From NCBI GenBank assembly GCA_030704615.1, contig CM060732.1, positions 44,578,001 to 44,642,000 on the forward strand: DNA of 64,000 bases. The letters run 5' to 3'. The stretch comes from Takakia lepidozioides. Lineage: Eukaryota > Plantae > Bryophyta. The position numbers and the translations under genes were made by a program. This document shows positions 1-64,000 of the stretch, piece after piece (the first letter of the stretch is position 1; every line of letters starts with the position of its first letter). The notes beneath the pieces are model-generated. The model saw nothing but the letters and a program-made list of their open reading frames with translations. It had not been told where the DNA came from and did not search any database.

Positions 1-2944
1 GGAACCAGCCACTGTGAGTTTACAGGATGAAGTGGTGACTGGTTGGACAATCACAGCTGATGAGCAGGTGAGAGAAGTGAATATGGGAACTGAAGAGGAA
101 CCGAGGATGGTGAAGGTAGGGGCTGATTTGGAGCCAGAATTCTTTGAGGAAGCTAAAAGTTTATTCATCAAATACAGAGATATGTATTTGCTTGGAGCTA
201 CGAGGATCTAAAAGGGATACCACCTGAGATCTGTCAGCATAAGATTGAACTGGAACCAGGGTCAGTACCAATCAAACAGGCAAGGTACAGAATGAATCCC
301 AACTATGCACAGAAGGTTGGAGAAGAGATCAAGAAGTTGAATGAGGCTAAGTTTATATACCCAATAGAGTATACAACTTGGTTGTCAATCCATTGTAATA
401 GTTCCCAAGAAGAATGGTAAACTGAGAGTTTGTGTGAACTATAAGAGGTTGAATGCTTGCACGAAGAAAGATCATTTTCCCTTGCCATTCACAGAAGCGG
501 TACTGGACACTGTGGCAGGCCATGAGATGTACTCATTCATGGATGGCTTCAGTGGTTATAATCAAGTGCAAGTGGCAGAAGAAGACCAGGGAAATACAGC
601 TTTCATCACAGACTGGGGTACTTATGCATACAAAGTCATGCCTTTTGGACTTTGTAATGCACCAGCAACCTTTCAGAGAGTGATAAGTGAATCTTTTCAT
701 GAGTATCTGGATGATTTCATGCAGGTGTTCTTAGATGATTTCAGTGTACAGCTCTAAGAATGAGCCACTTGCATAAATTGGAGTTATGTTTGGCCAGATG
801 CAGGATGAGAGGTCTGGGCCTGAATCCAGAGAAGTGTACTTTCTGTGTGAACTCAGGGGTGCTTTTGGGACACATGTGTGTAAGAGGGGACTCCTGTGGA
901 TCCCAGGAAGACAGAGGCCATTAAAGCCTCTCCACCACCAGTAAATGTTAGAGTCTAAGAAGATTCCTTGGACAAACCAGTTATTACAGAAGATTTGTCA
1001 AAAGGTATGCACAGATAGCAGCTCCATTGAGCAAGCTTCTGAAGAAAGATTGCAGTATTTGCATGGACAGCTGAATGTCAACAGGCTTTGAGGAACTTAC
1101 ATTGTCAGTAACAACTAAACCTATGCTGATTAACCCTCACCTGGCATGTAGTATTTCATGTTCACTGTGATGCCTCAGGAGAAGCGTTGGGAGCGGGGTT
1201 AGCCCAAAATGTTACAGGAAATATACTATGCTAGCAGGTTGATGAACAGTGCTGAAATGAACTATAGCACAACTGAAAGAGAAGCACTGGCAATGATTTA
1301 TGCAGTCAAGAAATTCAGGGCATTACCTATTGGGAAGAAAGAAAGTTTATGTTTATGTGGATCACCAGGCTCTGATATATCTGGTGAACAAACCTTTGAT
1401 AAGTGGAAGGATAGCAAGTGGTTAATAATCTTGCACGAGTTTGAGTTCGAAGTTGTTTACAAGCCTGGCCGTTTGCATTGTGGCAGATCATTTGTCACGC
1501 CTAACAACAGGAGAGTCCGCCACAGAAGTAGACGACCAATTACCTGATGCGAGTTTATTTGCAATGGAGGTGCAGGGAAGTGCAGATGAATGGTTAAATT
1601 GGCAGTGGCCAATCAGATACTACCTTACTCATGGTCAGTGCCCACCTAGTTATGGTAAGGAGCAGAGGAAAGAGAATCGCTATCAAGGCTTTACCTTATA
1701 CTATGGTAAGGGGCAATAAAGTATAAGCTAGGACCTGATGGAGTACTAAACGATGCTTGTACCACCATGAAGTAAATAAAGTTTTGGAGGAAGTTCATAA
1801 AGGAGTGGCTGGAGTCATTTGGAGAAGAGACTACCAGTAGGAAGATACTACTTGCAGGTTACGGGTGGCCTACTTTGTTCAAAGATGTACACAAGTATTG
1901 TCAGAGTTGTGATGAAGGTCAGAGGCTAGGACCTTTGCAAAGATCTGGGAAGATGGCTTTGCATCCTACGAGCCTACTGAAACCATTTCAGAAATGGGGA
2001 TTAGACTTTGTTGGACCAATTAACCCACGGCCAATAATACACAGAACAAGTACATAATTACAGCCACTGATTATACTACGAAGTGGAGTGGAAGCTAAAA
2101 CTCTGAGGGACAACACAGCCAAGTCCACAGCAAGGTTCCTGTATAAGAACATACTTACACGATTTGGCTGTCCCTTGGAATTTATCAGTGACCAGGGAAG
2201 TCACTTCATTAATGAGACCATTGAATTGTTGACTAAAGAGTTCATGATTGTGCATAGGAAGAGTACAACGTATTACCCACAGGGTAATGGGCAGGAGAGA
2301 AGAGGCTACCAACAAAATACTATGTACTATCTTGGCTAAGATAGTCAATGCAAACAGAACGGATTGGGATACAAAGCTGCTGACAGCTTTGTGGTCATAC
2401 CTGACTTCATATAAAGTCACCACTAAGTATACACCATTCCAATTAGTTTATGGTATGGAAGCTTTACTTCCAATGGAGATTCTTGTTACCTACCATGAGA
2501 ACTGAATGGGGAAAGAGAATGGAATTGGAAGATTCAATTAAGGTCAGGAAAAAAGTACGTGTTGATGCAGCTGATAACATGACCAGAATTCAGATGAAGA
2601 TGAAGGAACAGTTTGATGAAGGCAAATTAAAGACTTTTAAGATGGGAGATTTGGTTCTCTGGTTGCAAAAGAAGGGGAAGATTAAAGCTTCTAAGCTTAA
2701 ATCACCATGGAATGGACCTTATGTCATACAGAAGATGTATGATAACAACACAGCCATGTTACAAACCATTAACAAAGAGATGCTGGGAAGAGTCAATGCC
2801 AATAAGTTGAAGGGGTACAGTGGTATCCATGACAAACCATTGCAGCACGATTTGCATGTTGAAACGCAAAAGCAGTCACGGGCTGCACCAGGGATACCAA
2901 CGGAGTATGGAGCACTTGTCGCTAAGCCGAGTGTATATGACTAG
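1..2944 (+). pseudogene. pol: Gypsy pol (RT-RNaseH-integrase), many frameshifts and stops
   Basis: ORF fragments 14-211, 434-757, 1209-1547, 1441-1719, 1875-2057, 2088-2505 and 2450-2944 carry consecutive pol motifs in shifting frames. Confidence 0.9.
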
Positions 2945-2969
2945 GGCGGGAACTACAGGTGTTCGCATA

Positions 2970-3127
2970 CCTATCACAGCCCATCACAGCGTGACATAGC
3001 CTATCACAACCCATCACAGTGTCACACAGCCTATCACAGCCCATCACAGCGTGACACAGCCTATCACAGTCCACAACAGTGCCACACAGCCTGTCACAGC
3101 CCAACACAGCCCATACAGGTTACACAG
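2970..3127 (+). repeat. Tandem minisatellite (~10-bp CACAGC-core units, ~30-bp higher-order period) just after pol
   Basis: cctatcacagcccatcacagcgtgacacag-like units repeated ~5 times. Confidence 0.85.
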
Positions 3128-3889
3128 TCCATAGGGTCCGTGACAGGTGGACACGAATTAACATTAGAAAAGTGGCCATCAAGTGAAGAAAAAGTTTGGA
3201 AGTCAAACTTGGAGAATGTGCCACGCGGAGAGGGGAAGTCGGGGGCATGTTTAGAAACGGACACGTGGCCGCTAAGGCGAAGCTGCATCGATTGCAAAAG
3301 TGAGTTTCATCATGCAAGAGGACAAATCGGGCCGTCAAAGTACCTACCCGGTACAGCAGCTAATACTAATTGTGGGCCCATTAATGCATTCAGTGCCAGG
3401 GTAACGGAACCCTTTTCGAGTTCAGAAAAGGGAAACCTATACCACATGTGCTGTCCTACTGGACATTCCAGGTGGAAATGTCCATGGAGGGGGGTGGAAT
3501 TAAGGAATTATCTAAGCAGTCCACAGCCAATCAGGAGTGAGAATTACATGCAGGTGGTTCCCTCCAAGAAACAAGAACAAGAAATAGGAAGTGTTATGAG
3601 CGGAAGAGTCGGAGTGGCTCTGAATAGCCAAGCTCTCGACGGAAGGGGCAATCAAAGCACTAGCCTGGTAGCTATGGCAGATGTAACCGATTACACACTC
3701 GCTTTACTTCTCACGCAGTGGCGCAAGGACGGACGCATTGAGAGTATATTTTCTCTAATTCGTTACTTGCAAGCCCCACAGGCTTACACGCACTTACTTA
3801 TTCAATTCTGTGCCAACCATACCTTCATGCTCTGTGCCTTGCAAGCTTTCCTTCAGCTGTTTCAAACAAAGCCTTTTTGTTTGTCTAGA

Positions 3890-6800
3890 ATGAAGAGAGT
3901 GAGGGGAATGGAGGATATCAGGATGAAGAGCACCACGATACTGCAGAAGCAAACAATTGCAGCACCGCAGGCAGTACAGCTGCTAAGGGAGTTGCGATTG
4001 GAGGGGCTGCTACGCAAGGACTGGTAGGGAATTTGTTCCAAGAAGGGAGTTTCCTTAAAACTCAAGGTTACGCTTGTGCCAAAGCCGAGTACCCAGGGCT
4101 TAGGGAAGTTGGCCAAATATTGAACGTTCTGTTTGCCATGAAACAGAACCAACAAATTTTGAGCAGGTCATTCACAGAGGAGATCCTGAAAGCTTTGAAA
4201 GGAGAGGATGTCGCTTGGGCGGAGTTAATGTACAATGGACTGGTGGACGAGATGAAGAGGTTACAGGGCACTGCTGCTAAGTCTCCGATCATTGTGTCTG
4301 GTCCAGTCATTGCCCAAATAATTCTTGATTCTTGCATACTTGATACTCGGGAACGTAAGGAGATAGGAGTGTTTGAGGCAGAAACCACTGCAATTGAAGA
4401 GCAGGGCTCTTCACATAGTGAGGGTGGACTGGCAGGGCAACACCAGTCTAAGAGACAGAGGCGGGGTATGACTGTAGTGGCGGATCCACTGGCTTCACGA
4501 AAACCGCACGATAATGTTTTCCCAAGCTCTTGTGCAGATGGGCACAACACACAGAGAGCTGCTATTATTGGAAGCACGGCCTTTAGAGATGGAAGAGGAA
4601 GTCAATTCGATACCACAACCACCACAACCAATTGACTCAGATGTTTTGGAGGTTCCACAGTTACTACATGCTGTGACTTCACCCCCAATTGCTCTGGAAG
4701 GAAAGGTTTTCCCACTACAGAGCAGGTTGTGGCCGAAATTGAGAAGGGTGACCTTCTCTATGAAAACTCTGGTTTGGTAAGGGAATCAGTAATTCCAGAG
4801 GTGCAGCGGTTGTCCAGAGAAAACCCTGTTGTGCATGTAATACCCACAGCTGTGATGGAGGTACCAGGGGTAGAATATCAAGACACTGCAGCACTTGTGG
4901 CGGATGAGGTGGTTCAGGAAGAAAATCTGGTGGGGCAATGGCCTGAATGGTTGGTGAGGCATCACACTGTGGAGGATCAGGAGAACACAGCAAGCTCACC
5001 ATGATGACCCTCAGCAGCCATGCTTATGAGTTCCATAAGCAGAACACTTAATTTGTTGGGCACTTATGTGAAATCCCATGTTCCATCTACCCAATTGGCA
5101 GCTTTGAGGGAGGAACTCGGGAAGGAGTTTGAGGCTTGAATTGCCACTGAGTGTACTAACAAGGTAGATGAGGAGGTCAATCTCAAGTTACAACAAGAGT
5201 TGGAGGACACAAAGGCTGCTTTGCAGTTGGCCAAGGGACATCTGATTGAAGCCGGCCTCGAGCAGGACCAGTTGCATGAAGCACATAAGCAACAGTTATA
5301 CCAAATGCAGGTGAAGCATGAGGAAAAGTTGCACGAAGTGAATGTACTACATACAGAGTTGCAGGCAGTACATGAGAGATAACCATACAATGTGCTACAC
5401 TCACAACTACTCTTGAGTAAACTGCATTAGAAGTTAACAGACAAGGGGAGAGATGTATGAAGGCAGAGGCAGAAATAATCGAGCAGGCGAAACTCATTGT
5501 TGATATGAAGAATAAAATCTGTCGCAATGAGAATACTTTCAAGCAATACAGACAGGTTGAGGCTGACAAAGAGAGGTACATCCTGGAGTTGCAACAAACA
5601 GTCATGGTCAATAGAAATGAACTCTATGTGGCTAACAAGGCTTGGAAGGAAGCCAATAATCTGGCTGCTGCCTATGCGAGTTTGGTTGAACCTCATGCAA
5701 AGCGCATGGAGGCTTTACAGCAGCAGTTAGATGTGTACAGGCTCACAGAGGAGCAGACTCTCAGGGGTGCCACACACGACTTGGTGGATAACCACCTTAT
5801 GCAAGTCTGGTTAACACAAGGGCCAGTGGAAGGTAAAGCACCACGGAAGCTCACCTAGGGCGAGATGAATGAGCTCAGACTGCAGGTGCAGAACATTGCC
5901 ACAACTACTATAGACAATGTCTATAGTAGAATAGTGGAGTTATAGGAGGATGTAGAAGGCCTGCAGACTCAGGTGGATGACCTGAGTTCAAATATTGACA
6001 AGAGAGTCTTTGTACCTGAGGAGCAGCTGATGGCTACTTATTTACAGGCCAGAACTCTATTTTTTCAGTCTTCTTCGCAAGGGGTGCAGGAGATGCCAGT
6101 GGTAGAAGGGCCAGTGGTACCAATACCACAACAAGTGACTGTGCAGGTAGCTGACCCTGTTGTTACTACAGCCACACCACAGCCTGAGGTATGGGGGGAT
6201 GCTGCTTTTAACCCACCTAAGACACCTACTGCATGGGAGTACAGTCAAGCTATGATTATGCCCTTCAACCAAATTCCCATTGTATTGGATTTGGCTTGGA
6301 AGGAATTTAGTCCTCCACAGTCGTTGGCTCATTACTACCAGATCATGCGCATTTGGCTGCCAGTGGCAACTAGGACTAAGGTTCTTCCGAACAATCGACC
6401 CATTGAGGATCATCACTTTGCGAGGTACTGGTCTGAAACAGGTACCATGTTGAAGGAATTAATTGCCTTCCAAGTTGTACATGGGTACATTTATACCAAA
6501 ACCAAAGAGGTATCAAGTATTGTCATGGGCTGTGGATTATACTATGCTGCTTGTTTTCTGGCACGTTATCACATTGAGCAGCAGAGGATGCAATCGCGAT
6601 TTCTGAGTTATTCCAGTGGGGATCATTGGGTCTTACCTTCAGTGCCACCTCATATGTACCTATATGATGCAAAAGTTATGATGCAGAAGGATTCCCAACT
6701 TCGTTCATGGTTTCATTCGGCTTGGAACAATTTGATAACACAGAAATTCGGCCCTGAGGATATTTTCTTTAAGGGACATGAGGCATGGAAATACTTGCAC

Positions 6801-7226
6801 TGTTCCCAAGTCATTGGCACACCTCTTACCTATACAGATAAGGAGTTCAAGACGTTCACTAATTCTGCGTGCCAGCGCTTACAACAAGTTGTACAATTTA
6901 AACTTCCAGATATGGTTGGACAACATTGTATGCCACACATGATTCCACTTAAAGTTCGGCCGTTAAAACACCTAAGGGGAGACGAGGATTCTGATACTAC
7001 TATTTCTTCAGCGGACTCTTTTGACATGACAAAGGACTATGCACTTCAGATGGCAGAGAAGAAACAACGGGGATCTCCTATACCTGAGAGGTTACCTCGT
7101 TATCAGCCAAAGAAGGGTCAGACATTTCAAGGTAGTGCTCAATCATCTCCGTCAACCAGTGACAAGCCTCGGGCTCGCACACGGAGTCCTTCACGAGACT
7201 CTCACCGTCAGAAGGATGCTCGCTAA
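3890..7226 (+). pseudogene. Extra (non gag/pol) sense ORF region of element A: N-terminal domain, coiled coil, 417-aa C-terminal ORF; function unknown
   Basis: ORF pieces 3890-4027, 4033-4635, 4729-5004, 5200-5382, 5457-5858 and 5973-7226 lie between integrase and the PPT, separated by stops and frameshifts. The 5.1-5.9 kb segment is E/Q/L heptad-rich. Confidence 0.6.
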
Positions 7227-7292
7227 CAAAGGTTTGCTCATCCCAAAAAGTAAACCGCGAGGACACGGCTTTTTGAGAGGGGGAGGAGTAAA

Positions 7293-8286
7293 TGTTAGAG
7301 GGCTGCTTGGGACTTAGACGCTTTTACGGGTTCTGTGGGGTACCCTTAATTTTTGCGCAGACTGAGACCAACAGGAACCTTAGGGGTGGCAGCAGCAGGC
7401 TTTAGGGGGGTTACACAGCCCGACACAGCTTTACACAGCCGTCACAGCCAGTCACAGCCCGACACCTCGCAGATATTCTGGAATGCTCGGAGCCTTAGCT
7501 GCCCCTCCAAGAAGGGCCATAAGGTTTGCATTAGAAAATTATCATGGCGGGCCTCTGCAGAACAACTTCTCCAAGGCACAGCCGACACAGTCGACACAGC
7601 CAGTCACAGCCCGACACAGCCTTATACAGCCAGTCACAGCTCGGCACAGCTTGACACGGCCTGTCACAGTACATGGGGAACAGTTATCATTGACAGGGAA
7701 CGACTGTGAGGGAACGACATCTGCAGAAGGAACGTGTTACTACAGGGATGACGGTTAATTAGTTAGGTGGTTAGAACAACTTGCGGGTAGATAAGGAGGG
7801 GGGCAACGGAAAGAATGACACTTCAAGGGGAGCGCTTTTGGGTTATGCATGAGAAGAGATCAGGCGGGGAGCAAGAAGGAGGAAAGATGAACAGTAGATG
7901 CTTATTTACCTGCAGAGCTGTAGTGATACGGTAGGGCAGATTAGAGTCACCATGGCATTGGCCTGATACCTGATAAATCATAATCTGATATTTATTCGAT
8001 ACAAACACACTGTGTAGAGAGACATGAGTGAAGCTATGGAATGAATGCATGATTAACTGGAACTTAATAGATACTGAAGCAATCTGATGCTTCAGTATAC
8101 ACGGTAAGGTAAATTGATAACATGAAGGCAAGAAGGAATACAAATAGGAAGCACAACCATGATTCACTAGCTGCATGTCATGACTGATTGTTTTGAGCGG
8201 GCTGAGTGCTTAGAGATATCCAACTCTTCTATCTTGGAGTTTCCACCTCGGATAGCAAAGGGATGGGTGAGTAAAGCCGCTCAACA
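7293..8286 (+). repeat. 3' LTR of element A (~994 bp)
   Basis: Starts TGTTAG a few bases after the polypurine tract and ends TCAACA (TGTT/AACA inverted termini). It contains CACAGC repeat arrays like those at 2970-3127. The partner LTR is not in the window, so the end is inferred. Confidence 0.7.
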
Positions 8287-9859
8287 CAGACCCAGTCTAG
8301 TACCACGAGTCAGGAAGCTTAATTGAGCTGAGTGGGTGTGCCATAGGGTCTAAATTATTAGCAAATTGTTTTGGTTGGTGGAGCCACAACAAATCTTGTG
8401 TATATATGCATGAAAAAAAAACATCTTGACTTTTCAATGCTATGCTTTTAGATGGGTGTCACCTATGGATTGAATACCACACGGCGAGCTTCTGGGGGGA
8501 TCCTTCCGAGGGATTCTTTCATCTGTTTGTTGTTTCCCTTGGAAATGGCAAGGAGGAAACCTTCCCTCATTGCATTTCCCACCTCAATCCTGTTAGCAAT
8601 TAAGTGACTGTGGATAGTCGGCCAAATTTTGTCCTCCACCTGCCAAATACATTTTGGAATATTAAGCACCATCAATCCATCCTAATTTCTGCAAATCTGC
8701 AATTTCTTTTATACATATTCTAGTACTATACAAAAGTCTTGAAAAAAGAACTCTTATTGCTCTGTAGTACATGTTCCTTCCATTGGTCCTCGTTTAGGAT
8801 GAAGTTTCGAAAACTCCACCTAGCTCATTAGAGAGCTCATCTGCCACAAGCTCTCTAATCATTTCTAACGTGGTCCTATACGATATAGTAACTAGAACTT
8901 GGTTTATATGGATTTTGTTATATAAACCAATGGATTACATCAAGAAAATGTCGAAGAAAAATAATCGAGGTGTAATTTTCATTGAGATTGTTGCCGTTTA
9001 ATTTTTGGTATTCTTCGATCTATCTTCTTGATGTTATTCATACATTACCCGATCGATCTTTTCAAGTTTGTAACATATACGCATAATGTCAGCAATATAT
9101 ATCACCCGATGCCTACAAATCCAGGGATGAAAGGGTGTCTGTTTGTTGTGAGCAGGATTGTGTGAGCTCTAGCTAAGAATCTCACCATAAATCTTAAAGA
9201 GTGAATCAGTAAGGGCTTATGATTTCCATTTTCTCGGAGAATGTATTCATGGGCTGATGTTTCGGATTTACAGTGAGTGCAGATGTGGTCCTAGTCCCAT
9301 CTCCAACAGCTGGACGGATAGACATTGTGGTATCTAAAGATGTCATCAGTTGCCTGGATCTCTCCCCCGCAAAGGGTATGGAGGCCCTTAAAACTTTATT
9401 AAAGCAAGGAAAAAATAACCTTGCAAATGCCATGAAGGCTGATGAGGGAGACACTGCTCCGCGACCCAGATCAGTAAAAAAGAGATGAAGCAACATACAA
9501 GGCCTAGTAGCTGCCCCTCTTGCTATATTTCTAGCGACGACCAAACGTAGGAAGCTAGTTTAGCGTAGAGCAGGAATAGGGTGCCATAGTGCCACGTTTT
9601 CATTGCCACGTCATCGTCGCCACGTTTTGTCGCCACGTTTCGTTGTCAAATTTCATCAATCTGCCCGGACTGCCCATCTGAAAATCATCAATAGAATTTG
9701 TCGCGCAAAGTGTTTCAAGACTGCACAAACTGCCCGTTTCTTGATCTTCTTTGAAGGGGTTTCACAGGCCGATCGCGATTTGCAGATGGAGACGTTCACA
9801 GATTATGAATACACATCAGGAGCTCTCACGATGGTGGGACAACTGCAATCGCAAGGTGT

Positions 9860-12800
9860 GGCTTTTCTTAATGTATGATGTGAAGAAGTTTGTCCATCCT
9901 GCAAATGGGGGCTCTTAGTACCATGATTCGGTCTTCTTCCTTATGTTTACAAGGCTCTTGGGAGATTCAGCTTGGTCTTAGTAGGCCGTGTTTCAATCTC
10001 TGCCTGCTCAGTTGCACCGTGGTAGTTCTCACAGACCAATCCGACATTACCTGACTACAGACACAAGCAACACACACACAGGTCCTTTTGGGTTGATGGT
10101 CGGCAGGTCAAGGAAAATGTGGTGAGGGCACCTTCTTCTTCGACCTATTTCAGCCTGTTTTGCCCTCTCATCAAATTTGGCCCTGAGATGTGGGTCCAGA
10201 TTCATCCAAGAGGGCCGGATTTCAAGCTCCAAATCACCTATGATTCCCTGTGGAAGGATAACTACAAGAAACCTGCATGGGGTAGATGGTCAACTGGAAG
10301 CCGCAGCAACAGCGTTACAATTGATAAATTCAGGCACTGCTAATGAAGGCACCTTCTTCAAAACATTTCACCCTATTTTTCCCTCTTATCACAATCGGCC
10401 CTAAATTTTCATATTGAATTCTGCAAGTTAGCTGGTTGAGTGAACCTTTGATAGTTTGGAGTGACTAATGTGACAACAGGGAAGTATCCAGAAACAGGTA
10501 ACAGACATGAGGAGAGGCTGTGGAATGAATACTTTTCTGACCCCAGTCAATGGTGAGACAATGGAGGCAAAAAGTGAATGCCTGTTGGATTACAGAGAGT
10601 AGCAGATGTAATTGGGCATAGGAACTAGAGTGATAAGTTGAGTTGGGTGTTTCCTAGAGCAAATCTAGGCTGTCATTGTCAGCTGATAGCAGCAAGGCAA
10701 TGATGTATGTATGATTTGTGCAGAGGCATGGATAGCTGAAGGTGCAGGGATAGTGTGTGGGTGGACAGACTCATCCAAGAGGGCCGGACTTCAAGCTCCA
10801 GATGATCTATGATTCCTGTGGATCAATAGCTACAAGAAATTTGTGTGGGTAGATGGTCAACTGGAAACAGCAGCGGCAACAACACAATTGATAGAACAAG
10901 GACTGCTAATGAAGGCACCTTCTTCAACACATTTCACCCTGTTTTTCTCTCTTGTCAGAATCGGCCCTGATTTCCATATTGAAATCTGCAAGTTAGCTGG
11001 TTGAGTGAATCTAGTTTGGAGTGACTTTGACATGATACTGCCAATGTGATAATAGTAAAGTATCAAAAAACAGGTAACAGTGTGGATAGCAATTAGTGTG
11101 ATTGGGGTGTTCCTAGGCTGTCATTGTCAGTTGCTAGCAGCAAGGACAAAGATGAATGCATGATTTGTGTAGAGGCATGGATAGCTGAAGGAGAAGGGAT
11201 AGAGTGTGGGTCCAGATTCATCCAAGAGGGCCAGATTTCAAGCACAAGATTACGTATGATTCCCTTTGGATCAATAGCTACAAGAAACCTGCATGTGTAG
11301 ATGCAACTAAAGGCAGCAGCTGTAGCGGCTCAGTTGATAAAATCAGGCACCTCAACCATGACCACAGCTTCTGAAAGGGGATCAAGAGAGAGAGTCCACA
11401 ATGCCTCTTCTGGCACTTCTGGGCATGTGAAGATGCTTTGTGTGGCAGGCAGACTGACAGAGGCTCTAAAGACTTTAAACCCAAGGCGGCATTTCAGCAG
11501 ATTCAGATGCGTATGTCTGTCTCTTGCTTAAGTGCATCAAGATGGAAGTTTGGAAGCTGGAAAGCAGGTGCACACTCACATTATCCTAAGTTGCTCAATT
11601 TGTATGGTGTTCAACTGTTGCGGGCATCAACTTAGTAGTTTTGTAGCGACTGTTCCCACTGATAGTCAGGTGCCCGAGGAACTGAAATTTGCATTCCAGT
11701 CAAAATATTAACACAATTAGCCCCATTTTTCAAATATGGGGTTAAGGCTTCATGATGGCACTGCTAATGAAGACACCTTCTTCAACACATTTCGCCCTGT
11801 TTTCCCTCTCATCTGACTCGGCCCTAAATTTCCATGTTGAATTCTGTGAGTTAGCTGGTTGAATGAACCTTTGATAGTTTGGAGTGACTAAATTGACATG
11901 ATACTGCCAATGTGACAACAGACAACCAAGGCAAAAAGATGAATATGCCTGTTGGATTACAGAGAGTAGCAGATGCAATTAAGCCTAGGAACATTCACTT
12001 GTGTTCTCAATGCATGTGCCAAGCTAGGAAGCCTGGAAAGAGAGGGCAGCGAGTCTATGCTGACATCGTCAAAACTGGAATTGTACCAAATCATGGTGTC
12101 ACCCCGCCAGTAAAGCACTTTGGCTGCATGGTGGACCACTTGTCATTCTGGACACTGCCATGCAGTTCAACATGTGTCTACTCGATTTCATTGGAAAACC
12201 AGTAATCGACCTCGAATTATTGCACATTCTCGATTCTATTCTGCATCATTGCTAGAATGTTGTTGGAGTGTTGGCAAGGGAAGCTAATTGTCATGCCACA
12301 AGATCGAGAACAGTATGGTGATGGAAGAGTTCAAAGGGTTCTGGTGTAGACGGTGGAGCTGCTTTGGAGCTTGCAGATGAAAGGGAGTATGACTCACAGT
12401 GACGCAGCCTTGTCATGCACAAGCTTGTTTAGCCTCTTGGACATGTTGAAATATTCCTCATTGTGTAGTGTCCAATGAGCTCATAGTGACTCGCATGAAT
12501 GTTGTTGAAAGCTAAACTAGAACTCCTCCAAAAAAGAACCTGTCGCAGTTTTGATTGTGTCCGATTTTCGGGCACAAACGTCTACAGTGCTGCCATGAAG
12601 TTTTGAAAGATCTCTACAATGGTGGGACAACCGTAAAGGCAAAGTGTAGCTTTCGTAGTGTACAATGTGAAGAAGTTTGTCCGTTGTGCAAAAGTGGGTC
12701 CTTCCTGTCAGTATCATGATTTGTTCTTTGCCGTGTTGTTTACAATGTACTTGGGAGGGTCAGCTCGGTTTTGCAGGTGGTGCTTCAATCTATTGCTCCT

Positions 12801-13230
12801 CAGCTGCACCACGGTGGTCCTCAGAGACCAATCAGTTATCACCCAACTACAGACACAAACAACGCACACAAGAGGTCCTTTGGGTTGGTAGTTGGTTGAA
12901 TCCTCATTGGGTGAAAGAAAAGCTAGTTGCCTTCATGACACAAGGTCAAGGACAATGTGGTGAGGGCACCTTCTTCTTCAACACATTTCAGCCTGCTTTG
13001 TCCTCTTATCAGAATCGTCCCTAATGTTTCATGTTGAATTCTGCAAAGTTATCTCGTTGGGTGGATCTATGGTGACATGTTACTGCCAAGTTGGGAACAT
13101 GCAAATATTCAAAAACAGAAAACAGAGACGAAGAGAAGCTTTGGAACGAATATTTCTTGGACCCCAGTCAATGGTCAGACCATCGAGGCGAAAAGGTGAA
13201 TGCCTGTTAAACTACAGAGAAGTAGACAAC
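9860..13230 (+). pseudogene. Tandem array of decayed PDF-motif/PPR gene fragments
   Basis: PDF second-half exon copies (IHPRGPDFK(H/L)..YDSLW..YKKPAW) at ~10200, ~10770 and ~11217. First-half copies (EE.LWNEYF.DPSQW.D..G.K) at ~10490-10573 and ~13103-13195. PPR remnants at 11420-11590 and 11990-12140. 9860-10090 is duplicated at 12660-12885. Confidence 0.75.
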
Positions 13231-13268
13231 AAGATGCATCACAAAGCTTTCTTGGAAATTGTCATCGT

Positions 13269-13293
13269 CTCTCTCTCTCTCTCTCTCTCTCTC
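13269..13293. repeat. (CT)n microsatellite
   Basis: ctctctct... run immediately left of the TE nest. Confidence 0.9.
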
Positions 13294-13315
13294 CCCAGCA
13301 CATTTTTAAAGTCTT

Positions 13316-13736
13316 TGTCATGGTTTTAGTCAAGGTTATCTAGAATTATCTACTTCTAGTTAACTAGGACATTTTAGATATTTATATTTATATTTTGTGT
13401 GTTGGGACTTCATTGGGTCTCACATGCCAAGTGAGGTGTCGAGCCTCACTTGGGACATGGAGATAGGTTTTCCCCTTGTGAGGATGGAGGAGGCTCATCT
13501 TCTTGTAGTTGAGCCTCCATAAGCTTCTCTCACCTCCATAGCTCTAGGTATTGAGAGGGAGTGTGTTGAGGGCTTTGTAAGGTGGATTCCCTTAGCAAGG
13601 GTGTCCTTGGCTTGACTTAGTTTATGTGATAGAGTGGATTTCACTTGGAAGGACTAGGGCTTGTTCTTAGTGTGATTGCTTCATGCTTTAAGAGTTTTCA
13701 TTGTCTTCCACTTCTCTCATTTCTCATCTCTTATCA
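13316..13736 (+). repeat. 5' LTR core, family B copy 1
   Basis: Homologous to 35999-36366 and 45716-46136; TG...CA ends. Confidence 0.85.
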
Positions 13737-15794
13737 CTACAAGAAGATCATCGTATGCTTATGAGTGCGGAGTGTAAGGATTAGTTTTGCACTTGTATGT
13801 TAAAGAGGTTGAGAGCTAGGAGAATTTAGCTCTTGTATCACAAGGCTTGCAAGGGGTTGCAATGAAAGGTGCTCGAGTGTTGCATGCACCAAGGAGTTTG
13901 AGAGTTTGAGAAGAAAGCTCTTGAGTCACGAGATTTTGCAAGGATTGCAAAGAGGAAGTCTTGTGTGTGTGGAAGCATGGATTCTAGGGTTTGAGAATCA
14001 TTTATATGCATTATGGAGTCAATGGTGTGCGCCATGGCTTGTGGAGAGTGACTAAAGGCTTGTTAGAGCTTATTTCACTATCAAGCTAGGGTTAAGCAAG
14101 TTCAAAGTGTGGATGTTGTGGAAAAGAAGTCAAGGAGCTACATAGGCTTGGGCTTGAAGACAACAAGGGCAAGTACTTGAAATCACTAAGAAGCTCAAGA
14201 GGTTTTGAAGGAAGCATATGAAGAAATCTTCCAATCATGGTGGTGTGGAGCCAAGCTTAGGGCGCCATTGGAAGGGCTTGGAGAACATATGGTGGGAAAT
14301 CCTTGAAGGAAAATCATCATTCAATGTATGCATAGCTTCACTCTAACTATGTAATGTGACAAGAGGGGGAGACAATACTTGGCTATTCATGCTCTGGTAG
14401 TGCGAGCTTTATGGTGGATAGTTGACTAAGCAAGTGGTGCATATGTGGAGCATGCTGGGCAGTTGCAGGATTGGGTGGATCAAAAGCGGCACATGTTGAG
14501 TCCATTGGAAGTCCATGGAATTTTATTTTTTTGAATCTATTACTTTCAGTTTATTTTTAAAAAAAAAAGATAGTAGTATATATAACATTTTTAGTAAAGA
14601 GTCCTTCCTCAAAGATTGAAAACATTCTTTAGTAGATATTTAATCTTTAATTTGAAAAAACATTTAGACATCAAAATCTAGAGTTTACAACCACTTGTCC
14701 ATATACCATCTAGCACCTCTAGATTATAGGTTTGTATGTCTTTTTAGTAACAAGAAGACACCTCAAAAACCCAAAACATAAGATGTTATGGACTAGAGCA
14801 AATCAACCTATTTTTAGGTGCAAAATAGTCCATAGCTCTCAATTCCTAAGACAATTAGTCCACATAAAAGTGGATTTGGGTTGGATTTAAAAATGGCACC
14901 CCTAGTGTGTTTTCCTTTGTGTCATTGTATGAGTGTACATGATGTTTTTTCAGTCCATAAGATTTTATGTGTAACATCTGCAGTCCACAGTAATCAACTT
15001 GAAAAGTCCATGGCTCTCTGGTACATCATTGTTTTTGCAATCTAACAATTGGTATACATACCTATTGTAGTTGGAAAGCCTACACCATATAAATTTAGAT
15101 GAAATATTGAGTTGTTGAATAAATATGGGTAAAACCATGTAGGGAGGTCACTGCAGAAACTGCCATGTTACGCAAAAACTGAGACACCCAATCCTACAAA
15201 TACCCTGCTCTCTTGAGTTTGTAAGTTCAAGTTTGAGAAGGGGAGCTCTTGAACTAGCAAGAGGTGAAGGCCTTGAGATCCATTTGTGTGTGAAGTGGAG
15301 AGGTGTTGATTCATGTTATGATGAAGGAGAGCAACACATAGGCCAAGAGGTCATGGAACATGCATTCAAATGACCAAGGGGAGCACATGGATGATGGATT
15401 GGTGCAAGATCCCAAATGAGGCATATGGCGTGAGAGTGGGATCCAAGGCGGATTGCTTGGGAGCATTATTGTAAGTGACAAGCATTGCTCCTACACATTG
15501 AGATAATTTGTGTTGATTTGGAGCAATTGTCAAGTGATGAGGAGACAAATGCATGATTGCTCGGCAATGGAGATATGGTAGTTTGCAATCAAATACCAAA
15601 GACTAGAATGGGGATTGATTTGGTGGACAATGATTTGCAAGTTGAATTGGACCACTCTTGGTTGCACATTGGGGTGGAAGAGAGCAAGAAAGATGCCTCT
15701 TATGACCACCTAGAGACATATTTTTGCTTGAGTAGAAGCATAGAAGTCAAGGACTTGCATTCTAGCTCTTCATTTCAAACCCTAGTAGTGTATG

Positions 15795-16192
15795 CTCAGA
15801 CTATACCTCTGTTAGTATGCCAAATAGGAGCTTGTCCCTTTGACTATACCTCTGTTGAGGTATCGCCATATGTGAACCCTAATGTGAGACTATACCTCTG
15901 TTAGTATACCAAACAAGAGCTTGTCCATTTTACTATACCTCTATTGAGATATCACCATATATGAACCCTAATCAGCTCAGACTATACCTCTGTTAGTATA
16001 CCAAACAGGAGCTTGTCCCTTTTATTATACCTGTGTTGAGGTATCACCATATGTGGACCCTAATCAGCTCAGACTATACCTCTCTTAGTATACCAAACAG
16101 AACCCTCATTTTCAGACTATACCTCTGTAAAGGTATCATCAACATAAGAGACCCTAGCAACCTCAGACTATACCTCCGTTAAGGTATCAACA
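15795..16192 (+). repeat. Tandem repeat (~90-bp unit built from AGACTATACCTCTGTT subunits) in the leader of copy 1
   Basis: ctcagactatacctctgttagtat.ccaaa.aggagcttgtccctttgactatacctctgttgaggtatc.ccatat.tg.accctaat occurs about 4 times. Confidence 0.85.
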
Positions 16193-16983
16193 TTGAAAGG
16201 ACTTCGTGAAATTTAAGGGCTTTTGGAGGATTGTTTGGAAGATATTTGAGGGCCCTTGGAGGAGTGTTTGGAGGATCTTTGGGGTCCTTGGAGGAGTATT
16301 GGATCCTACCCTTGGAGGAGCTTTGGTGGACATGTTGAAGAGCTCTTGAAGGATTGATTGAGGGATATTTGAAGGATAGTACTTGCCACGGCCATACAAG
16401 CGAGTGGATAGAGACAGGAGGGAGAGTGGTGAGATGAGAGCATTCTGGGGCTAGGAATTGCTTTAGTTTCTCTTCTCCATAGTCTTTCACCATCTCTGTA
16501 GGCCAAAACCTTTCCGGAGGTGGAGGCAAGAGTCAGTCCGAGTTTGGGTTGGGGTGTCCTTGCTGGAGCGACACTGTGGAGTGTTTTTGGTGTGAAGGAG
16601 TTGTTGTCTTGATTTTCTTGTGTTTGGATCCCCTCCACACCTGCATGTTTGACTGTGCGCCATGTTTAGCTTTGTGTGGGCGCTTATTTTCCTAGGAGGT
16701 TGGTCCGGATTTGATCACCGGCCAATCCTAGAATATGTTGTCGGTGGTGAGGCTGGAGTGATGACCAGCAAGACCAACGGTGTTTCTTCTATGGTGAGGC
16801 TGGGTTGATGACCAGCAGACCATAGGAGTGTTTGCGGTGGATGCAAGTGCAGGTACAGGTCTACGTTTGAAACCTATTATTCCTGCTTGAACCAGTAGCC
16901 GCAACAGGTTCTCTACCCGGTTACCTTGTAGAAAGTGGGAATTAGAGACAGGTTGACAACCGGTTGGGTTGTGAGTTTTCATC

Positions 16984-19900
16984 ATGGAGGTGCCACCAGT
17001 TGTTGAGGGGAGTGCTGGTACAAGCACCAGCAAAACTAGTGGGTACACAAGACGAGGTGTGCGGTTTAGGCCACCTTCACCTTCAGTGTCTTCTGAAGAA
17101 GGTTCAGACTCGGAGTCAGGAGGATTCTCGCCGAGGGTGCAAGTCATTTCCGTGCCATTGTTGTGGGACACAATGGAGGAGATGTATGGAGCTACCAAGG
17201 GGCCACGTAGGTACTTTGGAGCTGTGGGCACCATCGAGCTTGATGACTTCATACAAGAGTTTGACAATTGGTGTGATTTGCAGCAAATGCGCAATCCACA
17301 ACTATTTACGCCCACTATGTCTCCATCACTAGAGGCACAAGGGCAGCGACGACACCAGCAGCTAAACAAACATCTCCAACTACAAGCACTAGTAGTGGGA
17401 CAAGTGGTACAGGAGCTGGGAAATCCACTCAAGCTCCTGCTGTAGCACCAGCACCCATGCCTGCCTTTAACCCTGTTGTGGAGTTCTTCGAGGAGTTGAG
17501 GAGAAACTACTAAGGGATAAGGACAGAGAAGTTGTGGAGCTTGCAAGAGTTCCAACAAAGGCCTACTGAGAGTTTGAGGGAGGCTTACACTCGCATAAGG
17601 CGCTTGATAAACGTAACCCAAGGGGTTATTGAAGCTCAGGCAATCCAATTCTGGTATGGGATCCTAGACAAGAAGCTGAGGAGAAGGGTGCGGGATGCAA
17701 CTCTCCTACAAGTAGCCCAACCCACCCTAGCAAATGTGTTTTTGCTGGCAGAGCGGATAGAACTCAATATGGTGGAGGAGCGGGTGGTTTATATGGTGGG
17801 ATTTGGCAAGGAGACACAACGAAGTGGAGTTCCTAGCCAACAACAACCAACTCCCTAACTTGCTCAAGGCAACAAGGGGGCTCAGATAAAGCCCAGGGAA
17901 TGAACGGTGGGCATTGTGGAACGTATGGGCATGAGGAGGCCCACTGTTATGACTTGCATCCTGAGCTACGGCCAGGCCAGTTCCAAGGAAACAATGGTGG
18001 CCGAGGACGAGACAATATAGTACAGAGAGGTAGGTCATGGTGGAGGTCGTAACCAAAACCAAGGAGCACAGGATCAGGGTCAAGGTCATGACCAAGGCAT
18101 GATGGATAGACTTGCCCAGCTGGAGCAACGTCTTGCTGCCATGGCCACTACTCATGTTGCGCCAGCTCAAAGGCATGAGGTTCAAGCCCCACATGCACAA
18201 CCTCATATGTCTAGGGAAGACCAGATTGGTATGGGCTTCATGTGTGGAGCCGCACTTGCAGGGCCATTGCATGTATTGGACTCTGCTGCTGCTGTCACTC
18301 GAGCAACAACGCGTGCTCCTGAGCCAAGAGGAGCGGATATGGATTTTGATCCACAAAGGGAGGAAACAAGTCGTCAGACAAGGCTTCCACAGTCCTTTAC
18401 ATTGGCTGAGACAGTGCCACCTATGCCATCAATGACACCCGCTCGCCCAAGTGTGTCAGAGGTAGAGCCACGAGTATCAGTGGGGAGAGTTGGTCTGGCT
18501 CGGGAAATGCCAGTGGGTGGTGCTGCAAAGCAAGGTGCAGCCAGTACATTGTTGGGGGCGGCTACGGCGGTTTGCCAAGCTCCATTATTTTCTGTAATGA
18601 CCATTGCAATGCCAGGGATTCGGCCAGCTGTTGTGTTCAGACTAGCAGCTAGACTCTGTGAGAGTGGTGATGCATCGACACTATCTGCAGGGATAGCGGA
18701 TAATATGTAGTGCATGGATGCCCTGGACTCAAAGGTGAAGACAGCCACAGCTGCACCATGGCAAGCGGCAGCTACAAGGTTGTAGGAGTTGCCAGCTAGG
18801 CCAACCATTGAGTGTAGTATGGTGACTCCTGGGGTAGTCCTGGTGGACAATCAGGATGGAGTGTTTCAATTGGGTGGCCCAACCAGGAGGAGGTATAGGC
18901 CACTACGGGTTTTGTTGGACTCGGGAGCATAGCCATTGATGTTGGGGAGAGCAGCAATTGCAGGCTTGGGCCTTACAGAGGCGGATTTGGAGCCTTGCCC
19001 TTTCCAAATTCAAACATCTTTGGGCGGTTCAGAGAAGGCACGAGGGATTACACGCCATGAGCTCTTCATTCGATTGCAGCCAGATCATCCTATAGATGGC
19101 TCTGTCATGAGAGCTAAAGCCATTGTTACGGACGCGATGTCTTATGATCATGTGCTTGTTGGTGGGGCTGTGTTATACCCAATGGGTTTTACTTTAGACT
19201 TTTGGGAGGAAACGACATCCTACAAGCTGGAATGGCAGTCCGGGGATGGTCGATGTGCACTGCTCCCTGTGCGGTTTATTGGGATTGTAGCGGTGGATCA
19301 TATGAACATGATGCCCACATTGGCTGCATTCTCAGGGGTGGTGGCTTGGGGTGGTGAGCTCTTGGAGGGTAATAGCCATGCAGATGATAGGCCACCACCT
19401 GATGAGGACAAACAATTGGCATACAAGGCTGATTTGCTTCCTCATGTGCCTGTTCATATTCCACTGTGGGGTACAGTTGGGAATTTGCATCGAGTAGTAG
19501 GCGAGTGTGTGCACCAATCATGGCAGGAGGCCTATCCATTGGTGAGTGATGGGAGTTCAATGACATCACCCAGACTTCCTCAGTTAGCTCATTTGGACAC
19601 AATGCCCATTACCTGGCAACCACTTGACTCGGGGATTTGTTTGCTAGACATGTTTGGAGGCATGAGCACTGGGCTTACAGGAGTGTTATAAACAGGGATT
19701 AAAGTACGCAAGTACTTGTATGTGGAGAAGGTTGAGATAGCTCGGCGTATTTCTATACGTCACATCGCCTTGCTCACACACCGGTATCCTGAGTTGTTGC
19801 CTCTCTCAGCAATTCAAGGGTATCAAAAGGCCTTGCCAGCAGACATTACCTTGTTGGGGGCGGATGATTTGGACCGGCATGGTGCCATTGACTTGGTGAT

Positions 19901-20934
19901 AGCTGGATGGCGTTGCCAAGGACACTCTCCCGCAGGTCATGGGAATGGCTTGCATGATGCACGATCGCATTTGTTTTGGGAGATGTTGAGAGTGTTGCGT
20001 GACTTGCAGACGAGGCAAGTGCAAGCTCTAGCCTATATCTTGGAAAATATTCCTCTTATGGGGAACTCTCGGGCCAGGGTTATGGCCAGTGTGCATCAGG
20101 TGCGGTCTTGGATTGGATCGGCGGTACTATTGGATGCAGCAGCGGTGGGATCACGAGTGCATCGACCTCGATTGTGGTGGACCAATCTTGCACCACCAGA
20201 GCTGCTCAAGAGAGCATACGATTCCATTCAACGGCCACCCAATCTCACAGTTGAGGGCATTTTGGACCAAGGGAGGCAACCACAGAGGGTGCGACATGAT
20301 GACCGTCCACCTCTAGCAGTGGTAAATCGAGTGGGGCAGCCACGTGCAGCCTACGCTACGCTCATAAGCTTTCGTCTCATGAATTTCAAGACTATGGTCC
20401 TGGGCTGATCTGGGACAACGTGCTACAACAATTGGTGGAGCCCAATGCGGATGAGCGAGAGCGGGCAATGGGATTTGCCACGGGCACTACAGCTGTGTCA
20501 GCTCTGTCAAATGCATCACGACGCCAGGTGTTGGGTCAGGCAATGGATCTCAATTGCTTGACATGGGTCATTGGCTTGTGCATGGCTGAGCAACAAAGAT
20601 TGCAAGCATTGGTGGCTACTTCTGCACTTCCATTGGATATTGCACCAACTCTGCCAACCGGGACGGTAGAGGCATTGAGTGGGGGCGAGCACGGGATCAT
20701 GGGGTGCAAACACCCATGGCAAATGTAGGATGAGATGCGCAAAGAGAGAGTCATTGGATCTCTCAAGCAGCAGTATGAGGAGTGGGGAGAGCCATACACT
20801 GCGGATCAGTTGGAGGCCAAGGTGACCAATGTTTTTGAAAGCTTGAGAATGTATCTTCCCCAGAGGATGTTCTCAAGGTGGCTATGGCGGAGCAAGTGGA
20901 GGCTTCGCCACGATCAGGGTGGGCGGATAAAGCC
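16984..20934 (+). pseudogene. Family B copy 1 gag-protease-DNA methyltransferase portion of polyprotein
   Basis: Gag (LDDFIQEFDNWCD; FQQRPTESLREAYTRIRRL), protease (VLLDSGA) and C5-MTase motifs; in-frame stops at several CAG>TAG sites. Confidence 0.85.
19634..20590 (+). pseudogene. DNMT3-like C5 cytosine methyltransferase domain within pol (copy 1)
   Basis: Motif I LLDMFGGMSTG, II YVE, III ADIT, IV DLVIAGWRCQGHS, V LFWEMLR, VI ILENI, VIII DAAAVGSRVHRPRLWWTNL, IX ERERAMGFATGTT, X RRQVLGQAM, in linear order. Confidence 0.85.
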
Positions 20935-20939
20935 TACAG

Positions 20940-21680
20940 TTGTGACATGGCAGATATGACTCTCCGGGCTGGCTGTCACGTGGCGCCAGAGCAGCTGTGG
21001 GGGTAGTCATACACGCTGGCATTACTGAATGACTGAACGGACAGTGTAGTCCATGTCAGCCGCGATGTCAGACAGACACGTGGTGGCTACAGAACATGCC
21101 ACGTGTCAGACTGCGACGCCAGCCCTCACTGCCAGCTATGACAGCGGACGAGGGAATTAAACGACAGCACGTGTCGCGTCATAGAAGAAACGCGTGGTGC
21201 GACATATCATTGCCACGTGTCACTATGGGGGACGGGGCTTCGCAGTCACATGTATGTCTTCATGGGGGAAATTTGGGGTCAACACGTGGCAGGCATCTGG
21301 GGACACCATATGCCACGTTCGTGTGTGCCCACGTGCTGGACTTTCGAGAGCTGTGGTGGATTCTTGCCAGTCATACCTACGACTGGCGCAGTACGGTATA
21401 TTCCATGAACAGGGGATTCCATGAGGACGTTGTAGTCCCAGGTGTTGCCACGTGTAAAATCCTCTAAACCTCACGTGCTGCTTCGTAGACATACATTTGA
21501 CTGGACGTTCTGCATATGGAGTCATAGGACCAACTGCGCGGGGACCTTAGGGGGTCACGTGTCGGAATGTAATATGCTCATACACGTATCATATTGGGTT
21601 CGGTACTCATGGTTATGACTCTAGACGGACACGTGGATATGCCACAGAGGCAGCCAGGGGTGCCACGTGCATGTGCCATA
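20940..21680. repeat. CACTA left subterminal repeat region (CACGTG/GCCACGTGTC and ATGACT/AGTCAT motifs)
   Basis: Dense copies of these motifs in both orientations; related motifs at 29320-29530 and 34860-35190. Confidence 0.7.
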
Positions 21681-22084
21681 CAACATCACAATCATGTATA
21701 CAGCAAGACTTTAGGCACAGAAGTGGCACAAAAAGTGGCACAGACGTAATTCTGAAAGACCACAATAGCAGCAACATCACCATCCAACATCACCATTATC
21801 AACCACATATGAACAGCAACAACATAACCAACCAGTGTGTGCAATGGGGACATACACCTACCTCCACATTGCTCATTAATGAGGCATAAGTTTGCAACAA
21901 CATGCATGAGAAAATCCAACATGTGATTGCTATCAAAATTGGACAGTCAATTCAGAGAAACTGTCACTACTATAAGTTACCGTAGTTGCCAAATCCGGAT
22001 GAGGCACAGGTGGAAATCCCCAAGAAATCCACGATGCTAGCCGACCTGCCTCATCTCTTTGTCTGCAAGGTCTTCACTAGTTTG

Positions 22085-22330
22085 TCACACAGAGTAATGT
22101 AAACCTACAGTGTCTCCCAACTCAGTGTGATGAGGCTTCATGGATTTGTTGTGATATGGTAGAGGGGCATTGGGAATGCGGACATCATCAATGTGGATGG
22201 CCACATAGCCTTCTAGCACAATAGGGTACCCTTCACTCACCTCCATCCTTGGAGACCAGCAATGCGGCCAGATCCGGCTGTTGATCGTGAAACAGTGTCT
22301 ATGAGCTTGACATGGTCTCCCCACACGAAC
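22085..22330 (-). pseudogene. CACTA TNP1/Transposase_23-like C-terminal domain fragment
   Basis: VKLIDTVSRSTAGSGRIAG ... GYPIVLEGYVAIHIDDVRIPNAPLP...ELGDTVG resembles the terminal domain of CACTA TnpA-type proteins (recognised by eye). Confidence 0.45.
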
Positions 22331-22782
22331 TGCCATCCCAGCCCAAACATGGCAGATTGCATGAGAATTGTGGAACATGGATCGTGGAACGTATTGTGTC
22401 TACAAGGTCTACAAGGAGCTAATAACAATTTGTCTATCTCCAGGTCGGGAAGGGGAGAATAGCAGATGCATACACTTACCCCATTCTGCGAATCAGGGAT
22501 CAGTGGTGTCGGCTTCCTCAAAGGGGTGAAGGTGTGCTGCCCTTTGATTTGGGGGGCCTCGTTCGTGGCCAAGCACCTACAACCAACCAACAAGCACCAA
22601 AAATGTATATTATCTACACTGGGAACTCAAATTCTAAACACAATAGATGCACCCAAACTGTCAATGCCTACAGTTGACACTCGACAGTAATTTGACAAAA
22701 CTCTATCACAACATGTTTTACTGCCACAACTTAAGCACAAATGAGGCTGGCAATGGCACAAGGGAGTCACACAAAAATGCCT

Positions 22783-23450
22783 CTAATGTCTGGCACTGTG
22801 TACCACACTACAAAGTATGTTACCTGGCGAGGCTGAATGGCTCGAGGGCTGATAGCTTGTTGCCCAAATGTGGAGTTGCCCTTTGAGATATTCTGGAATG
22901 CTCGGAGCCTTAGCTGCCCCCTCCAAGAAGGGCCATAAGCTGGTCAGAAGGAAATTATCATTGTGCGCCTCTACAGAACGACTTCTCCAAGGCAGTGGGA
23001 AAATGGCGTTGTATGCTGGATTTTTTGACCCCTTGTGCGGTGTGTCGTCAACAAGAAGAGTGGTTTTCAGGATTCCAGACACAATTGTCCCGCCACACTG
23101 TAGATAGGTTCTTCAGAAACCGTGGTTTCATGGGCAGGCTCCCATCCATGTCAGTGGACTGCTCACAATATCCCCCACCACTTGAATGCAAGGTCACGGT
23201 GCCATGGAAAAGCCAGCCCACTGTGGGTAGGAAGTTACGTGGTTGCATACAAGACCATGCTGCCACTTCAAAGTGTTCGAAACACTTGTCCAAAAAAGCT
23301 TTGCAACCAGGCCTTACAACGACCATCTTGCTACACATAATTTGTGCTCAAGGCCATTTGGAACACAAAACGCATTACCGCTCCCGACATGGACGCACTC
23401 ACACAGCAATCCATTAATATCTAGGATGAGCAAAATGCTTTGCCCTTCTC
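22783..23450 (-). pseudogene. FCP1/NIF-type HAD phosphatase domain carried by the CACTA element (two apparent frameshifts)
   Basis: LLILDINGLL (motif I variant), VVVRPGCKAFLDKCFEHFEVAAWS, FLKNLSTVW, TLLVDDTPHKGSKNPAYNAIFP, DNFL..LWPFLEG, spread over three frames. Confidence 0.75.
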
Positions 23451-24654
23451 CACTATTGTGTGCACGACATTCTCCGACATTAATTGAAGGTTGGGAGTGG
23501 AAGTGACAACCGTGGGGTGCTGGGGTAATCTGCCCGCGGGGGGAAACAAGGTCAATGTCCAGGGTTGTCTCAGATGCCCCCACCGCGACAGCAGCAGGGC
23601 CGGAGTTCGCAGGCGCCTCCACTACCGCACAGTGTGACAGAACTGCACGAGGACGCGTAAGTTCCTTGGTAGGGGTGTCGTCCCCTCCACCTGGGCCAAC
23701 ATGCTCCACTGCACAATCATCTCGAATGCATCAACGGAGTGACGTTACCTGGTGACATGCCAGGCAAATCAAAACCTGTCCTCTAGACGTCTTGAGGCTG
23801 AAGGGCCAGCGATGCACGAGCTGTTTGCTATGGATGAGCCCACTAAGGCAGGTGAGGAAATGCCTCCAAATTTCTCAGCCATGGCCTTCTGGTACATCAT
23901 CACATGCGATATTGTAGCCTTCAAATCCATCATATCTTTGTGTTGTGCACCTTGTGCTCTTTCCATATCCTCCACTTTGCGAGCAATTGCTGAATACCCA
24001 GAGGTCCCCTCCTGCCAGGTCCACGCAAGTCCATGAACAACATGAGAACATCATGCCGTTGGTAGGGAAATGCCTAGAACAAAATAATCGACAAAAATGG
24101 GAGAAAGAATGATCACGTGGATCTCACCATCCGCTCTCGCTGGTCAATGTTCTGCTTACTGAACCTTCCTGGATTTCATGCAACAATGGACTTCGGGCTC
24201 CTTTCGCTCCTTTGCCGCATTTGTCATGTACCAGCTCAGTATGCTAGCATGGTCAACATGACGAACGACATACCATTCTGTGACAACAGTGATTGAACAG
24301 AGGTTTGTCAGACATACTGTTGGGATGCAACCAATATTGGTATCCCCGCGCCACTAACCTAGTCACTATGTCTGCAGTAATACAGAGAGCTGAGTGACAA
24401 CAAATGCAGCTAGCTAATGCAGAAGAGTAATCACCAGCACAAACACTACCCTATGTTAATGACCACAAAAAGTCATGTTAACACTCACACTCACTCTCAC
24501 TATTGCAGTTTCAAATACTGCCCTGACATCATCATTGCACGACAACTCTGATCAGACCCTCCTCTATCCAACTTACAGATTGGTATGTGTAAAATGAGGA
24601 CCCACCCACTCACAACTTTGCCAGGTTCGGGTAATCCGGGGTTTTTTAGTAATC

Positions 24655-26415
24655 CAATAATCGGGTTTTCAATATCCTCTAGAAAACCCTCTTTCACACA
24701 AGCATCAATCTGTTGTGTGTGATTTGCCCAAAAACTAGGCCTCAGGAAGGCCTGGGCTTTTGGCTCAGCCTCTCAACTTTCAAAGTTGGTGAACGGGTAC
24801 AGGCACAATTCCCTTGATTGAATTGAAGACACGTCTCTTTGGTGAGAGAACCCCGGACAGTGTATCAGAAAATGAATACTGTCTTCAGATTGCCCACACA
24901 ACGGACAATTGCACTCTCCCTTTCCTCTCTGCTTCTGTTTGCTGTTCAAAGGTAGGCTTGCTTCCTGCCCTGAGTTTAAATTTCAGTCTAGTGCCGAGAG
25001 TGGGTAGACCCTTGAGGTCATCCAAGATGTCCACCCCCATGTCACTGACTAGAAAGAAGTTCAGGGAAGTTCTCTGCCTAACTTCATTTCATCAGACAAT
25101 CTCATGGCAACAAACATGGCTTCAGACACTACAGCCTCTAAGGCAGATTTATCCAGCAGGGTCAAGACTTGCGGATCCAGGTCCAGGTCCTTGAGAATCT
25201 TTTTCTACTCTCTTCTGCCAGGACTTAGCCTGTTTGACAGGGCGGTCCTGTTTCCAAGATATAGAGTCGATCAACTTAGGATATCTGGTGTTGGGCATAT
25301 GTTGCAGCTGACCCACCATCTGACCTTGAATTCATCTCGTCGGGAGCTTAAGGATGGAATGCCAAACTCACCCCGAATTCAACCACATTGGCTGTTTTGG
25401 AGCATGCTGACATACACTCCTTAAGCACCCCCACTTGAATGGATTCTAGAGACTTAGCCTGGTTGGAGCTATCAACCCATATAGCAGATCTGTACTCCAG
25501 GCAGGTCCCCCCTTAAAGAAAAAGCCTACAAGCACCTTGCGACAAGGTGAATGAACACTTTAGTTCACTCCACAGGCAACACCCCTTCAAGAAAAACCGA
25601 TTGCCGGGGACATAATTTGGAGATTCAATGACAAAGCCTGGTGGCACTTCGTACTTCCCTCCTAACATGGTGTAAAATGGGGGAAATGGACACCCCATTA
25701 TACATTGTACTCATAAGACGTTGTTGCCGTAGCCTTCTGGCCATTGACCCCACGCCCCTTTGAGCGGAACAAAAGAACAGAACCTACCTCAGTCAGGGGT
25801 TGACGTTGGTAGTAAGACTTACCTTCATATAAAGATTTAATCCGGGTTTTCCAGATATCCTCTAGAAAACCCTTCACACAAGCATCAATCTGCTGGTGTG
25901 ATTTGCCCCAAACTAGGCCTCAGGAGGGCCGCGGCTTTTGGCTCAGCCTCGAGAGTTTCAAAGTTGGTAAACAGGGGTACAGGCACAATTCCTTGATTGA
26001 ATTGAAGACAACGTCTCTTTGGTGAGAGACCCCGGACAGTGTATCAGAAAATGAATATTGTCTTCAGATTGCCCACACTACGGACAATTGCATGCACTCT
26101 CCCTTTCCTCTCTGCTTCTGTTTGTTGTTCAAAGGTAGGCTTCCTGCCCTGAGTTTAAATTTCAGTCTACTTCCAACTTGTGGGTAGACCCTTGAGGTCA
26201 TCCAAGATGTCCACCCCCATGTCACTGACTGGAAAACAACTTCAGGGAAGTTCTCTGCCTAACTTCATTTTCATCAGACAATCTGATGGCAACAGACATG
26301 CCTTCAGACACTACAGCCTCTAAGTCAGATTTATCCAGCTGGGTCAATACTTGCGGATCCAGGTCCAGGTCCTTGAGAATCTTTTCTACTCTCTTCTGCC
26401 AGGACTTAGCCTGTT
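24655..26415. repeat. ~580-bp direct duplication within the CACTA (24655-25235 vs 25838-26415)
   Basis: Both copies run from CGGGTTTT..ATATCCTCTAGAAAACCC to GGACTTAGCCTGTTT. Confidence 0.85.
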
Positions 26416-26487
26416 TCACATTATAAACAACAATCAGCCAAGGCAAAGAGGGCAAAAAGGCTGGTGTGTGAACTTACAAGCCGAGCC

Positions 26488-28550
26488 TCAACAGATGCCT
26501 TCCCACACACGTCCTGTTTTTGAAGGCTTCTTGATTGATGAATTTGCAACCTTCATGAGGGCACTTTTTGCGTTGAATCCTGCTGTCTGCCAATACGATA
26601 CCAGCCTGTCCCAATGAGCTTCCTTCAGATGCGCAGGCCTCCCCTCGCCTGCCTTGTACATTGCATGGATCTCGTGTCTTTGGGTTTTCAAGGCAATGCC
26701 AAGTGTCTTCCTCATGTGCTCATAGTCAAGACCACGTGGCGTGTACGCAAATGTAGAGTTTAGAATCCTATATATTTCTTCAATGACAGATTCATCCTGC
26801 GCTGCAATATGCATTGACATGTCACACAAACGCCACATCTGGCCTTTGAGGGCTGCATGCCAGGTATTGCGTGCTGGTCCAATGGGCTCTCCAGCTTTGT
26901 CAACCGGAAGCACTTGAGGGGGGAGTCCATCTTCGTCTCGCGCATCATGGTTTCGGATTGCCTCTGCCCTGGCACGCCTGTTCGCCGCCGCCTCAAAGCA
27001 TTAGCTCGCTCCTTCTTGGTCATAGGGGTCTCTTCCTTTGCCACCTCAGGTGGTGGGGCAGCTGGGGGTTGCCATGGGGAATGGGGGGCGCAGTATCGCC
27101 CACCGTATGGCCCAAAAGGTTCGTATGGTGGACGTGTAGATGCCGGGTAAGCATGTGGGTCTAGGAGGTAAGGGGGAATAGGTGGAGGAGAATGGGCATA
27201 TGGCTGCTGTGGGTAACCACCTGGAGGGGGCTTGTATTGGATGTGCGGGTTGTAAGGGCCCGCAGCGCCATACTGATCGGGGGTGGGGTAGGCATGTGGG
27301 TAATGTGTGTACGGAGGGTACTGTGGAATAGGTCGTGGAGGTGGTCGTTCTGCGCTTGGGGACTTGTTTGTAGCAGGGTTGACTTGTTTGAACAACCCCC
27401 GCCCCGATGGACTGCCCACCACAGCTGCAGCGCCTTCGATGGAAGCTCGCCTCTTCCTGGCCTGCACAGAATAAAAACCAATTCAAACATTAAAGTCAAT
27501 CAAAGCATTCAAATGAAATCATGGCAACTTAGAACAAATTAACGCGCGTGCACCTGCCATTTTAAAGCTTTGATTGTACTCATCCTCCTATGAGCAGGTC
27601 CTCATCCCCTCAGACTCATCAGGTGCCCCACACTTCTGTTTACCCATTCAGAAAAGTGGGGGCTGAGCCAAATCTACATGGCCAATTCCAAAGCCTACCT
27701 AGTGGGGAGACCTCAAAAACCATTGGCATGCTTGTATCAAAGCGTGCATACAAGTACTTGCATCAGTGGGTAGATGGACTCATTTGAATGGACATTGCAT
27801 TTTAGTTGTAAACAGAAACATCACTATGTATCAACCTCTTAGTAAGAGCCTTTGACTTTAACCCAAACTATGTACACGATGAAGATATAGCAAAAGGGGT
27901 TGATTTCCTATCCCATTGTGGGGTTTCACTGCCTATATGCTCGGGCATCCCTTCCTTCCTACATCCCAATTTTTCTAGCAATGCCATCTCCCCAATGTGA
28001 AATTCCCAAAGTGAGAACTTTCCAAATGTGATTGCATTCAAAGTTGTGCCACGTCCACTGCCAGATTTTCTGTGGCTTCCACCTTTCAACCTCTTCTGTG
28101 TGGGAAGTGCATTTACATCCTGGAATGCTAAGAAAGTCTCAGACACGTTCTGTACATTTGCATGCTTCCTTCATGGGTATGCTGAGCATGTGAATGCATA
28201 GAAATGCTGAAGATGTGGCGTCATAGTGAGGAGGTGCTTACAGATGGTGATTTTGCCGGCGACGGGCGTTTCTGGGGAAGCGAGGGTGCAGGAGCTGGGT
28301 GGCGAAGAATATCTTCGCTAGAATCGCCAGTGTGCTCGCCCGCAGGGACACACAACAAATCCTCCTCCTCGTCTTCGTCTACATACTGTCGTGCCTCGTC
28401 GGCCATTGTTTCTAGCCTTCCACTGCGTCTGGGTGGTCCCGTGGGTAGTGGAGGTCGACGGCAAGCACGCTTTGGTTTCGGAGCAAGAAGCCTGCAATCC
28501 TCGCCCCATGAAGAAATTAACCAATCCCGCTCTCTTCATGGTGCGCCATG
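26488..28550 (-). CDS. CACTA TnpA/Ptta (Transposase_24)-like gene, spliced, with Pro-rich N-terminus; exon model uncertain
   Basis: 26488-26913 encodes GEPIGPARNTWHAALKG...RPAHLKEAHWDRLVSYW...SALMKVANS..K.PSKTG, typical of Ptta/En-Spm ORF2. Upstream Pro/Tyr-rich (26760-27467) and acidic (28221-28406) segments are in other frames. Confidence 0.6.
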
Positions 28551-28990
28551 ATAGTGTGGAGACAGGCGTCGCCTCACAACCATCATTCTGTGTACTTAGC
28601 AATGCAATCCCAACACTGGGAATGTAGAAAAACTCGTAAACCCAAAAGACAAGGATGCGGGCAATTTCAGGCTAAACCGTAGACCTCTCACATTTTTAAA
28701 AAAAAAACCCTAATGACAAGCCCCTGCAATGCGATGTCTGACAACCCCAAACTAAAGTATTCGGGTCAGTTGAGCACTCCGGTTGAGGTGGAATGCTCTC
28801 CTGCGAGATTTAGGCCACAACACTAGGGTGAGCCGCCTCTCAGTATACTCACAGTGGGTGCGAACCAAACAACTCCGCCTCAACCTCTTTGTTGCGAGCA
28901 ATGCAGGTCTCCCTTAGCTTCTCATACGCAGTCAGAGGACCGCACGGGGAGGGCCTGACCATGGCAGTCTGACATCAGCTGCAAAGACCC

Positions 28991-31900
28991 TTGCACACCC
29001 CCTGTGTAAGTACAATGTATACAACGAGAGCGGGGTTTCGGCTAACAGCTCAACGACTCCGTGTGCGCAGGAAAGATGAGAAACTGTGGCGACTAGAGGA
29101 GGCGCATGCCATTGCACAAGGGCACCGCAAAATATTGTGCAACTGCAAAATATGCCATGGAGGGATCTCGCAGTTTCTACCGATGGCCAAAAAACACCTA
29201 ACAAAGTATGGGAGGGACCCAAACCTTCGACAGTGTACAGTCCCGGTACGCCTTGCACGACGCACGCACTCTGACATGCTCGCAGCACGCCCGCGCATGT
29301 CCGCATTTTGGACAGTCGTGGGAGTGACTGGAGTCCGAACTACGTGTCGTTCTTCCGTTGGATGTATTGGAGTCATGGAGTCGTAGTGATGGAGTCATGT
29401 AGTCGGTAGTGCGTCAGAGTAGTCATGTCCATGACTTCATGACCGTGGATCATGGACATTTCAACTACGTGGTGTTCTTCCATTGGTTGTACTGGAGTCA
29501 TGTAGTCAGGGTCATGACTACATGGTCGTTGTTGACTGCCATGTGTGAAGGCAATATGCATTTTGGGCTTTTGGCAGTTTGTTGCCATGTGTCATGCCTT
29601 CAACGCACTGCCCACTTGGGCATATTTGTTGAGAGCTTTCACTTTGTTGGTCTGTGCAGATAGCTGTCTGTATGTGGGGATGTCTCCCTCTATCACAGAG
29701 GGTATGTTTGTTTTGTTTTTCGATGAAAACTGTGTTCCTACTTTGCCGTATTATATGAGAGTAGTTTTCATTTGTGTTTGTGTCTGAGCTCCACAAGCTG
29801 CTTCGAAATGAAGTCTGTGGCCGACCAATTTCGTCTCCTGATTCGCAAGTGCGGGGGAGACTTGTAGCATTCACCTGTATTGAACTAGTGCAATTCTACA
29901 AAGTGTTTGCTTACATGACAGTGTTTAAATGAAATTTCATAATCTGGGAGTTTTGAAAAAAGCCTGTTCATCGTATCCCAATTTATGATTTCATTTGCGT
30001 TCACAGGGCTACATTACATCCGACTCTGAAGTGGAGGCTGAATGTAGCCTAGAGAGTGTTGCAAACGACGTCAATTTGGATGGACAAGACGGCAATGGGC
30101 TACGGGGCCAGATTGCCCGTGCTGTGCAAGATGCATTTGAAATATCAGATACCCTCCGGGAGAATCCCACACCTGCCCCAAATGCCCTTCACTTGGACAA
30201 TGATGAGGCTGTTGAGAATGGCGCAAATCCCTCTGAAATGCCTGATGGGGAAAATATGGGCGGAGAAGAAGCAGGCGCGCCAAATGATCTTCACCATGGA
30301 AAACTCATGCGAGAGTCCCAAATCCCCTTATACGATGGGAGCGTTCACAACCGATTGACTGCCACATTGATGTTGCTCAATTCTTGCGCCACTCACAGAT
30401 GTACCAACGCATTTGTGGATGAGTTATTTTCATTGTTGAGGCTGGAGATTTTGCCCAAACAAAACACCTTGCCGAAATCGCAGTATGAGGCCAAAAATAT
30501 GATCGCCATGATGGGTCTAGGATACAAACAGATCCATGCCTGTGAGCGTGGATGTGTATTGTTTCGTGGAGACCTCAAAAAGGCTGCTAATTGCCCCAAG
30601 TGCCATAGTCGTCGATACATGGACGGCCGTGGGAAGGTGCCCAAGAAGGTGTTGCGATACTTTCCTCTCATACCTAGATTGAAACGGATGTTTCGAGTTA
30701 AGACGCTGGCAGAGCTCATGAAGTGGCACAACAATCATAGAAGTGCAGATGGCATGGTCCGGCATGCTGCAGACAGTAAGGCTTGGTGCCATATTGACAA
30801 CACATGGCCGGATTTTGCTTCAGATCCAAGAAATCTGCGTCTTGGATTGGCACTGGATGGGGTCAATCCTTATGGCACCAAATCCACTTCTTGGTCCACC
30901 TGGCCCATCATGGTGCTCAATTATAATCTACCTCCATGGTTGGTAACGAAGAATTTTTTTGTCATGTTAACACTCCTCATTCCTGGAAAGGAATCTGTGA
31001 CAAGTGAAAATGTGGATGTTTACCTGCAACCACTAGTGGAGGAGCTAACGACATTGTGGGTGGGAGTTGCAGCCGTGGATGTGGCAGCCATTGAAGGAGA
31101 GCGGGCTTTTAACATGCGTGCAGTCCTCATGTGGTCCATACATGACTTCCCCGCCTATGGCTTGTTATCAGGTCAGGTTCACCAAGGGTACTGTGCTTGT
31201 CCAGCATGTGGACCTCAAGTCGATTCCAGATATTCCCCAGCTTGTAAGAAATTGATATTCCAGGGGCATCGACGCTATCTTCCCCACAATCATGCCTATA
31301 GAAGATCCAGACTTTTTAATGGGGCGCGAGACATGAGACCTGCTCCACATACAGTGACAGCCACCGAAATCAAGGAGCGTGCACGACATTACAAACAATG
31401 GATTGATGATGGTGGGACTGTAGGCGCACAGAACGATCCCTCCAAGCTCCATGGCGTAAAACGATTGTCCATTCTGTTTGACTTGCCTTACTGGGAGGTG
31501 CGATTACCACACATGTGTTTTGGGAACAAAACAGTGCATTGGTTTTTCATTGTGCATGATTGTTTGTTTACTGAACCTGTGCTGTAAACATCATTCATGA
31601 CTGCATTGCAATGTGCCTAATTTGTTAGACCACATGGTGCAGCATCTTATCATCCGCCACACTTTTGATACCATGCATTGCGAGAAGAACGTGACGGAGA
31701 ACATAATCAAGACTATTTTCGGCGAGAAGGACACGATGCAAGTTCGCCGCGATATGGAATTGCAGGGCATTCGAAAGCCTCTTTGGTTACGACGCCATCC
31801 CACCAGAGTGGATACATTGGTAATGCCTGATGCGCCATATGTGCTCACAAAACCAGAGCAGCGGGTGTTCCTGGAGATTATCACGAATCTGAAAGTACCC

Positions 31901-33549
31901 ACTGGCTATGCCTCTGCTTTCAAAAAACATGTGGTCAAACAAAAGTTGAGCCAATTGAAGTCACATGATTATCACGTGCTAATGCAACAGATCCTCCCAC
32001 TTGCTCTACGTGGGTTGATGGCGCCTGGGGTTCGCAATGCCATACTAAGAGTGTCCCGTGTGTTTCGCAAGCTTTGTGCAAAATTCATTGATCCCACCGA
32101 GCATGAGGAATTGAAGAAGGAGGTGGCAGTGACTCTTTGTCTTCTGGAGAAAGAGTTCCCACCCTCATTTTTTGATGTTATGACACATTTACTTATCCAC
32201 TTGGTGGATGAGGTGGATTTGTGTGGACCTGTAGCTTCTCGGTGGATGTACCCGGTGGAGAGAGCAATGAAGGATTTTAAAGGGTATGTGCGAAACTTGG
32301 CGAAGCCTGAGGGCAGTATGGCGGAGGGCTACGTGTTTGACGAGGCATTGGGATTTTGTACAGAGTACTTGTCTTCTGTTGATGCTACTAGGCGGAGAGT
32401 GTGGGATGCAGGAGAGGAGGAATCAGTGTCGGGCTGGGTATTGGAAGGAGTTGGTCGACCACGGAGGTTGACCCTCGAATTGTTGCAGCTTGTCCACGAC
32501 TACGTCATTCACAACCATCCCAGTTTGAGCATTATGTTGGGGTAAGTGGCAAACGTTCTGGTACCTGCTATGCATGGGTATGCTTTGTATAGGTGTGTGT
32601 GCAGTAGTTCTTCCATCGGCTGCAGGGGTTGCACTAGATAAATTTCTGTGGTTGTGCGTGTGTTGGCAGGTCCTATGAGGTGGAGAAATGCAGGTTGGAG
32701 ACTGAAAATGCTACTAACCAGAACAAGATCCGTGCTCTCCCTCACTTTGCAGAATGGCTGGTAAAAGCAGTCCGCCAGCATGTGTCAAGTGTTGCCAACC
32801 ATGCTACTGATTCAGCCTGCAAGGAATTGTTGGACATGTCCAAACCCCCATCAGTAATCGCAACATCATACAAGAGCATGTCGGCTTATGGAAACCACTT
32901 CAGGGTTACTTCAGATGGACTCAACAGCCCCTTTGTGACATATGACTCGGGGGTCTCTACTGTTTTCCAGCATGACAGTACTTGCATTGACCGTGAGCAG
33001 GTGGTGGAAAGCGTACGGTATGTGGGTGTCATAAAGGAGATTTTAGAATTGGATTATGGCTCCACAAACACCACGGTGCTATTGTGTTCATGGGTACGTG
33101 CACGACGTGTGGGCTCTCAGCCTGTGTCAATGAAGCAGGATGAGTCTGGCTTCACATTGGTGAATTTCTCCCACTTGTTGCCTCCACTTGAACAGCCTTT
33201 TGTGCTCCCATCACAGGTCGAGCAAGTTTTTTTCTCTGAGTGTGTGAATGAACCGAGATGGAACGTGGTGCTGGAAAAAAACCCCAGGTCACGCAGGGCT
33301 GTTTCTGATGTGAGCATTTGCAACGATGATATTGCAAGTGTATCAGGCCTCTTAGCCCCCAATCACATTGAAGAGACCAATGTTGCTAGTGACAGGGTGG
33401 GCCAGACCATCCAAGTGACACCTGAAGAGGTTGCTTCACTTTACAGAGACATGCGATCTGAGGAAGCACATCCATGTCCCACGGAGGACAGTTGCGATGG
33501 AGATTCAGAGTCCAGTGATGAGGAGTTGGTTGATGTGGATGTGTACTAG
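28991..33549 (+). CDS. CACTA TnpD/Tnp2 transposase (transposase-associated domain, Transposase_21, DUF4218, DUF4216), 4 probable exons
   Basis: Exons at ~28991-29245 (ILCNCKIC..HLTKYG), ~30008-31497 (IHAC..GC, LRYFPLIPRLKRMF, RNLRLGLALDGVNP, IHDFPAYG), ~31642-32541 (DTMHCEKNV, LKSHDYHVLMQ, FPPSFFDVMTHL, RWMYPVER) and ~32670-33549 (YVGVIKEILELDY, QPFVLPSQVEQVFF). GT/AG borders are present. Confidence 0.9.
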
Positions 33550-35200
33550 TACCTAGAATGAGGTATGACTTTCCCCCCCAACTGCCTTCCTCTATCTCAA
33601 GTATATGAAGGGCAAAATTGAATATGTAATCCCGGTTGATTCATGAATAATGTGGGATTCATAAGACTGGCACTAAGGGTTGCCCTTGGGGGTGTCCTTT
33701 TTGCAGGGTGTTGGAGGTGTCCAACTTACATGGCGTGTCTGTCTGGCAACGTGTCATGACATTTATGTCACTATAGACTTTGGAACGGCATGCAAATTTA
33801 CACATCAGTTCTGCCTTTGGGTACATTGTTGACAAAGTGCATGTGCCTTCCAGTTTACATTACATAATTGCCCCAGTGATTTTGTGGGTCTTATATTGGG
33901 CAGGCTCGTGTTTATGGACCATTGAATACCAATGGAGTGCTTTTAAGCTTGGTCCCTACTTATCATATTTTCATTTTTCCCCAAAAGAATCTGGCAATCC
34001 GCATAGATGATGCTCTGGCTGGTTGAGTGGGTTATTTGCGTAGATGCATTTTATGGGCAGTTTCTCTCATGCCCCAGCTAACACCATGTGACTCACTTGT
34101 ATAGTCCCCCATCTGTGAATGGCTCAAGCAGGGTGCAGTACATTCAACACTACAATGTTGCTGCCCTGCAGGTGTTCCATGCCTTGCACCACATCATTAT
34201 TCCCTGATGTCATCCTGCTGCTGTTCTAGCTTGGGGCAGGTCATTGGGGATATGTACATTAGAGAGAACAACATGAGCTGTTATCTCAGTTGTTTTATCA
34301 TACAAGAAGCTGAATTCATGGGCTCTCCCATTCTTAGAAAACCCCCCCATGGCAAAGTGGGTGGATCGGAACAGACCGTATTGCCAAGCTTCTATTCCAG
34401 TAGCACACGGCGTGGAGCTCCGGGATGGCCTACTACAGGGACGACATGCACAAGGCGATATGTTAGAGTGTATTGGATTTCATATTTTGTTGGTGTTCTT
34501 GGTCACTGCCCAAAGACTTTTGTTGAGCCCATGTTTTGCATCACTGTCATGAGTGAATTTTTTGATTTGCATGAATTTATCTATCCCCTGAATGCATCAT
34601 TTGTTTGTCTGTCATTCCGCAGTATGAGGCTTGCTTTTGATGTTGTCGGCGATCAACAAACACTAAAATGCACGCCGCCATTTGAACGTAACGTCACAAA
34701 CAGATGCGGTTCTAGATCGCCTCTCTAGCATGTTGGCTTCACGTTCCATTCTTCTCCACTAAGCTGCTTCGTGTGCAACCGTTCCCTTCACTTGCATCCC
34801 CCGCACCACAATATCAAAGCCACTTAACCAATCATATGTAGACACCTCATAAGTTGTTCCATGTCACAGACTCTCCATGTCATGACGACATGTGATGATC
34901 TGGCAGAATACATTAGAGTGGCAGTCATGAAGTCATACGTCCGTCTAGCAATATGCACACGTCATTCACGTATGGGCATGACCCTGACTGGTAGTCATAT
35001 CAACCATGGCAATATTCCTGGTCAAAGGGTGTTTGACCTGTGTTGCGCAAAGTTCGGAGTCATACAGTCGCATAACCGGCTTCGTCGTGATCTATGTTAT
35101 GACTTCAAAAGGCATTTACGACTGCAAATGGCATTTCTGCCACAAATTGGTCGTGACTGCGCACCCATGGGAGTCATAAAAGCCGCAATCTGTTGTAGTG

Positions 35201-35998
35201 TTGGTGGAGTTGTCAGGCGGGGAGTATGCCTCGGCAACGGTGATGCCGGCTAAGAAGGATATCTATGGCAATTGGACAGAAAGAAGAATGTGTGGGGACT
35301 ACCGTCCTGTGAACCGTTAGACTAAGTCCGATAGATATGCCATGCCAACTCCAGAGGAGATCTTTGATGCCATTGTGCATACAAAGGTGTTTAGCACATT
35401 GGACATGCGATCCGGTTACCACCAGTTGCCAATCAAAGAGGCTGACAAGCAAAAGATGGCATTCTGGGGGATTGACCAACATGAGAAGGATTGCTTGTAC
35501 CAATGGCGGTTCCTACCGTTTGGGTTGAAGAATGCTCCTGCAAAGTTTCAGAGGGTCATGGATAGGATTCTTGCGGGGCTAGACTTTGCCCGGTGCTGCA
35601 TTGATGACATCATCATCTTTAGTGCTACGATTGAGGAGCACGAGAGACACCTTCAGATGGTGTTTGAGCGCTTGAGAGCGCATGGGTTCAAATTGCACCC
35701 TGGGAAGTGCAAGTTCTTCCACAACCAGATTGAGTATCTGGGCCACATGATATACCCTGGAGGATTGGGTGTTCAAAAGACGAAGGTGGAGGCAATTGCA
35801 CGCATTCCACGCCCCATTGATGTTAGCAGAGTTCGTGTTTTCATGGGGTTGACAAACTACTATCGACCGTTTGTCAAGGGATTTAGCAGCATTGCAAAAG
35901 CTCTTACCAAGTTGACCAAGGTGTGTCAGGAGTGGCAGTGGGAGGAGGAGTAGGAGGAAGCCTTTGAGGAACTCAAGGCTTGATTGACATCTGCGCCT
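35201..35998 (+). pseudogene. Family B copy 1 reverse transcriptase (continuation after the CACTA; cut by copy 2 LTR)
   Basis: EYASATVMPAKKD..RMCGDYR, FSTLDMRSGYHQ, LPFGLKNAPAKFQR, CIDDII. Ends at ...CTGCGCCT, where copy 2 begins. Confidence 0.9.
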
Positions 35999-37159
35999 TG
36001 TCATGGTTTTAGTCATGGTTATATAGAATTACTTACTTCTAGTTAACTAGGACATCTTAGATATTTATATTTATATTTTGTGTGTTGGGACTTCATTTGG
36101 TCTCACATGCCAAGTGAGGTGTCGAGCCTCACTTGGAACATGGGGATAGGTTTTCCCCTTATGAGGATGGAGGAGGCTCATCTTCTTGTAGTTGAGCCTC
36201 CATGAGCCTCTTCCACCTCCATAGCTCTAGGTATTGAGAGGGAGTGTGGTGAGGGCTTTGTAGGGTGGATTCCTTTAGCAAAGATGCCCTTGGCTTGACT
36301 TAGTTTATGTGATTGAGTGGATTCATGAGTGGAGTGTTTCCATTATGTGTTCACTTCCATTATCACTACAAGAAGATGACCTTATGCTTGTGAGTGCGGA
36401 GTGTAAGGGTTAGTTTAGCACTTGTGTGTTAAAGAGAGCTTGGTAGAGAGCTCTTGTGTTGCAAGGTGTTGCAGTGTTGCAAAGGAAAATCCTTGTTGCG
36501 TGGAGCATGCTTTCCAAGTGTGGCTTCCAACTTCCAGCTTGAGGAGAGCTAGAAGATGAAGGGAACAAGTCATTCTTTTGTGTATGAGGTGATGCTTATG
36601 TAGAGCATGTTTTCAGCCCATTGAGGCTTCTATTTTCAAGCCTTGGAGAGCAAGAAGAAAGGAAAAGGGCTGGTTTCCACTTAGGTGAAGGACAAGCACT
36701 TGTAGAGCACATGTTTGAGTTGGGGTTTCAACCTTAAGCTTGAGGAGAGCACGACTTTTGAGCTAGCAAGTGAAGGGACTTGAATCTTCCTCTTTGCATG
36801 AGATGGAGATGTATTGATGCTTGGAGAAGCAACACATAGAAGCCAAGAATGGATCATGTGTGTGGATGGCCAAAGGAGAGCACATGAATGAGTGCAAGAC
36901 TTGGTTGCTTATCAAATGAGGTAAAAAGCTTGATTCTTGAGCTCCAAAGAGAAGTGAAGCTTGTTGTGTGGCATTGCTAGGTGAGATGAAATCAAGCTTG
37001 GTTGTCGCTTGAGGTGAAGAAGATCAAGGTAGTTTGCCTTGGTATCTCATAGAAGTCATGGATGCTTGAGGAGAGCAAACATGAAGCTCAAGGAAGCCCA
37101 AACCCTAGCTTGGAATGCACAAACCCTAGCATGAGATGCACATGAAACCCTAGGTGCAT

Positions 37160-37700
37160 GGGAACAGTCACCAAAGTGTGGGAACCGTCACCATGGTCTG
37201 GGAACGGTCACCAAGGTGTGGGAACGGTCACTATAGGCTGGGAACATAGTGACATTTAAAGACAATATAGGGCTTTTGGAGGATTTTCAAGGGCCTTTGG
37301 GAGGATTATTTGGGGGAGCTTTAGGGTCCTTTGGGGAGCTTTTGTAAGGCACTTTGAAGAGCTCTTGAAGAGGTATTTGGATGACTATTTGGAGGCCTAT
37401 TTGGGGTCTTTGAAGGCCAAGTTTTGGCAAGTTTTTGGAGCCTTTGGAAGGCTATGTGGAGGACCATTTGGGGCCTTTGAAGGCCAATATTTGGCAAGTT
37501 TTTGGAGCCTTTGGAAGGCTGTTTGGAGGGCTGTTTGGGGTCCTTGGAGGCCGATATTTGGCGAGCTTGAGGAGTCGTTGGCGACTTGTTGAAGGACTAT
37601 TTGGGGTCCTTGAGGGCCGAGATTTGGCAAGCTCTTGGGGCCTTGGTGTACTGTTTGGAGTACCATTGTGCAAGCTTTGGGAGCCTTAGTGAGATTGTTT
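37160..37700 (+). repeat. Leader tandem arrays of copy 2 (20-bp GGGAACGGTCACCAAGGTGT units, then TTTGGAGCCTTTGGAAGG-type repeats)
   Basis: Visible direct repeats at 37160-37250 and 37270-37700. Confidence 0.75.
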
Positions 37701-40700
37701 GAGGGACATCTTGAGGGCTCTTAGAGAATTATTTCTGAAAGATCTTTGAAAGGTCTTGTCCATTCGCTTGAGCAAGAGAGTGTGGAGATAGGGTAGTGGG
37801 ATGAGAGCATGCTGTGATAGGAATTGCTTTAGTCTCTTTTCCTTGTCGTCTTCCACCCTCTCTGTAGGCCAAAACCTCTCCGTAGGTGGAGGCAAGAGTC
37901 AATCCGGATTTGGGCTGGGGTGTCTTGCAGGAGCGACACTGTGGAGTGTTTTTGGTGTGGGGGAGTTACTGTTTTCATTTTCTTGTGTTTGGATCCCCTC
38001 CACACATGCATGCTTGACTGTGCGCCATGTTAGTTTTGTGTGGGCGCTTCTTTTCATAGGAGGTTGGTCCGGATTTGATCATCGGTCAATCCTAGAGCGT
38101 GCTGTCGGTGGTGAGGCTGGGGTGATGACTAGTCAGACCATCATTGTTCTCTTATGGTGAGGCTGGGTTAATGACCAGCAGACCATAAGAGTGCTTGCGG
38201 TGGATGCAGGTGCAGGTATAGGTCTACGTTAGAAACCTATTATTCCTGCTTGAACCAGTAGCCGCAACAGGTTCTCTACCCGGTTACCTTGTAGAAAGTG
38301 GGGATTAGAGAAAAGTTGACAGCCGGTTTGAGTGTGAGTTTTCATCACGGAGGTGCCACCAGTTGATGAGGAGAGTGCCGGTACGAGCACCAGCGATACT
38401 AGTGGGTTTACAAGACAAAGTGTGCGGTTTAGGCCACCTTTACTTTCAGTGTCTTCTGATGAAGGTTCAGACTCAGAGTTAGGAGGATTCTCGCCGAAGG
38501 TGCAAGCCATTTCCGTGCCATTGTTGTAGGATACGATGGAGGAAATGTATGGAGCTACCAAGGGGCCACGTTGGTACTCTGGAGCTGTGGGCACCATCGA
38601 GCTTGATGATTTCATACCAGAGTTTGATAGTTGGTGTGATTTGCAGCAGATGCGTAATCCACAACTGTTTACGCCTTTTATGGCGTGGAAGGGGTTGTTT
38701 TAGCACCTTGAGGGGCCGCCTATGGATGACTATCATGAGTTTAGACGGGGAAATGAGGTGGAGATTGAGGAGTGGCGACAATATTGGTCACCTGACTATG
38801 GCTCCATCACTAGAGGAGCAGCTACACCAACATCCCCAACTGTAAGCACTAGTAGTGGGATAAGTAAAGATGGAGCTGGGAAATCCACTCAAGCTCCTGC
38901 TGCAGCACCATCACCCATGCCTGCCTTTAACCCAGTTGTGGAGTTCTTCGAGGAGTTGAGGAGAAACTACCAGGGGATAAGGACGGAGAAATTGCGGAGC
39001 TTACAGGTATGGGATATTGGACAAGGAGCTGAGGAGAATGGTGCGGGATGCAACTCTCCTACAAGTGGACCAACCCACCTTAGCAAATGTGTTTTTGCTG
39101 GAAGAGCGGATAGAGCTCAATATGGTGGAGGAGCGAGTGGTCATGGTGGGGTTTGATAAGGAGACACAATGAAGCGGGGCTCCTAGCCAACAACAACCAC
39201 TACCCCCAACGTGCTCAAGGCAACAAGAGGGCTCAGGCGAAGCCCAGGGAAGGACAGAGAGGATCTCAATTGCAGAGGTCACTTCCTTCATTCTCAGGCC
39301 AACAACAGTCGGGTGTGACATGTTGGGATTGTGGAGGACCCCATGTTAAGAGAGATTGCCCGGAGAGAGGCAAAGGGCCGGCACAGACACAACCTACACA
39401 ACTACAGTGTGGGCATTGTAGCAAGTATGGGCATGAGGAGGCCCATTGTTATGACTTGCATCCTGAGCTACGGCCAGGCCAGTTCCAAGGGAACAATGGT
39501 GGCCGAGGACGAGGCAATGTAGTCCAGAGAGGTAGAGGAGGCAGAGGTTGCAGTGGAGGTCGTATCCAAAACCAGGGAGCACAAGGTCAAGGTCAAGGTC
39601 ATGACCAAGGCATGGTGGATATGCTTGCCTAGCTAGAGCAACGTCTTGCTACCATGGCCACTACGCATGTTGCGCCAGCTCCAAGGCTTGAGGTTCAACC
39701 TCCACCTGCACAACCTCCTATGCCTAGGGAAGACCAGATTGGTATGGGCTTCATGTGTGGAGCCGCATTTGCAGGACCATTGCATGTGGACTCTGCAGCT
39801 GCTGTCACTCGAGTAGCAACGCGTGCTCCTGAGCCAAGAGGAGCAGATGTAAATTTTGATCCACAAATGGGGGAAGCAAGTCGACAGACAAGGCTTCCAC
39901 AGTCCTTACATTGGCTGAGACAGTGCCAACTACGCTATCGATGGTACCCGCTTGCCCAAGTGTGTCAGAGGTAGAGCCACGAGTGCCAGTAGGGAGAGTT
40001 GGTGTGGCTCGGGAAATGCCAGTGGGTGGTGCTGAAAAGCAAGGTGCAGCCAGTACATTGTTGGGGGCGGCTATGGCGGTTTGTCAAGCTCCATTATTTT
40101 CTGCAATGACCATTGCAATGCCAGGGATTCGGCCAGCTGTTGTATTCAGACTAGCAGCTAGACTCTGTGAGAGTGGTGATGCATCGGCACTATCAGTGGG
40201 GATAGCGGATAATGTGCAGTGCATGGATGCCCTGGACTCAAAGGTGAAGACAGCCACAGCTGCACCATGGCAAGCGGCAGCTGCAAGGTTGCAGGAGTTG
40301 CCAGCTAGACCAGCCATTGAGTGTAGTATGGTGACTCATGGGGTAGTCCTGGTGGACAATCAGGATGGTGTGTTTCAGTTGGGTGGCCCAGCCGGGAGGA
40401 GGTATAGGCCACTACAGGTCTTGTTGGACTCGGGAGCACAGCCATTGATGTTTGGAAGAGCAACAATTGCAGGCTTGGGCCTTACAGAGGCGGATTTGGA
40501 GCCTTGCCCCTTCCAAATTCAAACATCTTTGGGCAGTTCAGAGAAGGCACGAGGGATTACACGCCATGAGCTCTTCATTCGATTGCAGCCGGATCATCCT
40601 ACGGACGGCTCAGTCATGAGAGCTAAAGCCATCGTTACCGACGCGATGTCTTATGATGTGCTTGTTGGTGGGGCGGTGTTATACCCCATGGGATTCACTC

Positions 40701-41119
40701 TGGACTTTTGGGAGGAAACGATATCCTACATGCCGGAATGGCAGTCAGGAGATGGCCGACGTGCACTGCTCCCAGTGCAGTTTATTGGGAATGTAGCGGT
40801 GGATCATAGGAACATGATGCCTACATTGGCTGCATTCTTAGGGGTGGTGAGCTCTTGGAGGGCAATAGCCATGCAGATGATAGGCCATCACCTGATGAGG
40901 ACAAACAATTGGCATACAAGGCTGATTTGCTCATGTGCATGTGCATATTCCACTGTGGGGTACGGTTGGGAATTTACATCGAGTAGCAGGCGAGTGTGTG
41001 CACCAAACATGGCAGGAGGCCTTTCCATTCATGAGTGAGGGGAGTTCAGTGACATCACCTGGACCTCCTGAGTTAGCTCCTTTGGACACAGTGCCCATTA
41101 CCTGGCAACCACCTGACTC

Positions 41120-42080
41120 AGGGATTTGTTTGCTAGACTTGTTTGGAGGCATGAGCACTGGGCTTGCAGGAGTGTTATAAACATGGATTAAAGTACGCAA
41201 ATACTTTTATGTGGAGAAGGTTGAGATAGCTCGGCGTATTTCTATGCGCCACATCGTCTTGTCACACACCATTATCCTGAGTTGTTGCCTCTCTCAGCAA
41301 TTCAAGGGTATCAAAAGGCCTTGCCAGCAGACATTACCTTGCTGGGGGCGGATGATTTGGACCGGCATGGTTCCATTGACTTGGTGATAGCTGGATGGCT
41401 TTGCCAAGGACACTCTCCCGCAGGTCATGGGAATGGCTTGCATGATGCACGATTGCATTTGTTTTGGGAGTTGTTGAGATTGTTGCGTGACTTACAGGCG
41501 AGACAAGTGCAACCTCTACCTTACATCCTGGAGAATATTCCTCTCATGGGGGATTCTCGGGCCATGGTTATGGCCAGTGTGCATCAGATCCGGTCATGGA
41601 TTGGACCAGCTGTATTGTTGGATGCAGCTGCAGTGGGTTCACGGGCACATAGGCCTAGGTTGTGGTGGACCAATCTTGCACCACCAGAGTTGCTCAAGAG
41701 AGCCTATGATTCCATTCAACGGTCACCCAACCTCACAGTTGAGGGCATTTTGGACCAAGGGAGGCAACCACAGAGGGTGCGACATGATGACCGTCCACCT
41801 CTAGCAGTGGTAAATCGAGTGGGGCAGCCACGTGTAGCCTTGCCTACGCTCATGAGTTTTCCCTCGTCTCATGCTTTTAGAGACAATGGCCTTGGGTTGA
41901 TTTGGGACAGTGTGCTACAACAATTGGTGGAGCCCAATGCAGATGAGCGAGAGCGGGCAATGGGATTTGTCACGGGCACTACAGCTGTGCCAACTCTGTC
42001 AGAGGCATCACGACGCCAGGTGTTGGTGAGGCAATGGATCTCAATTGCTTGACATGGGTCATTGGCTTGTGCATGGCTGA
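41120..42080 (+). pseudogene. DNMT3-like C5 cytosine methyltransferase domain (copy 2)
   Basis: LLDLFGGMSTG, DLVIAGWLCQGHS, ILENI, RAHRPRLWWTNL, ERERAMGFVTGTT, RRQVL. Confidence 0.85.
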
Positions 42081-45000
42081 GCAACGGAGATTGCAAGCAT
42101 TAGCGGCTACTTCTGCACTTCCATTGGATATTGCACCATCTCTGCCAACCGAGACGATGGAGGCATTGAGTGGGGGCGAGCACAGGATCAAGGGGTGCAA
42201 ACACCCGTGGCAGATGTGGGATGAGATGCGCAAAGAGAGAGTCATTGGATCTCTCAAGCAACAGTATGAGGAGTGGGGAGAGTCATGGACTGAGGATTAG
42301 TTGGAGGCCAGGGTGGCCAAGGTTTTTGAAAAGGTTGAGAATGTTTCTTGCTCAGAGGATGTTCTCAAGGTGGCTATGGCGGAGCAAGTGGAGGATATGC
42401 CACAGTCAGATTGGGCGGACAAGGCCCAAGAGGTTGCTATCTAGCAACCAAAGGATTCGTCTTCTACCTCCAAGCCTGGTGTACCCAAGGTTGCAGTTAC
42501 TGAGGACAATTGGGAACCAGATGTTGGACCTACAGTCACCGGAGGAGAGAAACGGAGGATCCAGCGATTTCTAAGGGCTTATAGAAATTGCTTTGCCTTC
42601 AGTTTGAAGGATATCTATGGCAATTGGACAGAAAGGAGGATGTGTGGGGACTACCGTCCTGTGAACCGTCAGACTAAGTCCGATAGATATGTCATGCCAA
42701 CTCCAGAGGAGATCTTTGATGCCATTGGGTATGCAAAGGTGTTTAGCACATTGGACTTGCGATCCGGTTACCACCAGTTGCCAATCAAAAAGGCTGACAA
42801 GCAAAAGACAACATTCTGGGGGATTGACCAACATGAGAAGGATTGCTTGTACCAATGGCGGTTACCGTTTGGGTTGAAGAATGCTCCTGCAGAGTTTTAG
42901 GGGGTTATGGATAGGATTCTTGTAGGGCTAGACTTCACCCGGTGCTACATTGATGATATCATCATCTTTAGTGCCACGGTTGAGGAGCATGAGAGACACC
43001 TTTAGGTGGTGTTTGAGCATTTGAAGGCGCATGGATTGAAACTGCACCCTGGAAATTGCAAGTTCTTCCACGATCAGATTGAGTATCTGGGCCACATGAT
43101 ATACCCTTGAGGATTGGGTGTTCAACACACAAAGGTGGAGGCCATTGCACGCATTCCACGCCCCATAGATGTAAGTAGAGTTCGTGCTTTTATGGGGTTG
43201 GCAAACTATTATCGACGGTTTGTCAAGGGATTTAGCAGCATTGCAAAGGCTCTTACCAAGTTGACCAAGGTGGGTCAAGAGTGGCAGTGGGAGGAGGAGC
43301 AGGAGGAAGCCTTTGAGGAACTCAAGGCTCGATTGACTTCTGTGCCTATTCTGAGGCGGCCTATTCGGGGTCGGTCTTTCCAGCTACATACGGATTGGAG
43401 TATGCTAGGGATTGGAGCAGTGCTCACACAGGTGGTTGATGAGGGAAGAGAGTTTGTTGTGGCATATGCTAGCCGCTTGAACAATGATGCCGAGGCGAAG
43501 TATAGTTCCTATGAAGGGGAGTGTCTGGCTGCAGTATGGGTAGTGGCACATTTTAGATGCTACCTCTATGACAATCTCTTCACCCTTGTCACGGATCACC
43601 AACCATTGAAGTGGTTGATGGAGTCAAACAAGCTTACAGGGAAGCTTGCAGGGTGGGCACTTATGCTTCAAGAGTACGACTTCCAGGTGGTGCATCGAGC
43701 CGGAATAGTCAACTAGGATGCGGATGGATTGAGTCGCAATCCATGCACGAGTGAGCATGATGATACTGGAGCTCGGTGGCATGGTGAGACGGATGAGGAA
43801 ATGGTGCCAGGATGGCATGCATCTGCCTTTTTGTGCATCCTAGCAATGGGAGCTCAAGCTAGTCCATCCCATGCGATAGGTCATGTAGATAGCGTGCATG
43901 ACGATCCAGAGACTAGTGAGGAGTTTGGTGGTGCTAAGGATGTGCATGAAGATGCAACAGTATTGGCATACCTTCGTACCGGAGAGACAACAGCCAATGT
44001 GACTGCTAAGGAGAGAGATCGGGTCCTACAACGAGCCAAGAGATTCAAGTGGGAGGGGACTCACCTACTCCGAGTATGGGAGGATGGACGAGTGAGGATT
44101 GTGCCTCATCCAACACAACGAGCGCGATTGGTACACCATGCCCATGACGAGTTAGGACATTTTGGGATGCGGCGCACTCATAGTTTGCTGCAAGGATAGT
44201 ATTGGTGGTGGGGCATGCACACGGATGTGCAACAGTTAGTGGCAAGGTGCATGGTGTGTGATAGAGTGCGGGCTTCTTTCAATGCACCTACTCCACAATT
44301 GCATCCTTTACCCATTATGGGTTTGGGCTATCGTTGGAGTCTTGACTTCGCAGGCCCATTGCAACTAACGATTTGCCATAACAAGTATGTGCTAGTGATG
44401 GTGGAACATTTCTCCAAATGGATTGAACTGGTGGCATTGCCTGACAATGCAAGTGAGGGGGTTGCGTATGCATTCTTAGATTGAGTGCTTAACCAATTTG
44501 GTGCTTCAGCCGAGGTACTCACGGACCAGGGGAGAGAATTCTTGGGGGAATTTCAGGCTTTGTGTGAGCAAGCCTTGATAGATCACCGCACTACTTCTCG
44601 GGATCATCCCGAGGCTGATGGCTTGGCGGAGAGGGTTGTGCAAACAGTCAAGTGAGGCTTGCGCAAGTATGGCTTGCAGAACGGACACTTGGGAGATTGG
44701 GACCTTCAGTTACCTTGGTTGGCCATGGGTTACAGGTTTAGCAAGCAAGCATCACTTGCCTCGTTCTTGCCTTATTTCCTTCTCTTTGGCCGAGAGCCAG
44801 ATTTGCCTACATCTATTCGCAAGGAGACTGCAATAGTCCTCAACCTTGATGATCCGGATGTGTAGACACAAGCATGTGCCCAACGGGCAGAGTTGTTCAA
44901 GAGAGTCATGGCTTTTGATAACCTTGCTATTGCCCAACACCGAGACACATTGAGGTACACCACTGTATGTGGAGGGGGATATCGGCCAGGTGTTCAGCGT

Positions 45001-45232
45001 TTCCATCCTGGGGACTATGTGTATGTGCAGCAGACAACGCCTACGACCTTGGATGTCACAGCAGGTCGTGTGATTCTAAGGGTTCGGGAGGTGTTGCCTT
45101 CAGGAGTGTTGATTTTGGAGGGTCGAGATGGCATGGTATGGAAGGACCATGTGCGCAATTGTGCGCCATGTCACCTTCCACATGTGGATGGGAGGATAGA
45201 TCCCAACCTTGCAGTGGTACCTGTAGGGTTGC

Positions 45233-45372
45233 GTTGCATGTTATGTGGGCATGCTGGTGGTGCCGCGACCATGTTGGTGTGTGACAAATGCTCAAGGGGG
45301 TGGCACATGGGATGCTTGACACTGCCACTTGAGGAGGTTCCTAGTGGAGAATGGTTGAGTCCACGATGCCTT
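45233..45372 (+). other. PHD finger at the integrase C-terminus
   Basis: CMLC...MLVCDKCSRGWHMGCL..PLEEVPSGEWLSPRC is C4HC3 with one Cys>Ser change. Confidence 0.85.
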
Positions 45373-45715
45373 GGACAGAGGTAGTGGGGCATGACAGTGG
45401 CGAGGTTGACAAGTGATCCAAGGTCTAGTTAACGGGAGTTCGATGCCATGGACACCCAATTGAAGCCATGGATTGCAAGAAGGCGAGTAACGATGGGGCT
45501 ATTTTTGCACTCGGCCTCTTGATCTATTGACTTCAGATACTGGGACTTGGGCGATTGATGACCAAACGATGATCTTATTGGGATGGATACTTGTCAGCTA
45601 TCCGGTGTTAGAGGGACCTAATCACCGGCTAGGGGGGCGATTGTGGTATAGCTTTCTAGGATTGTGTGGTGGACAACAATGTATGTTGTAGCACGATGTT
45701 TAGGTGCACGACAGC

Positions 45716-46222
45716 TGTCATGGTTTTAGTCATGGTTATCTAGAATTACCTACTTCTAGTTCACTAGGACATTTTAGATATTTATATTTATATTTTGTGT
45801 GTTGGGACTTCATTGGGTCTCACATGCCAAGTGAGGTGTCGAGCCTCACTTGAGACATGGAAATAGGTTTTCCCCTTGTGAGGATAGAGGAGGCTCATCT
45901 TCTTGTAGTTGAGCCTCCATAAGCTTGTCTCACCTCCATAGCTCTAGGTATTGAGAGGGAGTGTGTTGAAGGCTTTGTAGGGTGGATTCCCTTAGCAAGG
46001 GTGCCCTTGGCTTGACTTAGTTTATGTGATAGAGTGGATTTCACTTGGAAGGACTATGGCTTGTTCTTAGTGTGATTGCTTTATGCTTTGAGAGTCTTTA
46101 TTGTCTTCCACTTCTCTCATTTCTCTTCTCTTATCATTGTGGTATAGCTTTCTAGGATTGTGTGCTTAGATTGTGTGGTGGACAACAATGTATGTTGTGG
46201 CACGATGCTTAGGTGCACGACA
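45716..46222 (+). repeat. 3' LTR of family B copy 1 (core 45716-46136 plus terminal segment ending GCACGACA)
   Basis: Shares the ...GATTTCACTTGGAAGGACTA... segment with 13316-13736, which the 35999 LTR lacks. Confidence 0.8.
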
Positions 46223-46394
46223 TCTTGGGACCAATTCAGAGTAGGAGCTAGTGTGTGATCAGTAGGGTTTGGGTGTTTGCTACAAAAAAATTCAGCTGTC
46301 ATTGTCAGCTTCTAGCAGCAAGGGCAAGGTCTATGCATTAATGGTGCTGAGGAAGGGATAGCTGAAGGAGAGCAGGGATGGAGTGTAGGTCCTG

Positions 46395-47668
46395 ATTCAT
46401 CCAAGAGGGACGGATATCAGGCACAATAGTGCCCATGATTCCCTATGGATTGATAGCTACAAGAAACCTGCATGGGTAGATGGTCAACTGGAAACAGTGG
46501 CAACGACATATTTGATAAAATCAGGTGCTCCACCATGACCACAGCTTCCGAGGGAGGACCAAGAGAGGGAGTCCACAATACCGATTCTGGCACTTCTGGG
46601 CACATGAGGATGCTATGTGAGGCAGGGCAACTGAAAGAGGCTCTACAAATTTTGAAGGGTTTCAGCAGATTCAGCAGATTCAGATACTTATGTCTGTCTC
46701 TTGCATACGTGCATCAAGATGAAAGGCCTAGAAGCCGGAAAACAGGTGTATGGTCAAATTATCCAAAGTGGATTCAAGCCCAACGTTTTTCTATGCAACA
46801 CCTTTGTTAACATGTATGTGAGGTGTGGGAGCATTGTGGATGCACACTGAGTGTTCAACAAAATGCCTGAACAAGGTTTGATCACGTGGAATATAATGAT
46901 GGCAGGACTTAGCAAGCTTGGTTGTGGTAAGAATGCCTTGGAGCCCTATGAGCTAATGATGCAAGAAAGGGTGAAGCCCAACCAAATCACATTTGTTTGT
47001 GTTTGCAATGCATATGCGAGCCTAACAACCCTGGAGAAGGGCAAAAAGATCCATGGTGACATCTTCAAAGCTGGAATAGTAACAAATGCCATTCTGAGCA
47101 CTGCCCTGATAAAAATGTATGCCAAATGTGGGAGCATTGAGGATGCAAATGGAGTGTTCAACGATATGGCTGAACGAGATGTGATCTCGTGGAACGCGAT
47201 GATCGCTGGATATGCTCAGCGTGGGTGCGGGATGAAGGCTTTGGAGACTATGAGCAAATGATTCAGGAAGGGTTGAACCCAGACCACGTCACATTCGTTT
47301 CCATTTTCAATGTGTGGGCAAGCCTGGTAGCCCTGGAAAAGGGCAAAGAGGTCCATGGTGATATCATCAAAGCTGGAATTGTACCAGATGTCATTCTGAG
47401 CAATGCCTTCATTGACATGTATGCCAAAGGCGGAAGCATTGAAGATGCAAAGGGAGTGTTCATCTGGATGGCTGAACGAAATGTGATATCATGGAGTGCT
47501 ATGATTGCAGGATATGCACAGCATGCGTGTGGGATTGATACTGCCAATGTGACAACAATAAAGTATCCCGAAACAGGTAACAAAGACGAGGAGAAGCTGT
47601 GGAATGAATACTTTTCTGACCCCAGTCAATGGTGGGACAATCGAGGCAATAAGATGAATGCCTATTAG
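46395..47668 (+). pseudogene. PDF-motif + PLS-type PPR pseudogene (frameshifted, no E/DYW), followed by another PDF first-half exon
   Basis: Degenerate IHPRGTDIRH.. exon, MRMLCEAGQLKEALQIL, PPR repeats (MYAKCGSIEDA..VF..M.ERDVISWNAMIAGYAQ), then EEKLWNEYFSDPSQWWDNRGNK. Confidence 0.8.
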
Positions 47669-49044
47669 ATTACAGAGAGTAGTAGGCGCAATTGAGCATA
47701 TGAACTGTGGAATTTATAGCCTCCATTCTTCTAAGTTTACTTTCTCTACTGTCTAGAAATTAATCAGAAGGTTCATAGATACAGTAGGCAAGGGTACCAC
47801 CGACAGTTTGGAGGCTGTGATGGCTGCATATGTGTGGGGAAAAAGAAGCTCCTCTTGGAACATGAGTGAAGATTGACCTGCATTGGCAGCATCCGCAGGC
47901 AAGTCATACACCCTTTCATGTACCCTCTTTTTCTTCCACTACACAACATGTCCATCCAGAAATTTTGCTTTGATTACCCAATAACCGTGTTGTATCTGTG
48001 GATACATCTCAATGTGTTTATCCTTCGACTTGCTCCATTTCATGCAGATTCAGTGTGTAGCCGGCTAACAGCACCAACGGATGTGCACACAATATTGAAA
48101 GAGCTAAGCACCAAGTGCATGCCATTGCCAAAGAGGGTTGGAGGATCAGATCAGGGTTTGACAGATTCAACAAAAAATCATTAACGGTGGGTGGCTGAAC
48201 ACTGGGGATTCTACTGCTCACAGTCCCAAATCTGCATGGATTAATGAAGGGGAAGTCCAAATTAACACGGGATGGGATGCATTCCCTTCCTCACCCATTC
48301 ATTCTGTTCCTGTCAACAATGGCTGGGATGCTATCCCTTGCAATACTACAGTTAATGATGAACACAATCCGTTAGATGGGTAGTTACCCTCCAACACTCC
48401 GATACACCCCAATTGGGGTTCCTTCTTAAACAGAAACAGACAAGAATTGTGGCTGGCCCGTCATGGAGGCAAATGACGACGTTAGTGCCAATATGCCATC
48501 ACAAGGCTCACTGGTATGGACCGGCTAAGAGCTTTTAATACAACTCTGAGTGTATTTAGCATAAAACATTTTGTGGAGTAAAATAAAATAAGTGGATTAT
48601 ATTGGTATAATATAAAAGTACATATCCACTTAACCCTTCACTGTTTACCAGGTTCACTAACTTTTGCATATGACAATAATTTTCACTCTTTTTTCAAGAT
48701 CATTTATAGCCCATGAGGTGGCATACTTGCTCCAAAAAACTTCATGAGATTTTTGGAAAATTTCATTTAGCGCATTGCTCTCAACATCCCTCTTATCAAA
48801 CAAGGGAAGCAAGTGTGCGACATGCTCCAAGCCACTGAGATGATACAATGATTGCTATTTTTCTTGCGAAAAACAATGAAATATGGGATGTATGTATGTA
48901 GCACCATGGGGATGATCCACCCCTTTTTGTGAATATTGAACATAGTTCTCAGAATTCGTCGCTAGTAGTGCGGAGCAACGCGAAGCCCTAGTATCATATA
49001 GGGCTCCGCTCCCTTTTTCTTTAAAAAAAATAAAAAATGCACAT

Positions 49045-49285
49045 CAGGTGGTAGCTCAGTTGGTAAGTGCACAATGTGTCGCCCTGGTGGTTCAGGGTTC
49101 AAACCCGCTGCCCTGCCTGATGTGTGGATTGATTGTGACCGGTTGGTCTGTGGTGATGTTTCCCTCCCGTGTGCTCAATGGCTTATCTGAAAGGGGGCTA
49201 ATTTTTCCCCCTCCTCAAGGGCCTGAATTGTGAGCAGTCCCTCCCAGGTTTTCTTTTTGCTTAAAAATATATATAAATAAAATAA
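49045..49285 (+). mobile_element. tRNA-derived SINE-like element
   Basis: Pol III A box TAGCTCAGTTGG (49052) and B box GGTTCAAACC (49096) at tRNA-like spacing; no convincing cloverleaf; unique body and AT-rich tail. Confidence 0.55.
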
Positions 49286-51134
49286 GCATTAGTTGGTCTG
49301 TTGAAAGTGATTGAGGAGTTTGGGACTCAGTCCTCGTGAGGTTGTCCTCCCTTTTCAAGGGGTCAGGTTCCTTAATTCACCGATCACACGGTGTGTGTGC
49401 CTCATGGTGTATACAGGGGTTTTAATTTTTTTCCCCACAATAATTATTATTAATAAAGTTTCCAGGGCCCCTATCCCCTGTTCTGTGAAAAAATAAATAA
49501 ACATAAAAACAAGCCTCAAAGGGCAATTGGCTCTCTTGCTTTGCTTTGGCACAACATAAGAGGAAGGTAAGAGTAGGGAACATGACTCAGCACACCGCAC
49601 CAATCAGCGCCTTGACACGGTGTAAGGTCCTTTGATCACATTTTCTCCATTGACTTGCATGTCTCCACAAAGTCTCTCTCAACAAGAGAGCTAATAAAAA
49701 AAAAAAAAATGCAATCTCTCAAATTTCATTAATCAATATCTATGTGTAATTTATTTTATTAATTAAAAAATAGTGACTGCCATCTCTGGCAGATTCTTTC
49801 ATGCCTGATATGCCTTGTTGAAGCTGAGGTGTGATTTCACTAGTAAGTTAGGAAGGGGGTGATGATGGCAATTAAACAGCCACAATTGCATCCAAGTAAG
49901 TAGATATGTTGTCAAGTGAAGAAGATGATGTGGGTTGGATGCCATATTATTGCCTCCACGCTGCTCATCTCTGTGCATCTGAAGCGAGGAGTGGGTGTTG
50001 TAAGACATGCTTCTGCTGGCAACGCTGCATTGGCTTCCACACTGTGCAGTGCATGCCTGCTGGCCTCCAGCTTTCATGTCCCACACTGCACCACACCGGC
50101 GCTTTATTGACCATCTATCTTTATTGACTCTACTGCCTGCGATACGTATTTGGCCACTGCTTTGCGGAGCTGGGCCACAGGAGCTTTGTTGTTGTTGATG
50201 ATGGAGTAGTGCAATACAAAGCAACTAGAGAAAGAAAGGAAAGAAAATACGTAGCTAGTAGCTACTGTGGTGAAAGACACGTTCCTAGTAAATAGTAGAG
50301 CAGCGGCGGCTGCTTCACCCTCCACACTCTCACAGACTTGCCCCTCTGTCTACCTGGGTCCTTTAGTCACTGTGGGAGCGGAGCCCTTCTCTCATGGCGG
50401 CTCGAGCGGGGTCTCCCTGCTCTGTCAGTGTTGTGAACTCTGGATTAGATTCATGATTTCTAAATCCTTACTGGGTTTTCTTGGATTGTGCTTCTTACAG
50501 CTCTGGCTCGAGTCTGGAGTCTGGACTTAGGGCCGCCTGTCGCTCAACGCGGGGTATTCTGGGTCTGCATTTGAATGAGAGAGCTCGTTAGCACTCGGAC
50601 AGCTGGTTTTGCAGTTTTGAGACGAAAGAAGGATGGCTTGGGCTGCTGTGCCTCCTCTCTCCTGTGGCAATCGTGACTTTGGACGGTGGGCGTTAGCTGT
50701 GCATTTGTGAGACTGTCCTTGTTTACTGAGAAGTATCCCCGACTCGACTGGAAACTGTTGCCTGCTAAGAGCGGAAAGCCATAATGCAGGCCTTGGTGAG
50801 ACTCGTACATTTGATTGCTGGTCGAGTCAGATGTAAATAGATGGGATTGTTGCCAAGAGCTTCAAGAGATGTTTCGGACTGGGAGGCGGCACTGTGACTA
50901 TTATTTAATACCGATATGAAACTCTTACTGTAGGACTTCCGTGAGATTTTGGCGTGGCAAAACTAGAGGCGCACTGAGAGGACCAGATTCTCTGGAGGTA
51001 GAGAGGCTTCGTTATGGTTTCTTCATTATGCCAACATTTTGGCAACTACAGATGCCACCAAAGTGGTCGATAATGAGATAGAGGTACTTCAGCGAAGCTG
51101 TGCTTGGATACAGAGAGAGCACCAGTTGCCAATC

Positions 51135-52967
51135 ATGCACCCAGGGACGTGCATGTCAGCTTTGGTGGGGTTACTGGTTGTGCTGGTGTTCGCGCCTGCA
51201 GTATTGGTGATCGCCCAAAGTCCAGACTTGACATGTCTACAAAAGTTCAAGGCGTCAGTGGGGGACCCTCAGGGCCATCTGTTAAGCTGGGATTTCAATG
51301 ATACAAGCCCTAAATCGGTTTGTTCATGGTTTGGTGTGACCTGCTATGGAAATTACGCTTTTCCAGTTTACTTCCTCAGCCTTGGGAGCTCTGAACTGAC
51401 GGGGTCCTTCCCCGATGGGCTGAGTGATTGCAAAGCTCTCAAGTGGCTGGACTTATCTGCCAACAATTTCGTGGGTCCTATTCCCGACAGTTTATGCTCA
51501 GATGTGCCTAATCTTGTGAATCTAGACCTTTCTCGTAACAAAATCAGGGGAAGCATTCCTGCGAATCTTTCCCTTTGTTCTTTCCTCAACAACATTGTCT
51601 TAAATGATAATGAGTTGTCTGGAACGATTCCAGGGCAGATTGGACTACTAGGTCGTCTTAAGAAGTTTGACGTCTCCAACAATCAACTGGAAGGCCTTAT
51701 TCCAAGCACCTTTGTAGACAGAAAAGCTGAGAATGGGGTTCGCTTCGATGGTAGCAGCTTTGAGAACAATGCAGGCCTTTGTGGTCCTCCACTGACCAAC
51801 AATTGTACAGCACCATCAGGGGGGGCGAACTCAAATGTCATTTTGGGAGGGGCGATTGGTGGTGCACTTGTGGCGGCTGTGGTAGGGGCCCTGGTTGTTT
51901 GGTTTTTGGGTCGGCCACCCAAAAAGCATGCTGCGATTATGAGGGATGACAGCAAGTGGGCGAAGCACATCAAAGCTTCCAAATCCATCAATGTGGCTAT
52001 GTTTGACAAGCCGCTGGTGAAGATCAGGTTGGCTGATCTCATGGCGGCTACAAATGAATTCAGCAAGGACAACATTGTGGGGTCTGGTCGCACGGGCACA
52101 GTGTACAAAGCTATGTTTCCGGATGGCTCGGCCATGGCAATCAAGAGGTTGCAGGTATCGGCTCACAGCGATCGCCAATTTAAGGCAGAGATGGAGACCC
52201 TTGGACAGGTGAAGCACCCCAACTTGTTGTCCCTGCTGGGTTACTGCGTGGCTGGAGGTGAGCGGCTTCTAGTGTACAAGCACATGCCCAAGGGTAGCTT
52301 ACGGGACTGTTTGCATAATGGGCCTGAAAAAGAGATACTGGAGTGGCCAGTTCGAGTGAAGATTGCCATCGGTGCCTCGCGGGGCCTTGCATGGCTGCAT
52401 GATAGCTGCAACCCGCGCATGATCCATCGGAACATCAGTGCCGGCAGCATACTCCTGGACGATGACTATGACTCCAAAATCACTGACTTTGGTCTCGCAC
52501 GTCTCACGAATCCTGTGGACACCCATATCAGCACTTTTGTCAATGGAGACTTCGGAGATGTAGGTTATGTGGCGCCAGAGTATGTGCGCACACTGGTGGC
52601 CACAACAAAGGGGGATGTCTACAGTTTTGGTATTGTTCTACTGGAGCTTGTGACAAGCCAAAAGCCTGTTGATGTCTTGGTGGATGGGGACTTCAAGGGG
52701 AATCTCGCTGAATGGATCCGAATGCTCTCCGCCAGTGGCCGGATTGCCGACGCCATTGATAGGTCCCTGACTGGCAAAGGAGTGGATGACGAGTTAATGC
52801 AGATTCTAAAGGTAGCCTGCTCGTGTGTTCTATCACCGGCCAAGGGACGGCCATCCATGTACGAGGTTTATCAGGTGCTACTTGCAATCGGTCAAAAACA
52901 AACTCACACCTATCAATCTGAGCGTTTGAGTAGTGCAAAGCGGGAATTCATTGTTGCTGTCACATGA
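51135..52967 (+). CDS. LRR receptor-like (pseudo)kinase, BIR1-like (LRR-X), intronless coding region
   Basis: Signal peptide, LRRNT cap (CSWFGVTC), ~5 LRRs, TM helix, KIRLADLMAATNEFSKDNIVGSGRTGTVYKA. The catalytic loop reads HRNIS, without Asp, as in BIR proteins. The first ATG at 51135 is preferred over the TTG at 51039. Confidence 0.9.
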   Translation: MHPGTCMSALVGLLVVLVFAPAVLVIAQSPDLTCLQKFKASVGDPQGHLLSWDFNDTSPKSVCSWFGVTCYGNYAFPVYFLSLGSSELTGSFPDGLSDCKALKWLDLSANNFVGPIPDSLCSDVPNLVNLDLSRNKIRGSIPANLSLCSFLNNIVLNDNELSGTIPGQIGLLGRLKKFDVSNNQLEGLIPSTFVDRKAENGVRFDGSSFENNAGLCGPPLTNNCTAPSGGANSNVILGGAIGGALVAAVVGALVVWFLGRPPKKHAAIMRDDSKWAKHIKASKSINVAMFDKPLVKIRLADLMAATNEFSKDNIVGSGRTGTVYKAMFPDGSAMAIKRLQVSAHSDRQFKAEMETLGQVKHPNLLSLLGYCVAGGERLLVYKHMPKGSLRDCLHNGPEKEILEWPVRVKIAIGASRGLAWLHDSCNPRMIHRNISAGSILLDDDYDSKITDFGLARLTNPVDTHISTFVNGDFGDVGYVAPEYVRTLVATTKGDVYSFGIVLLELVTSQKPVDVLVDGDFKGNLAEWIRMLSASGRIADAIDRSLTGKGVDDELMQILKVACSCVLSPAKGRPSMYEVYQVLLAIGQKQTHTYQSERLSSAKREFIVAVT

Positions 52968-54679
52968 AAACTCCTCGGATTTCAAACTCAATTCCCACTG
53001 GATTCGTTGCTGGACAATTCAAGAGTACTGGTGTGATGGAGGGGGAACAGGCCCATTGTTATCGCAAGCTTTTAAAGTAAATTCTTTTTGTTTTCAATAG
53101 CTCGCCCATGTGCAAAGAGGAACCCGTTATTGGAGATGCAGAGCTCTGGCATTTTCTGTCTTCACATATGATTATGACCACAGTAGCTCATGTCACACTG
53201 TGCTTCGCCTCTGAAAGCGCAGTGGCGAGAGAGGCGGTGAAACTGCCAACTCACATGGCTATTATTGCCTTCAGGCCAGTTCCTGTACATAGGTGTGAGT
53301 ATATCTGCAAGTGCATACCTCAGAGAGCAAGAGAGAGTTGATGGAATGTACTCATAAGACGTTGTTTGCCGTAAAGAGAGAGGGGTTGATAGAGAGAACG
53401 AGAGCAAAATTAGGTGCTTTGGAGGCTCAAAACTATCAAACTTTCGTTTTGTGAAGGTCAAAGATAATCCAATCTAAGTATCATGGTAAGCTGTGGCCAT
53501 GCCCGGGGGGGGGGGGGGGGGGTGACTGAGCAGCTGCTGCTCAGCAGGGATGGCTGATATCCTGGGACTGTTACTTCAATTCTCTCAGGAGGCTGTGAAT
53601 AGGAAAGCAGGATTATAAAAGCTCTGATTCTTTTATGACAGTAAGTGGAAGGCTCAAGGGATGCAACTAGTGGAACGGTTTCTAGTTTCTACTTGCAGAT
53701 GCCTCGGAGAAGATACTGAGATTGGCATGTCATACTTCCCATTCATGGAATCATCAATCCATACTATAGTTTGCAATCTTGTCACTGGTAGTGCGGAGCA
53801 ATGTGGAGCCCCAGTTTATATAGAATTGAAAGAAGCAATACTAATCAATCACAATCATAGTCACTCGGAGGGCAAGTCACTGAATAGACTATCATTACCA
53901 CTGAACTTTCCTTCTCTCTTATATTGTCTGAGAGATGTTCTCACTCCTCACCATAGCTCTCAGTATTCTGACTATCCCTATCCATGTTATCGTCCGGCTC
54001 CACACATAGCCTAGAGCAAAAATCTCCAATTTTTTTTAGCATTTTGCCCTTGTCTTCTACTACTTCCAGCAGTTTTGAGCCCCCAGTGGTGTTGAACTAC
54101 AAGATGCAAACAACAGCGCAAAGGTCTGGTAACATCAAATCTTTCTACATGTTTGCATCACGCCTTTGAGAGATGAAGTTGAAAGGGTGAGTAGTAATAT
54201 AAGGCAGCCGGCAAGAAGTCTTCCAAAAGACCACGATCTGAATTAGCCTAAGATGCATGGAAGTAAGCTATCAGAAACACTTCATAGGCTCACAATAATA
54301 CCAGGAACCAGCTGCAGTACCACAATTGTGTTTTTTCCTGATTTGATTGGCAGAGAGAAGACTCTGGCCAAAGCTGGCGTAACAAAGACCAAGAGCCACT
54401 CAGACTAAGAGCCACTTCACCCCTTTTGAGGGTTGGCACAACTTCATGACATCCCATTGTCATAAGAAAACTTGCTAAAAACATAATAGAGTGGAATAAA
54501 TGTATCTGATCAAGAGTTTTCTTCTGCATAATTCACAGTATACCTCAATGGCTGAGGGTGTTTCCAGGGATGGACTCTCCCTTGTTTGAGAGTAAGTGCA
54601 GCCTTTCAATGTTACAAATTGTTTCTTCACAAGGTCGCCCCTTGATGTAAATGAAATGAATTTTTCTGCCCTCTCCAAT

Positions 54680-54940
54680 TCGAAATGGCACACATCTTTT
54701 GCTGGAAGTCTTTCTTTCTTTCTTCCTTTCATGATGATTTGCCAGTAATACCCCCAAGAACAAATCCCGTCTTGGAAGTGATGAAAGCGGGTGACATCCC
54801 GCTTTTCTGCACTTTTATGCCCTCCTCCTTCGAAATGGCACACATCTTTTGCTGGAAGTCTTTCTTTCTTTCTTCCTTTCATGATGATTTACCAGTAATC
54901 CCCACAAGAACAAATCCCGTCTTGGAAGTGATGAAAGCGG
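54680..54940 (-). repeat. ~110-bp tandem duplication of the DYW gene 3' end and UTR
   Basis: 54680-54790 matches 54830-54940. Confidence 0.9.
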
Positions 54941-57900
54941 TTGGCATCCCGTACAACAATTGGACGCTCAACAATCTTACAGATGAACTTGGTGGCGGTG
55001 TGGCAGTCACCACACACACGAAGGTTCTTGATAATACGGACTGGTGTCCCAGGGGACGTGCTGATGAGCCCAAAAGCGATGGCCAGCTTCTCACTGTGGT
55101 GGCAAAGAGAAAATTCCTTTTGTTCCTCCTCCACATCACGCAATACAAAACTTGTGTCAGGCACATACCCAGCCCTTTTCATCCAGCCAGACAATCTCTT
55201 CAGTTCAGTATGGATTTCCTCAACTTGCGGATGCAATTTATCATCTACAACAAAGGTATGAACCTTGTTGTTCACCTCAATAAAGCTGCGCCCTGGCTCC
55301 TTTCTGACACCTCTGTCCTGCATCATTTTTCTCACCTTTGCAGTATCATCCCATCTACCAGCCGCAGCATAGATGTTTGACAGCAGCACATATGTTGCAG
55401 CATCCTGGGGGTCCCACTGGAGAAGGCATTTTGCTGCCCGTTCTGCTACCTCTACAGCACCATGGATCCTGCAGGCACCGAGCAAGGCCCTCCACACTGG
55501 AGCACCTGGTTCAATGGGCATTCTCTTAATTAAGTCCTCTGCCTCAACCAATCGCCCAGCACGACCAAGAAGGTCTACCATACAGCCAAAATGCTCCGCT
55601 GTAGTAGTGAGGCCATAATCTTCATGCATGGAATCAAAGTAGTGATGGCCTTCATTTACCAGGCCTACATGGCTACAAGCAGAGAGAACACATGTAAAGG
55701 TGATGTTGTTTGGTTTGAAGCCTTCCTGTTGCATTTGTTCAAATAGCTGCAGAGCCTCCCTACCACACCCATGCTGACCATAACCTGCAATCATCACACT
55801 CCATGAGACCACATCCTTTTTAGCCATATTGTTGAACAATCGATGGGCATACTTAACACTACCAGATTCAGCATACATATTAACAAGGGCAGTCTCCAGA
55901 ATCATATCTTGTGCAATTCCAGCTTTGATGATGTCAGCATGGACCTCTTTGCCCCTTTCCAGGGCTGCCAGGCTGGCACACGCATCGAGAACACAAATAA
56001 ATGTGACTTTGTTGGGTGTCACCTTGTCTCGTATCATTTGCTCATAAAGCTTGAAAGCCCTCATATCACAGCCATGCTGAGAATATCCTGCAATCATCGC
56101 ATTCCATGTGACCACATTCCGATGAGTCATGTTGTCGAAAACCTGTCGCGCATCTTCCATGTCACCACATTTAGCATACATGTCGACAAGGGCAGTGTCC
56201 AGGATAATATCTTGTGCAATCCCAGCTTTGATGATGTCAGCATGAACATGTTTTCCCTTTCCCAGGGCTGCCAGGCTGGCACATGCATTGAGAATGCAAA
56301 TGAACGTGACTTTGTCAGGCATCACCCCTTCTCGTACCATTTGCTGATGAATCTCCATAGCCTCCACACTACACCCCTGCTGAGCATATCCTGAAATCAT
56401 CGCATTCCATGAGACCACATCTCGTTGAGCCATACTGTCAAACACTTGCCGCGCATCCTTCATGTTCCCACATTTGGCATACATATCAACCAGGGAAGTC
56501 TCCAGAATGACATCTGGCACAAATCCTGCTTTGATGATATCAGCATGGATGTGTTTGCACCTTTCCAGGACCGCCAGGCTGGTGCACGCATTGAGAATCC
56601 AAATGAATGTCACCTTGTTGGGTGTCACCCCTTCTCGTATCATTTGCTCATACATTCTGAAAGCCTCCATACCACACCTCTGCTGTGCATATCCTGCGAT
56701 CATTTCATTCCATGTAACAACATCTCGGTGAGCCATATGGTCAAACACTTCCCATGCATCTTGCATATTCCCACATTTGGCATACATGCCAACAAGGGCA
56801 GTCTCCAGGATGATATCTGGTGCAATTCCAGTTTTAATGATGTCAGCATGCACTTCTTTGCCCTTTTCCAGGGCTCCTAGGCTGGAACACGCCTTCAGAA
56901 TGCAAATGAATGTGACATTGTCGGGCATTACCCCTTCCTGTATCATTTGCTGATAGATCTCGAAAGCCTGTGTACCCCACCCATGCTCAGCATATCCTGC
57001 CATCATTATAGTCCATGTGAAAACATCTCGTTTGGGCATTTTGTCGAACAAGAGGCGTGCATCAACCACACTTCCACACTTGGTATACATGTGGAGAAGG
57101 GCTTTGAGTAGAAAGATATTTGGCTTGAATCCACTTTGAATAATGTGGGTATGTACCTGCTTTCCCATCTCAAGGTCTCGGATTTTGATGCACTCACGCA
57201 AGAGACAGACATAAGCATTGGAGTGAACCGAGATGCCTTGTTCAATCAAAATGTGTAGTGCCTCTTTCAATTGTCCTGCCTTGCATAGTGTCCTCACATC
57301 CCTCCAGGTGTTAGCAGGGTTATTGTTGACTGCACCACCAGATTCTTCTGGCCCTTGTATTATAACAGCTAGTACAGCCTTTACCCAACGAGGGCTTGAC
57401 CAACCCTCAATCCAAAGGGCCTCATTTGTGCGCTTATGTCTGAAGTCGGGTGACCTTGGACTTCTCTACGGAAACGACCAGTGGACAGCTGAGCAGCCAT
57501 AAATTCAACCATGGCGTTGCATAGACAAGGCTACAACCAGCAGAATTCCACAAATAACGAGAACAATCTACTGATAGCACCAGCAAGGAGCACTTCTGCT
57601 GGTTTGTCTCTTGCAACAGGAGTGAGGCAGTGCTGCCATAGTGAACATGTAATGCAATCCATCCACAAAACATCATTATGCTGGCTTCATCCACAAGCCC
57701 TCCTTGACAAACTTATGTCCCAAACAACCTCACCTTATTAAACCTGTTGTCCCACCACTGTGAAGGATCTGAGAAGAACTCCTGCCAGAGTCGCGCTGAA
57801 AGATCTGAGATGAATTCCTGCCACAGTTGTTCTTTGCTCTTTGTTTGACCTGTGTGCAAGAACTACAAGGCCATGAAACTTTGCAAGCTTCTAATTGCCT

Positions 57901-58271
57901 ACATCTGAATTGAGGAGCCCTACTGCATTGGAGAAGCTTACAAAAAAGAGATTGACTCCTGCCGAAGCAACCGTAGGTGGATCCCTCCGTGGCGAACAGT
58001 TTAAAGAACCCCAAAAGAAGTGTGCAAAGATTTCGACGTCTGTACCTTCCTTCGCTATCCCTCCAGGCTGTGGATGTGTCAATGCCATCACTCGCAAAGG
58101 TTTGGGGCCCCGCAGCGGCAAGCTGGGCATCCATTTCAGCTCCACAGATTCGCTTCTGAATCTGCTGCTGGATCCGAGGCCTCCAGCCCATTCATTCGAA
58201 GGGGAAAACAACCCCCTGGGTGTGTCCTCGCCTTGCAGCAAGCTGATAAGAGCGGCGGAGCTCGCTGCCAT
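54889..58271 (-). CDS. PLS-class PPR-E-DYW organellar RNA-editing factor with N-terminal OSB-type PDF motif; exons 58271-58046, 57849-57734, 57465-54889 (~972 aa)
   Basis: GT-AG borders keep the frame (226+116+2577 nt). Ser/Ala-rich N-terminus; LWQEFFSDPSQWWDNRFNK|RSPRSPDFRHKRTNEALW; PLS repeats; PG box KEPGRSFIEV; HSEKLA, CGDCH and terminal DYW are intact. The exon 1 donor is the least certain border. Confidence 0.9.
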
Positions 58272-59153
58272 ATCTGTGCAACAAGACTCCTTCGTCAGGA
58301 GTAAGTGCATGTGAAATCCTGATACTTGTTGGTGTGCATTCTGAGGTTGCTTTCAAAATATGAAAGATCCGTCAGAATGGAAACCAAAACAAACTTCATG
58401 GCCCAAAGTCTGTGGCAAGAGTGCGGAATGAACTCCAAACCAGGCAGGCCTGCAGAACGCGAGGCAAGCGACTGAGAGAGAAGAAGTGCAAGACAAAAAA
58501 ATTCTCTTCTTTCTTGTCTTGTTTTGTCCAAGTTTATGGTTGTTCTTATTAGTCTAGCCCAGTAACCTGATAGTGTTGTTGTAACATGTATGGAAGATCA
58601 AGTAAGCAACAAAACAAGAAAGTTACAGACTTGTCAACCACTTCTGCCATCCTTTTGAGCAATGGAATACAAGCAAAGTGCAACAAGCAACAGCCCTGCC
58701 CTTTGAGACCATTAAATCATGCCTCACTTACCAAGGCTCGTTAAATTGTCCTCCATTCTTTGGATTGGAAGTGAGGCAAAGTTTATTGGAAATAGAAGAG
58801 AGCATTTGGCTTTCCATTTATTCGGTGCACTGTCTAAATGCACAACGCGGTCCAACAAATGGGTTGAATGAAATGAACAGTTCTCTCTCAGGTTTTTGTG
58901 CTTGCTACACAATTTGGCCATTACTTCATTTCACTTGTTGCTCACTTTCCATACTGCAAGATGCAGGGGCCAGCATTTTTGCCTCTGTAGGTGGCGTCAT
59001 TAGTCACTTTCAGGTGACTACAACTGATGGATCATAACTGGAAAGAATGGAAGTTCTGGGAGCCTATTGGAAAGAAACACACTTCCAGTTCAGCAAATGC
59101 CAACTCCAAAATGTCGACTTAAAAATGTCAACTCAAACATTAAATGAAGTAAC

Positions 59154-62100
59154 CTATGCTGCTACTGCTGGCTCCAAATCGCTCCCACTGTCATCTTCTT
59201 GAAGGGATGCAGCTGTGTGTCCTTGCTCAAAATTGGCAGCCTTGGGAATGAGACCCAGAATCTTGAACATCTGTTGATCAGCGTCGATATCATTGTTGGG
59301 GGTTGTGAGCAGCTTCTCACCGGTGAAGATGGAGTTAGCTCCCGCCATGAAACATAATGCCTATTCATCACCACAGCCATGTGCATTAGTTTTACTAGCC
59401 AAGGCATGGAACAATAATCCAACCGCTGTTCCTACCTTGCCATGTAGTAGGGTAACAACAACAGATCGAAAAGTCTCAATTGTCCCCTTCTGTATTCTCA
59501 TCTACACAACAGCAGCCGTCATTCTCCATGAAACAACTTCGCAACTTCCCACCCAGCCTTGACCCACCCAGTGCTTCATTTTATTGACTACAGACGCATC
59601 TTCTATGCAACCAAACAAGGTTTTGTTTTTCAGGAGGCTGAGAGGATTCCAAAATACAGCAAACAAAAGTGATACCTGTTCTGGCTGGGAGAAGCGCACA
59701 CGCCCTGCTGATAGCCTCACCATTGCATTGGGCATCACTATGCGCGTGGTGGCAATCATGCGAACCATCTCCCATATCTCAACTGGCTGTGGGCAATCAT
59801 GGACACAACATTCCGCTCAAGGTTCTGGTACTGGCTGATGAGGGAAACGAGCGAGCGAACGACGACAGAGAGATGGAGAAAGAAACTTTGTAATGTCCAC
59901 AGGGGGTGTCAAGGGCCCATGGAAAGAAGTAAGGGCCCACGGGACACAAGGAGAGATAAACTGACAAGTTTACTTGCATCAGCATGGACAGATCGTATCC
60001 TAACATCCACCCTCCACGACAGTCCAGTCAACTAGCTCACAGCTTTCATGACTAGGTAGAACACTTACTCACACTCACACGCCTCCTCCTGTTTTTCTGC
60101 CAGTCTACCATTTAACCTTCTTTGGCAAAACATTGGGTGCTTGGAGTGTGTTGACTTCAGAGAGCAAGACTGGTCTGTGAGCAGTATCCTACGCTGTTCT
60201 AGAGGCCCTTCATCATCATTTCAGATTTAAAACGCAACAAGGACAGTGACAGTCGTGTACATCTCCAAACATGATGAGTTTTACTAAAATGATTACCATT
60301 TCACACAGCTAGGCAAACAGTTAAAGGAAACACCTTTTGGTTTTCCAGAGGAGTTCCTTCCACAGCAAGAAGTGCATTAATAGGCACACTCTCTGGGTGT
60401 TCAGGCAAAGTGGCCAATGTGTGAAGAAGTCCAACCCGATCCTCATCAGCTTCACCGAGGCCAATAATTCCCCCTGCCAGCCATGGAAAAACAACCACTT
60501 GTACAGCCTTCATGTCTAGATTCAGCCAAAGTGCCCACAACATGCCAAGCCCGTTTTCGCACCCCATCAAACGAGTGATGGATGTACTACAAAGATGAGT
60601 CCCACCCACTACCAAGATTGAGAAAAAGTCGAGGCTCAGACAGTTCACTATCGATCAGCATTTCCTCTCTGGCCACGCGAACTTGGTCTCAATGCCTTTC
60701 ACCAACTCTTCATCCATCAAGTAATCATAGACTTCAATATTAAAGCTTACCTTCACTCTATCAGTCACCCGAGTCAATTAGCACAAGCACATAACCTTGA
60801 TCTAACTCTTTGAAATGAAAGTGAGGACTTGAATGCCCATCTTCACAGTATGGAAGAGGCTACCATACTGGTCTCAAGGGCAGTGATCTGTCTGGCTAGC
60901 TGGCTATCTCTATGCTCTCACAGTCGGGGGACCCATAGTCGCTGGTTTTGCGACATATATTATGCAGTCCCGTAGGAAACCCCGGAGCATGAGAGAGAGG
61001 GTAATATGCAACTAAGGCACTTGATGTACCTGAGCACACACTGATGCCAGCCTCGCGAACGAACTCAAGAGTTTGGAGTCTCTCATCATAGGAGCGAGTG
61101 GTTATAATTTTGGGATAGAATTCCCGTGAGGTGTCCAGGTTGTGGTTATAAGCTGTGAGGCCAGCATTCTTGAGTTGCTCAGCCTGCTGCTTCTCCAGCA
61201 TACCCAGCGTGCAGCATACTTCCATCCCCATTCCTCTGCTCAACCAGACACATACTCAGTAAAACTATTATTGGCTATCTCATAGAACCTGAAGACAATT
61301 TTAGTTACAAACAGTAGCAAGTGCCAGTGAGACTAACATTTCAATGCTTTCCGAGAGAAAACAGCACACATCAAATAGACGAAGTTATGGAAATCTGTAG
61401 GCTAAGACTGAAAGCACCAAAACAATACAAGAGGATATCCATGTCAGGTAAACATTCAAGTAAATTGAGTGTCACTCCTGACTTGCTAGTGTAATATACT
61501 CGCAGAATTCCAAGTCACATACCATACCGAGGGCTTCCAATTCCTATGGCATTCTGAAAGGTTATACTTCTCATTATGTTAAAACCTCTTCACACAATAT
61601 TTACTCATGGATGTGCAGTGGGATCTTGTCTACAAACTATGCTTCAAGTGTAAATATAGGACGTGATGAATGGATCCTGATCATCTTATGGTCCTTGTAA
61701 GGCACCTGATCTCCTTGACATAGTCAAGAATCTGATTGAAGTTCGTCTTCCTGCCGACCGTATCTCGCCAAGCAGCACCCATACAGAATCGCGAGCTCCC
61801 TGCTTCCTTAGCCTGTAGCATGCCCCACATCCCCTTACGTGAAGATCTTTCTTGGCAACTGTGGACAACCCAATTGTCACTGACCATGCGAGTAACCTGT
61901 CCAAAAATATAATCAAAACAAGAAAAGACCTGGAAAGCATTCAAATTTGTTGTTGCAGCTAAAAGGTTAATGCTTGCTGCCATCTACAGAAATTTGTGAC
62001 TTTCCTATACATCTGCAAAAAAGCACGTTCAAAGTAATGTTTGACAACCACAAACAAGCCAGCAACAAGGAGCCGAGCCAACAGAAACCAAGCATAAGAA

Positions 62101-63984
62101 ACCTGAATAAGAAAGTGAAGCCTCCCAAGTTGTTAGTGCTACTGACCAAGGTAGGGACAGGTCCAAAAACCATAATCAATAAGAGACCTACGTTCTCTTT
62201 TCATGAAACATTTTCGACAATGACCTATCATGAATGGCTGAAAGTAGAGCTACCATACACAAGGGAGCATGCCCATCAGAATATTAGATCGGAAGGATAT
62301 ATACACATGACATGAGACTTGGCTTCCCCTAGCCTTGCACCCGGTCTGGAAGGACAACAAATATAGGGTAGAGCTAGAGAAGTGAGCGGATAACCATCTG
62401 GAATGGGATCTACCTGTGGATGTAAAGCAATTTCTGGCCTTCCACACTACCCCTTCATTGCTCCTTACCATGATATCAATCTGATGCAAAAGACGTCCCA
62501 TGCAGCTGTAAAAAGAGAACACACCTTTCTGGCGGCTTCAAGTACTACATCTTCAGATAGAAGTTTGTGTGGCTTCACCCCAGTTGTATAGCGCGAGGAC
62601 TGAGGACAATACGAGCAATCTTCAGAGCACCCTCCCGTCTTGATAGACAGCAGTGTGCACTGCTGAACCTCCCTCCACTTGTGTGCATGCCTGTGGACTT
62701 GAGCCTGCATAATCACTTGGACACTTTAGCTATGAAAAATCAAGATAGTGCTCCAGACATTAACGTTAAGACTTTCTCGCCACCAATGAGTACCTTAGTG
62801 GAGTTTTCTAGGTTGTGATAAGTTTTAAGTCTGCAGGATGACAGTTTATCCAATTCATCAATGTAAGTTTAGAGTAACAACTTCATACAGACATTAAAAT
62901 GAAGCTCAAACAAGATATACACCAGTCCAAGTCAAAAACCTTAAGGGGAAAACTGATCCATGATGTCCGCTAGCACTCAGCAGGAAAAGCTTGTGCAAAA
63001 ATGCACAAAGACTTTTGATGGAAAGGTAAGCAGAAGGGGCCTGCTGACAGTTTCTCCAATTGTTTACACAGTTGCACAGGCATCTGTTGTAGAGTCCAAA
63101 ATCTGGAACGAAATACCTACCTTGTGTAATTCAATTAATGAGGCTTCCTCATTCCTCCTTAAACTCAGGGGCTAGGAACGCAATCTCTCACTCGGGAGTG
63201 TCTGCTAGTTCACTCAATGATTTTCAGTAAAGTTATCTCCCCCTTGTACTCAGTTAGTCAAGGAACAGACAACAGGTCAACAATGGTGACAAGGTCTAAA
63301 GTTCTCCCGTCCCCTTCTCTCCATGTGTGGCCGAGCCTCCCTTTTGACTCCATCTTCCTCTTCTAGAATGTACATTACTTACCTGACGTCAGTCCATCCC
63401 CACGTTCTCCTCTCTGATTCAAATTCATATGTGGGTTGCCACCTTATGTCACTATGTACATGCGCAATTACTCTGTACATCTGATGTCTTCCTAGTTTCC
63501 TCTCTATTTCTTCTTTCCCGTCTAGACAAATTTTTTCAACCTCTCTCCACGATACATTCCTTCTTCTTCCCCGTCGCAAAATCAAGAAACAATACCCGAT
63601 GCAAGAGCAGGAGATCCTTACCCCATGGAAGAGGAGATCCATCAAAGGAGAATCGTAAATTGATTGAATGTCTTCTCGGGTCCAATCATTTCTCTGACCG
63701 TTTCTAACAGCATTGTCTGCGGCGATGGCAGCTGCCGAATTCTGGCCAAACGATGTGGGATAGCTTGCAGGACGGAGTGGCCCAAACAAGTAAGAGGAAT
63801 CCGGCAGCTGCGAAGAAGAAAGGGAATCACTCGCGACGGACGATGAATAAGTTACGGAATGCCGGTACGTAGCGAAGAAAGACGGAATCTCATTGCAATC
63901 CCCCGCAGCCCTTACAGCCCAGAAAGCAGAGAGGGAAGGTCTTATAGACGTGAGCCGCTTCATCAGTGGCCCCGTCATCGCCAT
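59154..63984 (-). CDS. BIO2: Biotin synthase (radical SAM), 7 probable exons
   Basis: Exons at ~63984-63622 ([24 protein letters not shown]), ~62704-62524 ([14 protein letters not shown]), ~61813-61708 ([10 protein letters not shown]), ~61236-61030 ([17 protein letters not shown]), ~60475-60334 ([14 protein letters not shown]), ~59787-59675 (VRLSAGR) and ~59361-59154 ([17 protein letters not shown]). Confidence 0.95.
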
Positions 63985-64000
63985 TGTACTACCGCACAGC

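Follow-up and report, generated by a model that had tools for sequence, protein, structure and literature searches.

The window analysed here, a 64,000-nucleotide stretch of Takakia lepidozioides contig CM060732.1, carries on the minus strand, at 54889-58271, a gene of three exons that join in frame across two canonical GT..AG introns. The gene places a PDF motif between a leader and the PPR array, E motifs and deaminase domain of an editing factor. Its features, and two local duplications, are as follows.

58046-58271, minus strand: exon 1, from the sequence read; 75 codons plus 1 base from the ATG at 58271, encoding a Ser/Ala/Arg-rich leader
57850-58045, minus strand: intron 1, GT..AG, 196 nt, phase 1, with its AG at 57851-57850
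57734-57849, minus strand: exon 2, a mini-exon with the first half of the PDF motif, LW.EFF.DPSQWWDNR..K
57755-57826, minus strand: 36-nt in-frame tandem duplication in exon 2, copies 57826-57791 and 57790-57755
57466-57733, minus strand: intron 2, GT..AG, 268 nt, phase 0, inside the PDF motif
57367-57465, minus strand: second half of the PDF motif at the start of exon 3, PDFRHK...ALW...P.WV, from profile and translation
57223-57366, minus strand: linker and degenerate first helical repeat, from the translation
55504-57222, minus strand: PLS-class PPR array, by motif parse five L-S-P triplets (the last P being P2), then L2 and S2
55300-55503, minus strand: E1 and E2 motifs, from Pfam E_motif (8.2e-21), a weak Eplus_motif (0.006) and the parse
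54892-55299, minus strand: DYW cytidine deaminase domain with PG box, HSE, CxDC (CGDC) and terminal DYW; stop at 54889-54891
54679-54951, no strand assigned: 150-nt tandem duplication, copies 54679-54801 and 54829-54951, 96% identical

A program-made list of open reading frames begins this gene at a GTG codon (54889-57297, minus strand). As a preliminary description of the locus had proposed, the frame extends further upstream and stays open as far as 57465, immediately preceded by an AG at 57467-57466. Each of the four splice sites is canonical. The exon 1 donor, G|GT at 58046/58045, splits a Gly codon in phase 1, and the exon 2 donor is the consensus AAG|GTGAGG, with its GT at 57733-57732 and a phase 0 join to exon 3. 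These sites and the continuous phases, 1 and 0, bear out at the level of sequence the further proposal that two upstream exons would splice in frame. Exon 3 comprises 858 open codons, with every catalytic and structural signature intact. Its first Met is residue 100, within the first L-type repeat, so without the upstream exons there is no usable gene start. The exon 1 leader, which has a second possible in-frame ATG at 58310, is possibly an organelle transit peptide, judging from its sequence; a Pfam search of the exon returned no family match. A biotin-synthase exon lies 0.9 kb upstream of the gene, and a normal promoter would fit between the two.

The exons were analysed singly, and public homologues supplied the complete PDF motifs. 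In a six-frame search of the window, a PDF profile derived from PPR proteins of other species matched the exon 2 piece with E 2.1e-13 over profile positions 3-22, and the beginning of exon 3 with E 2.8e-13 over positions 24-55. A chance match is excluded, since both halves score about 1e-13 with a profile drawn from other species. The conserved residues of the motif, W, FF, P, WWD.R, K, PDF.HK, LW and P.W, are all present and in order, with R replacing the consensus K in PDF(R)HK, and the second half lies in one exon and one frame with the PPR array. The gene thus holds, as first described, one OSB-type PDF motif that is split by an intron and so hidden from ORF lists. The exon 2 duplication places 12 extra residues, which give a weak second profile match at positions 2-13, ahead of an otherwise complete motif; the second copy belongs to the intact motif. 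Pfam has no family for the PDF motif, whether searched with the window pieces or with the intact motifs of homologues.

Downstream of the motif, exon 3 matches Pfam PPR_2 (1.2e-94) and PPR (5.2e-86), followed by E_motif at residues 668-730, between array and deaminase, and DYW_deaminase (1.1e-43) with full model coverage, 1-93/93. The array and the deaminase are as they had been described, PLS-type and catalytically complete, with HSE, CxDC and the terminal DYW present. Read with the PPR code after a motif parse by fifth and last residues, the array gives roughly G-n-G-Y-n-G-U-n-A-Y-n-G-A, followed by L2 and S2 positions without readout; three more nucleotides then separate the S2 position from the edited C. 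The DYW domain is fully canonical and has no sequence feature that would indicate a DNA substrate. The 150-nt duplication spans the final 20 codons together with the stop and 3′ flank and leaves the reading frame of the gene intact; a fragment of the DYW tail lies within an ORF at 54475-54882, with a BLAST match to residues 839-858. Two decayed sibling copies occur in the same window, at 9.7-13.2 kb and 46.4-47.7 kb. The best identity in the protein database is 57%, and no close match was found there.

The PDF motif is otherwise a feature of the organellar OSB proteins. A profile built exclusively from PPR-borne motifs (A1) matched 1227 representatives at E<=1e-3, its top matches including Populus OSB1 (4e-29), Populus OSB2 (4e-23) and Euphorbia OSB3 (1e-29). 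The comparison with OSB motifs that the preliminary description had called for therefore came out in its favour, a PPR-only profile having retrieved annotated OSB1, OSB2 and OSB3. On this profile evidence, the N-terminal motif is a true homologue of the OSB PDF motif. The OSB proteins matched by the profile carry the Pfam SSB OB fold (PF00436), which was not found by Pfam in any exon of the present gene; lacking it, the gene is not an OSB. A homologue search with residues 1-70 of exon 3 gave no match, the query being half a motif and OSBs lying outside the length filter.

The exon structure of the motif is shared as well. The position and phase 0 of intron 2 are common to PPR genes of Diphasiastrum (P0017/L001) and Calypogeia (P0115/L002), and both genes also have a counterpart of intron 1, which lies a few codons ahead of the motif and interrupts a Gly codon in phase 1. 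Populus OSB2 (P0217/L004) has an intron that agrees with intron 2 in position and phase, in the second of its PDF motifs. Populus OSB1 was considered as a further carrier of the intra-motif intron and rejected, both of its PDF motifs lying in one exon.

Beyond Takakia, we confirmed that Sphagnum mosses, a liverwort, a lycophyte and a fern also have the PDF-PPR fusion. The motif is carried by 30 of the 120 best PPR homologues, and all long proteins sharing the P0216 PDF region (48/48, from Diphasiastrum, Calypogeia and Sphagnum) are PPR proteins. The fern example, Adiantum P0152, bears out the mention of similar N-termini in fern PPR proteins in the preliminary description. Relatives have one to three PDF domains ahead of the PPR array, and the module is found in many paralogues per genome. 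In a tree of 150 PDF domains, the PPR-borne motifs cluster, requiring 4 changes against 19.1 in shuffles, and a single clade of PPR-borne motifs is compatible with the tree test (p-AU 0.69). No seed-plant PPR protein with the module appeared among the searches made. Our literature search found no paper in which the PDF motif and a PPR or DYW protein are named together.

Modelled alone, the PDF motif is predicted to form a compact domain (pLDDT 92.4). In a model of a homologue spanning PDF and PPR regions, this fold is kept, and pLDDT falls below 50 in the 17-residue linker that comes after it. No match to solved chains was obtained by sequence with the PDF profile, and the model matched none by Foldseek (best E 6.2) or by VIA-align (nothing above Z 3.0). 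Because solved structures gave no match, the PPR-borne motifs have a bearing on how PDF domains bind nucleic acid. A compact domain on a predicted flexible linker would fit any tethering or auxiliary-binding role, the models not telling ssDNA, RNA and protein partners apart; the domain may instead dock against the PPR array rather than being freely tethered.

What is known of the motif biochemically comes from OSB proteins. Papers that review Zaegel et al. 2006 report ssDNA binding by the OSB1 PDF motif, the sole biochemical activity assigned to the motif in the passages cited here (PMC6963530, PMC4166229, PMC6451138). As summarised in one of them, OSB1 and OSB2 prefer ssDNA over RNA (PMC4166229), so a role in holding RNA is not an obvious default for the PDF domain.

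We consider it somewhat more probable than not that this is a nuclear three-exon gene for an organellar PLS-class PPR-DYW editing factor, with a PDF domain that was captured once and that binds single-stranded nucleic acid. The protein would be a C-to-U RNA editing factor of mitochondria or plastids. The module would have been captured, introns included, from an OSB-like gene early in land-plant evolution. As a flexibly tethered binder of single-stranded nucleic acid without sequence specificity, the PDF domain would hold the factor at or close to nascent transcripts or single strands exposed at the nucleoid, and so increase both its affinity and its local concentration, while the PPR array would read the specific target and the DYW domain deaminate the cytidine. 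A more specific proposal, akin to one in the preliminary description, which we put forward tentatively and regard as unlikely, is that the PDF domain couples editing to the organellar genome, with factors held on the displaced DNA strand of transcription bubbles or R-loops and editing proceeding co-transcriptionally in seed-free plants. If that were true, the module would do part of what other helper proteins came to do later, in seed plants.

Several other readings bear on these proposals. The PDF domain of PPR proteins could be a protein-protein or localisation module, docking to OSB-coated nucleoids or editosome components, or mediating oligomerisation. AtOSB2 is described as assembling as a tetramer (PMC6963530, in the part cited), OSBs modulate RecA reactions in a pathway-specific manner (bioRxiv 10.64898/2026.10.24.761589), and the predicted flexible linker beside the domain would suit an adaptor. 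Against this, ssDNA binding is the one activity assigned to the motif in the passages cited above, its conserved basic and aromatic residues suit nucleic-acid contact, and no partner is known; we give such a module a minor chance of being the correct explanation. Somewhat less plausible still is that the architecture is genuine but that this copy is silent or a young pseudogene, intact through recent origin. The decayed relatives in the same window, the two small tandem duplications, one in exon 2 and one at the 3′ end, and the 57% best identity would all accord with a pseudogene, yet exon 3 retains its 858 open codons and all signatures, its splice sites are canonical at all four positions, neither duplication disturbs the frame, and the upstream biotin-synthase exon leaves promoter space.

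The preliminary description had also raised deamination of ssDNA. Were the PDF domain to direct the DYW deaminase to ssDNA, organellar DNA rather than RNA would be edited or mutated. The ssDNA binding of the OSB motif (PMC6963530 and PMC4166229, in the passages cited) would favour this, and bacterial DYW-like deaminases such as SsdA are described as acting on ssDNA. Yet the DYW domain, the E1 and E2 motifs and the PLS array are all of the ordinary RNA-editing-factor type, and the many PDF-bearing paralogues per genome are hard to square with mutator activity. Target choice by a PPR array is, moreover, an RNA-reading mechanism. We regard DNA editing by this protein as very improbable. Lower still do we rate the chance that the PDF-like exons are a fortuitous or relict neighbour and that the PPR gene starts independently of them. 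Splicing was inferred from sequence, which leaves room for such an arrangement, but the second half of the motif shares its exon and frame with the PPR array, exon 3 has no Met before residue 100, and the same split architecture and intron phases occur in liverwort and lycophyte.

The preferred reading, an RNA editing factor with a captured PDF domain, adds a part to the usual description of PPR-DYW proteins, in which a deaminase is combined with a targeting peptide and an RNA-reading array. The PDF domain is an extra, conserved and independently folded domain, borrowed from genome-maintenance proteins, and many paralogues in liverworts, mosses, lycophytes and ferns have it. Our results show this motif to be a mobile, exon-bounded module and not one private to OSBs, and they suggest that the lineages that edit most heavily have a component of the editing machinery that has gone undescribed. 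The domain offers an experimental handle on how editing factors find their targets and on a link between editing and the nucleoid.

Compared with the OSB family, the gene has in common a PDF motif of about 55 residues, recognisable at the profile level, and probable membership among organellar, plant-specific proteins. The arrangement differs. OSBs have an N-terminal SSB-like OB fold and one to several C-terminal PDF motifs, whereas here the PDF domain is N-terminal, the OB fold is absent and a PPR-E-DYW editing module follows. OSBs also act in recombination surveillance of mtDNA and ptDNA, not in RNA editing. With canonical PLS-class PPR-DYW factors, such as Physcomitrium PPR56 and PPR65 and Arabidopsis OTP86 and DYW1, the protein shares the PLS triplets, P2-L2-S2, E1 and E2, and a DYW domain with PG box, HxE, CxxC and terminal DYW; the published architectures, as given in the part of PMC9459714 cited here, have a transit peptide alone before the array, to which a PDF domain is added in this gene. 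A parallel in design may be drawn with PPR proteins that carry accessory domains, namely maize PPR4 with its N-terminal RRM, the PPR-SMR proteins and OTP51 with LAGLIDADG, which likewise combine an array with a second, independently folded, nucleic-acid-related domain (PMC9459714, in the same part). Those proteins are P-class and function in splicing or stability, with extra domains that have no relation to PDF, whereas the host of the PDF domain here is a PLS-DYW editing factor.

The largest exon of this minus-strand PPR-DYW gene is only partly captured by the mechanical ORF (54889..57297), which starts with GTG, a start codon only in the bacterial code of the ORF finder. As proposed in the preliminary description, its frame remains open past the ORF start up to 57465, directly behind an AG at 57467-57466. 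The first methionine of this exon 3 is residue 100, already within the first L-type repeat; upstream exons are therefore required for a nuclear plant gene at this place. By reading the sequence, we find that the two exons that had been claimed join in frame through GT..AG sites, in phases 1 and 0:

58271 (ATG)..58046, minus strand: exon 1, ending G/GT
57849..57734, minus strand: exon 2, 116 nt, with the consensus donor AAG/GTGAGG

A second candidate in-frame ATG for exon 1 occurs at 58310. The predicted exon 1/exon 2 junction (acceptor AG at 57851-57850) is in phase 1 and forms a glycine codon; that between exons 2 and 3 is in phase 0. An ORF at 59154-59348 on the minus strand, with a Pfam BATS domain (3e-7), resembles the terminal exon of a biotin-synthase-like gene; situated 0.9 kb upstream of the PPR-DYW gene, it bounds the promoter region.

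Exon 3 matches Pfam PPR families with E down to 1e-94, the E motif at 8e-21 and the full-length DYW deaminase domain at 1e-43. The array can be divided into five L-S-P triplets followed by L2, S2, E1, E2 and the DYW domain, which carries the PG box, HSE, CxDC and terminal DYW signatures, bearing out the PLS-PPR array and catalytically complete DYW first described. Applied to the fifth and the last residue of each P and S motif, the established PPR code gives a reading of roughly G-n-G-Y-n-G-U-n-A-Y-n-G-A, followed by the unreadable L2 and S2 positions, three nucleotides and the predicted edited C. Triplets 2-5 (exon 3 residues 183-586, at about 55700-56920) are 57-73% identical among themselves and just 42-48% identical to triplet 1, which suggests internal triplet duplication or conversion.

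The region in front of the repeats holds the PDF motif, a module of about 50 residues known from the plant organellar ssDNA-binding (OSB) proteins. Of the 120 PPR proteins that best match exon 3, 30 have it in the same place in one to three copies, most of them from the lycophyte Diphasiastrum complanatum, with others from Sphagnum and a liverwort, Calypogeia fissa. No Pfam family covers the motif, as judged from the window pieces and from intact homologue motifs. Complete motifs were drawn from public homologues throughout, and the exons of the window were analysed individually. A profile, A1, built from 22 PPR-borne motifs, retrieved 1227 proteins (E<=1e-3) from a set of 1.84 billion representatives. 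Run against the window in six frames, A1 matched exon 2 (profile positions 3-22, E 2.1e-13) and the start of exon 3 (positions 24-55, E 2.8e-13). By annotation, its protein matches include OSB1 (4e-29) and OSB2 (4e-23) of Populus and OSB3 of Euphorbia (1e-29). The homology to the OSB PDF motif, proposed in the preliminary description, therefore rests on a profile, and we regard it as established at the sequence level. Non-PPR proteins are the majority among the best 150 of the 1227 matches; they have 250-600 residues with C-terminal motifs, or consist largely of PDF repeats. When ten matches were scanned with Pfam, nine were non-PPR proteins whose motifs lie in the C-terminal half or form long arrays, and eight of these nine had the SSB OB fold. 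The A1 matches P0121, P0122-P0125, P0165 and P0150 include tandem proteins of 9 to 13 motifs (13 in 1160 residues in Kingdonia uniflora), a Coptis chinensis protein with three PDF motifs and a kinesin motor, and a Striga hermonthica protein, named ICR2-like at source, with an OSB-like SSB fold, three PDF motifs and a long C-terminal extension. Such proteins may reflect genuine expansion or the merging of separate gene models.

Mapping annotated proteins onto their own genomic loci revealed two introns common to the window, Diphasiastrum (P0017/L001) and Calypogeia (P0115/L002). One, in phase 1, splits a glycine codon five to eight residues upstream of the motif; the other, in phase 0, lies within it, behind the lysine that follows WWD.R... 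A conserved mini-exon thus encodes the first half of the motif, in support of the gene model in the window. Populus alba OSB2 (P0217/L004) has an intron in each of its two PDF motifs, that in the second at exactly the site used by the PPR genes, whereas a single exon encodes both motifs of Populus nigra OSB1 (L003); the intron was therefore lost in one OSB lineage. These shared positions support passage of the module among OSB-like and PPR genes in the form of genomic DNA, introns included. In a tree of 150 PDF domains, those from PPR proteins group together, with 4 label changes compared with 19.1 for shuffled labels (0 of 500 shuffles as low), and a single PPR-borne clade is not rejected (p-AU 0.69, 61 columns), which hints at a single origin.

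When the PDF region of Diphasiastrum P0216 was searched against proteins of 526-1675 residues, 48 were returned, all with Pfam PPR domains and many with DYW; those named come from Diphasiastrum, Calypogeia and several Sphagnum species. The preliminary description mentions similar N-termini in fern PPR proteins, and Adiantum capillus-veneris P0152 is such a case, with two PDF motifs and then PPR repeats. Seed-plant PPR proteins within the 120 best homologues (Cryptomeria, Ginkgo and one legume; a sample, not a survey) have no PDF motif. Logan contig L005 (run SRR4210093) has one uninterrupted ORF for three PDF motifs plus a PPR array, the form that a spliced mRNA would take, and may derive from one.

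The gene itself and its surroundings bear traces of duplication and decay:

57755-57826, minus strand: 36-nt in-frame tandem duplication within the PDF mini-exon (exon 2)
54679-54951: 150-nt tandem duplication, 96% identity, repeating the last 20 codons, stop and 3' flank
about 9700-13250, plus strand: run of PDF half-motifs and PPR fragments in short, broken frames
46389-47665, plus strand: fragmented PPR pseudogene in three frames, with 54-60% identity to the intact gene over its residues 79-372

The 36-nt duplication, seen in no homologue examined, adds 12 residues (a second LWQEF.SD... unit) ahead of the intact motif; the 150-nt duplication leaves a DYW-tail fragment just downstream of the gene. 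Between 9700 and 13250, first halves of the PDF motif at about 9751, 10461 and 13091 and second halves at about 10119, 10757, 11204 and 12677 are interspersed with PPR-like fragments (11301-11711 and 11912-12113), and the region looks like one or more decayed multi-PDF PPR genes. The pseudogene has a PDF second half ahead of it (46389-46535) and a first half inside its last piece. Such decayed relatives, together with the two duplications and the lack of a near-identical protein in the protein database, where the closest is 57% identical, could mean that the copy is silent. We consider this improbable: exon 3 is open over 858 codons with every signature intact, and both duplications keep the frame.

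An AlphaFold2 model of the PDF domain, from the alignment of 150 domains, is confident and compact (pLDDT 92.4), with a helix at either terminus and three very short strands between them. At the sequence level the PDF profile hit none of the solved chains, Foldseek against the PDB gave a best E-value of 6.2, and exhaustive structural alignment against 48,161 chains reached Z 3.0 at most; no known fold can therefore be assigned, which does not prove a new one. The fold is unchanged in a model that includes the first PPR repeats (close homologue P0024:136-476), where 17 residues with pLDDT below 50 separate it from the helical repeats. We read the PDF as an independent domain on a flexible tether, from a model that carries no inter-domain error estimate; it may instead be docked on the PPR array.

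The fusion of PDF with PPR and DYW is undescribed, in the sense that it was not found in the literature that could be searched, from which the primary OSB paper and Gutmann et al. 2020 fall outside. There, the term 'PDF motif' occurs in only five papers, of which three deal with OSBs and none refers to PPR proteins; DYW was not found combined with any OSB or PDF term, and the motif letters returned nothing relevant. Neither PPR nor DYW comes up in a 2026 survey on the evolution of OSBs (PMC13393729).

Deamination of DNA by the protein is unlikely, because its editing module is entirely canonical. A serious rival to nucleic-acid binding is that the PPR-borne PDF acts as an adaptor or oligomerisation module. 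We favour a sequence-unspecific single-strand binder, which would retain the protein at, or close to, the nucleoid and nascent RNA and leave the specific work to the PPR array and DYW domain. We infer this from the OSB proteins. As Zaegel et al. 2006 are cited in passages of PMC6963530, PMC4166229 and PMC6451138, the PDF motif of OSB1 alone is enough for ssDNA binding, to which its OB fold does not contribute; by the same passages, OSB1 and OSB2 prefer ssDNA over dsDNA and RNA. OSB1 also limits R-loops at mitochondrial repeats (PMC8330923).
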